NCBI GenBank assembly: GCA_973895155.1
Contig: OZ316894.1
Coordinates: 17,762,563 to 17,826,562 of the forward strand
Direction of reading: 5' to 3'
DNA length: 64,000 nt
Source: Marsupella aquatica
Taxonomy: Eukaryota; Plantae; Marchantiophyta
A model generated the notes under the pieces. It had not been told where the DNA came from. It did no database searches and worked only from the letters and a program-made list of their open reading frames with translations. Position numbers and translations under genes: made by a program. This document shows positions 1-64,000 of this stretch, piece after piece (position 1 is the stretch's first letter; the number at the start of each line of letters is the position of its first letter).

Positions 1-102
1 GCCCTCCCCTCTCCTCGGGGTAGTAGTGGCATTCGCCACCTCTCCATCCAGCAACGACACGACCATACTCCACACTTCGCGCTCTACACTACTGGGTTCC
101 AT
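1..102 (-). CDS. Possible 5' end of a gene running off the left edge (MEPSSVEREVWSMVVSLLDGEVANATTTPRRGEG...)
   Basis: ATG at 102 is open to the window edge. It sits in a CpG-rich, promoter-like block (1-740) that contrasts with the CpG-poor DNA after it. No recognisable domain. Confidence 0.25.
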   Translation of the reverse strand, partial: MEPSSVEREVWSMVVSLLDGEVANATTTPRRGEG

Positions 103-739
103 TCACGTTCTTCTGTCCACAACATCCTCCCTTAGATTCCCATCCGACGGCACTCTCCGCTCCAAAAGAAACGAAAACGTCGCGAGCCGGACGTCGACCA
201 TGCGTTCGTTCCCCGGGACGAATTAATTCATCCATCCTCTGTATCTCCGTTGAGTCCGTTCCGTCACGCGCGGAAGTCCCATTCTCAAAGAAAATGGTTC
301 CCGTGTTTCGCTCCTCACGGTCGGAGTCCGGTCCAGCAGGTTACCGAGGACGGCTTAGATGACCGTAACCCTCGTCAGAATCAGCTCACGCCGTCGTGAT
401 TCAAACGACGGTACCGGGAAGAGTTGTCGCCCAGTGGGTCGGATCGGTCGGTCGGACCTAAATACATATACTGTATGCGGCACCATCCGCTTTCCGTACC
501 CAAGATTCCAGAAACGTCCCAAACGCCCAACTCTCACACCGGGAGGACGATTCTATGAGGCCGGAGCCCTGCAAAAAGGCGGTACCGGTATTTTCGGAAC
601 AAATATGGTCGGCTCTAGTTCCCGCGGTTCCGCCCGGCCCCACCCCGCCCCGCCCAGTGGAGTGGCCACTCGGGCTGCCCAAGCCTCCTCGGCCCCCAAC
701 CAGGGCATAGTTCGAGGCTTCTCGAGTTCTGTCTAGGTG

Positions 740-3700
740 AGCTAACAACTTGAGGGGGTTATTACGGGCAATGCCCCCAAAGAAAGCATTGGTTTTACTT
801 ATTAAAGTCATGTTTGGAAATGCACTTTCTTTGAATGACAATAGATTGATAACAAAATTCAGCCCTCTTAGTCATTTTGACATACCGTACATTCTTTGAA
901 TGACAATAGATGAATAGACTGATAACAAAAATAAATATGCTTATTATTTTGACATACCATACATGCTATTCTACCTTCCAACTACATACATTTGGTGGGG
1001 CCCTAGAGTTAAGGTCTAGAGACTTCACTCTAGAAGCCTAGATCTCAATTCTAGCTTTTGTTCTTGAATAAGTACTAAGATAAAGGCTGGACACAATCAT
1101 GATGTTTAACTAGAGAGATGAATGGTAACCCATCCCCAGAAGGCCTTATGGGCTGTAATCCTGGAGGGGGTTAGAGCACATGGTTCCCAAGCGAGGAGGG
1201 GTTATTGGGAAAAAAAATCTACCAGCGCTTATCTTTAGAAGTACACATTTTTTTAGCATCAGACAACCCTTAAGCACTTGGGAGGGGGCCTGCACTGCTT
1301 TTAAACAAAGTGAAGTTTTGAAAATCCAGGCCAGATTGGTGTGAAAGGTCCACAGCCTCAGGTTGAGAGGTATGGCGTGTAACCTGTTATAAAAAAAACA
1401 GCCAGATCTGAAAAGATTTGAATAACATTTGTTTGTATTTCAGAAAGATTTGGGCCATAGTACTCTTGCCAGCTTGGTTGGGATATCTTCTAGTCTAAAT
1501 CTGTGTGTTATTGGCAAGGATGGAGACTTGAAAAGGCCATAGTTTTTTAAATATGCAGTGTCCAGTTTCTACTCCATAATTGATTTTCCCTTTATATTTT
1601 CAGGGCATTCTGGGAGCACAATGCCACTTCACATCAGCTCTTTACCAAGATTCTCGTCTACTTTTGCAAAATTTAGGAAAAATAAAAATCTTTCAGGCCC
1701 TCAAGTATAGTAAGATCCTATTTTTGGAGCCTTATGGACAATAATAGTTACTCAAAATTTGAAGTGAAACTCTCTTTTTCTGGGGCATTATTGCCTCTGA
1801 CCTTTCCCCTTGTGAAAGTATTGGTTGTGTGCTGGTATGGGCCCGTTTTCAGGCTGGCATATCATATTCTCTGAGTTTTATTTACTTTTAATAAAATTTC
1901 TTTCCAGGGAAAAACACAAAACATCATGATTGCCCTCAAGAACTCGTCACCAAATAAAAGGTTACCTGAAAATGCTGTCGGCACATGGATTTCCATAGGG
2001 GCTCCCCACCCCTACAGGTAGTATGTGCCTACGATGATGCTACAATTCTCTCCGTCAGTCTATTACTAAGTACCCCGACATGGCTCCCTAGACTGTCCCC
2101 ACCTACTGTACATGGGGTACGCCTAAGGATCCATCGCTCAAGGAGTGGTAGAAGTTCAGATCTAGAGTAAAACAAGTTCGCCTTCATACTCTAAGTTTTG
2201 GGTGTTTTTGATTAAAATTACATTCGTTCATCATGTACAATATGCTTGCCCACTATTGTAGGCACCGTGCTGGACTATATAAAAATTGTAGGTTTACCCT
2301 GCAAACCAAAACATGTATTTTGATATAAATTATCTAAATTGTTTTAAAAAATTAAATTGTTAAATACTGTGAATGTGGAATTATAAATAGTTTCTAATAT
2401 ATATTTTTCATGAAGTAAAACAGGTCATTCATATTGAAAATAGATCATATTCCTATAATATTATCTTTATAAAATAAGGTTATTTATATCAGGCTAGTAT
2501 AGCATGTGGTATCCCAGTACTACACTATGCTAACCCCTGTGAATGTGTCCACCATCAAGGCTAATCTATCTAATAAAGCGGGATCAAAAGCTAGGATAAG
2601 GGCCTATGGTCTAGAATGAAGCCTCCAGTAGGACAGTGATTCTGGGGGCAAAGCAACACTTTGGGTGGAATTGCAATGGCACTATGGTAATCAGTAGTGA
2701 AAAATTAATATGAAATTATAGTTTTATTTTTTACTTTAATGATTTTTTGTCTAACATTCTTCATTATTAGGTGACAAGGTTCATCTCACCAGGCTCAACA
2801 TGGACACAACCAAAGATGCACTGCAGGTTCTATATCCATTGGTCAAAAGAAATTCCAATATTATGGTTTATATATTAACTGGTGTCACCTAAATAGGGAG
2901 CCTCTCAAACTAGAGTCTAAAAGTAGAATACACAATTAGCAGATTTCTGTTTCAATCACAAATACTATACCTACATTGATTTATATATTCAATTTAATGT
3001 ACTTGTCTTTCACGCAGAAAGTAAGGTGCCTCTCCTCTTTTTAAAGGTGTACATTTTTATTTCTTTTACTTGTTTAGAATCATTGTTTCAATACATTTGA
3101 ATGAGATGAGATAGTTTTTATTTCATAAACTAGTTAAGCTTATCAGTGCTCTAAATAGGCTACAAGGGAATTTATTATCAATACGTTAAAATAGCATGGT
3201 CTTAGAATGGGTCACAAAGTAGTATTTCATAAACTAGCTAAGCTTATGAGTACTCTACATACTATATCATAGAAATTATTATCAATAAGTTAAAATAGCA
3301 TGGTCTTAGAACTGGCCAGCTTTATCTTACATTCCGACTTCTTGGCATGGAAAAAATCATTCTTGGGATAGGAGCCTGGAGTGGACACTTACTGTACAAT
3401 CAGAGATCTACTCTCAATTAAGTCATATGCATTTTTGAAGTCTTTCACATCCAGGGGGATCTCTAATCAAACTTAATTTCTCTTAAGTTTCCTTTGTTTA
3501 TTCCCTAGAGTTTCCAACATGGAACTTCGTTTTTTAGAGGGACCACAACATCTGACTGTGCTCTGATGGACCAAGCACCTTTTAAAACCCATAAAATGCA
3601 TACGCATTAGCAGGCTATCTGAGTAAATAGTAGTATATCTGAGTGGTCTCTGTAGATCACAACGATCCATCCAAGTATTAAATCATTGTTTTTTAACAAG

Positions 3701-6700
3701 TCTTCCTCACTATTGTTGTGGACCTCATATCATTTTGAAACAAATCTATCATTGTTTGCCTAGGATTCTTTGGTTTTGCAGCACAATTTTGGACTACGCT
3801 ATAACATCTATTATTTTATATTCCTAGATCCCTTCTAAAGCCTTAGCTACTATGGTCTTGTTAGATTAGTATAAGCTGTAGGGTTGTTGTCATAGGTTTA
3901 ATGTAGGAATTCATTCGAGTACCCCTTTGTTACCCACTTGGTTATGTAAGCTTGATGTTATTCAACAACTTGGAGCAATGAAGAGTTCCATATTATTTGG
4001 TTTGACGATGGAGATGAGAAAGATTAAATGAAGGATGGTGAATGAGGTGGGAGTTAAGGTAGTTAGAACACTTTCAATTTCATTGTAGACAAAGAGGAGA
4101 TTATTCATGATAAGAGTCCCTTCAGAACATTCCCTTGGTACTAATATGCTCATGCAATTCATGTAGCATTGCATATAATCCATGCAAAAACTTTATAGAA
4201 GTCAAAGGGTTTCTTAATTTCCTTTGGTATTTCCTTTCTCCATAGTAACCAAATGGCTTCTCATGTGCCCTTGGTATTCCTCTGTCCATAGTGGGCAAAG
4301 AGTTTCTTACATTACCATGGAAATAAATGTTACAAAATTTGAAGAGTTTCTTTCTATCCATGGTTATTTCAAAACTTTGCCAATTGAATAATTTTTTTGA
4401 AGAATTTTCTTGAAAACACTGATATATCAATCACAACCCATTCAAAGGTTATTCTCTTTTACCCCTTTTCTATCCATGTCTTTGTTTATTTGAAATGTTA
4501 CTTTCCAGCTTCCATTGTTTTTACAATTACAGGGTCATCAACACAATGTTTGGCTCTCCTTGGATAGCTAATAGTTCTTGTTTATGACCAATAGTGTTGA
4601 TGTGGCTGCAAGTGCTTCTAGGAATTTTGGAAGAAGCTTCCCATGGGGGTCTGTAACCGTCTCACTTCAATTCAACCTTATTTTTATGAAAGGTTTCCCA
4701 AAAGTTGGTGCCCCAAAAGTTTTGTCGGGTTAAGCCATTTGTCATCAACTCCAGCTATTGTGATATCAAGCTCTTTGAGTAGACCACAAATATGTGGCTG
4801 CATGGTTAGTTTCCTACAAAATGCAAAAATAATAATTTAAGAGAATCTTTAAGAATAGCAGGACCTTGACATACTAGTAGAAGTAATCTAACTTTTTCTT
4901 AATGAAGTACACAGGTTAAGTTGTTGAACTTGACTACCAAGTAGTAGATGTAAACATTGAGAAAGGAATCTTTCATCTTGAATTGAATTTTGTTGTCCCC
5001 ATCTTGTGATGACAAGCATTCAAACCCCCAATCCTGAGCAGTAAACCTACAGGCAACCAACATGTCACTTAGTCTCATGTAGCCATGTTGACACTAATGG
5101 GCAGTCTTCCACCCATTTCTACTATGCTCTTGGGAGCTAATAAACTCCAGGCTTCCCAAATTTTGAGCACCAATTGCAAGATTGGGCATTACTTCTAGTG
5201 GAAATGTTATGTCAGTTCAAGTTTACTGTCTTCCATCTACACTAATTGTTTTTCTCTTCTCAAATAGGTATATGACTTAATTTTTGGTTTCACTAGTCTG
5301 TCATCCATGCTACTATTGAAAACTCAAAATACTGAGTACTGAGCTCCCACCACTTGTCCATTTCAATCAACAGTCTGAAATTGAATTTGAGAAAACTACA
5401 TCGACATATTTTTTAGGTGCATTGTTTTGCGAATTTCCACCTCCATTTGGAACATTGCTATACTTGGCAAACATTTGCCAGCAAAATGGGCAGCAATTTT
5501 CTAGCCTTCCACCCCACCTTCCACAAGCGGTGGGTAGGGGTTTGCCAGCATATTTAGGGTAAGTCCAGGGCCACTGCCTGCCGCATTCCACTATTTAGTG
5601 CCCTCAATTTTCCTCAGTATTGTTGGCCATGTACGTCCAATTGCTACCGTTCCTATAGCCCAGGAATGACCTTTCACCATTGACCTTCATCTTAGGGGTT
5701 ATGGTTTGCCAGCATTTGGATTCAGCCTACTAGTACTCCACTGCCATTCCTTGCATGCAATGCTTACCTTTCCTTCTGGGCCAACATGTTTGGTTTCCTA
5801 CTTTCTTAAACCACAAGTGCTCCTATAAAGAGCTATGGGTAACCCATATCTCTCACTATAAAGTGCACAGGTTTAAGAGTGGGCTTGAGCTCCACTATAG
5901 GTGATGAATGCTCCACCTTTTATAATTGGCAAGTGCTCCACATTTTATGATAAGACACAACCTTTTTCACCAGAGGACATGAATGATGAGTAGTGAGAGA
6001 GGGAATGAGGCTCTTATATGGGCATGTGTGGTTTACATGAAATTATCCACCCACGTGTGGGGCTGTCAGGACCTTTTTGTGCATTCTTCATTGTTTTCTC
6101 AAAATGTCCAACCATGGTTATGTTTCTGTGTGTTTTAATTTATGACATAAAGCTTTTTACTAACCTATTCCCCAAACTACCCAATATTACAAATGTACCC
6201 TGCAAAACAAAATTAATTGACTTGTCCCCCATTTTGTATTCGGGTTCGATGTAACTTGTATACGGGTCCCCGTTGCCATGTGGGGCCGAGGGGGGTTGCA
6301 ATGGGTTCAGGTTACCCAATAGTGACTTGCCACATGGCAACGAGAACCTACATGTGAGTTAATACTAACTTTAACACAAAATGGGGGACATGTTAGAATT
6401 TTTTGTGTTGATGGAGATCCCTCTAGTGGTGCGCATCTAGGCAGGCAGGACCTTTGATGTTATACAGCTTCAAGCAAGTAGGCAGCTTCTACTGGATCAG
6501 GTTACTTTTCATTCTCTAATTCAAGCTTTTGTCATAAATGTTTTGGCACTTCCTTGTTTTAGTTAGCAAAATCTTGTTGCTTTGTTCATTTTGTTTTTGC
6601 AACAAGGCTTATGCAATGTTGCTGAGTGAGTGCTTAGTCTCATTTCACATACAGTCTTGTTGCTCTTTCCATCATCACACTATCACATCATGACAATGGC

Positions 6701-9700
6701 TAAGGTGAGATTGAAGACAGTGCAATGTGTTGGCCTACCAAACAACCTCATAGTTAAGTACTTTCTTTCTAAATCGCTTTCAAATCAATTCAAGTTTTGC
6801 AATCCTACTAGCACCCCTATCTTTCTTAGCTCTTAATCATCAACTGGTATTGGTTTGCCTGCAGTGAATAAAGTTCCCCTATCCACAACTATGAAGTCAT
6901 GGCAAAGCTCTTTCACTTGTTGAAAGTTTTTGATACACCAACTACACACCAGAGCATCAATGCAGGTTGGGGCATAAATAGAGAGCCTTTTTCCGTATGG
7001 TGAAACTGAAGACTAGTGAGACCTATTTTTCTGCTAGGTACTTGTTTGTGTTGGCTAATGAGGTAACTATATGTAATTGATAATCAATCCTGATTTACCC
7101 CCCACTTTTTTGTCATGAAGAGCTGGGAAAGGGTTCCTTTTCTTCTTGCCTTGCAAAAGGTAACAGCTGGAGCTGATGCTACAGTGAAGGATCTGCAATG
7201 AAGGATGCCTTCTCTGAACAAAGTGAGAAATATAGGCTTCTAAGCTTGTTAGTTTCAGGGCTGATGGAGTTGTGGTCTTTCAAGGCCAATAAACTAGCCA
7301 GGATGCTTGCTTGAATGCATTGTGACCATGCTCCTTTCATGACTGTCCTACACGCTTATACTCATAGAACAAATACTTCTGTGGGGAAATTGAAGTTTTT
7401 GTCAATTGTAGGGAAGATTGAGACTTTTCTTACTAGTTTCATGCCTATTTTGCCCACAGTCCCAAGCGTAACTCAAGTTCCAATGGCTAGCTGGGGAGCT
7501 GGAGACTAAGGGCTTCAAGTTTGAACAAAACCACAAAACTTATTGGATGCCAATTTGACCACGGTTGTAGAGAGTTTTACACAAATACAAGACAATTGTT
7601 GTGCAAATGTTGTCGGATGGGGCCACTCTTGTGACAACAAAGTCCAATGCGACATTGTTGTTGGATCTAGAGCTCTCATATCATTGCCTTGTTTGTTGCC
7701 TTTATTGAGTCTGTGGATAATCTCATCCGGTTTCTACTCTCAAGATGTAATGATCCAAGAATACATTAAGTATAATGAAAGGTAGTCAAGCCAAGCTTCA
7801 TTGCTATATGTAGATTTGCAAACTTCATTCAGGCCTGGCATATTTTCTTGATTCCAAGAGATTGTGTCCAATTGGTCACACATTATTAGTCATGCCTGGA
7901 CGACTGAGTTGGAAACTGGTGTGGATTACCTGGTGAGTTTTGAATTGCAGATCTTACTTACCCCAATCATTGGTTTTATGAGATACTTGGTAAGAAGTCT
8001 GTTGTAAAGCAACACTATTTTGACCATGTCATTTATTCTGAAAAGAATCAATATAAGTAAGCAACACAAATGCTCATTAAGCTTTTTGATACTTGGTTTC
8101 CTAACATTGATCTGTCAAATGCCTGTGGCATTTGATATTGAGATGGAGAGGTTAGTGAGGAGAATTTGGCATTTAACATGGATGCCTTATGTAAGCCCTA
8201 ATCAATGTCATCAGGAGGTCTTGCGGGAGACAAAAGTAAGGAGATTGGGCCTATTTTGGACTTCAACAAGCTTCGTGAACAGCAGCGCTACTTCAAGCTC
8301 ACAATGGGCAATGTAAATAAGGTGATGGCAAAGTAGCAGTACAACCCAGAGGTAACCCCATGACCAGGATGTGGAGGAGGTTGGGGAAAACTATATTCAT
8401 TTGAGCTTGGATGCATGAGTGGGTTTAACATTTAAACTTGGAAAAATTGGAGGGGCCGTAGTGACAGAATCAGTTGAAGATGAGAGAATTGTCAACACAC
8501 GCTCTTTGTGAAAAGCCAGCTATAGAATAGATTGGGGGTCAATTGGATTGCTTGGTCAATTTGATCCATTTGAGGATGCAATAACTCATTGGTTAGAAGG
8601 AGAGAGGCGTGGAATGACTGCTTAGTGAGTTGTGGAAGAGTAATTGAAACACTATGTAAGTAGATTGGGGATGGAGAATGGATCATGGGTGATTGATTGG
8701 GTAGGGACTTTAACAGGTTTACATTTGGAGGGATAGGTTAGGGGGTGGGGGACTTTTGCTTTTGATGAGAAAAATATTGAGTTTGAGATGGATAATAACT
8801 TGAATCCATTCTCACCTGGGTTCTCAACAGATGAGAGTTTGAGGAATTTGAGGCTGTCTACACCAAAGTGAAGACCCCCAAAGTGCAGGTGCAGGAGGGC
8901 AACGCCTTGCCTCGTACATACATTGAGCAACAGCCGACATGTATGATGAATTTGATGGACAAGACAGTCATACTCATGGAAGAGGACCAAGTTCTCCTTG
9001 CCATGGGCAAATGAATTGTTAGAGCTAAAGCTTAGCAGATCATGTTGGGATACATGGGTCCCAAAGACCAGTTGGCTTGATCTTCAACATTTTCCCACAT
9101 CTTTGCTTAGAATTTTCTTGATGTTTCCTCAGGGAGATATTTTATTCACGAGCCCTATGCCAGTGCATTGCACTGTGCAAGGAGGGCCGAGGCATTTATG
9201 GGGCAGCAAGAAGCATATATGTGCCAGGGGTGCACATTTCCTCCATCAATGGTAAGGGAAAACAACTAATCGAATCCAACGACTGTGGATCTTTCTTACC
9301 CTGGAGCTTTTTTGGATTGGGACAAAGGACAAAAAAAAAAGGGATCCCTCATTATAGTTATAGATGTTAAGATGTTAGTGTTCTGCTATGCATGTGTTTC
9401 CATTTGCCACCTCACAGTACGTCAACCAAGGTTTATTTGCCAGTTAGGTCCACTAGGCTCAACCAGGGAGATGTGTAATTCATGTCAGTGTCGTGCTATG
9501 TTTTTTCATTTGCCACCTCACAGTACCTGACCCATTTTCATTAGCCAGTTATGTGGACTGGGCTCAACCTCATTAGCCAGTTACTGCAAATGCACAACCT
9601 CATTCCCAAGTAGCCTAACTACATCGCCAACCTGGTTCCCTAGTAAAAGCTAGGGTTGGCCGCTCCCCCACCTGTTCCCTTGATGAGTTCGCCAGTGTGG

Positions 9701-9800
9701 CGAAAGTTGAAATACCTTAAAATACAAATTGGACTACACTATCATCTCTTCAACCATGCCAACATATAGAGGGACTTCAAATTTAGTAAAGACTACCTAG
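740..9800. other. CpG-depleted intergenic block, probably decayed transposon-derived DNA
   Basis: Visibly few CG dinucleotides, only short ORFs, local duplications (~826-963, ~3119-3311) and a purine-skewed tract (~8450-8870). No TE domain I can name. Confidence 0.4.
3119..3311. repeat. Two-copy direct repeat, ~104-bp period
   Basis: tatttcataaactag..aagcttat...ttattatcaata.gttaaaatagcatggtcttagaa at ~3119 and ~3223. Confidence 0.8.
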
Positions 9801-10275
9801 AGTTTGTTGAAGAGTGACTAGACTTCCACACTATTAGGTACACTCTTTTTCCGTTGTATGACGTAGTCGCCCGCTGTAGATGTGAACTCTCCCAATTCCA
9901 TTACTGAACGGAAAAAAATGAGAAAGGGATGCCAACACAGATGTCCCTGTTTCTTCCACCTCAAGCAACCTCCATCTGAGAGAATAGGGCGCTCGTGTGG
10001 GAGAAAAAAGGCGAGTCAAATTTGATGCTCTGATTTTTTGAGTTGGGAATTCCAGAACTTGTAACGTGACCGCCTTCTATGTACCTCCCGAGAGACACCC
10101 TTCATGTTAAAAGCATTCAAAGAAAATAAAAAGTACAGTCACCTTGATCCTGCCAGTGATTTGCTGTCACCCTTTACCACCAACCAGTGCCTTTGAATTT
10201 ATACCCATGATGTGGCGTAAAGTTTAGAGCTACCACAGGAACTATACAGAAGCAAATGACAGTTGCAATTGTACA

Positions 10276-13200
10276 CTAGACTGCTAATTGCTGAGCTCGC
10301 TTTACTTCATTATCAGGTCTGTCCGGATTCCAACCTGGAGGCATAATTTCCGGCCAGTCTCCACGGCATCCCAATCTTACATAAAGGCTTTTCTTTCCTG
10401 CACAAATTCGACATATATTCACTCAACTAGTTAAATTACTGAGAAAATTAGACAGAAGACTCCATAGAATGAGAACATAGAGATTCGTCTTGGCTGCATT
10501 TAAGAAGTACACTGATGTTTGACATGGTTCGTCCAGCAGAAAGGTTACTTCACATGACGTCTCATCTTCCCTGAAACCCCTGCCAGGTAGATAGGCAACG
10601 TGTCTCGTCCCACTCATTACCGTAAGAAGGGACAAGTTTCAAGAAATCTAGAACGCTTACCAGGTAAATCCTTTTCGCCCGCTAAAAGATATTTCAGGGC
10701 ACGCAGAGAACCCTCTGCCGTGGGCCGCACTGCTGTTGAGTCCCATCCTGAGAGCGCTACTACGACATCAGCTTTTGAGTACGCAAGTCTCCCTGCTTTT
10801 TTGAGTCTCACAACTTCCTCTTTGGCGGACTCTTCATCTGGAAATATAAATGAATGAATTAATTAATACATTTTAAAAGTCAGTGACATCAAAGGTGACG
10901 AGAAACAGGGTGAAAGGATAGCAAGGAATAACTTCAAACACAACTCACCACGAGCTTCATATCTAGGCATATACCCTCTCTCTCTCACATGATATAGTAT
11001 CCATTGAAAATACCCGTTGAAGCCTTGTAACAACGGACTTTGTGCGATGGAACCAAGACAGAGGACATGGGGATAGCCACACATTGGAAAAAACCTACGT
11101 AGTGCAAGCACTTAGCCTCGTACGAAGCACCTGCCAGGATTACCTATCTCTTACAAGATAACTTTACTTCAGAGAGTTTTGAACCAATATATTTCAAAAA
11201 ATTTCTGGCATATGGCTACTTTGAATGTATTGTGAAATTCCTGTTATCTGAAAGGTTGCATACCGTTATTGCATCACTGATTATTCCAAAGACAGCACTG
11301 AAGTCTACTTCAAATTTGGCATACCGTGGGCTTGACTTTGAGAGAGCCAGACAGAGAAGCCAGAATGGAGGCCGTTCCAATGCCCATACTGAGCAGCTGC
11401 ACCGTTATTGCCCCCAAGCGTTCCCACTACACATCGAACATGCCTGCCATTGGTGACGGCTAAGTAATTATTTGAACAAGGTATCTTTTGATGCGAACCT
11501 ACAAAGAGCTCTCCAACCTGAACTTTGAACGAGCAGGAAAGTGAAGAACGAGAGTAAACATGTCTGAAGGGAAGTAACACATCTAAGATCCACAGGAGTA
11601 TAAGACTCTGGTGATGTACATATCCTAAAGAGACTATAACTTCCCATCTTACTGCGTCAAACAAGTAGTATGTCATATCAACTCACACTTTGCGTCCCCG
11701 TACTTTTCCCTCAAAGATGAGTGGAGGAAGACCAGCTACAAGGATGAGCATTACGTAAAGACAGCACGTTGGTCAGCGGAATAGTCTTACTGGCTAAGGT
11801 TTTTAAGAACCGCTCCCTCAATTTCAGCAATAGCATCTTCTCCATCTTCTTTAATTACTGCAATTCAAGACGCAAGTCGAAACCATTAGAAACGATTACA
11901 TTAGTACAACAGTATTCACTGTCACATCTAAAGAGTTAACTTCAGATCTAATTCTTTGCCGAGGGGCGAGACAGCACCTGCTCACCCCTCTCTCTTCCGA
12001 TATTGCACATGACGTCTATCGAATCATCGATCCATCTAAGTATGTTGGGTACTTTGAACGTGGAATATAACCACTGTGAACTATCTCAAAGCTCTCGGTA
12101 TCCAAGATTGCAACAAGTGCAAGGCCACATGCTATGCTTGCAACTATCTCAGCAAGCAGGCACTCCAATACTTGTAAGAATTTTGGCTTCACTACCAGTG
12201 CCAATAATTGTGAAGAATTCTCCTGGTGCTTAAGTTGCACCTCGGCTGAACCATGGCACCCAATTTCATCAGGAGTCACTGCTGGTTCTATTGGGACGGA
12301 CGGTAAGAGTACCAGGCCCACCCGTCGTTTCAGCTGGGCTGAGCAATGTCATTTCAACCATTCCCATGTCAAAATCCTTGTGACATAAAGAAGTAGTACT
12401 AAAAAATGCATGTTGCATTTTGGTCCCATACAACAAGATACTGCAGTCTGTTGACTAAAACAAATCTAATGATAAAACTCAACGTTAAGAGGACAGAAGA
12501 CGAAGTGATCAACACATAAACAAAGAAAAAATTTCAAATTACTCACTGTCGTCGATAGAAGCCTTTGCAACATCTTCAATCAACTGCCGAGTTTGCAGAG
12601 GAACAAACCTATGGGCACAGAACAACGGTATCAGGAACTCTAATTACATCTTGTGCAAGCTGAGAAATCAGACAACTTTTCAAGACAAAGCATACAAGTC
12701 TTAACAAGGGGATTTGCGAAAGACGTGACGGGGACGTACTCAAGGCCAGTAGCCAATTCCTGGGCCACGGCCCAATTGATTTCAGTTGATTCTCCGACTA
12801 CATATACTGAAGTTCCCTTCAGAAGCGTGGAGACACCTGTTGCTAAAGATTGCCAACCTTCAACAAGATCAGGCCATGACAGCTCGTCATCTGATTTTTT
12901 CAAACTAAGAACAACCTCTGTCTCATCAACAAACCTGCAAGAAAAGAGAAGCATCATCGAGCCATGGAAGATGAGAAACCGAATATTATATATCAGGAGA
13001 ACACTGTTCTATCATTTGTGGAAGTATGAAGTCGCAGGAACCTTGACGTAGATTTGACATGGATTGCGACTCTTAAGAAACGAAAAAAATTATATTTCAA
13101 TTATTTGGAAAGATTCCTAGCAAATTTCGAAGTTGTATTATGTGTAGGTTAGCAAGGCGAAACACTTACCACACAGTTTCTGAGGGTTTGATGCTGCCGA

Positions 13201-14231
13201 AAAGGCTATTCGCATTCAGTAAAATTTGAACGCCGCTGGTAGTCTCCACAGCCACAACTAAGGAGGTGGCTTGAGCATCCACAGCTACGTATCTCGCTGT
13301 GAGTCGCCTGCCTGCATCTTCTTCCGACATCAGCGGGACTCGGACCTCCAACTCTGAACCATCTTCACGAAACTGTCCAGGAGGTCAGCTCCATTTCGGC
13401 CTAAAGTGGGTTAACTCTACCATTCTCCTCTCCACGAATGAAACCTCCACTGTAGAAAATCCAGATGAAAACAACAGGATTTTCTGGCAAAGCTTCCATT
13501 GAGAGCATTCCAAAGTTCATTTGAGCATTCAAAAATTTACCAGAAATAATTTTTGGAATGACGAGACCAGTGAGGCGATATGCTAAATGAGACAAGAAAA
13601 TCACTCGTGGTCGGAGAACCAGGGGCCCATATGATGACCAACTCAAGGTTGACTGGACTCAGAGAAATGACCACATTGTTCGCATTGAAAATCCTTAATT
13701 CAAAGCAAATCCCGGTAACTCCATTGCTCCCTCCTCACCAGATTTAAATTTCGCTACTGTTAGAATCTTAGACGAATCTTTGTCGAGCACCTTATAGCTA
13801 CCATCACAGACTTATCTACAAAAGCTGCTTGTCCACTCCAACACACGGCCATATTTCCAATGCCATGTCCGAGGGGAACGGCTCAAATCCCGTCCTGTCT
13901 TACAAAGCGGAGTCAAACTCACCTCATACTCCTTATCTTCGTGCAGTGCGCAAACGGCAGTGCCATATGGGCCGTGTCGAAACCTCGTTGGGCTCTGCGC
14001 AGAAAATGCGACGTTCCCTGAGGAGAAATCATCATGATCCCATTCAAGCGGACGCTTCTGCTGCTGTCTTCTCGAGACCGGAGATTTTCGAGAGGCACGT
14101 CCATGAAAGGAGTTGGTGGTGCAGGAAGCTGCGACACGAGAGCTCGGATGTGGTGGCGGAGAGGACGTGGGTGGAGAGAAAGGAAGCAGAGAGCGGAGTG
14201 CAAGCGATGCGCTTGCTGCAGCGCTCGCCAT
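10276..14231 (-). CDS. SKL2: Shikimate kinase-like 2 (inactive SK homologue with CS/HSP20-like domain, plastid transit peptide)
   Basis: Eight GT-AG exons join in frame: 14231-13923, 13372-13170, 12934-12740, 12608-12547, 11857-11791, 11443-11325, 10837-10661, 10397-10276. Motifs include Ser/Ala-rich N-terminus, IKPSETVWFVDE, LLKGTSVYVVGESTEINWAVAQELA, HVRCVVGTLGG and the SKL2-typical C-terminus KKSLYVRLGCRGDWPEIMPPGW. Confidence 0.93.
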
Positions 14232-14656
14232 ATTTTCTCCTTCGGTGGAGCTTCTTCGTGTCTGGCTTCGTACAGCTCTCTTCTTAACGATTTGTACTCA
14301 GGTGGGCGAAAATCATCACACTGTACGCGAAGCTCGAAGCTCGAAACTCCGATTTCCGTCCGTTCGTCCGTTACCGAAAAAAGACCCCGTCACCGAAAAG
14401 AAGCCCCAGCTTATCCAGTTTTATTTAATTGCGATTCACCAAGCTGAAGTTCCTATGGAACACCACCATCGATAACAAACTTTGATAGACCACTAAAACC
14501 CACATGGACCACTCTGAAACATTCCACTCACGTAATAGAGATGAGTAGAAAAAGTAAACCTTGCAAGAAAAAAAAGGATAAATGCCATATTATTATGATC
14601 CCCATGGGAACTTACTTCCAAAATCTCTAGCGTCATGCATGTTGAGATTAGGATAG

Positions 14657-14831
14657 CAGTGACAAACAGGAACAATGGTGTTTTTAATAAGAAACAAACA
14701 CAATCATGTTTGATGCAAGGAGGTAAAACAAAGTTACCATTTTGCAGTCACAAACAGAAACAATGGTGTTTTTAATAAGAAACAAACACAATCATGTTTG
14801 ATGCCAAGAGGTAAAACAAAGTTACCATTTT
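14657..14831. repeat. Two-copy ~88-bp tandem duplication in the SKL2/PUS7 intergenic region
   Basis: cagt.acaaacag.aacaatggtgtttttaataagaaacaaacacaatcatgtttgatgc.a..aggtaaaacaaagttaccatttt occurs twice. Confidence 0.9.
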
Positions 14832-14989
14832 GATCTCTTGTCAATGATATATCAGTGTTTTCCATCAAAATGCTTGTAGTTTTAATTTTTTGGCAAGCTT
14901 TTGAAAATAAGCCATAGAAATGTAAATAGTTAAAACCCTTGGGCTCTAGAGTGTAAACAAAATAATCAATATACTTGATGAAATTTGTC

Positions 14990-15560
14990 AATGTTAGATT
15001 CATTGGAAAGATGGATATATTTGGAAACTCCTGACCTTGTAGGATTTGATAAAATTTCCTAATGTCACACTCATTGGAAAATAAGAAAAAACTACAAACC
15101 CATAATCTCCTTATTACTTGACCAATTTTGTCAATGTTAGGTTCATTGAAAAGCTAGAGAAATTTGACAACTCATAGTCTCTTTAGTACTCAACAAAATA
15201 CTCAACAATATCTATCAATGTTTGGTTCATTGGAAGCTAGAGCAACTCATGATCTCCTTTGAGTTTCTGAAATTTTATGTTTTTCCAATGACCGTGACAT
15301 TAATAGATGTGGTTAAGTCCTACAAAGACCATGAGTTTATGAATTCTTCTAGCTTTCCAACATTGAGTCCAATATTGACAAATTTCATGCTAGATTTAAT
15401 CAAGTATTAAGGAGAAGATGAATTTTGAATCTGTCTAGCTTTCTAATGTGTGACTTTGGGAGTTTCACGGTCATTGGAAAAACATAAAAATTCAGAAACT
15501 CAAAGGATACTTGATGAAATCTGCCAGTGTGAGGCTCATTGGAAACCTACATATAAACTC
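14990..15560. repeat. Degenerate repeat array in both orientations
   Basis: Recurrent tcattggaaa(gctag) and its reverse complement (ctagctttccaa, tttccaatga). Confidence 0.6.
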
Positions 15561-15831
15561 TATCTAATGTTAGCCTGTATCTATGCCTAGTCTTTGCCCA
15601 GTATTTCTTTGCCCATTATTCCTCAGGATGGTTAAAGTCACATTGAGGTAGACCCAAACCATGTGATGGTAAAATTGGTTGTAATGGCAACCATTGGAAT
15701 ATTGGATGTGAAGGAGCTAATCTGGGTTAGTTTTCTTAACCCACAAACAAAAGTGGTGGTGTACTGATAAATAAAAATAAATAGTGACAAGGTATGTATT
15801 ATGCCAAAAAAGAGTAGTAAATCGCATGTTA

Positions 15832-15986
15832 ACACAAAGAGCACATTTGGGTCACATTTGAGCCTACTAGTGTACACAAATACTAGTGTCACACAAAGTG
15901 CACATGTGGGTCACATTTCAGCCTACTAGTGTAGATAAATCTTAGTGTAACACAGAGTGCACATGTGGGTCACATTTGAGCCTACT
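15832..15986. repeat. ~58-bp tandem repeat, about 2.7 copies
   Basis: acaca.ag.gcacat.tgggtcacattt.agcctactagtgta repeated. Confidence 0.88.
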
Positions 15987-16068
15987 GTAGAATGTTTGAC
16001 AGGAGATGAGAGATTATGACCCTCCGGTGAACATTGGTGCAGCTCGAGCTAATGTCTTGGTAGCGTTT

Positions 16069-19000
16069 ATGAACTGGACTACGATAAGGAGATTGCAGAG
16101 GGCGAGGACTGGTGATACCTTGAAGCAATTTTCGCAAGCTTCATCTCAGATTTACCAGTTTCTGTGCGTCGCGAGTAATATTACCAATAGCTGCGCTGGA
16201 AAGGACCGACATTTCAACTCATCTCAGCAGGTGCGAATAACCGCTGCTGGTAATCACACATTAAAATGTGGCTGCATTCATTGATTGAAAGAAAAAAACT
16301 AGGGTTATCACGGTATGCAGGGGTGTCGTACATCGTTATATATCATATTGTGATGTGCAGTTACAGAGACCCGCGAATAACTCTCTTAATTAAGACATTG
16401 CAGAGCTTTCATCGCAGAGCTTTCCTCATAGCTGAAGCAGTGAGAAACAGACCTCTGTCTTGCCGAGTGTAAGGAGAGCATAAATTCTTGATTGAGAATC
16501 CTGCTTAGTGTTTAAAGAGTGAATGAACTAATGATTTGAAGTGTCAGTGGGAACTTGCAAAGCCCTCCGAGAAATTTGAACTCCGGTCCTCGTTTATGAC
16601 AGGTGAATGCTGCGACAGAGGAGATGGCTACCGAAGATGATGTTGGAATTTCGTGCTACATGACTAAAGCTCCTGGTTTTCGTGGAACGTTAAAGCAAAG
16701 GTGGAGTGGTTAAACTCTTTGCATTGCTAAACCCTAGAATCGTCTAGGGTTTAGCTCCATGTTGAAAGCAGAGTAACAGTCGACCGAGAAGCAGTTGAGA
16801 TTTTTTGGTCAAGTTATGTCATCTTAAAAAAGGAGTTCGATGAAATATTTTTCGGGCTCAGCCCTTTGAGAAGAGACGAGAAGAGAAGAGAAGAGAAGAA
16901 CCTGTTAATAAAATCTGATTTATTTTGCACTTACAAGCGCGACCTACCGCTGTCTGTCGGGTTGTGGAGTTCTGGATAAATCCCTGTTTTCTAGTTAAGT
17001 TACACCTTTATAAGGGGATGATTTCCACCGATATATATATGAATTGCAACCGTTGTCCTGGTCTATATCTATATTCCCAATTCTCAACTGTAATTGAATT
17101 AAATCAGTTGGAGGACATAGTCAAAGTTCACCCTCTCACTACTCAAGGTGTCTTGAATGACGAATGATAGTTCATGCATGAAATTCTGCATGATATTCCA
17201 ATATCTGCTTATACTCTCCTTTGATTTTGGATTTGCGCATTGCAGATACTCTGACTTTATAGTTCATGAAATTAGCTGCAATGGAACAGTAATCCGGCTA
17301 ACTAGTTCGGATCCGCCGCCTGATGAGTCTCCCGCCGAGGTAACTCTTGCAGGACCTGGTATTTCTAGTTCCTCTTTCATTCTGATCTCCTCCATATTTT
17401 CTCTGGCTTTGCAAATGGTCGTATTTCCTACCACTGAGAGATTCCAAATTTCCTGTTGACTTCTGCCTCTATTGTGTGTGTTTCATGTAATAATTGGCAA
17501 CTTGTGTGTCCTCACGTTCGTTGCAGAATTTATCTGCTCCAGAGAAGACTGAAATTGTGCCTACATCTGATGTAAACACAGTAGGCCCTGATATACTGCC
17601 ATCTGAAGATGCCGACACCATTGAAGCCTTTCGAATCCTCGTCGGTGATGAAGACACAGAACAGTTGAAAACTCTGCTTAAAAGAATTGAAGAGAAGGAG
17701 ACTGATATGGCTCCGGTATTGCTGTCACCAGACTCAGACAAGGCACACCGAGCGGCAAGTTGAAATACTCACAATCACTGTAGGTTTGCTTTTCTAGATT
17801 TGTTCTGGTCCTGTTGTCATGTTAGATGACTTCACCGGATTCAGAGAAGGCAGAATAAATGCGAATTCAAAAACACGCTTGTGCCGTAGGTTTGTCTTTC
17901 TTCATGTGATCTGATGGCGTTGTTCAACCATAGAAAAGATTTTGATTACAGTTTGATCCTAGCGTCTGAATGCACTGATACCATTTTGTTGAGATGCAAT
18001 TTGTGTCCGATTGTGAACCTGGAATTTTCAAGTTATTTCAAAATACGTTTTTCCTGTTGTGGCTGAGACATCGGACTCATATCATTTTGTACTCCACAGG
18101 CTGTACATAATTTTTTCAAAGGCAAATTTTCATTCTTGGTGACAGACACCATCGATGGACCCGGTGACTCTGCAAGTAGCAAGTGTGTTCGCGTAAGATA
18201 TTTTTGTAATAAACGTGGGGGTTCTGGAAGAGGCCAAGGAAATAAGAGAGACCTAGAATGGAAGGGAAGAAACTCCAAACGTAGAAAGGGAGGCCAGTCT
18301 GAGGATACCGTTGTCCCCTTTGACAGCAGGGGGAGAGATGATCGAACGCTGCAGACACACAAATTTCTACTGTAAGTGTACGTCAGATTTACCAACGGTG
18401 GTGTTGTAAACTATTTTTGCAACGAGAGTGGAGTTTTTGACCTTTTTTTTTGTTCCATATTCTGTTGGGATATGAGATGATATTCAAACATTTCAGAACT
18501 GAGATAACGATGTGAAGAATAATCTTCTCGAGACCGCATTTCTTGCGAATGTGATATAATACGCTCACAAATGTAATTAGCAGCACCCGAAGAAAAGCGT
18601 ACGAGGCAAAGTTTAGCATCAGTTTGTAATGGAAAGACTTACATTCTAATTCCATTGAGGAACGAACCACTACAATGTGTAACCTGTACGTTGTAAGTTC
18701 CCAATATAAATGCGCTGCTGGATTGTACTGTGCAATGCTTTGGCATCGCAGGTTCCATCTTTTCAAGGAGAACAAAAACACACAAGATGCGTTGATGGTG
18801 ATAAGTCGTATGCTAGGTGTCCAGGTAAGCCGGTTTGCATACATTTTCTGGACATTTCTGTCAAGTTCGACCCTCGCTTAACCTTGACATGGAAAAGTTT
18901 TATTATACGATCTCGTTTGACTGTCAGTCTCATCTCATAATCTAAACATATGTGATGGTGCTCTTGTTAAATGTTTTCCTCGTACCTGAGCTTGTTAACT

Positions 19001-22000
19001 GGTGAAGCTTTCTAAGTTTGTACTCTTGGCGTGCTGGATCGCAATTTGTGTATTCAACTCTAGTATCTTGCATGCCTACAATCTGTATGGGAACACATGT
19101 ATTCATAATTTTGCTAATTGTACTGTCTGTGGGCTCACATTGTTGTTCTCGTCTCTCATGGATTGCAGCCAAAGTCGTTTGGTTTTGCGGGCACAAAAGA
19201 CAAACGGGCTGTTACAACTCAGCAGGTCTATTTGAAATACTCACCATTTCTCTGTTCGTCTTTGTCTTCTTTTACCATTTTCTACTTGTTGACCAGCAAC
19301 AAGAAAGCTTTCTCCCACATTTCGTCGGGATAGAAGCGATTACACTCCCGTCACTCTAGCACATGTGCCATAGCCTGGTTCTTACAAATAGGGAAATTGT
19401 AGGACTTATAGCCGGTCATTTCTATTTCGAGGACTTACTAGTTACAAATACCTTTTCGAGCTGGATTACATGGCAGTTTTTTCGTATACATCTCTACAAT
19501 CAGAATTTAGATGGAGCACCTAACTCCAAGGAACTAGGTGAGATGTTTCGTAACGGTAGCTGAGGTTGCACGTGTCTTTTCCAGGTAACCGTGTTTAGGC
19601 AATCTGCAGCCAAGTTAGCCTCACTAAACTCACGCCTTTTTGGAATTAAAGTTGGCAATTTCAGGTTAGCCTTCCACAAAACCGGTTTTGGCCTCAACTC
19701 ACATATCAAGTTCGCAGGATTCCTAAAATTTTGTAATGACAAATCGGTGTCCCATGCTTTGTTTCGTGGTTCTGAAACGAATCGTGCAAAAGTTTCTCAT
19801 TGGGTGTTGTGTTTTTGGGTTTATTGTATTCATTATAATGGACCTCCAGCGAATACGTTCAAAGCCTCCTGCAGCACAATAGTATACGTTCATGAATGTT
19901 TCACATAATAGGATAACCGTTTACGGTTTGAATGTTGGAGTGAACTTCCACAGCTACGTTGAGAAGTCTCTCGGCCTTGGAGAGCTTGCCGGGAATCAAT
20001 TTACAATAACTCTGCGGTTTGAATCCATCTTGTCCTTGGCTTGTCAATAGTACCCTGAATCAGAAGTTCTAAACTAGTCGTGTATCTGTTATTCATCTGT
20101 ACAATGTCTGTTTGCATTGGATTCCGATTTGTTTTTATGAGTACCTGATATATGGTTGCTACTCCAATAGATTGCCGTATTGAAGTGAGTTCAGTAAAGT
20201 ACGATATAGCATCACTAACCTGGCTCTTGTTATTCCATTCTGCACAGAAATATTGTAGCTGAGAGTGACGATGTTGTTCCTGAGGCTGCAAAGGAGCTCA
20301 AGGAGAGAGGCTTTGTCAACTATTATGGCCTACAGGTATGAAGAAGGCTTAGACTTTGTCCCACAAGCAGATCGACGCATATCTTTGAAAATTCTGCTTC
20401 ACTTGCGTGTTTTCCAATGAATGGGTCAAAGGAGAAAACTTGGTGTCAAACGCCCTCTGTCCTATTGGTTAATTTGAGAAATGTAGTCCGCTTGAGGTGG
20501 CGAGAGATATTGCCTTATTGTACTTCTTATTTACTGGTCATATGTAGATATAGATGGTGAATGGGGAAGTACGGTAAGTCAGGGTTTCTGGATTGAAACT
20601 AGATATTCCTTTCATTGAAGGATTGATGTGATCGCCGATATGTTCAATGTGAGACTCCTGGAGCGCTGGACAGCCTTTCCTTTGGTAGCTCGTTTACTCC
20701 TTTGTTTTATCTTTCCTCTCATCATGTGTCCACAGGTATCTTAAGCTGAGAAATCCCTCTCCTTCCTTTCATGTGCCGTTTATAGAATGGGAAATCATTA
20801 CTCTCCCTTTCGTCTTTCGAATAGGATGACTTATTTTGTGGTTTCCTCCATCTCTTTGTCACCTTTACTTGACTGTAATAAGGGTACTAATCCATCTTTT
20901 GATCTTGGGCAGAGGTTTGGAAACAGTGCTGTCGCCACACATACCGTGGGGGCTGCCCTACTGAGGGGTGAGTGGAAAACAGCAGTGGATCTAGTGCTGC
21001 AGCCACGAGAAGGAGATATCCTGCCCTAGTTTCCTTTCATCATAATTTTTAGCCTCTGTAGCCTTGTGTCCTGCAATGCATGATTGGAGCGATCCTGGTG
21101 TTTCGATTGTGTCGATGTGGTAACTCTTAACATGTAGCACACAGCTGGCAGAAATTGCCAAAGCTCGGAGCGACTTTCAAAAGACAGGAAACGTGGATAG
21201 AGCATTACAACAATTTCCTCGCCAACTAGGATCTGAACGAGCTTTGGTGAGGAGTCCTACGTTTAGTGACTCCTATCTAGTTTGGGTCATCTTGGGATAG
21301 AATTGAGTGAACTTTTGTGTTTGTCTGCATTATGCCATTGACGATTTACAACTTCATCCGATATATCTCTCTGGGCAACTACTAATTGTTTGCTCTCGTT
21401 TGTTCTGTCAAGCAGCTTGGTGGCCTTAAGAAAAACCCTGGGAATTGGCTGATGGCCTTTAATTGCATTCCTAGGCCTATGAGATTAATGTATGGAAATC
21501 TGTTTGGCAATTCACTCCTATGCAAGCCCCTGACGCTCTCTAACTGGAAAGCAGGGCAATTGAATTTTCCTATGCTGTTTGTAGTTTAATTGATGGGTAA
21601 CATTCATTGCCGTGCATGCTTTTCTCAAATTTCCTCTTTCCTGCAATCCTTCTACTTCACATTCAGAGCTTGAAAAGTTGTTGTTCTCCCATGGTATTAC
21701 AACAGGTTCGTTCATAGTTATCAGAGCTATCTGTGGAACTGTGCAACTAGCTATCGGCTGAAAACATATGGTGAGTTTCTGTTCTAAGAGGACCACTGTG
21801 GGATCACATCTTACTCAAGCTCAGTTATTATGTTTGACGTGATAAATTCTATCCGGACATCTAATATATCTGACGGTTTTTGATTATTATGTAGTTGGAG
21901 TAACTGAGTAGTTCCCGTGTAATTGGAAATCTCTCCATAAAGTCACCGACGTTTTGACTGAACATAGTCAAGTTAGGTGGTGGGACTGGCTGCATAGACT

Positions 22001-24668
22001 CTGTATTAGTGGGTAGGGTATAATGAAGTATTACGACCATATTCTAGAATCTCATGGTAGGATGCTATATATGAGGGAGGGAGGGTGGGCCGTGTACAAA
22101 GGAGGGAGCACGTTGGCAGGACAGTGCGTACGAGGAAGGCAGGGTGTACCGGTGGGTAGTACACAAGGTAGGGAGCGCATGATTTTGTGTATTCCTTTGG
22201 AGAATGGTACTGGGAAGGGAATGTTACTAGCGGTGGAAGGGTGTGTTTTCGGTTTTTTTCTGGGTTTTCCGGTAATATTGTTCTTTGCCAGGAGAGGAAG
22301 GGGGTGGCCTGCACCCGATGATGAGGGCAAGGGCGGAAGGCCCCAGGGGTGGGGTGGGGTGGGGTGCGTTGCAGTGCTGTGCGGTGAGCGAGGGGAGGAA
22401 GGGAAGAGCGTGGGGTTTTGAAGTGTCGTTTTTTGATTTTGGGTTGGGAGGAGGGGGAAAGGATTTCCTTTTATTTCTTTTATTTGTTGTTGGTTTTTTT
22501 TTATATTCTTTGGCCAGGGGAGGAAACCATACCGTCTCCCTTCGCCCCTACCTATAACAACCCCTTCCGTCCCCTCCCCCCCCCAAAAAAAAGAAAGCCA
22601 CTCTTCCCACCTCCTCCCTTCCCCTCCCTCGCTGCCGCACCCTATGGCAACCCACCTCTGTCGCCGTCCGCCCTCACCCCCTCGCCCTGTGCCCCAACCT
22701 TCAAACTACGACACCTCCTCTTAACACAGATAGGCATGTAATTTTGTTTAATCGTTTGCGACCTAGTTTTGATTCGCAAAGTAGAACCACCCTTCTTCTT
22801 AACACATCTAGGCATGTAATTTCGTTCAGTCGTTTGTAACTGACCCCCTCGGTCAAGGGCCTTGTACTTATTATTACTATTTACGCGTGTTTTGTACATG
22901 TCCTGAGCAAGTTCGTTGTGATATCAGGGACAGAGAAAGTTGTAGAAGGGGATCTTGTCAACTGTGAGGATGTAGAGCGTAAGGCTGCCTCCAAGAATAT
23001 TGCGAATTGTCTTGACAATATCCAAGTAGTGGTCACTGATGCAAATGAGGTTTTAGACGACTTCGACTCGCCTGAAGCTGATGGTACCTCTGAAGATATA
23101 CGCAACGTCAAGGTATGACCCAATATATCTCTAGTGTTTACAGCTCAGGCTTGTAGTTTCCTACCTTCAAATCAATCACTCCCATTTATTGTTCTAAAAT
23201 CCTTTGCAACTCTCATGGGAGTGAGACCGACCTTTTGAGAGCAGTGTAAAGTCTTTGTTTACTTTCCATCTCTCTGTAACCTCGATGTTTTGTGGGTGTT
23301 GTTTCAGCTGGTCACAGCAGAAGACGTCATCTCTGAAAAGTATACAATGGCAGATGTTGTTCTACCACTACCTGGGTGAACATTTATCCCTCTCCGTTGG
23401 ATATGAAATTTTGTGTTGTTGTCAGATCCTTCGCCAGTTGTTCAAGGTTTTCTAACTAATTTGTGAATCTAGTATAATACTTGACTCTGCTATTCTGCAT
23501 TGTTGATCGAAAAGTAGGCTTGAACTGAAAACTATCGCGTTGTTTTGTAGCTCGTCCATCTTATACCCCACAAATAGCACAGCTAATGTTTATCGGGAAT
23601 TGGCAAGCAAGGTAGGCAAGCAAACCCATGAATTGTACAAGCTAACTGTCGATTAGCGCTGTCAACATGAAATACTTCAGACTCGTGTGTATACTCACGG
23701 AATAGTTTTCTTACCCTTGCTTTGTTTAATTGCGACAGGATGCCGTGGATCTAACAAGTTGTCCACATTCCGTGAAGTAGGTATCTATGAAGAGCGACTC
23801 CAAAGTCCTCAATGTCTGAGGACGATAATTTGTTATTTAAAAATTGTTATTTAATCTACATGTTTACTGTTTGTCTTGAGCACTTCGAGCTTCAATTCTT
23901 AATGGATGTTCTAGATTCTGTACTAGTATTTAGTTGTTGTCCCGTAAATGCAATGCAGGGATTACTCAATATCACATATGACAGGAGGTTATCGACGCGT
24001 TGTTCAGAAACTCAAAGATTTTCACTGGTATGGTTCTTGTATGTCTGTGTATGAACGTTAGTTTGACATTAAATCTTTGTTAAGGTTTAAAAAAGTACTC
24101 GCTTTCCTGTGCAGTCCGTGTTTCGCCCGATTATATTATTCGAAGCCGTTGCTTGCCATTCAGATTTACCTGGGACTTGAGCTGAAATAGTCTTCCGTTT
24201 GGTTAATACCGTACAGGAAAATGCTGGCTTATGATGATATCACTCTACCGTTGAGCGAGACAGACTTGGACTCTATTATGAAATCCGAAAAGCAGGGAGA
24301 GCACCAACCAAGTTCCAGGAAAGCAGATTCTGAGCCAGAGACCTTTCCCGCTAAAGCTGGATACGGGTTGTATAAGGCGCTTCAGTTGCATTTCACGTTG
24401 TCTACTTCGAGCTATGCCACCATGGCTATTCGTGAGCTATTGAAAACATCTACTTCAGTAAGTTCTAAAAGTGAAGTGTGACCTCTTGCTCTTTGCGGAC
24501 TGCATGGGTTGTGATTTGCCAGAAAGGTACTGTAGTCTGGCTTTTGTCCTTGTAGTAGGTAATAGGACATCTAGAGCTAACCAACTGCATTGTATTTCTG
24601 CTGTGCAGGTGGCCTTCCACAAGACACTGAATGAGGAAGGAGAAATTTCATCACCGAAAAGGACATAG
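16069..24668 (+). CDS. PUS7: Multisubstrate pseudouridine synthase 7 (TruD family)
   Basis: Exons: [16069-16230 putative], 16603 (core ATG 16624)-16700, 17246-17339, 17527-17754, 18100-18371, 18752-18824, 19169-19225, 19585-19664, 19954-20016, 20248-20335, ~20913-21015, 21143-21246, 21416-21489, 21706-21770, 22928-23112, 23308-23375, 23551-23611, 23739-23776, 23959-24027, 24217-24457, 24609-24668. TruD motifs: GFRGTLKQRYSDFIVHEI, FAGTKDKRAVTTQ (catalytic Asp), GNQFTITLR, GFVNYYGLQRFG, FVHSYQSYLWN, GGYRR, FTLSTSSYATMAIRE. Confidence 0.95.
16726..16755. promoter_or_regulatory. Palindromic pair of telo-boxes (AAACCCTA) in an early PUS7 intron
   Basis: gctaaaccctaga-atcg-tctagggtttagc, a perfect 13-bp inverted repeat. 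Confidence 0.5.
21016..21142 (+). other. U12-type (minor spliceosome) AT-AC intron in PUS7
   Basis: 5' site ATATCCT, branch-like CTCTTAAC ending 11 nt before the terminal AC. Removal gives in-frame QPREGELAEIAKAR. Confidence 0.85.
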
Positions 24669-26599
24669 AAGGACCAGGCTTGTAGCGCACCTTCTGAGGC
24701 TAGCACGAACGAAAGGAAATTATTTGTACTGCCTTCAGGTTACAAGAGTTGATAAGTTGACCTGCCCTTTTGACCAACATGTACTCATTAATTACTGGGA
24801 TGTTCTTGATGTAGTTTCTGTCCTTTCGCTCCAAATTAACGGAGCAGGTGACGGAAAAAGTCTTCATGTTCAATCTGAACGATATCATGAACTGTACCAA
24901 TTTATCATTACCTTCATTCTAAGAAGCATCAGGATACGTGATTGAACAATTCTTCAACAAAGTGCCAAAATGCTTTTTCAATCATTCAGTCTAGCGGCAA
25001 GTTTTCACGTGAAGACCTGGCGCCCAGATGGTCCTATTTGAGGTATTTTGTGCTCAATTTAATAGAGTACTGCATTTGTTCCGTTGTAAAGTGTATAACC
25101 CTTCGCATTTATCTGCTGAATTGTGTCTTTCTAGAGGAGAGACAAGCACTCGGTGTAGATATTTAGGAAGGGGTAGAAACGTCAGAACAAAAGATAACAC
25201 AGAGTTCTAGAGAGTATCGTGGTAGAGTGGTCAAACAAGTCGGGAGACGGCTTTAATACTAGTTGTTCTCCATTTTCCATTTCACTTGATATGGCCGCTT
25301 GGCAAACACTTGATCCGTGTCGAAGGTTCCTGCAGCGGCGAAGTTTGTACAGTATGGTTGAATCCAATACGACCGTATCCAATATTCTTTATTCGATCTG
25401 CTAACAGGTACCTTACGGTACATGGTACGCCGAAATCCTGTATGGGAGTGTGGGCGGGGGTGGCTATTCAAACAGTCGTCCACAAGACGGTACTTTTTAC
25501 ACTGAAGAGATGTGGAGTCCACACTCTGGATTGTGGCGACCACAGTCCACAGTACGATGCTGTAGATCAACCCAGATCTTGGCAAGTACAATTCGAAGGG
25601 CTTGTGTACCATGCTATAGATTAGACGTGACCTTTTCCAACCACAGGTATTCATTGAACTGTGGACTGACCTTGGCAGCCACAGGTCTTCCTGAGTTGTA
25701 GACCTGAGCATGGCAGCTACAGGGAGCTGTAGGTCTGTAAGGTAGTGAATTGCTTCTAAAAGTATGCCAAAGTACTTGTGAAGCTTTATCGAGCTAAACA
25801 ATTATTGTTTGGTATATGCAGTCCTTTTCCTGAGCTTTCGTTGGACAGACGATGCTAGATAGGAGGGATGATTTGTTCGTTGGAATGGAAAACTCGTCTA
25901 TGAGTGGGTCACCCACAACCGTTGCAGCGCACATGGCGCAGGAACCTAGGCAGCAGTCACCAGGGCCCCACTGAACGACACCATGCGAAAACCAGAAAAA
26001 GCGAGAACGAAGAAAAGGACACAGCAGAATCAGTATCAAGACAGAATTGGCAAAAGATTTAGGAAACATGGGAATCATTTACTTTATGTCATCCCGGAAA
26101 GAAATTAAGCTTTTCTGGTGACAAACTAGAATTTGATACTTTCCCCCAAGTCTCCCTTAAAACAGGGTACAGCAGTACAAAAGCAGACGTTCGACCGAAC
26201 TCACTTGAACTCACTTGCTCAGAGATGCATATGTTCACTCAATTGACAAACTGAGATTAGGAATCCACAGAATCGGCCAGAAGCCCACCAAGTGCATGTA
26301 TAATTCCAGCCAGAGCACACAGCTCCTCAGCACAGCCCACTAGCGCATCTCAGACCTAGTTAATCATGAGCAGCCCAGAATGTACCCTCATAATCACGAA
26401 GACCATATCAGCAACATACTTTCAGAAGCATTTGAACTCAACTGCTAAACTTTAGGTACTGAATCGTGTTCTTGCTTTTGAAACGTGGCAAGAACACGAT
26501 TCAGAGGAGAGTGGCGAACCGTTCTCCTAGACTGACTAAATCTTCAGCTCTCACGGATATTCAAAATGTTTCAACCCAATGCACGTTAGGAAACCAAAA

Positions 26600-27060
26600 A
26601 ATCTCAGATCTAGATCATGGCAGAAGACTCATGTAAAGTGGGTGGACTGTTACGTAGGCATGGATCGTAGATGAGTTGAGGGTTGCCTTAATCGAAAAAC
26701 TTACAATTTGAACAGGGGGTGAAACTGCCAGAAGCGATTTGGGAATCTCAGATCTAAATTATTGGAGAAAACTTATGTAAAGTGGACTGTCATTTAGGCA
26801 TGTGTCCAGGGTGAGTTGAGCACTCTCTCTTTGATGAACTACTCACGATTCAAATAGGGGCTGAGCTTGCCGGAAGGGATGTGGACATGCTTTGATCTAA
26901 GTCACCAGAATTTTTACTGGAGTAGAGAGCGACAATTAGAATGAGATAACTTTGGGAATGAGACAGCGTCGAGTTCATAGATACTGGGTAAGTTGAGCGT
27001 TGTCTGTCGGTTGAAATACTCAGGTTTCGAGTAGGGCTGAAGTTGGGCTGCGGTATGTGC
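26600..27060. repeat. Degenerate ~145-bp tandem repeat, about 3 copies
   Basis: atctcagatcta.at.at.g.agaa.act.atgtaaagtgg...gagttgag...a.agggg.tga recurs. Confidence 0.65.
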
Positions 27061-30000
27061 TTCGCTCTAAGTCACTGGCAGTTCGCTTTAAGTCACGTAC
27101 TAGATTGAGTCAACTTAGAGTTCACAACAGTGCTTCACTACCTAAATCAAAGTTTCATAAGTCTATCTGTATAGGGGGGAGAATTTATAAGTACTTGTTT
27201 TTTGGGCTCAACAGCAATGACCATCTCTCATTTCACCCCGTCATTTTAAGGTATGACTCTATTGAAGATATGTACCAATCACATTGAAGAACGATCGAGT
27301 TAACTCTAGGTCTGCACTTTTGCATAGGTACGCATTTTCCAGCCAGAGTGTAAGCGAGTACATTAGTGTACTGAATAGTATCTACACTAGTCTATCCTAT
27401 CCTCCGTTCCCACATTTGCGGACACACAGCAAGTAGCTCTCGATCAGATAACGATCTCCCACTCCCTGTCCTACAAAGTTACCTGGTAGATGGGGGGCTC
27501 TAGCTGTCCGGCAAAGCTACATGGCAGATGAAATGGCCCTATCCGTCCTACTTCTGGTCTTCCAGTAGGGCACTTATGTACTACTCTACCAAGATGGCAT
27601 CCAGACTGCAGAATGCAAAGAGCCGAAATGACCTGAAATGATTGTCATCAGCACCGAAAAGTGGCTTCACATGAAATGTACTGCTGAAAAGTACCGTCAT
27701 ATGAAATGTCATCTGTTGAGACACTGTCTGCCAAGGTTGGGATCCCAGTGCAGGTTGAGACATCTGCTCATCACCGCTTCTCCAAGACTCCACAGCACCT
27801 GGCCGTCTTGTAGCATCAAAGTTCATATTTACCTGACGGCCTGGGTCAGATTAGATCTGCCTCAGATTCGATCCACAGTGCTGACAACAAGAGTTACTCG
27901 ATCTGGGACAAGACAAGATAAGGTCACGAGTAACGTCAATTTAACTTGGCCACTGCGCTGTCACCTGTTCCATTATTTTCTTCCCATGCGGACTTGTTGC
28001 CGTCCTACCAACAAACCGTCTCTGAATCGCCGTCTGCTGGCCCCAGCTGCTCTTCTGTGCCCTCCAATGCTATTCTAGGCTTCCTGAGGCTGTTGTTCTT
28101 CGGAGCAACCACCCCAACTGACTGCCCATACCCATCCTTCGTGCTGTCCAAAACTGGTTCGATCCGAAGAATCCGAACGACGAACGAGGGAATTTCGTAA
28201 TAGAAAAATTGTCCCCGTCACTTGCTTTAATTTTGCCGTAGAGCGTATCCATTCAGAAGACCTACCGAATCTTAAGGTTGTTTGTTGATCAAGATGTCAC
28301 CAAGGAGAATATTAACTTGCTTGGATCGAGGTGCTTTAGCTTTAGCAGGTGTGGGAAATTTGGGATGGAGAGCCCAATCATCTGATCTTCCAAAATGCAC
28401 GCAGAAGCTGTGACCGTAACGACAACAGTCAACCTCCGGGAAAGCATTGCCATGGAGCTAGCAATGGCAATGGCCCCTTTGAAAGGACGGGTACGTAAGC
28501 GGTGGGTAAAATATCAATTGCAACATGAGCACAAAACTTGTCCAATGCGAACAGTGTCTCATCTAACGACCCTAGGGATCTGTAGACAATCTCTCTCAAT
28601 GTTGGTTACCGGTAAACTCCAAAAAGAGAAGCCGCAAAGTCTACTACAGCCGCAGCATGAATAACAAGCCGGCATTCCATACTGTTTCTCTACTTCACAC
28701 ATGAGTGCCACATGAAAGTATAAGACTGAACTTCTCACAGAGCTGTCATTTCGAGTGAAATTCTTTGAAATCTTCGATCGAGGCAAATGATGTTCTCACA
28801 GATTACACGAGGTAACCGTACTCTACTAATTAATAACCAATTCCTGAAAATCTTCAGTTAAAATCTTCCGTAAGCTTTACAACTGGATTCGAGGCCCCAA
28901 CAACAGCCCAAAATTTTACTTTTCTCCGGAGAAGAATATTTCGAAAAATGTTCCATTGTTTCTCTTAGAAATCTAGATTTTTGTGTGCCCACACATAGTT
29001 TTCACTCGTTTGAACACATCCAGGCAATTTTTGGATTAGGCTTGCGCTACTGCAGAAAACAAATTATTGTTCGCAGCGGAAATTAACGTTTTACTGATCC
29101 AGATGGCAACCACAGTAGTCAAGTCCACCGATAGGTACTGAGCTCTACAGGCACTCCTCCAGTGCTGTAGAGGCGACACAACAAACCTTGGAATATTTCC
29201 CTGTTCGTTGTCATGTGGGCAAGCACTGCATTCCCGTTTGATCTGATGAGAAGGGAAATTCAGAACCACAGATGAACGCATCAACCATCTCCTAGGCAGC
29301 CCAGCGTAGCCCAGCCCTGCAACCTGTCCAGAAAGGTATAGCTAGCGCTCACCAACCAACAAAATTAACAGAACACGTGCACCGTTAGGAAAGAGACGCA
29401 TCATTGGCAGCCATCAGTTCTCCCCTTGCTAGATTGATTGATGCTTCTGTTGTGCTCCTCTCTTTACATCTGCGACAGTTTCCTTGCCAGATTTGGGTTT
29501 TTCGTTGACCGGGTTCCTGCTACTGCTGTAGCTCAAGGGATCCGTAGCCTACACGATAACACGAAGCTCGTTTCTCTTAATCTTTTTCCTCACTGTAGTG
29601 GGACAAGCCGTGTCCTGCGGCCCCGCCCATCCCACGGTCCTGCCATGGACAAACACAACAGGACTTTGCTCATCCAACAAAAAGTGTAAACAAAGAAAAA
29701 TATCTAGAGAACTGATTGAATGAGTTTAAAGGGAAAGTACAACAAGCTGTACTATGTACATTCAGAATCTCCGAGAGCCAGAGTTCCATGAAGATGAAGA
29801 GAGTTGTTTCAAGGAACGACGACGAAGATGAAGGAATTGAATTCAAGAGTAATTTGACTTGTTCGATAAAGCTCAAAACTGTAGCAGTTTTAATGAATAA
29901 CCCCAATAGTAATTTTAACTAACAGAAAGTTTTGTAGAATTTAGGGGTTTCGTGAGTGTAGATCAACGGTCAGCAATTTCTGTAGTGTATCTCTATAAAG

Positions 30001-30559
30001 ACAATGACTGTAGTTGTTTATTGAATGAATCAACTCAAGAGCAATTTTCAACTGCATCGGGCAGAAATTCTTTAGTGTATATGTTCTACAAAGTTGATGA
30101 CTGTACTTGTTTATGTCTAACATCCAGTCAGAATGTCCCATCGTGCTCAAAGATGAGTACTATAAATTTCAACGAATCAGTTCATGAATTCAATATTGGA
30201 CTACATATAGTAATTCAGTGTATTGTGTAGTTTTGTATGGTACATGACTACTATTCTTAGAATGAGTGAATTCAAGAGAAAAGTGGAACTACACAATTCA
30301 GAATCTTCCGTAATGTTCATCAATAGGTGATGACGTACAGGAGACCATTTGAGCTCTTTCGAACAACCCTTCATGCACGCTCACCTTCTCCGCACATGGG
30401 TCACTGACAGTACAGCTCCTCGCAAAAGCCTTAGAATTGAGCAGGGCATACAAATGGCATACAATTGTTTTTGATGCAATGCGAAGTAGGATAGAATGAT
30501 TGCCAATTCAATCAGATCTACACTCAGGAGAAAATCCTTCAGTCAAATCGGGGTTACTG

Positions 30560-31380
30560 TAAGTTTAACTGACAACTGACGATCAAAATTGAGCACCCCA
30601 AACCTCTTGCAGCAATCACAACCGACGTATTGGATTATTTAAACTCAGTGATATATATGGCAGAACATGGTTGGTTGAGATAACTGAATAGATTTGGTGA
30701 AAAGTAAGGCAATTCGACCTCTTGCCAGAAACCCACAATCAACCGTCGTTCACAAAAAGATAATGTCTGGATTGCAGAAATTCCGATGATATTGAACTCG
30801 ATCTATTAATCATCGTTGGCAGAACTTCTGACAAAATTGATTGTGGTCGTTTCAGATGAACTCAGATTTTGACCACAAGAAAGGCCATTCAACCTCTGGC
30901 CAGAAATCACGACCCACCGTCGATAGAATGATCATGTCATGGACAGCAGACATTTCGATTATTTTTTGAACTCTTTGAACTCTATCATCACTGGCAGAAT
31001 TGCTGACGACATTGATTGTGGTTGTTTCAGATAAACTGAGATTTGACCAAAATGAGGCGATTAAAATCTCCGTCGTTAACCTACGTCATGGTCGCAGATT
31101 TTATTATTATTTTGAAGTCTGTGATGAATGACAGAACTTCTGACGATAATGATTTGTTTGGATAGAACTTATGACGATAATGATTTGTGGTTGTTTCGAT
31201 AAACTGAGAGTGACAAAAAGTAAGGCAATTTTCCTCATAAACTAACATTGTGACCAAAACTAATGCCATTCAAACCCACCGTCGTTAAAAGAACAATGTC
31301 TGGATTGCAGAAATAGAAACGTAGAATATTTTGAACTCTGCGATGATGAATGGCAGAACTTCTGAATGTTTTTTGACCAA
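30560..31380. repeat. Degenerate ~170-190-bp tandem repeat, 4-5 copies
   Basis: Recurrent ggcagaacttctgac..ttgtgg.tgtttc.gataaactgaga...aaggcaatt and aatgtctggattgcagaaat. Confidence 0.75.
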
Positions 31381-31947
31381 AACTGGGCTCTCCAGTTCAT
31401 TCATTGCCCACGCTGACAGATCAAGTACCTAGAGTGGGAAATCTATCTCTCTGACCGCACGGTACGGATCCATCTGGCAGTAGTCGCAGGGGAACTAGGG
31501 AAGAAAAAGAACCCTACTAACCTTGCCCTGAGAGATTGAAGCGTTGGAGATCGAGGGAAAAGGAAACCTTGCCCCGATCCGTTGGTCAAATCTCGTGATT
31601 CATCTGATTTCCGAGACAGAGAGATCGAGTGAGAGAGAATCTCGAGACGGGGTAGGAGGAGCATGACTCCCCCCAAGTGGAAAGGATGGGAGGGCGCAGT
31701 TCACGGGAATGCAGCTGTCGATTGGGGAGTAGCTACTGCCGACTTTAGGAAGGAGATGCTAGTGAGCTTAAAGACGATCAAATCATCTGATGAAATCATC
31801 GAGAATGTACGGTAGTCTGCCTCAGCTTCGCCGTTGCCAGCTGAAAAAAGCATACTGCTGCAAATCATATGCCTGCACCAACGGATTCTTTCCCTCTCCG
31901 TTTCCCAATACTGGGCATCTCGTTAGACCACAGCTGCCCCTATGTCG

Positions 31948-32260
31948 ATAATGATTGTCTGGGTGACTACAGTAGCTATAAGTATAGATAATTTGTCTGG
32001 GGTGTTACTATAGTAGCTATAAGTATAAGATAATGAGTGTCTGGGGTGTTACTACAATAGCTATAAGTATTTGATAATGAAGGTCTGGGGTGTTACTATA
32101 GTAGCTTGTGGGGTGTTACTACAGCAGCTATAAGTATAGGATAATGACTGTCTGGGGTGTCACTACAGTAGCTATAAGTATAGGGTAATGACAATCTGGG
32201 GTGTTACTACAGTAGCTAAGGGTGTTCCTACAATAGTTATAAGTATAGGATAATGACTAT
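31948..32260. repeat. ~41-bp minisatellite, about 7 copies
   Basis: gtctggggtgttacta(c/t)agtagctataagtata.gataatga repeated in tandem. Confidence 0.92.
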
Positions 32261-33060
32261 TTGGTCTGGGGTGACTATTTGGTCTAAGGTTACTAGCCTG
32301 TAACCCTCTCCCATGCGTCTGGGGTGAATTTTTGGTCTAGGGTTACTAGCCTGTAACACTCTACCAGAAAGTGAGAAAAGCTGGGGAAGCATTTCTAAGG
32401 TGTTGGGGAGCTGGGTTCAGGAGCTGGGTTCAGGCTAGAATCGCTGCCCAGACCTCCGTTATAGTATGTACTGTAGTTAGTGTTTGGGTTACTAGTGGGC
32501 AAGAGAATACCAAGTGCCATTGAAAATGGTTTCACATTAGTAACGGACATTTTGCACAGAAATTACATATAGGATAATGGCACTCCGGTATGGGATTACT
32601 ACTCTCTGACCAGAAAGTAAGAAAAACTTGGCTGGCAGTAATGGGAAGATTTTCTGAGCTGTCTTGGAGTAGGGTTCAGGCTAGAACCCTTGCCCAGGCC
32701 TCCATTATAGTATGTAATTAGTGGTTGAAAAAGGTTACTTTCAGGCTAAAGATTATGGGAATAGCATGCCAAGTACCTTTGAAAATGGTTACACACCAAT
32801 AACCTGCAGTTCCGCACAGAAATTACATATAGGATAATGGCAGTCAAGTATGGGGTTACTAGCATGTGCCCAGAAAGTAAGAAAAACTTGACTGGCGGCA
32901 ATGGGAGCTTTTCTAAGCTGTCTTGGAGCAGGCTAGAACCCTTGCCCCGATCTATGCCGATATAGTAGGTAATAAGTATCCGGAAAAGGATTACTTCGGG
33001 GCAAGAGATTATGGGAGTAACAGGTACTTCCAAACATGATTACACATTGGTAACCTTCAT
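32260..33060. repeat. Degenerate ~240-bp tandem repeat, about 3 copies
   Basis: ccagaaagt.agaaaa..., gcacagaaattacatataggataatggca and ggctagaaccct.gccc recur. Confidence 0.75.
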
Positions 33061-36000
33061 TCCGTACATAAACTATTAAAGGGGTTGCTCCTAATAGACC
33101 ACTTTTCATTTGCCTAAACTCTAGACTTACCCTATAGGTTCTCCCTAACATAATAATTAGTTAGTCTACATATACTTATGTATGGAGCTAATACATGTTC
33201 TCCTTTTTTGCTACTTTGATTTATAATATTAAAACACGATAGAGATAACTGTAAAGTTGTACATCTTTCAAACTTGGTTAGCAATTCAAGAAACCATGGT
33301 TGAGTTTGAAATATCCATTAAGTCACTCATCTTTCACAAAATGGTTGAGTTAAGCTAAAACCTTACTAGAGTCAAATTTAAGTGGACAGGTGTCATCATC
33401 CTGCAGCTCTAGCCTGGCTAACCTTTGGTTACATTGATGGCGGCTATAGTTACAATTTTATGGGGTACAAAAGGAATCCATAAAAGTGCATAGGGCACAG
33501 ACTGCATAGAAAATCCACCAAAGGAGACATTTGCAATGCCCAAGATTTTCTATGCAGTCTGTGCCAAAACTAAGCATAAACTTACCCCAATATTCTCTCC
33601 CTCTCCTTGCCCACACCCTTGACCTCCTACCCATTTTCTTTCCTTGTCTCCCAATCCTAACTCACTTATTCTTTTTTATTTCTCTTTCATCTGATTGGTT
33701 TGATGAGGATCGTAAAACTTTTCAAACATTCCTTTTCCTTTAAATTTTTCAAGTAAGTAGGCGCCCCAAGCTAGGCAGAAACCTAACAAAAAATGTCAGC
33801 CCAAACGGACTTGAGACAGCAAAATTGTGGTAGGGTATTGACTACCATAGGTTATTGACTACCATAGTAGTAGACTTGCAACGTCATTTAAACCCAAGAG
33901 AAATAGCTGACTAACTTAAAGTACCCTCATTTTAAAGTGAACACCATCAGTGCTAATCAATATCAACATTTGACCATGCACAACATGCACCTTTCATTCA
34001 TTGTGAAATAGTGTCATGTACTGTTATTGTTGTTAGCCAATGATTGATCAAATGAGTCAACTTGAGTTAGGAATACTTTACAAGACGTGGGTAGTGGGGG
34101 CACTTGGGTAGTTTTTTTCACCAAAAGCAAACTACAGTGCCATTGCACACACTAACAATAGTGTCCAGGGGCTAAAAGCATTTTTTGAATCCTTTTATTG
34201 CCCCATAAAGCCAAGTGCACCTAGTGGTGCGAGATTAATTTACTAAAAGACAGATTGAGTATCCACTCCACTTGAATGTCAAGTAGTCTTTGGCTAAAGT
34301 CTTTGTAGATGTGAGAAGAGAAGATCTTCATGAAGGACTTGTGGGTCCCTTTGTATGCAAATGACTTAAAATAGAAATGTACCAAGAGGCCACAAGAAGA
34401 GACCTCCAAGAGTGGTGGTGTAACATCTAGGACAAAATAGTGCTCCACATAAGCAAAAATTGGGCCCCACTACATTCCATGTAGGATTGGAAACAGGTTG
34501 GGATGAAAGTGCCCCCAACTTTTTGTAAAGTGAACAGTAACAGTTTCTCCCAAATAGATGGTTCTGATCAGATCTTGGAGATCAAACAAATGTGGAAACT
34601 TCCCCTAACGTCTTGTAAAGTCACCCATAGTTTTTGTTTCTTAGAGTAAATACATTCTACAACTATATTAAGGATATCATGTTTTTTTTCCTTTGTCCCA
34701 ATACCCAAAAAAAAAGCTCTTGGGCTGGAAAGATCCAGATCCAGAGCTATTGGATTTGTTTGGCTATTTTCCCTGACCATTGATGGAAGAAATGTGCACT
34801 TCTGGCACATATGTGCTTCTCCACTCTACCCCATAAACACCCCAGCCCGACTCCCTATGGACTGGTCCTCCTTGCGCCGTGCAACGCAAAGGCATAGGGC
34901 TTGTTGTATATAAATAAACAATTAGTATTGTTACAATCTGAAAAGGAAATGCAACTGTTATAATATTTTAAGTTTTTGTCCATGCTCTTTGTTATTTGGC
35001 ATGTTAATTTTTCTTGATTTTTTTTCTGTTCCCCCATCTACCTGGTGATGTGACATAACAACAGTTCACGAATTTTGGAAAGAATTTGTAATGGGTTGGT
35101 AAAAACTCTTTTGGGTAATTTCTTAAAAGAATATAAAGTATTCCTGTTCATTTCCCATCATAACATCCTCATCAATATACTGTGAAAATTATGTTTTGCT
35201 GATTTCCACAAATAAGACAGAGTACTTAAGATGTGGAATGTAGACCTTGGTGAGATCCAAAATCATTTGAGTCGTCCATAAAATATTATGGTTAACTAAT
35301 GAAATTATGTTGATACACAAAATTACAATTTGCTCTTTTGTCTGTAGGAGGGTACATACTTTTAACTACATTGTCATTAAAAATATGTTCCATTTGACAA
35401 TCTTGCCACTATTCTTATTGTATTTACATATATGTCACAATTTTAGTATATGGTTATCTTGTTGAATTTGTCGTCCACTACAACCTCCTTAGGAGTATTT
35501 TCTGTCTAGACTATGTAGGGCACAATTTCAGTCTAGACTGCATAGGTTCAAGTTTGTGAATTTCAAGTGATGAACCATGGTAGACTACGACGACCCGCAT
35601 GGTGGATTAGGCATTGTAGACTGCGATGACAAGCGTGGTGGACTGGGCCTGGGAGCACTGTGCACTACGAGGCAATGAATGTGGTTAACTGTACATAGTA
35701 GGTACCATAGTGTGCAAGAACAGGTGTACGGGTCATTAAAAGGGGTCCTACTTGGTAAGAAAAGTTTCACTGGGGCCCATCTGGTAAACAAGTTTCACGA
35801 GGGGACCCATCAAGCATATATCTCTCGCTTGGAGAATTCAGCAATCATTGCACCTTTGTGCAATGGTCGCTGTTGTGTCACTTTGTTTCTTCTCAAAGAA
35901 ACTTAGTTCTGGAGTTCTACTGTGGGGATTCCATTTTGAGTCATCCATTCAAAAATGTTTCCCTGCGCAGGAGACTAAGGGAGGCAACAATGTCATTACC

Positions 36001-36339
36001 ATAGGATTTGACAGGTTAATGCCTGAAGACACAATGGATTATGTTTTCCCGTGTTTCAAGGTTTAGGGTTTAAAATGTACCCCAACACCTTTGGGTCTGT
36101 CTTCTTTTGGAATTGTTTGTATGCATTGCGCAGGGGAGTATCACCATTTTTTTAGCATATTGTCAATCATTTGTCAATTTTTGTCGTGGCAGCAGTGAGG
36201 GAATTCCAAACATTGAACTTGAATATTCACTCTGGACATTTGAAGGTACTCCGCACTGACACTAATAGCTGTGCATGAAAACATCATGAAAAACCCTTGT
36301 GCACTGCTTGAAAACCATACCTAACGACTACCCCGCAAT

Positions 36340-36700
36340 ACGGTAAAAATTTGAACTCAAAGACATAATCCATATTGTATTCAAGTCGCGGTTTGGGCAG
36401 CGGCAGCCACTTTTTGCGGTTCTCCCACATCATCTCCGCGGTTTCACCTGTTTCTCTCACATGTTTCTTCAAGCATGCAGGGGTGGCCTCCTGCACAGTC
36501 CAACAGTCACAAAAAAATCCGTACAAGCAAACCTAATGACTACCCCACAATCGGTCAAATTTTGAATTTAAAGACATAATGCATATTGTCTTCAAATCAC
36601 AGTTTTGGCAGCGGCAGCCAATTTTTGCGGTGTCTTCCAAATAAACTCCGTGGTTTCTTGGTCGACCATGCAGGGTCAACCGTTCAGTCCAACCATGCAG
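36340..36700. repeat. Two-copy diverged duplication
   Basis: aaatt(t)tgaa.t.aaagacataat.catattgt...ggcagcggcagcca.tttttgcggt at ~36347 and ~36557. Confidence 0.7.
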
Positions 36701-38139
36701 TTTTCCTGGAGTCATGGTTGACCATAGTCTTTCTGAAAAATGTGGTTGGTCACTCCATGAAGGAAAAACTCGTTACAATGCCTGTGATAAGAACATCTGA
36801 CAAAAAATACTGACAAGGGGCCTATTAGGTAAGAGAAGTTACCTAGGGGCCTATCAGGTAAGGTTCACCAGGGGGCCCATCAAGCATATATCTCCTCCAA
36901 GCGAACAAGAAGAAACCAAACCACACTACAGTATGTACAATCAAAGTTTGCCCTTGACATTTGCTCAGGAGAAACTTGAGGGCAGTCTGGACCAGAACAT
37001 TTGACCTTTGACATATGTCTCTGTCATAGACGACAGAATATGACCTGTGGTTCACCCTTCTCAGCCTTTGGTTAGTGTAATTTAAAAGCATTATATATTT
37101 ATAAAAACAAAAAACTAAGTGAACTATTATGAATGGGAACATCTTTAGTGATAGAGTGATTAAAAGTTATATAATTGTATTGTATGTGAAATGAATAATT
37201 TATACTGAAACTTGTGGTTTTAAATGTATAGGAGTGACTGAAAGACTACTCAAATTTGAGCAAGATCAGCTTTTCTCAGGAGGCCTTGTTTGCTTGTGTT
37301 TGGCTTCATGGAGTTTGCTATAAGAGGGGCCAAACTTTTTGAAGTTCTGTAACCCATGTAGGGCAAGTGAGGCTGATCCTAAGGCCAAAGTAGTGACACA
37401 CTTCATGGTCTTCATTGACAATGTCTGGCCATTTATGAGGCTGTCACTATGTCTAAGCTGACCTGGTCAACTGTGAGGACGGCCCGGGCCAACTTAAACA
37501 CCCCTAGTAAGTGCATTGACACCTAACTAAGTGCCACCTTGATAAGTGGAATACTGCTATACACAATCATTTTTGTTACATAAAAGAGTAATCTAAAGCA
37601 TTTCAATGATGTAGAACACTCCAGATCTAATAGAAATTTGTGTCGACACCACTAACATCTGACTCCCTGAACCTACCTTGAACACACATGCAGTCAAGTA
37701 GTGGCAACTACACTCTCTCCTCCATGCATCTTCACATATGATGATTTAACCCTGGATGTAGTCTCCTAGTGGATGCTCTAAACCCTCTTATAATCTATGT
37801 CATCACTGGCCTCTACATGATTTAGGAAACCCTCACAACACCATAAGTAGTCACTAATGTACTCAATCAAAGTAAAAAGTCGGAACCAAAAGTGACAATT
37901 TTTTCCTCCCACTATTTCTGGGACAGTGAAGGTGTAAGTATAAGTTTCACTTGAGAAGACTTGTTAGGGTCTGTTTGACCCAATAAAGAATCTCTTGAAA
38001 GACTTATTTGAGGGGCAAATTATGGGCCAAATACTCCAAAATCTTTCAACAAAGTAAACCTTTCTGTAAAGTGGATCCCTCCGTTTTCTTCTCTCTTTGA
38101 TCAAAAACTAGCATGAAAAGGTAGTACGGCCTCACGGGT

Positions 38140-38780
38140 ATTTTGTGGCACCTTTGGTGTGCTCTCGGCTGACCCTTTGGAACTGTCGTCTGGTGGACTT
38201 ACTCTTGTACCTTAGTAAGGGAATCTTTCAAGACAAAATAAAGGGGGATGAAAGGGTACTTCTCAATCTGTTATCTACACATGGGGTTAGATATTTAACT
38301 ACTTTTTGCGTATCCCCCTTTTGTGCCAAAAAGCTTGGTTTTTGGTGGCACGTTTGGTGTGCTCTCTTTTGAGCCTTTGGAACTGCCCCTTGTGTACTTC
38401 CTGCTTGTACCTTCAAGGGAATCTTTGAAAACAAGATAAAGGGAATAGTTTTAGTTAAGAAAGTTGAGGAAACAGGTATGAACACCAAAAAGCGGGATGA
38501 AAGGGTACTTCTCAAACTGTGATCTACATTGGGGTTAGATTTAATACTTTTTGGGCATCAATTCCAGTGCCAGAAAACCTTGGTTTTGGTGGCACATTTC
38601 GTCAGCTCTCGCTAATCCCTTAGAGCTGTCTTCTTGTGGACTTCCTGCTCCTTTCGTCAGCTCTCGCTAATCCCTTGGAACTGTCTTCTTGTGGACTTCC
38701 TGCTTGTACCTCAATAGAGGAATCTTTCAGAGCAAACTAAAGGGAGTAGTTATAAAGTTTGAGCAAAACAGGTGCGAACA
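38140..38780. repeat. Degenerate tandem repeat, about 3 copies
   Basis: ttggaactg.c..c.tgtg.acttcctgcttgtacct...ggaatcttt...aaaggg and gggatgaaagggtacttctcaa recur. Confidence 0.75.
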
Positions 38781-39425
38781 GCAAAAAGCTTTTAGTTCCT
38801 CTTTCTTGGTGTTTAGAGGTTCTCTATTGCTCACTTTTTTTACGTTTGGTTTTGTCCACTTGGATCCTCTTTTGTTTGTTCATTTGTACTCTGTTTGGTC
38901 CCTTTCTATAAAAATTGTGTATATTTTCTCCAAAAGAGTGGGGTGAGAGGGTAATTCTCAAACTGTCGCCTTTCGTTGGGAGGGGGGCGGATGTCGCAAG
39001 GGGTTCGATATTAAAATACTTTTAGTGTGCCTCTTTCAATGCCAAAAAACTTATGATCCTTCTTTTCTTGCCCATGATTAAAGGTTGACAGTGCAACTGT
39101 TTTTTAAAAATTGTGAGACTGCCTAGTCAGAGAAGCTGCACATGCCACACGGCACGAAACAATTGGTCCATCCGACATATATTATTGGAGCCTGTGTTTA
39201 GTACTAGGATTAATTAGATATTGGGCTTTGCATAGGGTAGGCATAATTTGAATGCAAAAGTTTGGGGGGAGATATGGGGGGAGATTGAGGTGGTGGTACA
39301 AGGGTTTTGGGAGTTATTTCAAGATTGTGTTGGACCAGGTGTTGGACAAGGCTGGGGGCAGAATATCCTGTACATTCTATAGCTTTTGACCAGCTAGGGA
39401 TTTGACATGAGGCCACCACGCATTG

Positions 39426-39666
39426 TGTTGAGCATAGACGACATTCGTAACGGCAAGCCCATGAACCATCCAACGCACAAGAGTCGACCCAGAGAGATAC
39501 GTGGTTCACCTCCACATGAGGCTACGTCCACGGGAACACACAAGAGCTTTACTGCACTCTAGGCCGACCGGCCATACCAAGCATCCACAGCACAAGCTCT
39601 CCCTATCTCTCAACTAGCTCCGTAACAATGAGCCTAAGTTCCTCCAGGGTCTGGCATCAACCCTGG
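39426..39666 (-). repeat. Copia 3' LTR, first part (241 bp), interrupted
   Basis: Matches 50663-50903 except for 2 substitutions. Confidence 0.96.
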
Positions 39667-42600
39667 TGTGATGCCTAGACAGGAATCACTCGGCCAGTTA
39701 AGTGGGTAAAGCAGGAAGGCACCCTAGGAACACCTTAGTATAGGGACAAAACAAGGAAAATATAAACCATTAGGGGCAACCATGGAACCCGGGCCGAGGC
39801 CGGAGGTAAGGACGCTGAGGGTGAAAACTCGATTAGGGTTAGGGCGCGTTAAGCGTCGGCGGCTAGGAAGGATCAACGGGAAGAAGGACCGGCAGAGGAG
39901 AGGGGTAAGGAGCGCTTGCACGAGATGGTGGCTCATTTGCGAGCACGAACTAGGCAGACGACTACGGGAGGCCAACTACTGTCAGCTGCTTAGGCAAGCA
40001 CTCGGGGAGAGAGTAGATACCGACGATCGACCTAAGGAGGGTATGAGCAACATCAATCAAGCGGCACATTTCTGGGGATGCCTGTTCGAACGGGCAACTG
40101 AGTACATCAAGACTTACGAGGACGAGGAATCAGAAAGGGCAGCTCGAGAATGGCAGGAGCTCGCTCGATTGTGGGAGCTGCAGAAGACGGCTTTCTTAGG
40201 AGGCGAACTCATCAAGGACGAGTTCCTGTGGACGCCTACCTCCAATCAACTCGACGATCTTCTGTTTTGCAAAGACAGCGTCGTCGGCATCCGAGAGGCC
40301 ATCAAGAACTGCAACAACATACACTGGGAATTAAAGGATAGCACGGAAAGGTGGACCCAGGCAACGGTGCTAGGAGAAACCTCCACGGCAGCAGAGATGA
40401 AGAGGAAGGGAGCCGTCAACGATGAAGCCACCCCGGCAAAAAGAACGAGGTCGGCGGCACCAAAGAAGCCAGCCGAGCAGCAGAGCAGGAGGCAGGGAGA
40501 AGCCGAAGAGGAGGAGGTCGATCCCATCAAGGCCATTCCAACCAGGGATGACACCTGGAAAGGCTGGGCGGCAACCCTACCGGTGGAAGTGCAACTACAT
40601 TTTGCACGGGAGGAGGATGCATGCTTTACGGCAATGCAGACCAAGAAGTATCAAGGCTTCATGGCCGGATCCAGCTTAGAGGCCTTTGTAAGATTACCAT
40701 GGCTAAAGCCGGAGGTACCGGAGTCAGACCTATTAGAATTCGTGCGGTCATGGGAACCCGAGACCAATTGCACGAGGATATATGGGAAGGATTTCTATCT
40801 TACTCCCAAGGTAATTGCCGAAGTGTTTGGCTTGCCGATAGGCAATAAGACCAAAGTTGATACCAGGAAGACCTTGCCTGACAAGGAGTTCCGGTCGTTC
40901 CCCGGGCCATCAACGAAGAATGGCTTCTTCCGGAACACCTGCACCAACCCGCACATAGGAGAGATGATCGACTTCTTGCGGGTGACCATGCATTGTAACT
41001 TGCCGAGGGCAGAGATCGGCAAGGCACAGGTCTATCTGGCAGAAAGGCCAGACCCAAGCCGGGACTACAACGGGTACCTCCTCAACCAATTGAAGAAGAT
41101 CTTAAAGGAGGAGCAGCAGGTAATCGGCATGGGGAGCGTGTCGCGGCTTGGCTATCACATGCCGCTGTTGTGCCGGTATGCCAGAGGTCAGACTTTTGCC
41201 CCAGTACTTCCCCTGCAGGTAAGGGCACCCGAGGAAGCTCCAACGCCGAGGCCGTTGGCTGAGAAGCCTCAACCACCTGTTAGCCCTACGATCGAGCAGG
41301 TGTCTAGGCCCAGGAAGGAGGACTTGCCGATGCAGCAACCAGGCATGCAGAGTCTGCTGAAACTACTGAGGAAAGAAAAGAAATCAGCATCGGCAACAAC
41401 AACGGCAACGGCAACAATGCAGGACACTACTACAGAGGTAGGCCTACACCGGCTCACAAGAGAAAACCCCTTTGTTGGAGACAAGGAGAGAATCAGGCCG
41501 GAATCCAAGCCAGGTGTTCGAATGTATGTGGGAATCTCAAGCTCCGAATCTGAGGCAGAATTGCCTGAAGCTCCTACCGACGAAGAGGAGAGGGAGAAGC
41601 CGGACGTCCAAGAAGTAGAGGAGGCAGTGGAGGACTGCAGCCATGATAATTCCGGCTATGGGTCGGACCATCACGTTCCAGGAGTAAGGACCTGTGGCCG
41701 GTTTGTCCCCACACTTCCAAGGGTAGTGCAAGGGGACCCCAACCAGCAGAGTAGCCCTGAGTCTCCCCCACCAGATGTTGCTCCCCCGAGCTTTGACGGC
41801 ATAAAACAGATGGTGCAAGAATTTCAGGAGCGAATCAGGCAAGAAGAGGAGGCAGCCATGGCTAGGGAAAAGGATTTACCAGGAGGAGATTGGCCGGAGG
41901 ACATCAGGCGGCTAGCCAAAAAAGGAAGCAAACCTCTAGCCACGATTGAAGAGATCCGCAAGACGGCTTGGGAGCAGAGGCCGCGATGGGCGATGCCGAT
42001 CACTTCTACTTACTCCACCTACGCTAAGAATAGAGCCATGGAGTATGGTGAGATGTGTGGGGAACTTGCGCTCGGCATCTTTGGAGAGGAGTTGGAGGTA
42101 GGACCCTTTTTCCATAGGGAGCAGTTGGAGAAGCACCAATTAGAAGAAGCGGTGGCTTTAGAGAGAAGCAAGAAGGACGAGGTCATTCGGCGGCTTAGGA
42201 GGATGGAAGCCGAGATTGAAGATCTAAGGGCGGCCAAGAAAGCCCAAGATGAACTGCGGATTAAACGGCATGAGCTGAACATCATGCAGGGGCAGTTGGA
42301 CACCGTGCAGGCTGATAATCAGAATATCAAGGATAAACTGACTCAGACGCAGGGAGAGTTGGCCGACACGATCAAAGAGAGGGAGAAGTGGAAGCAAGAG
42401 TTGAAGAATACAGAGGAGGCCCACATAACAGCCAACAGCCGGGCCATGGCGGAGACCCAAAGAAAGGAATGGGCGTTGAAGGGGGAGCTCGAGAAAATCC
42501 GCGGAGCCCTTGAGCAGAAGGAGGCCGAGTTAGGGAAATCCTATCAAGGGATTATGGCGCTGCAGCAGGAGCTTGCGTCCCTGACGGCCAGCTTCAAGGC

Positions 42601-44329
42601 CGACCTAAGGGAGAAGGATGAGATGCTCGATCAGACTTACGCCAAGATGAACCAGATGGAGTCTGTCATCATTGCAGAGCTCGACAAGGAGCTAAGAGCA
42701 ACCCGGGAGGAGAGGACTACCTTGAAACAAGAACGGGAGGAAGCCCAGAAGGAACTAGAGGAGGCGTGCAAGGACCTGGATGAGACCCAGGAGGAGTTGG
42801 AGGAAATCACGAGGAAGATGGAGAACCTCCAGCGGCGGGCCGACAACCAAACGGAGCGGCTGAAGAAACAAGCCGCAGTATTTAAGTGCTTGTCTTCATC
42901 AGGCCCAACTCCAATTGGGGCAACCAAGTTACCAGGAGTGGTACTGGCCGAAGAAAAAGCCGCGCCACCTGCACCAGTGCCGGAAGTAAGTGGGAAGGGG
43001 AAGGGACCAGCTGCCGAACCAGAAAAGAAGAAAAAGCGGAAACCTTCAGGGTCAAGGAGTAATCCAACTCCACAAGCCGTGGTGACCAAGGAGGTAGAAC
43101 CAGCACCATCCTCCGACATGAATACGGCAATAGATCCCGCTATCATCACAGGTGGGGGTGGTGCGGCCCAAGCCGAACTACTCAGTAATGAGGCCGGTAT
43201 TCCAGATCCGCCTCTTGAGCAGGCCGGGGAGACCGTAGCCGAGGCTGAGGCCGTAACCGATTCCCGAACCGATGCCGACGCCGATGGTGGACCCAGTCAG
43301 GCCGATGGAGAGTTGACTTAGTCAAGGGCAGGTAATCTGTCAGAGAATGAACCTACGGCAGTGGCTGAGGAGGAAGCGTTGGGGGCGTCCATTAAGGATC
43401 CTCCACCGGTGTCGTGACGGTGCAAGGGCGCCATTCCTTTTAGGGAGGGCGGACGTGGAGGGAGGAGGCGTGAGTGGGCAGGGCGGGCGCTGATCTCCAA
43501 GTTTAGGATTAGGATCAGGACCAGGAGCGGCCCTGACACTTAGCTTAGTGGGATTGCGGTTCCACTGGTAGGAGCAACACTTGTGCTCCTGCCTTGCTGT
43601 ACATAGGTAGATTCGGGCAAGTAGATTACTGTTAGGTAGATTAGGCTTACGATGCAAAGAATGGCGGATCCACTACCAGGATAAGTACCTGGGCAGCGGG
43701 GAGCTCAGGGCCTCTTCTTTAGCAAGTTTTTAGTTTGCACCAGCCGGGCTGGGATCAAGTAGGACGAGAAGCTCTCGGTTAGTCATACAGTGACCCTTGT
43801 GTATATTCATGTTTCCTCATGCCTAAGAGCTGAATAGAGTTGGCCTCACGGCTTAGTTCGTAGAGCTTGTGTATGAGATGTACTGTTTGTATGGCAAGTG
43901 CATGGTATGACTCAGTCAGAATGAGTCATTTTGCTATTTGTGTGTCGCATTAACTTGTGTGAAGAGTGCCCACATCAACCAAAAGGAAGGAAAGTAAGCA
44001 GGGGAGTGAGAGTTGGATGTGTCGAGCTGAGAGAGGTCTTAGCGGCTTAACCAAGCCTATTGGGGATCATTCCGGCGACGGAATCCAAACATACCTAACA
44101 AGACGGAGGGGAAGATAGGGGAAGGCCTAGATTAGGCCGGCTACGTATCTCATGACCCGATGAAGGATCTATCCAGTATATGTGTGTAAAATGTTAACAG
44201 TAGTAGTAGAAGGTTAGCAGCGTCCCATGCCGCTAAGCCGTGGAAATGGCCTCGCCAAGCGCGAAACCTGCGGGAATCGGCTTGAGCTGGGGGGTTTCTT
44301 GGGTTTAGGGAGCCATGGGACGCACCACA
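39667..44329. mobile_element. 4663-bp nested insertion with LTR-type ends (candidate ORF-carrying solo LTR)
   Basis: Starts TGTGATGC and ends GCACCACA (7/8 inverted match). CCTGG TSD at 39662-39666 and 44330-44334, single copy in the intact LTR. No internal repeat of either end found by eye. Confidence 0.9.
39782..43321 (+). CDS. 1179-aa intronless TE-associated protein: PMD/plant-transposon-like motif, Pro-rich and acidic linker, long coiled coil, basic NLS-like patches
   Basis: Uninterrupted 3540-nt ORF. LLEFVRSWEPETNCTRIYGKDFYLTPKVIAEVFGLPIG at ~40730-40843, E/K/Q/L heptad-rich region at ~42120-42880, KRKG..PAKRTR and EKKKKRK. The true start may be the ATG at 40043. Confidence 0.8.
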   Translation: MEPGPRPEVRTLRVKTRLGLGRVKRRRLGRINGKKDRQRRGVRSACTRWWLICEHELGRRLREANYCQLLRQALGERVDTDDRPKEGMSNINQAAHFWGCLFERATEYIKTYEDEESERAAREWQELARLWELQKTAFLGGELIKDEFLWTPTSNQLDDLLFCKDSVVGIREAIKNCNNIHWELKDSTERWTQATVLGETSTAAEMKRKGAVNDEATPAKRTRSAAPKKPAEQQSRRQGEAEEEEVDPIKAIPTRDDTWKGWAATLPVEVQLHFAREEDACFTAMQTKKYQGFMAGSSLEAFVRLPWLKPEVPESDLLEFVRSWEPETNCTRIYGKDFYLTPKVIAEVFGLPIGNKTKVDTRKTLPDKEFRSFPGPSTKNGFFRNTCTNPHIGEMIDFLRVTMHCNLPRAEIGKAQVYLAERPDPSRDYNGYLLNQLKKILKEEQQVIGMGSVSRLGYHMPLLCRYARGQTFAPVLPLQVRAPEEAPTPRPLAEKPQPPVSPTIEQVSRPRKEDLPMQQPGMQSLLKLLRKEKKSASATTTATATMQDTTTEVGLHRLTRENPFVGDKERIRPESKPGVRMYVGISSSESEAELPEAPTDEEEREKPDVQEVEEAVEDCSHDNSGYGSDHHVPGVRTCGRFVPTLPRVVQGDPNQQSSPESPPPDVAPPSFDGIKQMVQEFQERIRQEEEAAMAREKDLPGGDWPEDIRRLAKKGSKPLATIEEIRKTAWEQRPRWAMPITSTYSTYAKNRAMEYGEMCGELALGIFGEELEVGPFFHREQLEKHQLEEAVALERSKKDEVIRRLRRMEAEIEDLRAAKKAQDELRIKRHELNIMQGQLDTVQADNQNIKDKLTQTQGELADTIKEREKWKQELKNTEEAHITANSRAMAETQRKEWALKGELEKIRGALEQKEAELGKSYQGIMALQQELASLTASFKADLREKDEMLDQTYAKMNQMESVIIAELDKELRATREERTTLKQEREEAQKELEEACKDLDETQEELEEITRKMENLQRRADNQTERLKKQAAVFKCLSSSGPTPIGATKLPGVVLAEEKAAPPAPVPEVSGKGKGPAAEPEKKKKRKPSGSRSNPTPQAVVTKEVEPAPSSDMNTAIDPAIITGGGGAAQAELLSNEAGIPDPPLEQAGETVAEAEAVTDSRTDADADGGPSQADGELT

Positions 44330-44334
44330 CCTGG

Positions 44335-44437
44335 CTATATGCACAATAGCACTACCGCTAACATTAGCTAAGTCCTAACCCGAGTTAGACTAACTATGGT
44401 TAGCTCATGAGTCACAAGACTAGAGCAATATCTAACA
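44335..44437 (-). repeat. Copia 3' LTR, second part (103 bp)
   Basis: Matches 50904-51006 except for 1 substitution. 241+103 = 344 bp. Confidence 0.96.
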
Positions 44438-44448
44438 AACTCCCCCTT
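44438..44448 (-). promoter_or_regulatory. Polypurine tract of the copia element
   Basis: Minus-strand AAGGGGGAGTT immediately precedes the 3' LTR TG. Confidence 0.9.
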
Positions 44449-44644
44449 GACTCTTGTCTTGGGGACTAGACTAAATGCTACCATATGGAATCCTCAGCGG
44501 GAAGTTCTAGACAATCACCAAACCAGGTCTCCCCCTAAAAACCACAAGGGTTAACTAAGGGTTAACTAGAACTAAGTCGTAGCCAAACAGGAATGAGTAA
44601 TCCATATACAAATAGTCACACATTGCTAAATAACTCTACTTGCA

Positions 44645-47600
44645 CTACAACTGCAAAACCTGCAAAGTAGCACGGTGTCTTGAGAAACTCTCCAAAGGAA
44701 TCACTTTGGTAAAGGCATCGGCGGGATTGAGCTTTCCATCAATCTTGACTAGCTCAAAAGTTTTATCAGACACTGCTTGCCTGATAAAATGGTACTTGAT
44801 ATCAATGTGCTTCACCCTGCTATCCATCACCTGGTTAGCAGCCAAGTGAAGAGCACTCTGACTATCACAGTTTAGAGTCATTTTGCCATGCTCTAAATCC
44901 ATCTCCGCGATCAACTTGTCCAACCAAATTGCTTCCTTTGCTGCTTCTGCTGCTACAACATACTCTGCTTCTGTAGTAGACTGAGATATGCACTTCTGCA
45001 AGGTAGATTTCCAACTGATACATCCTCCTCCAAGAGTGTATACAAACCCAGTTGTAGACCTCCTTGTATCCAGACAACCTCCATAGTCAGAATCTACATA
45101 GCCAACTAACGTTCTATCTGATCTGTTATTAAATAGTAATCCATAGTCCTGTGTACCCTTCAGATACTTGAGAATCCACTTCACAGCTTCCCAATGTACC
45201 TTCCCTGGATTTGACATGAATCTGCTGACCTTGCCCATCGCTAGGGCCAAGTCAGGCCTAGTACAAGTCATCAAATACATCAGACTGCCTACTGCCTTCT
45301 CATAAGGAATCTTAGCCATCAGACCTTTCTCCACAGCATTCGTAGGAGAGAAAGCCGATGATAACTTGAAATGTGAAGCTAAAGGAATACTCACTGGCTT
45401 ACAGTTCTCCATGTTGAATTGTGCAAGTACTTTCCTCGCATACTGGCCTTGACTCAAGCACAACTGTCCAGTCTCAGAGTTCCTAAAAATCTCCATCCCT
45501 AAGATCTTCTTGGCCTTACCAAGATCCTTCATCCTGAATTCAGCGCTCAATTTTGCCTTGAGACTGTCAACCTTAGATTGATCTTTAGCCACAATTAGCA
45601 TGTCATCCACATAGATCACCAGAATGATGAAACCAAATACATCATTCTTGATTGATTTCGTATACACACAAGGATCATACACCATCCTTGTAAAACCTTG
45701 AGCAAGCATGAAATCATCAAACCGCTTGTTCCACTGTCTGGAAGACTGCTTCAATCCATACAAGGATTTGAGCAATCTGCAAACTAAGTTCTCTTGGCCC
45801 TTCTTCATAAAGCCTAGTGGCTGTCTCATGAAGATCATCTCTTCCAAGTTGCCATAGAGAAAAGCAGTAACAACATTCATCTGATCCATCACCAGATTAA
45901 GAAACACAACAAGCTGACACAAGATCCGAATTGTGGAATACTTAGCCACCGGTGAAAAGACCTCATTGTAATCCACTCCTTTCTCCTGAGTGAATCCCTT
46001 GGCAACAAGCCTTGCCTTGTAAATCTTATCTCCACCCTCTGAAAGACTGTCCTTCAACTTGTAAATCCACTTGCTGTCCACCACTTGCTGACCTCTTGGA
46101 AGCTCCACCAGCTCCCAAGTCTTGTTGTCACTCAAAGATTGCAACTCCCTTTGCATTGCTGCATTCCACTCATGCTTCTGCTCTGAAGCACAAGCCTCAC
46201 TATACGAAGAAGGCTCTCCTTCTTCCAAGATCAAAGCCATATCATCTTCATCAGGTGCAATGTCAATATCATCTAGCTTAGATGAGTCTGCCCATTGACC
46301 ATACCTGGTAGGAGCACTAGTAGAACGACTGGAAGTTCTTCTAGTAGATGACTCAGGCTGATCTGTTGCTGCTGCTGGTTGAATTTGAGGTACCCCAACA
46401 ACAATTTGCTCCTCTTGTTCCATCACAGGAACCAGCTCCAAGCCCGGAGCTTCTCCATCTCTCCTGTCATGAACTGCATCATGACTAATCTCCCCCTCAA
46501 CCCGGTCCGGGATGGGAGATTTCCCCTTGTCAGTCTGGGAGTCCTGAGAACTCTCCCCCTCCTTTGATGATCTGGACTCATTAAAGGACACATCTCTACT
46601 GATAATTAACTTATAGGTTACTGGATCTCATAACCTATAACCCTTCACACCTTTCTGATAGCCAAGGAAAATGCACTTCTTTGACTTGGACTCCAGCTTG
46701 GATCGAAGCTGAGAAGGTGTAAGCACATAAGCATCACATCCAAAAATCCTCAGATGTGAGTAATCTGCTGGACGCCCGTACCTCATTTCAAATGGCGTCT
46801 TGAATCCAATAGAACTGGATGGAGAAAAATTTACCAAATAAGCTGCAGTGTTGACAGCTTCAGCCCAAAACTCATGTGGTAAGCATGATTGACTCAACAT
46901 ACTCCTCGAGCGGTCCAATAGTGTTCGGTTGAGTCTCTCAGAAACACCATTCTGCTGAGGAGTATAACTTGTTGTGAGATGGCGGGTAATCCCCTGCTCC
47001 TTACAATACGTTCCAAATTCCCCGGAATTGTATTCACCGCCATTATCCGATCGAAGATATCTCACCTTATTACCAGTCTGATTCTCAACTCGGGCTTTCC
47101 ACTCCTTAAAAGTGGCAAAAACATCAGACTTATTATGTAGAAAGTATATCCACACATACCTTGAGTAATCGTCTATGAACGTGACATAGTAAAACCGTCC
47201 AGAATGTGAGGGAGTAGGGGCTGGACCCCACACATCACTATGCACATACTCAAGTACCTCCTTGCTGGTGTGAGTTCCAACTCTGAAGGGTTTCCTGTGC
47301 TGCTTCCCTAGCACACAGTGCTCACAAAATTCCAACTTACAAGATTGCAAATTAGAAAGTAATCCTTTCTTCTGAAGAATAACCAAACCTTTTTCACTCA
47401 TGTGGCCCAAACAGAAGTGCCACAGCCGGGCCGTCTCCTCATGAGATAAGGTTACATTGGCTTCATCACAAACTACACAGCCCTCCAAAACGTATAGATT
47501 GCTATGTCTCTTTCCCTTCAATACAACTTTAATACCAGTTGAAACCTGAAGGACACCATTACCAGAACTCCACTGATGGCCATTTGCTTCTAAAACTCCA

Positions 47601-48919
47601 AGTGAAATGAGATTTTTCATCATCCTGGGAATGTGTCTCACATTCCTCAACGTTCTTACAGCACCATCAAACATATGAAATCTTACAGATCCAAGTCCAA
47701 CAACTTGACATGGGATTCCATTTCCCATCAACACTTACCCGTTGGAAACCGTGTAAGAACTGAAAAAATCTCTCCTAGAGTAAATGTGAAAAGTACATGC
47801 ACTATCTAGAATCCAGTCATCACTACCTGGATTTGACACTACGTTGAGAGCATAACCTTGGCATCACAATATGTCATCATCATCGAGTAAATCTACCTCA
47901 TGCGAGCTCGATGCCGCGTTAGCAGATGCAGTAGGGTTCTTTACTCGACAATCCCTTTTCATGTGGCCTGGCTTGCCACAATTCCAACATGGAAGAGGCT
48001 TCCTCTCTTGCGATTTCCCTCTGGATTTAGATCTCCCCCGTGATGTAGATCTAAACCTGTTCTGCCCATTTGAGCGTTGCGCTGCTCTTCCCCTGTTCAC
48101 ATTGAGCGCAGTGCCAGAAGAAGATGCTGTCTGTGATTGACCCAACTTCTTCTGAGCATCATCAGACAGCAAGGAGCTCACCACCTCATTATACGAAATG
48201 GACTTCAGATCTCTATACAAGAGCACATGTTTCAAGCCCTGATATGACGGCGGTAAGGAGCTTAGCAGAAGCAAGGCCTTATCCTCATCTTCAACTCCTT
48301 TTCCCAGGTTTGACAGATCCACCACTAGACTGTCAAATTCATCTAGATGATCCTGCATCTTGCTCCCTTCCTTGAGCCTGAGGCTCATCAAGAGAGACTT
48401 CTTGTACAGCCGGTCTGACGCATCTTCTCGGTAGTACTTCTCTCTTAGAGCCTTGAACAGTGATGCGCAATCCGCATAATCATCCAGCTGCTTGATGATG
48501 TGCGGCTTCAGATAAAGCATCACTACATTGACAGCAATCACCTGCTCCTGTCTCCACTGTCTCACAGAATTCTCCTCCTCTCCATCATACTGCTCTCGCG
48601 AAGAGAGTAGATGAGCTAAGCCCATGGCCCGAAGAACACCCTTCACTTGCTTCTCCCAGAGCAAGTAATCAGTACGACCATCGTACTTCTCCACCTCAAA
48701 CTTTACTCCTCCGAATCTAGCCATCTCCCTCTTCTTCCCCACTACCGATAGCTCTGGTAATAACACAGCTTCCTCCATTGCACGCCGCACCGGTGATCGT
48801 ACCGGTGTCACTAGTTCTTCCTCAAACGGTAGCAGCTCCTCCTCAGACTCTCCGTCTGACCGTCGCGATCCTGAAGCTCCACCGATGCCAATTCTTCCAG
48901 TATCCTCCGAGTCACTCAT
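44645..48919 (-). pseudogene. Copia gag-pol polyprotein in a single frame broken by three in-frame stops
   Basis: Gag KFEVEKYDG..YLLW and CWNCGKPGHMKRDC, protease WILDSACTFH, integrase HHCC plus VHSDVWGP/LRSDNGGEY/PQQNGVSER/KGYRL, RT YKARLVAKGFTQ and YVDD, RNase H GYVDSDYGG/STTEAEY. Stops at 47864-47866 (TGA), 47738-47740 (TAA) and 46628-46630 (TGA in GYRL[W]DP). Confidence 0.95.
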
Positions 48920-50648
48920 ATGAAACAATCACGAAAAAACGTCTTTTTTTGAAACTTCTCATAAAACTCAAAACTCAATACCACCGCGTAGCCCACGAAG
49001 CTAGGAGTCCAATACTGAAAGCCGAAATCAAAATCGAAATTTGACGGAAAAGTTATTCAAATTTCGGTCGGGGTGGGTAAAACCTTGGGAAACTCCCCCG
49101 TTTTGACCACCTCGGAGAATAACCAAAATACCCAGTACAACCCTTCGTCGGAATCGCAATGTGATCGGTGCGCCTCGTTGCTAACTCCAGTGGCAACGTT
49201 CTTGCCAAAAAAGAACCAAAAAAAAGTTACCATTTGGCGGACGGAATCTTTGTCGGACGGCCGAAAAACAGCTCTCTGTTTTTCGGGAATATTCCCGCAC
49301 AGTACAGCAGGTCTCACAGGGGGCCGTTCCCCCTGTCAGAGCGGTTAAAACGGAGGGCGGCAGGTCCCGGCACCAAGAGGAAAAACAAGAGGAAAGAAAA
49401 AAGCTTTAAAAAGGGCCTTAAGGGGGTCAAAACGCCCTTTATACCCTAAAATACAGGTATATAAAAAAAAGGGAGTAGACGCGTATCGGGCCGGGCATTT
49501 ACAAAGGAAAACCAGGGAAAATGGAAATTTAAAAGCACCCTAAAGGGGGTGATAAGCCCCTTAAATCGAAATACACCCCGTATGGGGTCGCAATGTACAG
49601 AGTCCGGGCGTAAGAGGGGCGTACAGGGTGCGGGGGCCGGGCAAGTAGGGGTGCCGGATACGGGGTGCCAGGGACAAACCCTCGCCATGCGCCGGGGAGG
49701 GGCGTCGGCAGCTTTGGAGGGCCGCGAAAGGGGTGGGCAGGCGAGCGCAAGGCCGGAGGTGGGGAGGCGGTCGCGAAGGGCACCCGGCGAGCGCCCGGTC
49801 GCGCGTGAGGCGCCGGCCGGCGCTGCGTGGTGCGACTAAAAAAAAACGCGAAGGCGGGGGGGAGTATCGGGGTCGGGGGGAGTCCGTGTGTTTATACACA
49901 CGATTGTGTGTATAAGCACACACAAGGGGTTAAACCCTTTTAAATGCAAAAATGACCCCCCGGGAAAACAAAATAAAAAACTCACCTTGATAAGCTGTTG
50001 TTTGAGACAAGGAAAGTGAATGCCGCCGACGGTAAAAGTGGCCGAATTTCACCGGCACAGTCTGCTGCTCCAGCAGAGACTAAACTTTTCGTCGCGTCGC
50101 CTTCACTCCACGTGAAGTGCCAATCCCGGGCTCAAAACGACCGCCTCGCCACGATCAAAACGTTGAGCCGTAGCACTTCACGTTTCTTCCACCAAGTCGG
50201 ACGTCACGAAGGGAAACCCGGTTCAGTTGAGAACAAGCTCCATAGCTTGTGAGAAAACCTGAACGCCTCCTTCACTCGTCACGACACACTCGGTAACAAC
50301 TCGGCCGCAATTCAACTAATGAAATGACCAGCTCGCTTCAAGCTTCAACTTGAGCTAAAATGTGCGATCCCTCCCGCACCGCACGGCTCACACCGTTGAA
50401 AAATGCGATCTCTGGTCTCTCCCCTAAAAAGCCGTCGAACACGAATAAAACCTGAACGATGCAAATTTCAATTCCTCCGCACCACGGATACCGATCAGCG
50501 AGTTCTAACCACCGTTAGAAAGCCCTCTCACTAACCTATCCGCACAGCCACACACATTCGAGTTTCGTGCGATGAAACTCTGAATGTACCATCGACAATG
50601 AACGCTGGAAAAACCTATCACGAAAAAACCTCATCACCTCCCAGGCAT

Positions 50649-50660
50649 GCTCTGATACCA
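50649..50660 (-). promoter_or_regulatory. Primer binding site (tRNA-iMet)
   Basis: Minus-strand TGGTATCAGAGC, 2 nt inside the 5' LTR. Confidence 0.95.
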
Positions 50661-50662
50661 CT

Positions 50663-51006
50663 TGTTGAGCATAGACGACATTCGTAACGGCAAGCCCATG
50701 AACCATCCAATGCACAAGAGTCAACCCAGAGAGATACGTGGTTCACCTCCACATGAGGCTACGTCCACGGGAACACACAAGAGCTTTACTGCACTCTAGG
50801 CCGACCGGCCATACCAAGCATCCACAGCACAAGCTCTCCCTATCTCTCAACTAGCTCCGTAACAATGAGCCTAAGTTCCTCCAGGGTCTGGCATCAACCC
50901 TGGCTATATGCACAATAGCACTACCGCTAACATTAGCTAAGTCCTAACCCGAGTTAGACTAACTGTGGTTAGCTCATGAGTCACAAGACTAGAGCAATAT
51001 CTAACA
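50663..51006 (-). repeat. Copia 5' LTR (344 bp, intact)
   Basis: TGTTGAG...CTAACA, adjacent to the PBS and followed by the CATTG TSD. Confidence 0.97.
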
Positions 51007-53355
51007 CATTGGATCTAGGTATGAAGGTTTGAGGAGGCCATCAAATGCATTAAGGACGAAAAGCAATATCCAGGCTAATCAATGCTGTGATTGAGACTTG
51101 AGTTTGAGGGGGCCATTGATGTTTGGGAAAACTTTGTGAGGTGCAGATTCATTTGGGTGAGCTCAATCTGTGGGGGAATCTGTGAGGCATGGCACTCATG
51201 ACAGAATGACTTATCTTAGTTAGTCACTTCTTTGGTTTAGTAGTGTAATAATATGTTAATTGACCTTAGGAAGTTTCTTTCTCCGTGGAAACTTTGCATG
51301 TATACATTTTTTTCTACGGTATATCTCTCACAAATTAATGTACCTTGCATGGTTAACTTTATAAATGATATTCAAGATGATTTTGAAGGTGTAAAATGCA
51401 AAATTATAATACCTTCAAGTGGCATATTTCTTGTCCAAACTGAAGTGTTTAGGAATAACAGGAAAAACATTAGGGCTCCAAAAAATTAGTAAGGGGTACT
51501 AGAGAGGGGAGGGGGGGTAGGCATGTGTATACCACAGGCTTTACTTTACAAAGGCTGGGGCCCTAGGGAACTGGATATGTAGAATGAACAACATTTAGTG
51601 AGTAAAAAACATTAATTGGAGTTATAATGGTATGGAAAATTCATTCACCTGGTGGGCACTTGCCACACTGACCTACACTAGCACAATACAATGTATGCTG
51701 CTGCTTTTTTTCATCATGGTGGGTGTTTGCCACATAACACAATAGAACATATGCTGCTGCCTTTTTATGTGCAACTATCATCAAATGATGTACTATCTGT
51801 AGACAATTAAAATATCAATGATTTAACTAGCATTTAGTGACAATGTTCAGACTTTGACTTCCTGACAACTAGTCAGAACTGGACCATCATCAAAAGACAA
51901 CATTATGTGTCATGTGAATTGGATATCTAACATAGACAAAGAAAAATACAAACATTGTCAACTATAGTATTGATCCTCACATCACTAGTGTCAAGACTAG
52001 TTTCACAAGGACTATATGAGTTCTGTTGTAACAAACTATATTGTGATCTTTTGGAAAGCAAGACCCTTGAAGGCATTTATCAACTAAATCTTAAATGGTA
52101 TACCAACTGGTTTATTAATATTAACAGAACTTTCTATGACATATCTTTGTTGGGCCGGGGGCCCTTCATGATATTTGTAACATTTCTTCTTGTCACATTT
52201 GCACCACCTAAGATTGCCCCCACGGGAAATCTGCGTGAATTTCATGTGGGACTAGGTGCTATTTGGATGATTTGCTCAAACTAATGCACACAAAGTCCAA
52301 AAAATTAAATTTATGAGAACTGAAGATTGACAAAATGGGCAAATGCATTTTAGTCCATGATTGTTTTTGATTATTTGCTCACATCAAGTGCCTTATTCTT
52401 GATGGCAATATGGTAGGTAGAGAAACTTACAAACTCAGGGGTTTCACTTCCACAAAAATGACACATCACATGCGACGAAGGGTAGGGTCATTTTATTGGT
52501 TCTAAGGGAAAAACTTAAAATTTTTCTCATAAGAACAATACTTAGGGTCTTTTAAATCCAATTTGGAGACTTATAAGAACATTGTGAACTTTTTAATCAA
52601 AATTTTGGAATATTCCAAGTTATAGGGGTTAAAAGTTTGAGGGGGTCCGAGGCTTAAAAACGTTGCAAGTGATGGGGAGGCCTCCACATAGTGAGACCCC
52701 CAAGCTTACAAACAGCTATAGATCTGAAGGTCCCGTTCTGAAGTTCACATCACAAGCAGTCATACTCAGCCATATACTTTCAATAAATCTAAAAAAGTAG
52801 CTATTGTAACTAAGTTAGTTTATTCCTCTCACTGGTAATCAGGGTTAAAGCTCAATGGACCGAGACATTGTCTTTGGTCTTCTTTGGTGCAATATAGGTG
52901 GCAAGACCATATTTGTCCATGATGCTATGAGGGACACTACTGTAAGTTGAGGTTCTCTCTTGGCCCTCCATCACAAAGATTACGGGTTGACCAGTCTTAC
53001 CATGGTCCATGATAGTCGAAGTACATTTGCAGATGTTGTGATTGTCAACCCTTTAATTTTGCGGCAAGCAAGGCGCCAAGACATCATTAGGATCTTGATC
53101 GGGATAGCAGAGGTGGGGGCACCAGCGACATGGGTGGCAGTAACAAGAGTGGCAGCAACAAAAGAGGTAATATGTTGCAAGAGTTTCATCACATGTACTA
53201 TTTGTTTTGACCATGCATTTTTGCCACCAAATGCAATGATTGGGATTACTGACAGCACGAGCTCAAGCTTGAGCAATCTGTTGTAGATCTCTTGCTGTGT
53301 TGTAGATCTCTCACCGTGGATACTATTGTGCCTCCATAGGGGCTTGGGGTATAAC

Positions 53356-53667
53356 CACCGTGACAGCAAACAACAAACAACAAATAGTTACTTGTAACAG
53401 CAAACGGGTGGTAAAATTTTTGGAATTTTTTTTGGGGAAAAATAATAAAAAATTTCTGAGTCGATATTTTTGGCTAGCGCCCGGAGCTAGTAATAGTATC
53501 GCCTTACACTAGCAAAAAATTGTCATGTTTTAAATTATTTTGAAATTTGTGACTTTTAATGACACATTTTTAGATTGTCTAGGTTGCTCGTAACAGTAAA
53601 TTTTTGCTCGTAACAGGAAAATTTTTGCTTGTAACAGTAAATCTGTTTTCTATTTGCTGTCACGGTG
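53356..53667. mobile_element. 312-bp MITE-like element
   Basis: Perfect 15-bp TIR CACCGTGACAGCAAA / TTTGCTGTCACGGTG, AT-rich interior and subterminal tgct(c/t)gtaacag repeats. TSD imperfect (ATAAC/AAAAC). Confidence 0.75.
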
Positions 53668-54437
53668 AAAACCCTCGGGGCTTGCACTTAGAAGAGATTC
53701 AATTCCACTTGCATATTTTGTTATCACACAGTATATGTGGACCATTGGTTCATGACACTTTTGCATTAGATGTGTACCATTAGCTCGTCATACTATTGCA
53801 GTGGTAGCTCTTTTCCCTTTAATTTTTTTTTTCCTCTTTAATTCTAGATTTTGGGGTTGCATTTGCCTCTTCTTTTGTGTTGGTGTTTGTCCTCTTTAGA
53901 ATTGCTTTGCTTTCCATTCTATGTACTTTGTTTGACCGTTTTTGTACTTTATACAAACTACAAAAGTTTTATCCCCATGGAGTGTGAGAAGGTGACTGAC
54001 CACTATCAATAGTTCCAATCATGAGAGAAATCTGTTAGAAATGGATTATTAAAGTTGAATATATGGTACATAAAATTGTGAATGAGGTGAGAACTTATTC
54101 ACATTTTACTCCCAAAACCTTGAGTAGTGTGTTCAAAATTCAAAATTCAAAATGAACTCAATTTCACAAAGGCACTAAAGTTTTTCTAAACACTTGATCC
54201 CTCAAGATTCTAGGGAAGTGATCTTCTTCAAACTACTCTATGACTTGCAGGAATGTTGTTGCAGAATCCTGTTTTTCATAAATTGTTGCTCTTGTTGTAG
54301 GGAGTGCTTTGATGCATTTTGCCTGTGGCTCTACCAGAGGTTTAGATTTTCTGGAGAGGGGGGCCAAAATTTGTTACTTAGAGAGCGTTGCTCCTGTTAC
54401 AATGAGGTTCAAGTAATTTTGCTGTTGTGAAGTTTCT

Positions 54438-54526
54438 ATTGAGACTTTAATTTTTTAATTTTTTTTCAAAACGGGGCTAAAGTCCCGTCCATATCATGGA
54501 AGGGGACAAAATTGAGACTTTAATTT
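54438..54526 (-). mobile_element. Tiny retroposed insertion (57 bp) with 16-bp TSD
   Basis: ATTGAGACTTTAATTT at 54438-54453 and 54511-54526 flanks a T-rich tract plus ~45 bp of unique sequence. Confidence 0.55.
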
Positions 54527-56844
54527 GTTGGAGCAATCTTGCAATTATTTTCATTGAGAGCATTTCTTTCGTTACAAGGAGCAGTTTGAGTAATTTGCTG
54601 TTGGGCAGTCATTGATTTCAAATATAGATATGAAGGATCTGATTACCATATAAACAAACGTGGTCACAATTTAATTTACGATTGAGACCTGATAAGGTAC
54701 TTAAAGACCTAAACAACATACACATTAATTAAACATTATCACTTCAATCTTCTGACTTATTGAACTCTAAAAAGTGAGATTGAGTAACCAACTCGAGGGA
54801 GAAGTCTACTGGGAGAATGAACCAAAACTTGCAATCACTGGTGTTGTGACCACTAATAGAATTTTTTAAACCTTTTGCAGGCAGGATGGATTGTGATGAA
54901 ACATCAAAATTTTCTCAAATAGCATGCTTTACACTAAAGATTCATGAAAAATTAATTTGTAAATCAAATGTGAACTTGTGATTGTAAATGCCCGTGTAAA
55001 TGATCATCTTTGGACCTGGATTTCTTGACAACTCTGCAACTTCTTAACACCCATTTTGCTTTCCATGCACGGGATGAACTTTTGCTTGATTTGATCAGAA
55101 TTGGAAATAATTAATTTGAGTGTCAAAGGGTTTCAGGACGTCCTCCACAACTGAGGTTAAGCAACTACAAGTCTTTTTCTCAGTTGTCTCTATGACTGTA
55201 CAATTCACGAGATGCATCCTAATTGCATGGGTCAAGAGCAAGGTCCATCCTTGTTTCAGCTCAAAATTTCAAGATAAGAAATGAATTGAAAATTCACCTA
55301 GACTAAAACTTTCAGGTCACATTACACCCATTTGCTCCCCCCTCCCCCAATCAGCCATCTGTTTCTTGTTTTAAACATTAGCCAAGGTGGCTACTATTTT
55401 ACCTTACAAACAAACACAGGTATGATTGTGTATAATTTTATTTTAATGATATAGTACTTTCTAATTACCGTCGGTAGAGTATTTCTTGACTAACACCTCC
55501 CCTAGCTAGTACATTAGGTGGTGGCAAAGGAAGCATAAATTTTTAAAATTCAGCCTGAGTATCATAGCCTGCCTGTTTTTAGGTAAGTGAAAGGTAAATT
55601 TTAGCTCACAATAAAATGGGTGCCCCTATTCAAGTTCTAAACAAAACAGTGAGGGCCATCCACCTCCATGGGGTATGAAGTTCAATCTCCAAGATATTTG
55701 GCGGCCAGCTCAGTCATCCAGATCGTCGATAGTAGCGGACCGTAATTCCTGGAAGAAATTTTACCCTGTGTAACCTTTTCTACTAGGTGCTACCATTTCC
55801 ATAACCCTGTGCCCAGACAGATATTATGCATGATAAAGACTATTTATGTTAGGGTTCTAGTCTGAAATATGTTCTCACAAAGCTCAGAAAAGCTTCCTGG
55901 TTGCATCAGGTTTGCAATTTCTCAATTTTTTGGCCACAGGCTTACAGGCTAGTAACCCTGGACCAAATCGTTATTACCCTATATCTAGAATATAAATGAG
56001 TGTGATACAATCCCAGCACTGGTACCTGTAGGTTAGCAATGCACCCCCTCAGCCCGCCGTACTGCAATCCACATTGACTACCGATCATTCCAAGAATTGG
56101 GAGGAATAAAGTATTTGTATTGAGGGCCTATGAAACCCTGGCATTAATCACACAACAAAATGTGATAATATATAATTTATCATGGTATATAAGACATGGT
56201 ACACTATATATATATAATTTTTTTTAATTTTTTTTGATGTGCACTTACCGAGAGACCTGCCTATGAAGGCCCCATTCCAAAGGGTAGTGGTAATTGCCCA
56301 TCACAAAATGACATATATGGTGTATCACATGTTTCCATATCCTAAAGATGTTTAAATTTACAATATTGATAGTTTTTTGGGGTATTTATAAAACAATCAG
56401 TGTTTCCTAATATAGCTCCATGGTTACCTGGGTGAACTTGTTATCCATATACTAAATTGTGACAAAAAAATGCAACATTGTCAATTAGAATATCTTTGTG
56501 ATGTGTGATTACTAGTAAGGCATTACACAGGTCGAGCGGCGGTCCAAGAATTTGGGAGAAGTGGAAGCGATAAATTATTATTATTGAGGGCCGCGAGCAC
56601 CCATTCCATCCCGTCGAGCAATGGGGAGGGTAAGTAAAAATCTGAGCAGGTTGGGTGAATCCTTCCTGGCCTGCACTTCGTTCGGCTCCCGCCCTTACGA
56701 ACGCGCGTGCATCCGCGCACGCCCGCCAGCCCGCCTGCCCGCACGCACGCACGCACGCACTCACTTGCTTTGTCGTCTGATTTCGTTCGGTTCGGTCGTC
56801 TGGGACGTTTTGGCAGTTTGGCTGCTGCACCCTTTCCTTCACCG

Positions 56845-56850
56845 TATAAA
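56845..56850 (+). promoter_or_regulatory. Candidate TATA box of CKX
   Basis: TATAAA inside a CpG-rich island, after a (CGCA)n run and before the GA-rich leader. Confidence 0.45.
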
Positions 56851-56954
56851 GAGCTCGCGGAACTGCGGTGGCCTCCTCATGCAGACTTCCAGCGCTTCGT
56901 AGAATTTGGATATTCAGCGTGCGGGCGCAAAAGCAATTGTGCCATTCGCTCGAT

Positions 56955-56985
56955 AGAGAGAGACGAAACACAGAAGAGAGAGACG

Positions 56986-57023
<38 letters not shown>

Positions 57024-57101
57024 GAGGGACTTTTCGGAGGTCAACCGAGAGAGCGCGATATAGATTATAGAGAGAGAGAAAGAGAGAGAGAGACTGAGAG
57101 A
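56955..57101 (+). repeat. (GA)n microsatellite in the CKX 5' leader
   Basis: Interrupted GA dinucleotide runs. Confidence 0.9.
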
Positions 57102-57650
57102 GGGAGCATTGCGGCGGTAAAGCGAGAGCTAGAGGAGTGCGTCGGGGCCCATTACCGCCTCCCGGAGGCGGACTGGAAGCTAGCTAGCCCGTACTGGCTG
57201 GGAGGAGGGAGGATTTCCGAGCGCCAGGGAGATCGCGCTGAGCATGCACTCGTCGGATTGGCTGCTGGAAGCGGGCATGCTGGGAAAAAAACGGTTGCGA
57301 ATCTAAGAGTAGTTTGTGATACGAGCCGTCGACGGTGGTCCAATTGATTCAATGGGACTTGGTTTGGCTTTTAAGCGCCGCGACCAGCATTCGAATTCAT
57401 TGTAGCAAATGACTGACCAGGGCGCGGCGCCTGCTTCTGTGAGTTGCTGTGATATGACGAATGTGTGTCTGAGCTCCGACAATCAGTTACTTCCTGTGAA
57501 GGATTGACGATTAATTGTCCGTGAGAATTGTCTACGATCGTGAGAATCATGAGTATCTCCCACATTTACAATCTTCGGAAGCCTTCGTTCGATTTGTGAA
57601 GCAAGATTTCTGGGAGCGGGCATTTTTTCGTGCATCTCGGAAAGGAAATC

Positions 57651-60205
<2,555 letters not shown>

Positions 60206-61779
60206 TCTCTACCGAATTTGCCTACCAATCGCTTTAAGCAGAGAGATTACGATACTGGAAGAGCTAGATTTTGTATAATAGCAGCTACCCGTTTCTCTGG
60301 TGGTCTTCGTTTATCGTAATTTCTTCTGCTGAGTGGTGGTCACCTATCACTTTTGGAACAATTTTTTGGGCACTCGTGTCCCCCCCGGCATTTAGCCAAC
60401 ACAAGCCTTTAGCCTTCACATCACCTGTGGCAATCCTGATCGATCAACCAGCGTTTATATAATATACAAAACATCACGTTCAGATCCAACCAAAATCACT
60501 TGAGCCAGTACTTGCGTCTCTAAAACTTTGCTCTCAGTATAGCTGTGCAATGATGTGTGGTCCCATCGATCCATCTCATGTCAATATCTTGGACAGGAAT
60601 GGTAGAACATCGGACGCATTGCTTGGGGCACACAAAAGCAAAGCTTTTCCTCACTCTCACTCCCATCGATCCATCAAATATCTTGTTGGAAAGCTAGAAT
60701 GGTACAACCTCGGATTCAGTTTTTAGTCGGGGCACATGAAAGCAAAGCTTTTCCTCGGTCTCACTTTCCGAGATTCGCTGTCAATCACGTCCTGTCAGCT
60801 TGGTTCAAAGCGTCAAGTCAGAAATTACCGTAGACAGTGGGGCAGACCTTCGAAATGTGGCGCAGTGGTGATAACTGAATAGCGAATCAGAAACCACAGC
60901 GAGAAAACACTTGCGGCTCGAATTGCGGTGACATGTTGCGCATGCGTCGCCCAGCGTACAGCAAGTGCAATGCAGCGCACAAACGTGCAATCGTAACAAG
61001 CATGACTCGGCCATCTCCGGCCAACCCGTACAGGAAGTGTAATGGAGCGGTAGTGCAATCGTATAAGACATGCATGCGTGGCTATGGTCGGAGATTAATA
61101 TTGGATAGGGTCGGTGGTCACTCGGTCGGATCGGGACTCGAGTCGAACAATTCAACATCTTCCGGTCATCACATTATGTGGCCCCCGCCCACTCTAGGTG
61201 AGACGGAACGAAATCAGTTGGGAGGTTGAGATAACGAATCTCAGTGAGAGAGTACTACTACTTGAATTCAGCTGGTATGAACATAGTTTATACATGTAAC
61301 GCGCAATTCAATCATGATCTTTTGCAGCGAGCCAAATCTATTTGGACGAGAGTGTTTGTTGCTTACGTTCGATGACTTCGAAAATTCTGAGTGGGCCGGA
61401 TGATCGATGCAACGTACCGCGCGAACGCAAGCCCTGCATCACTCTTCGATTGCTGGGACGCAGTGCGACACTTCGCCGGTAATTCCTGTGCGTCTTTCAT
61501 ATTCTGTCAATATATCAGTAGGTTCGCGAGCCTGTCATTGGTCTTCAACTTACGACGGACGTAAAATTTACGATTCTGGTGGTGCCCATTCCATTATCGG
61601 GTATATAGGGTCGTGTCTATATGGAGAACTTACGACTTACGTATAATTATGATTCTGCTGGTGGCCAATCCCATTATCGGGGATAGGGTCGTGTCTATAT
61701 GGAGGCCCCGTGGCCCGACCATACGTACGCCCTATACCCATAATGCGTCTGCATCCATACACAAACGTGAAGGACGAGC

Positions 61780-62110
61780 CAAGCTTATTGATTGGGTGAA
61801 TTGGTTAAGGAGAAACCAAGCTGTTTCATTGGGTGACAGCTTTTGATTGGGAGAACTCCTTAAGGAAGAGCCTTTTTGATTGGGTGAATTCCGTAAGAAA
61901 CAGGCAAGCTTTTTGATTCGGTGACTTGGTTGAGGGAGGGCCAAGCTTTTTCATTGGGTAAATTGATTAAGGAAGAGCCAAGCTATTTCATTGGCTGAAT
62001 TATTTGGCTTCTCATTGGGAAAATTCCTTGGCTTTCTCATTGGGTGAACTCCTCGGTTTCTCATCGGGTGAATATCTTATAGAGGCCCACCTTTCTCATT
62101 GGCTGAATTC
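61780..62110. repeat. Degenerate short tandem array of ATTGG(G/C)TGAA units
   Basis: About ten (t/g)attgg.tgaa units interleaved with ccaagct and ttaagga. Confidence 0.75.
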
Positions 62111-64000
62111 GGTCTGTATTTGGTCTGTATTTGAATAGCTGATGATAGCTCCCCTGCAATTATGACGTGAAGAGACGATATGTTTGAGAAAAGGACCGTA
62201 TAATAGTACGAAAATTCATACTCAATTAATTTGCATCACTCCAAACAGGAGAGCACGGAAACTCAGAAAGTCAGGAAAAAGACTAGAGTAAATTATTTTG
62301 CAGCATTTTGTGATCATAAATGAGTTTTTCCTCGAAAATGATGCTCCCATGGACAAAAACCATATAATTGAGATGGACCAATTGTGAATATTCCTTGTCA
62401 CGTTGTGAATACAAAAATACATGGGAGCATTTTGGACAAACCTAGAGGTCTATCCAGGCTTCATTTTCGTTTTTCCTCACAAATGTTTTGCTATATTATC
62501 ATAATTACTAATCTGAATGCCTGAGGTTATGCTCATAATGATATTGAGTCCATTGTAATCCACCCCAATCGTAGCTGCCCCCGAGTATCTAGGCTATTTT
62601 CCTTGGACTCTAGGCACTTATTCTAGCTTTCAATCCCACACTATTAGTAGATATGGTTCTCATCAGAAAGACAATCTCATGAGCTCAGTCACATTTTATT
62701 AGGGACCCCATTACTGTAGAGGTCCCTTCCAAAATTCCTGGCACCAGAGTGTGCCATGTCAACAACAACCGTAATAAACAAGACTTATCAATTTTGTGAA
62801 TAAAACTTACAGTTTTTATTCGTGTTTGCATTAATTTGGGTGTAAATTTTGGGACGCCATGCCGTAAAAAGAAATGTAAAATTTTTAAAATGCAAAGAGC
62901 AAGACGGGTAAAACTATCAAGATGTAAACGTTTTAGTTACGTTTCCAATTTTAAAAATTAAATTCAAAGATTTGAAAATTATTTTTTGTATAATAAACAA
63001 TGACTAATAACTAACTTGATAAACTTCCTTGTTAAAAGGTAACTAGCACATGGAGTAAGATTTCCGGCCTTTTGCAATTCAAGCAAACTGCAATCTATGG
63101 TTGGAACTTGAATTTAATGAATTGGTACAATTCATTTGATCAGACATTGATCTGGTCTGATCTGGCTTCATATGTACTTGCCACGAATTGACTATTGACT
63201 CTCTTAGCTTGAGAATTTGGTTGCATGTAGCAAAAGGCCTGATTTTGACAACTTCTTGTGATTATCATGCTGGTGATTTTGGCCTGCAAAGCAAAGTATT
63301 CATGTGGCAGTTGAAAAAATGTCAAATTGCTCGGGCCATGGTTAAATGGGTCCAAAGTGATTTTGTGAGAAAATCTAATCTAAACAATGCAAGTTGTAAA
63401 ATCTATCATATTTGTCCAACACAACATGACTACCAGGTTCCCTTTTCCATTTTGGTGAATAGTTGCATCAAGGTCATGAGGCTATTAACCTTTAATTCCA
63501 AACTTGCCAAATTCAGATGTGAGTGAAATCTCCAAGATTTCCAATTATTTGAAAGTAAATTGACAAATCGGGCGAGAATAATTCTAAAGAGGACTCAACT
63601 ACTAGAAAGCTTAGGGTTCCTTGTTGAGAAAAGCAGATATCTCAATTGATCTTGAGAAAGTACTCTTCTCAACTCAAATTGAGTGCCCAGGGCACTTCAG
63701 TGGTCAAATATAGTGCCATTTAATTAATTAATAAACTATGCCATTAACTAACTATGCCTTGGGTGTATTAATTAATGTTCTAAAATTAGTGAAAATATCT
63801 CATAGATCTTAAGTGTTTTAATGTATGCTAGCTGAGCATTATGGACCACATTAGCCTCTCAAAACGCAAGCTTAAGGCCCTTATTTTCCTGGTCATTATG
63901 AAGAAGATTGCAAAATCACATATTACTGAGGTAATTAATTTCTCCTATGCTTTCACTAAAATTTGTAAAACTATCTCATCAGAATAATATGTGATACCAT

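Follow-up and report, generated by a model that had tools for sequence, protein, structure and literature searches.

Solo-LTR formation is viewed as the way in which plants disable retrotransposons and reduce them in size, and LTRs are regarded as non-coding sequence. A protein-coding ORF within an LTR (in U3) is known from MMTV, as sag, and from lentiviruses, as nef; both differ from the unit described below in belonging to animal retroviruses, in being far shorter and in encoding unrelated proteins. In plants, the closest described systems are the Athila and Tat/Ogre/Retand elements of the Ty3/gypsy group (the OTA superclade, recognised by RT/RH/INT phylogeny and an aRH domain). Target site duplications (TSDs) of 5 bp flank 93.4% of plant LTR elements, whose LTRs reach about 5 kb (PMC6317226), those of Ogre measuring 1.9-6.5 kb (PMC6431247). 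In the portions of the literature consulted, the extra ORFs of such elements lie in the internal region (PMC7264820, PMC6317226, PMC11963269), long LTRs are treated as non-coding (PMC6431247), and Tat elements are described from liverworts, mosses, and ferns, the sections at hand making no mention of LTR ORFs (PMC13468544). A phrase-bound full-text search of a limited literature collection found no report of an ORF within a plant LTR.

Transposon-borne accessory proteins that combine a globular core with a coiled coil include PMD (PF10536, Ogre), Transposase_28 (PF04195, Retand), ATHILA ORF-1 (PF03078), and Transposase_32 (PF20167). A core-plus-coiled-coil layout is also seen in VANC21 of VANDAL21 (PDB 9LNK), an anti-silencing protein, and in the host proteins MAIN and MAIL1; according to the part of the source available, VANC structurally resembles MAIN, and coiled coils are predicted to mediate oligomerisation in both VANC and the Athila domain (PMC13547354). 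The protein encoded by the unit described here is predicted to share this layout with both groups, and differs from the OTA extra-ORF families and Transposase_32 in that it has no Pfam match, its ORF lies inside a terminal unit, and its named homologs come from a liverwort.

In the window, which is the whole 64-kb stretch of Marsupella aquatica DNA that was analysed, sequence comparison identifies a copia element on the minus strand (39426..51006) whose 3' LTR holds a 4663-bp insert. This host element is bounded by its own CATTG duplication, and has a PPT and, 2 nt beyond its 5' LTR, a PBS. Inspection of the sequence locates the two copies of a 5-bp target duplication, CCTGG, directly to the left (39662..39666) and right (44330..44334) of the insert, whereas the intact copia 5' LTR holds a single copy. 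Without the insert, the split 3' LTR (39426-39666 plus 44335-44437) measures 344 nt, and 3 of the 344 sites distinguish it from the 5' LTR (50663-51006); of these two near-identical LTRs, one alone carries the insert. Since CCTGG is single in the 5' LTR and doubled around the insert, and the copia LTRs are so little diverged, the insert arrived later than a recent copia insertion, and judged by that divergence its own insertion is very young. The empty form of the copia LTR site is seen as contig joints in four public sequencing runs (X1, X2, X5, and X6), while among the contigs of the public runs examined no independent one crosses either junction of this exact locus.

The inserted unit (39667..44329, plus strand), a likely solo LTR by its TG..CA ends, its coverage in sequencing runs and its sharp right end, is 4663 nt long, begins TGTGATGC and finishes GCACCACA. 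Its left terminal motif, which resembles an attachment site (39667..39674), is complementary to the right one (44322..44329) at 7 of the 8 terminal bases, a match that fades past about 10 bases. Self-BLASTN detected no terminal or internal direct repeat in the unit (best off-diagonal match, E 0.064), and no second copy was found within the 64-kb window. One intact ORF on the plus strand (39782..43321), encoding 1179 amino acids from its first ATG, takes up 76% of the unit; 500 shuffles gave no stop-free run longer than 377 codons. The sole TATAAA of the unit (39761..39766) is a candidate promoter, and a T- and GT-rich stretch (43801..43980) is a candidate 3'-processing region for the ORF transcript, both being located by inspection on the plus strand. 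A run of purines around 43985-44008, with TG after it, resembles a PPT by eye. In scans of the unit, zinc knuckle, HHCC, YXDD, and D[ST]G motifs were all absent, as were those of gag, protease, RT, and integrase (the latter set by motif and Pfam scan), and there was neither a transposase nor a remnant of one; no match was returned by Rfam over 39400-51100 or by ARAGORN, searching for tRNAs, over the 64-kb window. The description given in an earlier note, made from the letters alone, is borne out on all these counts: the CCTGG duplication around 4663 bp, the TG..CA ends with a short inverted match, the lack of an internal copy of either end and of gag, RT or integrase motifs, and the single intact ORF; the self-comparison it proposed for hidden terminal repeats, run as self-BLASTN, found none.

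In its TG..CA ends, its 5-bp TSD, and a length among those of the longest LTRs, the unit resembles a solo LTR of the OTA superclade, and it departs from published OTA elements in that three-quarters of it is one intact ORF, their extra ORFs being internal, up- or downstream of the polyprotein. The reading that we consider probable, by a fair but not a wide measure, is that it represents an LTR, either solo or collapsed in the assembly, of an Athila/Tat-like Ty3/gypsy family that carries an accessory gene inside its LTR. The parent element would have had a 4.66-kb LTR on either side of PBS-gag-pol-PPT; reverse transcription primed by a tRNA would have preceded its integration at this site, and its reduction to one LTR would have occurred either by inter-LTR recombination or in the assembly. 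The latter variant, in which a complete gypsy element with the ORF still in its LTR is present here and the assembler has collapsed its two near-identical 4.66-kb LTRs, fits the very young insertion (host LTRs 3/344 apart) and the junctions left unbridged by independent contigs; nothing speaks directly against it, exact TSD copies being equally expected under collapse, and it is assigned the lesser part of the weight given to the LTR reading, which makes it rather improbable taken by itself.

Public sequencing runs indicate that the unit is not peculiar to this locus. Part of it is contained in 13 of the 15 listed runs, which bear several organism labels, and at least half of its words in 5; none of the listed runs containing unit sequence is an RNA run. 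In a contig layout over 39200-44800, from which X4 and X7-X15 were left out (X7-X15 being a small share), every bin of the unit is covered by contigs in all four runs. Summed contig depth over the insert ranges from 155,000 to 903,000 in X1 and from 244,000 to 1,430,000 in X2, with 129 and 139, respectively, on the left flank, sums that are not copy numbers and are read solely as high repetition. At the left end, one X6 contig ceases to match at 39667 and continues with 106 other letters. In X2, joints link 44329 to 41166, 41733, and 43484, and 43063 to 39667; such joints of unit ends with inner positions of other copies are compatible with nesting.

These data bear on the possibility that the unit is an internal-deletion or rearrangement product whose ORF originally had a short LTR on each side, the arrangement of Athila, Ogre, and Retand, which the earlier note had named as the outcome that would overturn its reading. 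This origin would agree with the internal placement of published extra ORFs in the parts of the sources seen (PMC7264820, PMC6317226), and with the PPT-like purine run noted by eye. Against it, the two ends of the unit share no sequence, the whole unit is covered in each run examined, and among the joints listed there is no high-depth one that reorders the unit; the internal deletions listed are single contigs of depth 86-381, versus summed depths above 150,000 in X1 and X2. Full coverage together with a sharp right end and varied flanks indicates that the unit did not arise as a one-off deletion. An internal-deletion origin is thus largely refuted and is regarded as very improbable, and the unit is a repeated mobile family that spans the whole 4.66 kb.

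In a layout over 44270-44357, depth collapses at 44329 in all four runs, and the contigs that leave into other sequence at 44329-44333 number at least 29 in X1, 61 in X2, 39 in X3, and 5 in X5. Their loose letters agree poorly (0.37-0.44 across the three runs of high depth), which implies that most right flanks differ. Nevertheless, the consensus sequences behind 44329 of X1 and X2 both read GCTAGAT at positions 9-15, and 7 of 30 columns are identical across X1, X2, and X5 (P 0.002-0.015), a comparison that makes no use of any PBS motif. A 17-nt motif that we take to be a tRNA-Asn-type PBS matches at offset 4 at 13/17 positions in X2, 10/17 in X5, 8/17 in X1, and 2/17 in X3, these being hand counts of a likeness noticed post hoc; by the binomial distribution, X2 gives P 1e-5 (0.018 when corrected for an assumed 1440 tests), X5 0.003, and X1 0.04. 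In simulations, a common continuation in 10-15% of contigs yields an agreement of 0.36-0.38 and a mean of 10-12 matches out of 17, so that such a share of PBS-bearing contigs reproduces the 0.37 of X2. At 44329 the loose stretches have a median length of 30 in X1 and 52 in X2, versus 255 at 44330; short lengths at 44329 would be expected were some contigs to return to a common path. The right-end data are to be read with the provisos that the runs may share loci and that junction contigs with only a 30-nt overlap are probably missing. The PBS-like pattern also occurs in 37 viral loci, among which there is no tRNA. The Asp PBS given for FIDEL in the part of the paper at hand (PMC2844528) has the same TGGCGC start as the motif, and Asn PBSs are listed for 12% of Athila, 15% of TatII, and 4% of Retand elements (PMC6317226, supplementary file 3); the PBS-like signal is of a type that OTA elements use. 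Placed 4 nt downstream of the unit in three of the four runs, it gives moderate support to a true LTR in the plus orientation.

Of the two readings that the earlier note had left side by side, a coding LTR and a unit moved in trans, it is this signal that favours the former. According to the second, the unit was never an LTR and stands by itself, its gene being cargo, and is moved by an integrase-like transposase or by a retrotransposon integrase that copies it, or cuts and pastes it, through recognition of the short TG..CA inverted ends. The ends themselves, the lack of an internal repeat, the mostly heterogeneous right flanks (with the low agreement given above for the deep runs), the absence of the PBS-like signal in X3, and the listed joints that place unit ends beside inner parts of other copies would all suit such a mode. 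In addition, integrase-related DNA transposons with TG..CA-like ends exist, GingerRoot and Ginger sharing with the unit LTR-like termini and an occurrence in non-seed plants (PMC6839031, in the sections seen). However, the same sections give GingerRoot 6-bp TSDs (6-8 bp serving as the criterion) and TIRs of 100-150 bp, Ginger1 4-bp TSDs, and Ginger2 6-bp TSDs. These transposons also have an integrase-like transposase, of DDE type in Ginger1 and Ginger2. GingerRoot is ruled out by the 5-bp TSD and the inverted match of about 8 bp, and Ginger1 and Ginger2 by the 5-bp TSD, the unit having no integrase motif or Pfam match. The PBS-like signal common to three of the four runs, and the lack of a transposase or its remnant inside the unit, also weigh against movement in trans, which is consequently judged unlikely, though it retains an appreciable share of our credence.

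Returning to the coding-LTR reading, the predicted protein consists of a globular core, an acidic and proline-rich linker, a long coiled coil, and a basic patch; the true start of its ORF may be Met88, at 40043. The core, delimited by homolog alignment (aa 248-479; 40523..41218, plus strand), is conserved, lacks a Pfam match, and has weak links to Transposase_32, ATHILA, and VANC. The coiled coil was predicted by a composition scan at about aa 780-1040 (42119..42901, plus strand), with sub-threshold matches to coiled-coil Pfam families at aa 847-995, and the same type of scan points to KKKKRK (43025..43042, plus strand) as a candidate nuclear localisation signal. No Env-like transmembrane segment was found in the 1179-aa protein (top 19-residue hydropathy, 0.83), and no Pfam family scored above cut-off. 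Among the ORF substitutions listed, 13 of 30 are synonymous versus 34% expected, a difference that is not significant; of 7 indels within the unit (12 of 23 rows), 6 fall in the 1008 non-coding nt on the 3' side, the seventh being a 3-nt indel in the ORF.

Homologs were detected by phmmer, 16 of 17 matches aligning on the core (best, 40% identity, E 1e-47); the remaining match, P0017, with helicase-associated repeats, was dropped as spurious. A Calypogeia-type family, which likewise has a C-terminal coiled-coil-like tail, was linked to the protein by hhalign with a probability of 96.6, and a word-index protein search with the profile returned one Calypogeia protein; the word-index search, which covered proteins up to near the length of this one, returned no relative of near length and none shorter. 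An N-terminal likeness to the Calypogeia-type proteins, seen by eye, was discarded after a shuffle test in which equal or higher scores came from 66 and 632 of 1000 shuffles. A Pfam match is absent in all 20 aligned family members, and neither the window protein nor its homologs score above cut-off against Transposase_32, ATHILA ORF-1, or PMD. In the Atlas, the named clusters closest to the protein are Transposase_32 and ATHILA, at 0.88-0.89 (0.83-0.84 for a homolog). In the fold comparison, whose scores are weak, both models have VANC21-DNA (9lnk) as their top match among 48,161 chains, the alignments spanning 161 and 169 residues versus at most 103 for any other row listed. PDB sequence searches and Foldseek against PDB and BFVD gave no match, and metagenome, viral, and prokaryote collections yielded no locus for the protein, its homologs or the 22-nt right end, one stretch being matched without a locus. 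VANC-type anti-silencing systems are marked by sequence-specific DNA binding, by loss of methylation in trans, and by a short target motif repeated in tandem in the non-coding parts of the element; no non-coding tandem array was found in the unit, where no 7-mer occurs more than three times.

Under the coding-LTR reading, the protein would likely be a nuclear, oligomeric factor of the PMD/ATHILA/Transposase_32/VANC group that binds DNA or chromatin and acts on its own family. With its own candidate TATA and 3'-processing region, the gene would be expressible from the LTRs of full elements and from solo LTRs alike. If the LTR reading holds, anti-silencing is the role we favour, if tentatively. 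More speculative still, and doubtful as a whole, is the proposal that in a gypsy lineage of non-seed plants a chromatin regulator of VANC type has come to lie inside the LTR, so that each solo LTR would stay behind as a complete anti-silencing expression cassette.

The unit is a real, repeated element and probably an LTR with a gene inside it, whereas the extra ORFs described in the literature consulted sit internally. Since the annotation pipelines consulted class extra ORFs according to where they lie with respect to the polyprotein, such pipelines would miss a gene borne in this manner. The group of PMD/ATHILA/VANC-like accessory proteins would extend to what is probably a non-seed lineage, and the unit would offer a self-contained system in which to ask whether extra ORFs counter silencing, a question that the available parts of two studies leave open (PMC7264820, PMC11963269). 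An LTR of which three-quarters is one conserved gene would, if true, leave many expressible cassettes behind, and a retrotransposon's counter-defence could persist once the element is gone, since the deletion route that the host mainly uses is the one that leaves such cassettes in place.

Among the contigs of two public sequencing runs, X1 and X2, that align to the region 39200-44800, several represent derivatives of the 4663-bp TG..CA unit that carry internal deletions, all of which lie within 39873-44166. These deletions measure 381, 413, 787, 2209 and 2954 nt, and some of the internally deleted forms are common to both runs. Motifs that resemble telomere repeats are located close to both ends of the unit, at 39832-39844 and 44302-44310.

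The surrounding sequence displays additional features. Immediately to the left of the copia insertion, degenerate repeats with a period of about 200-250 nt occupy positions 38123-38974, while farther left a 44-nt tandem array gives way to degenerate repeats of roughly 250 nt (31954-33054). On the other side of the copia, an ORF on the forward strand (57651-58313) harbors a FAD_binding_4 domain (Pfam match, E 4e-20), is preceded upstream by GA-rich microsatellites, and looks like exon 1 of a cytokinin oxidase gene.

The host copia, which lies on the reverse strand, encodes its gag-pol (44645-48919) in a single frame, but stop codons near 47866, 47737 and 46630 break this frame in three places; despite these stops, its LTR pair differs at only 3 of 344 sites. 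The leader that runs from the PBS to gag (48920-50660) is unusually long, at about 1.7 kb, and GC-rich in part. In run X2, two contigs link the end of the copia LTR (44437) to the start of an LTR (39426), a joint which suggests the presence, somewhere in this run, of a tandem or two-LTR junction.
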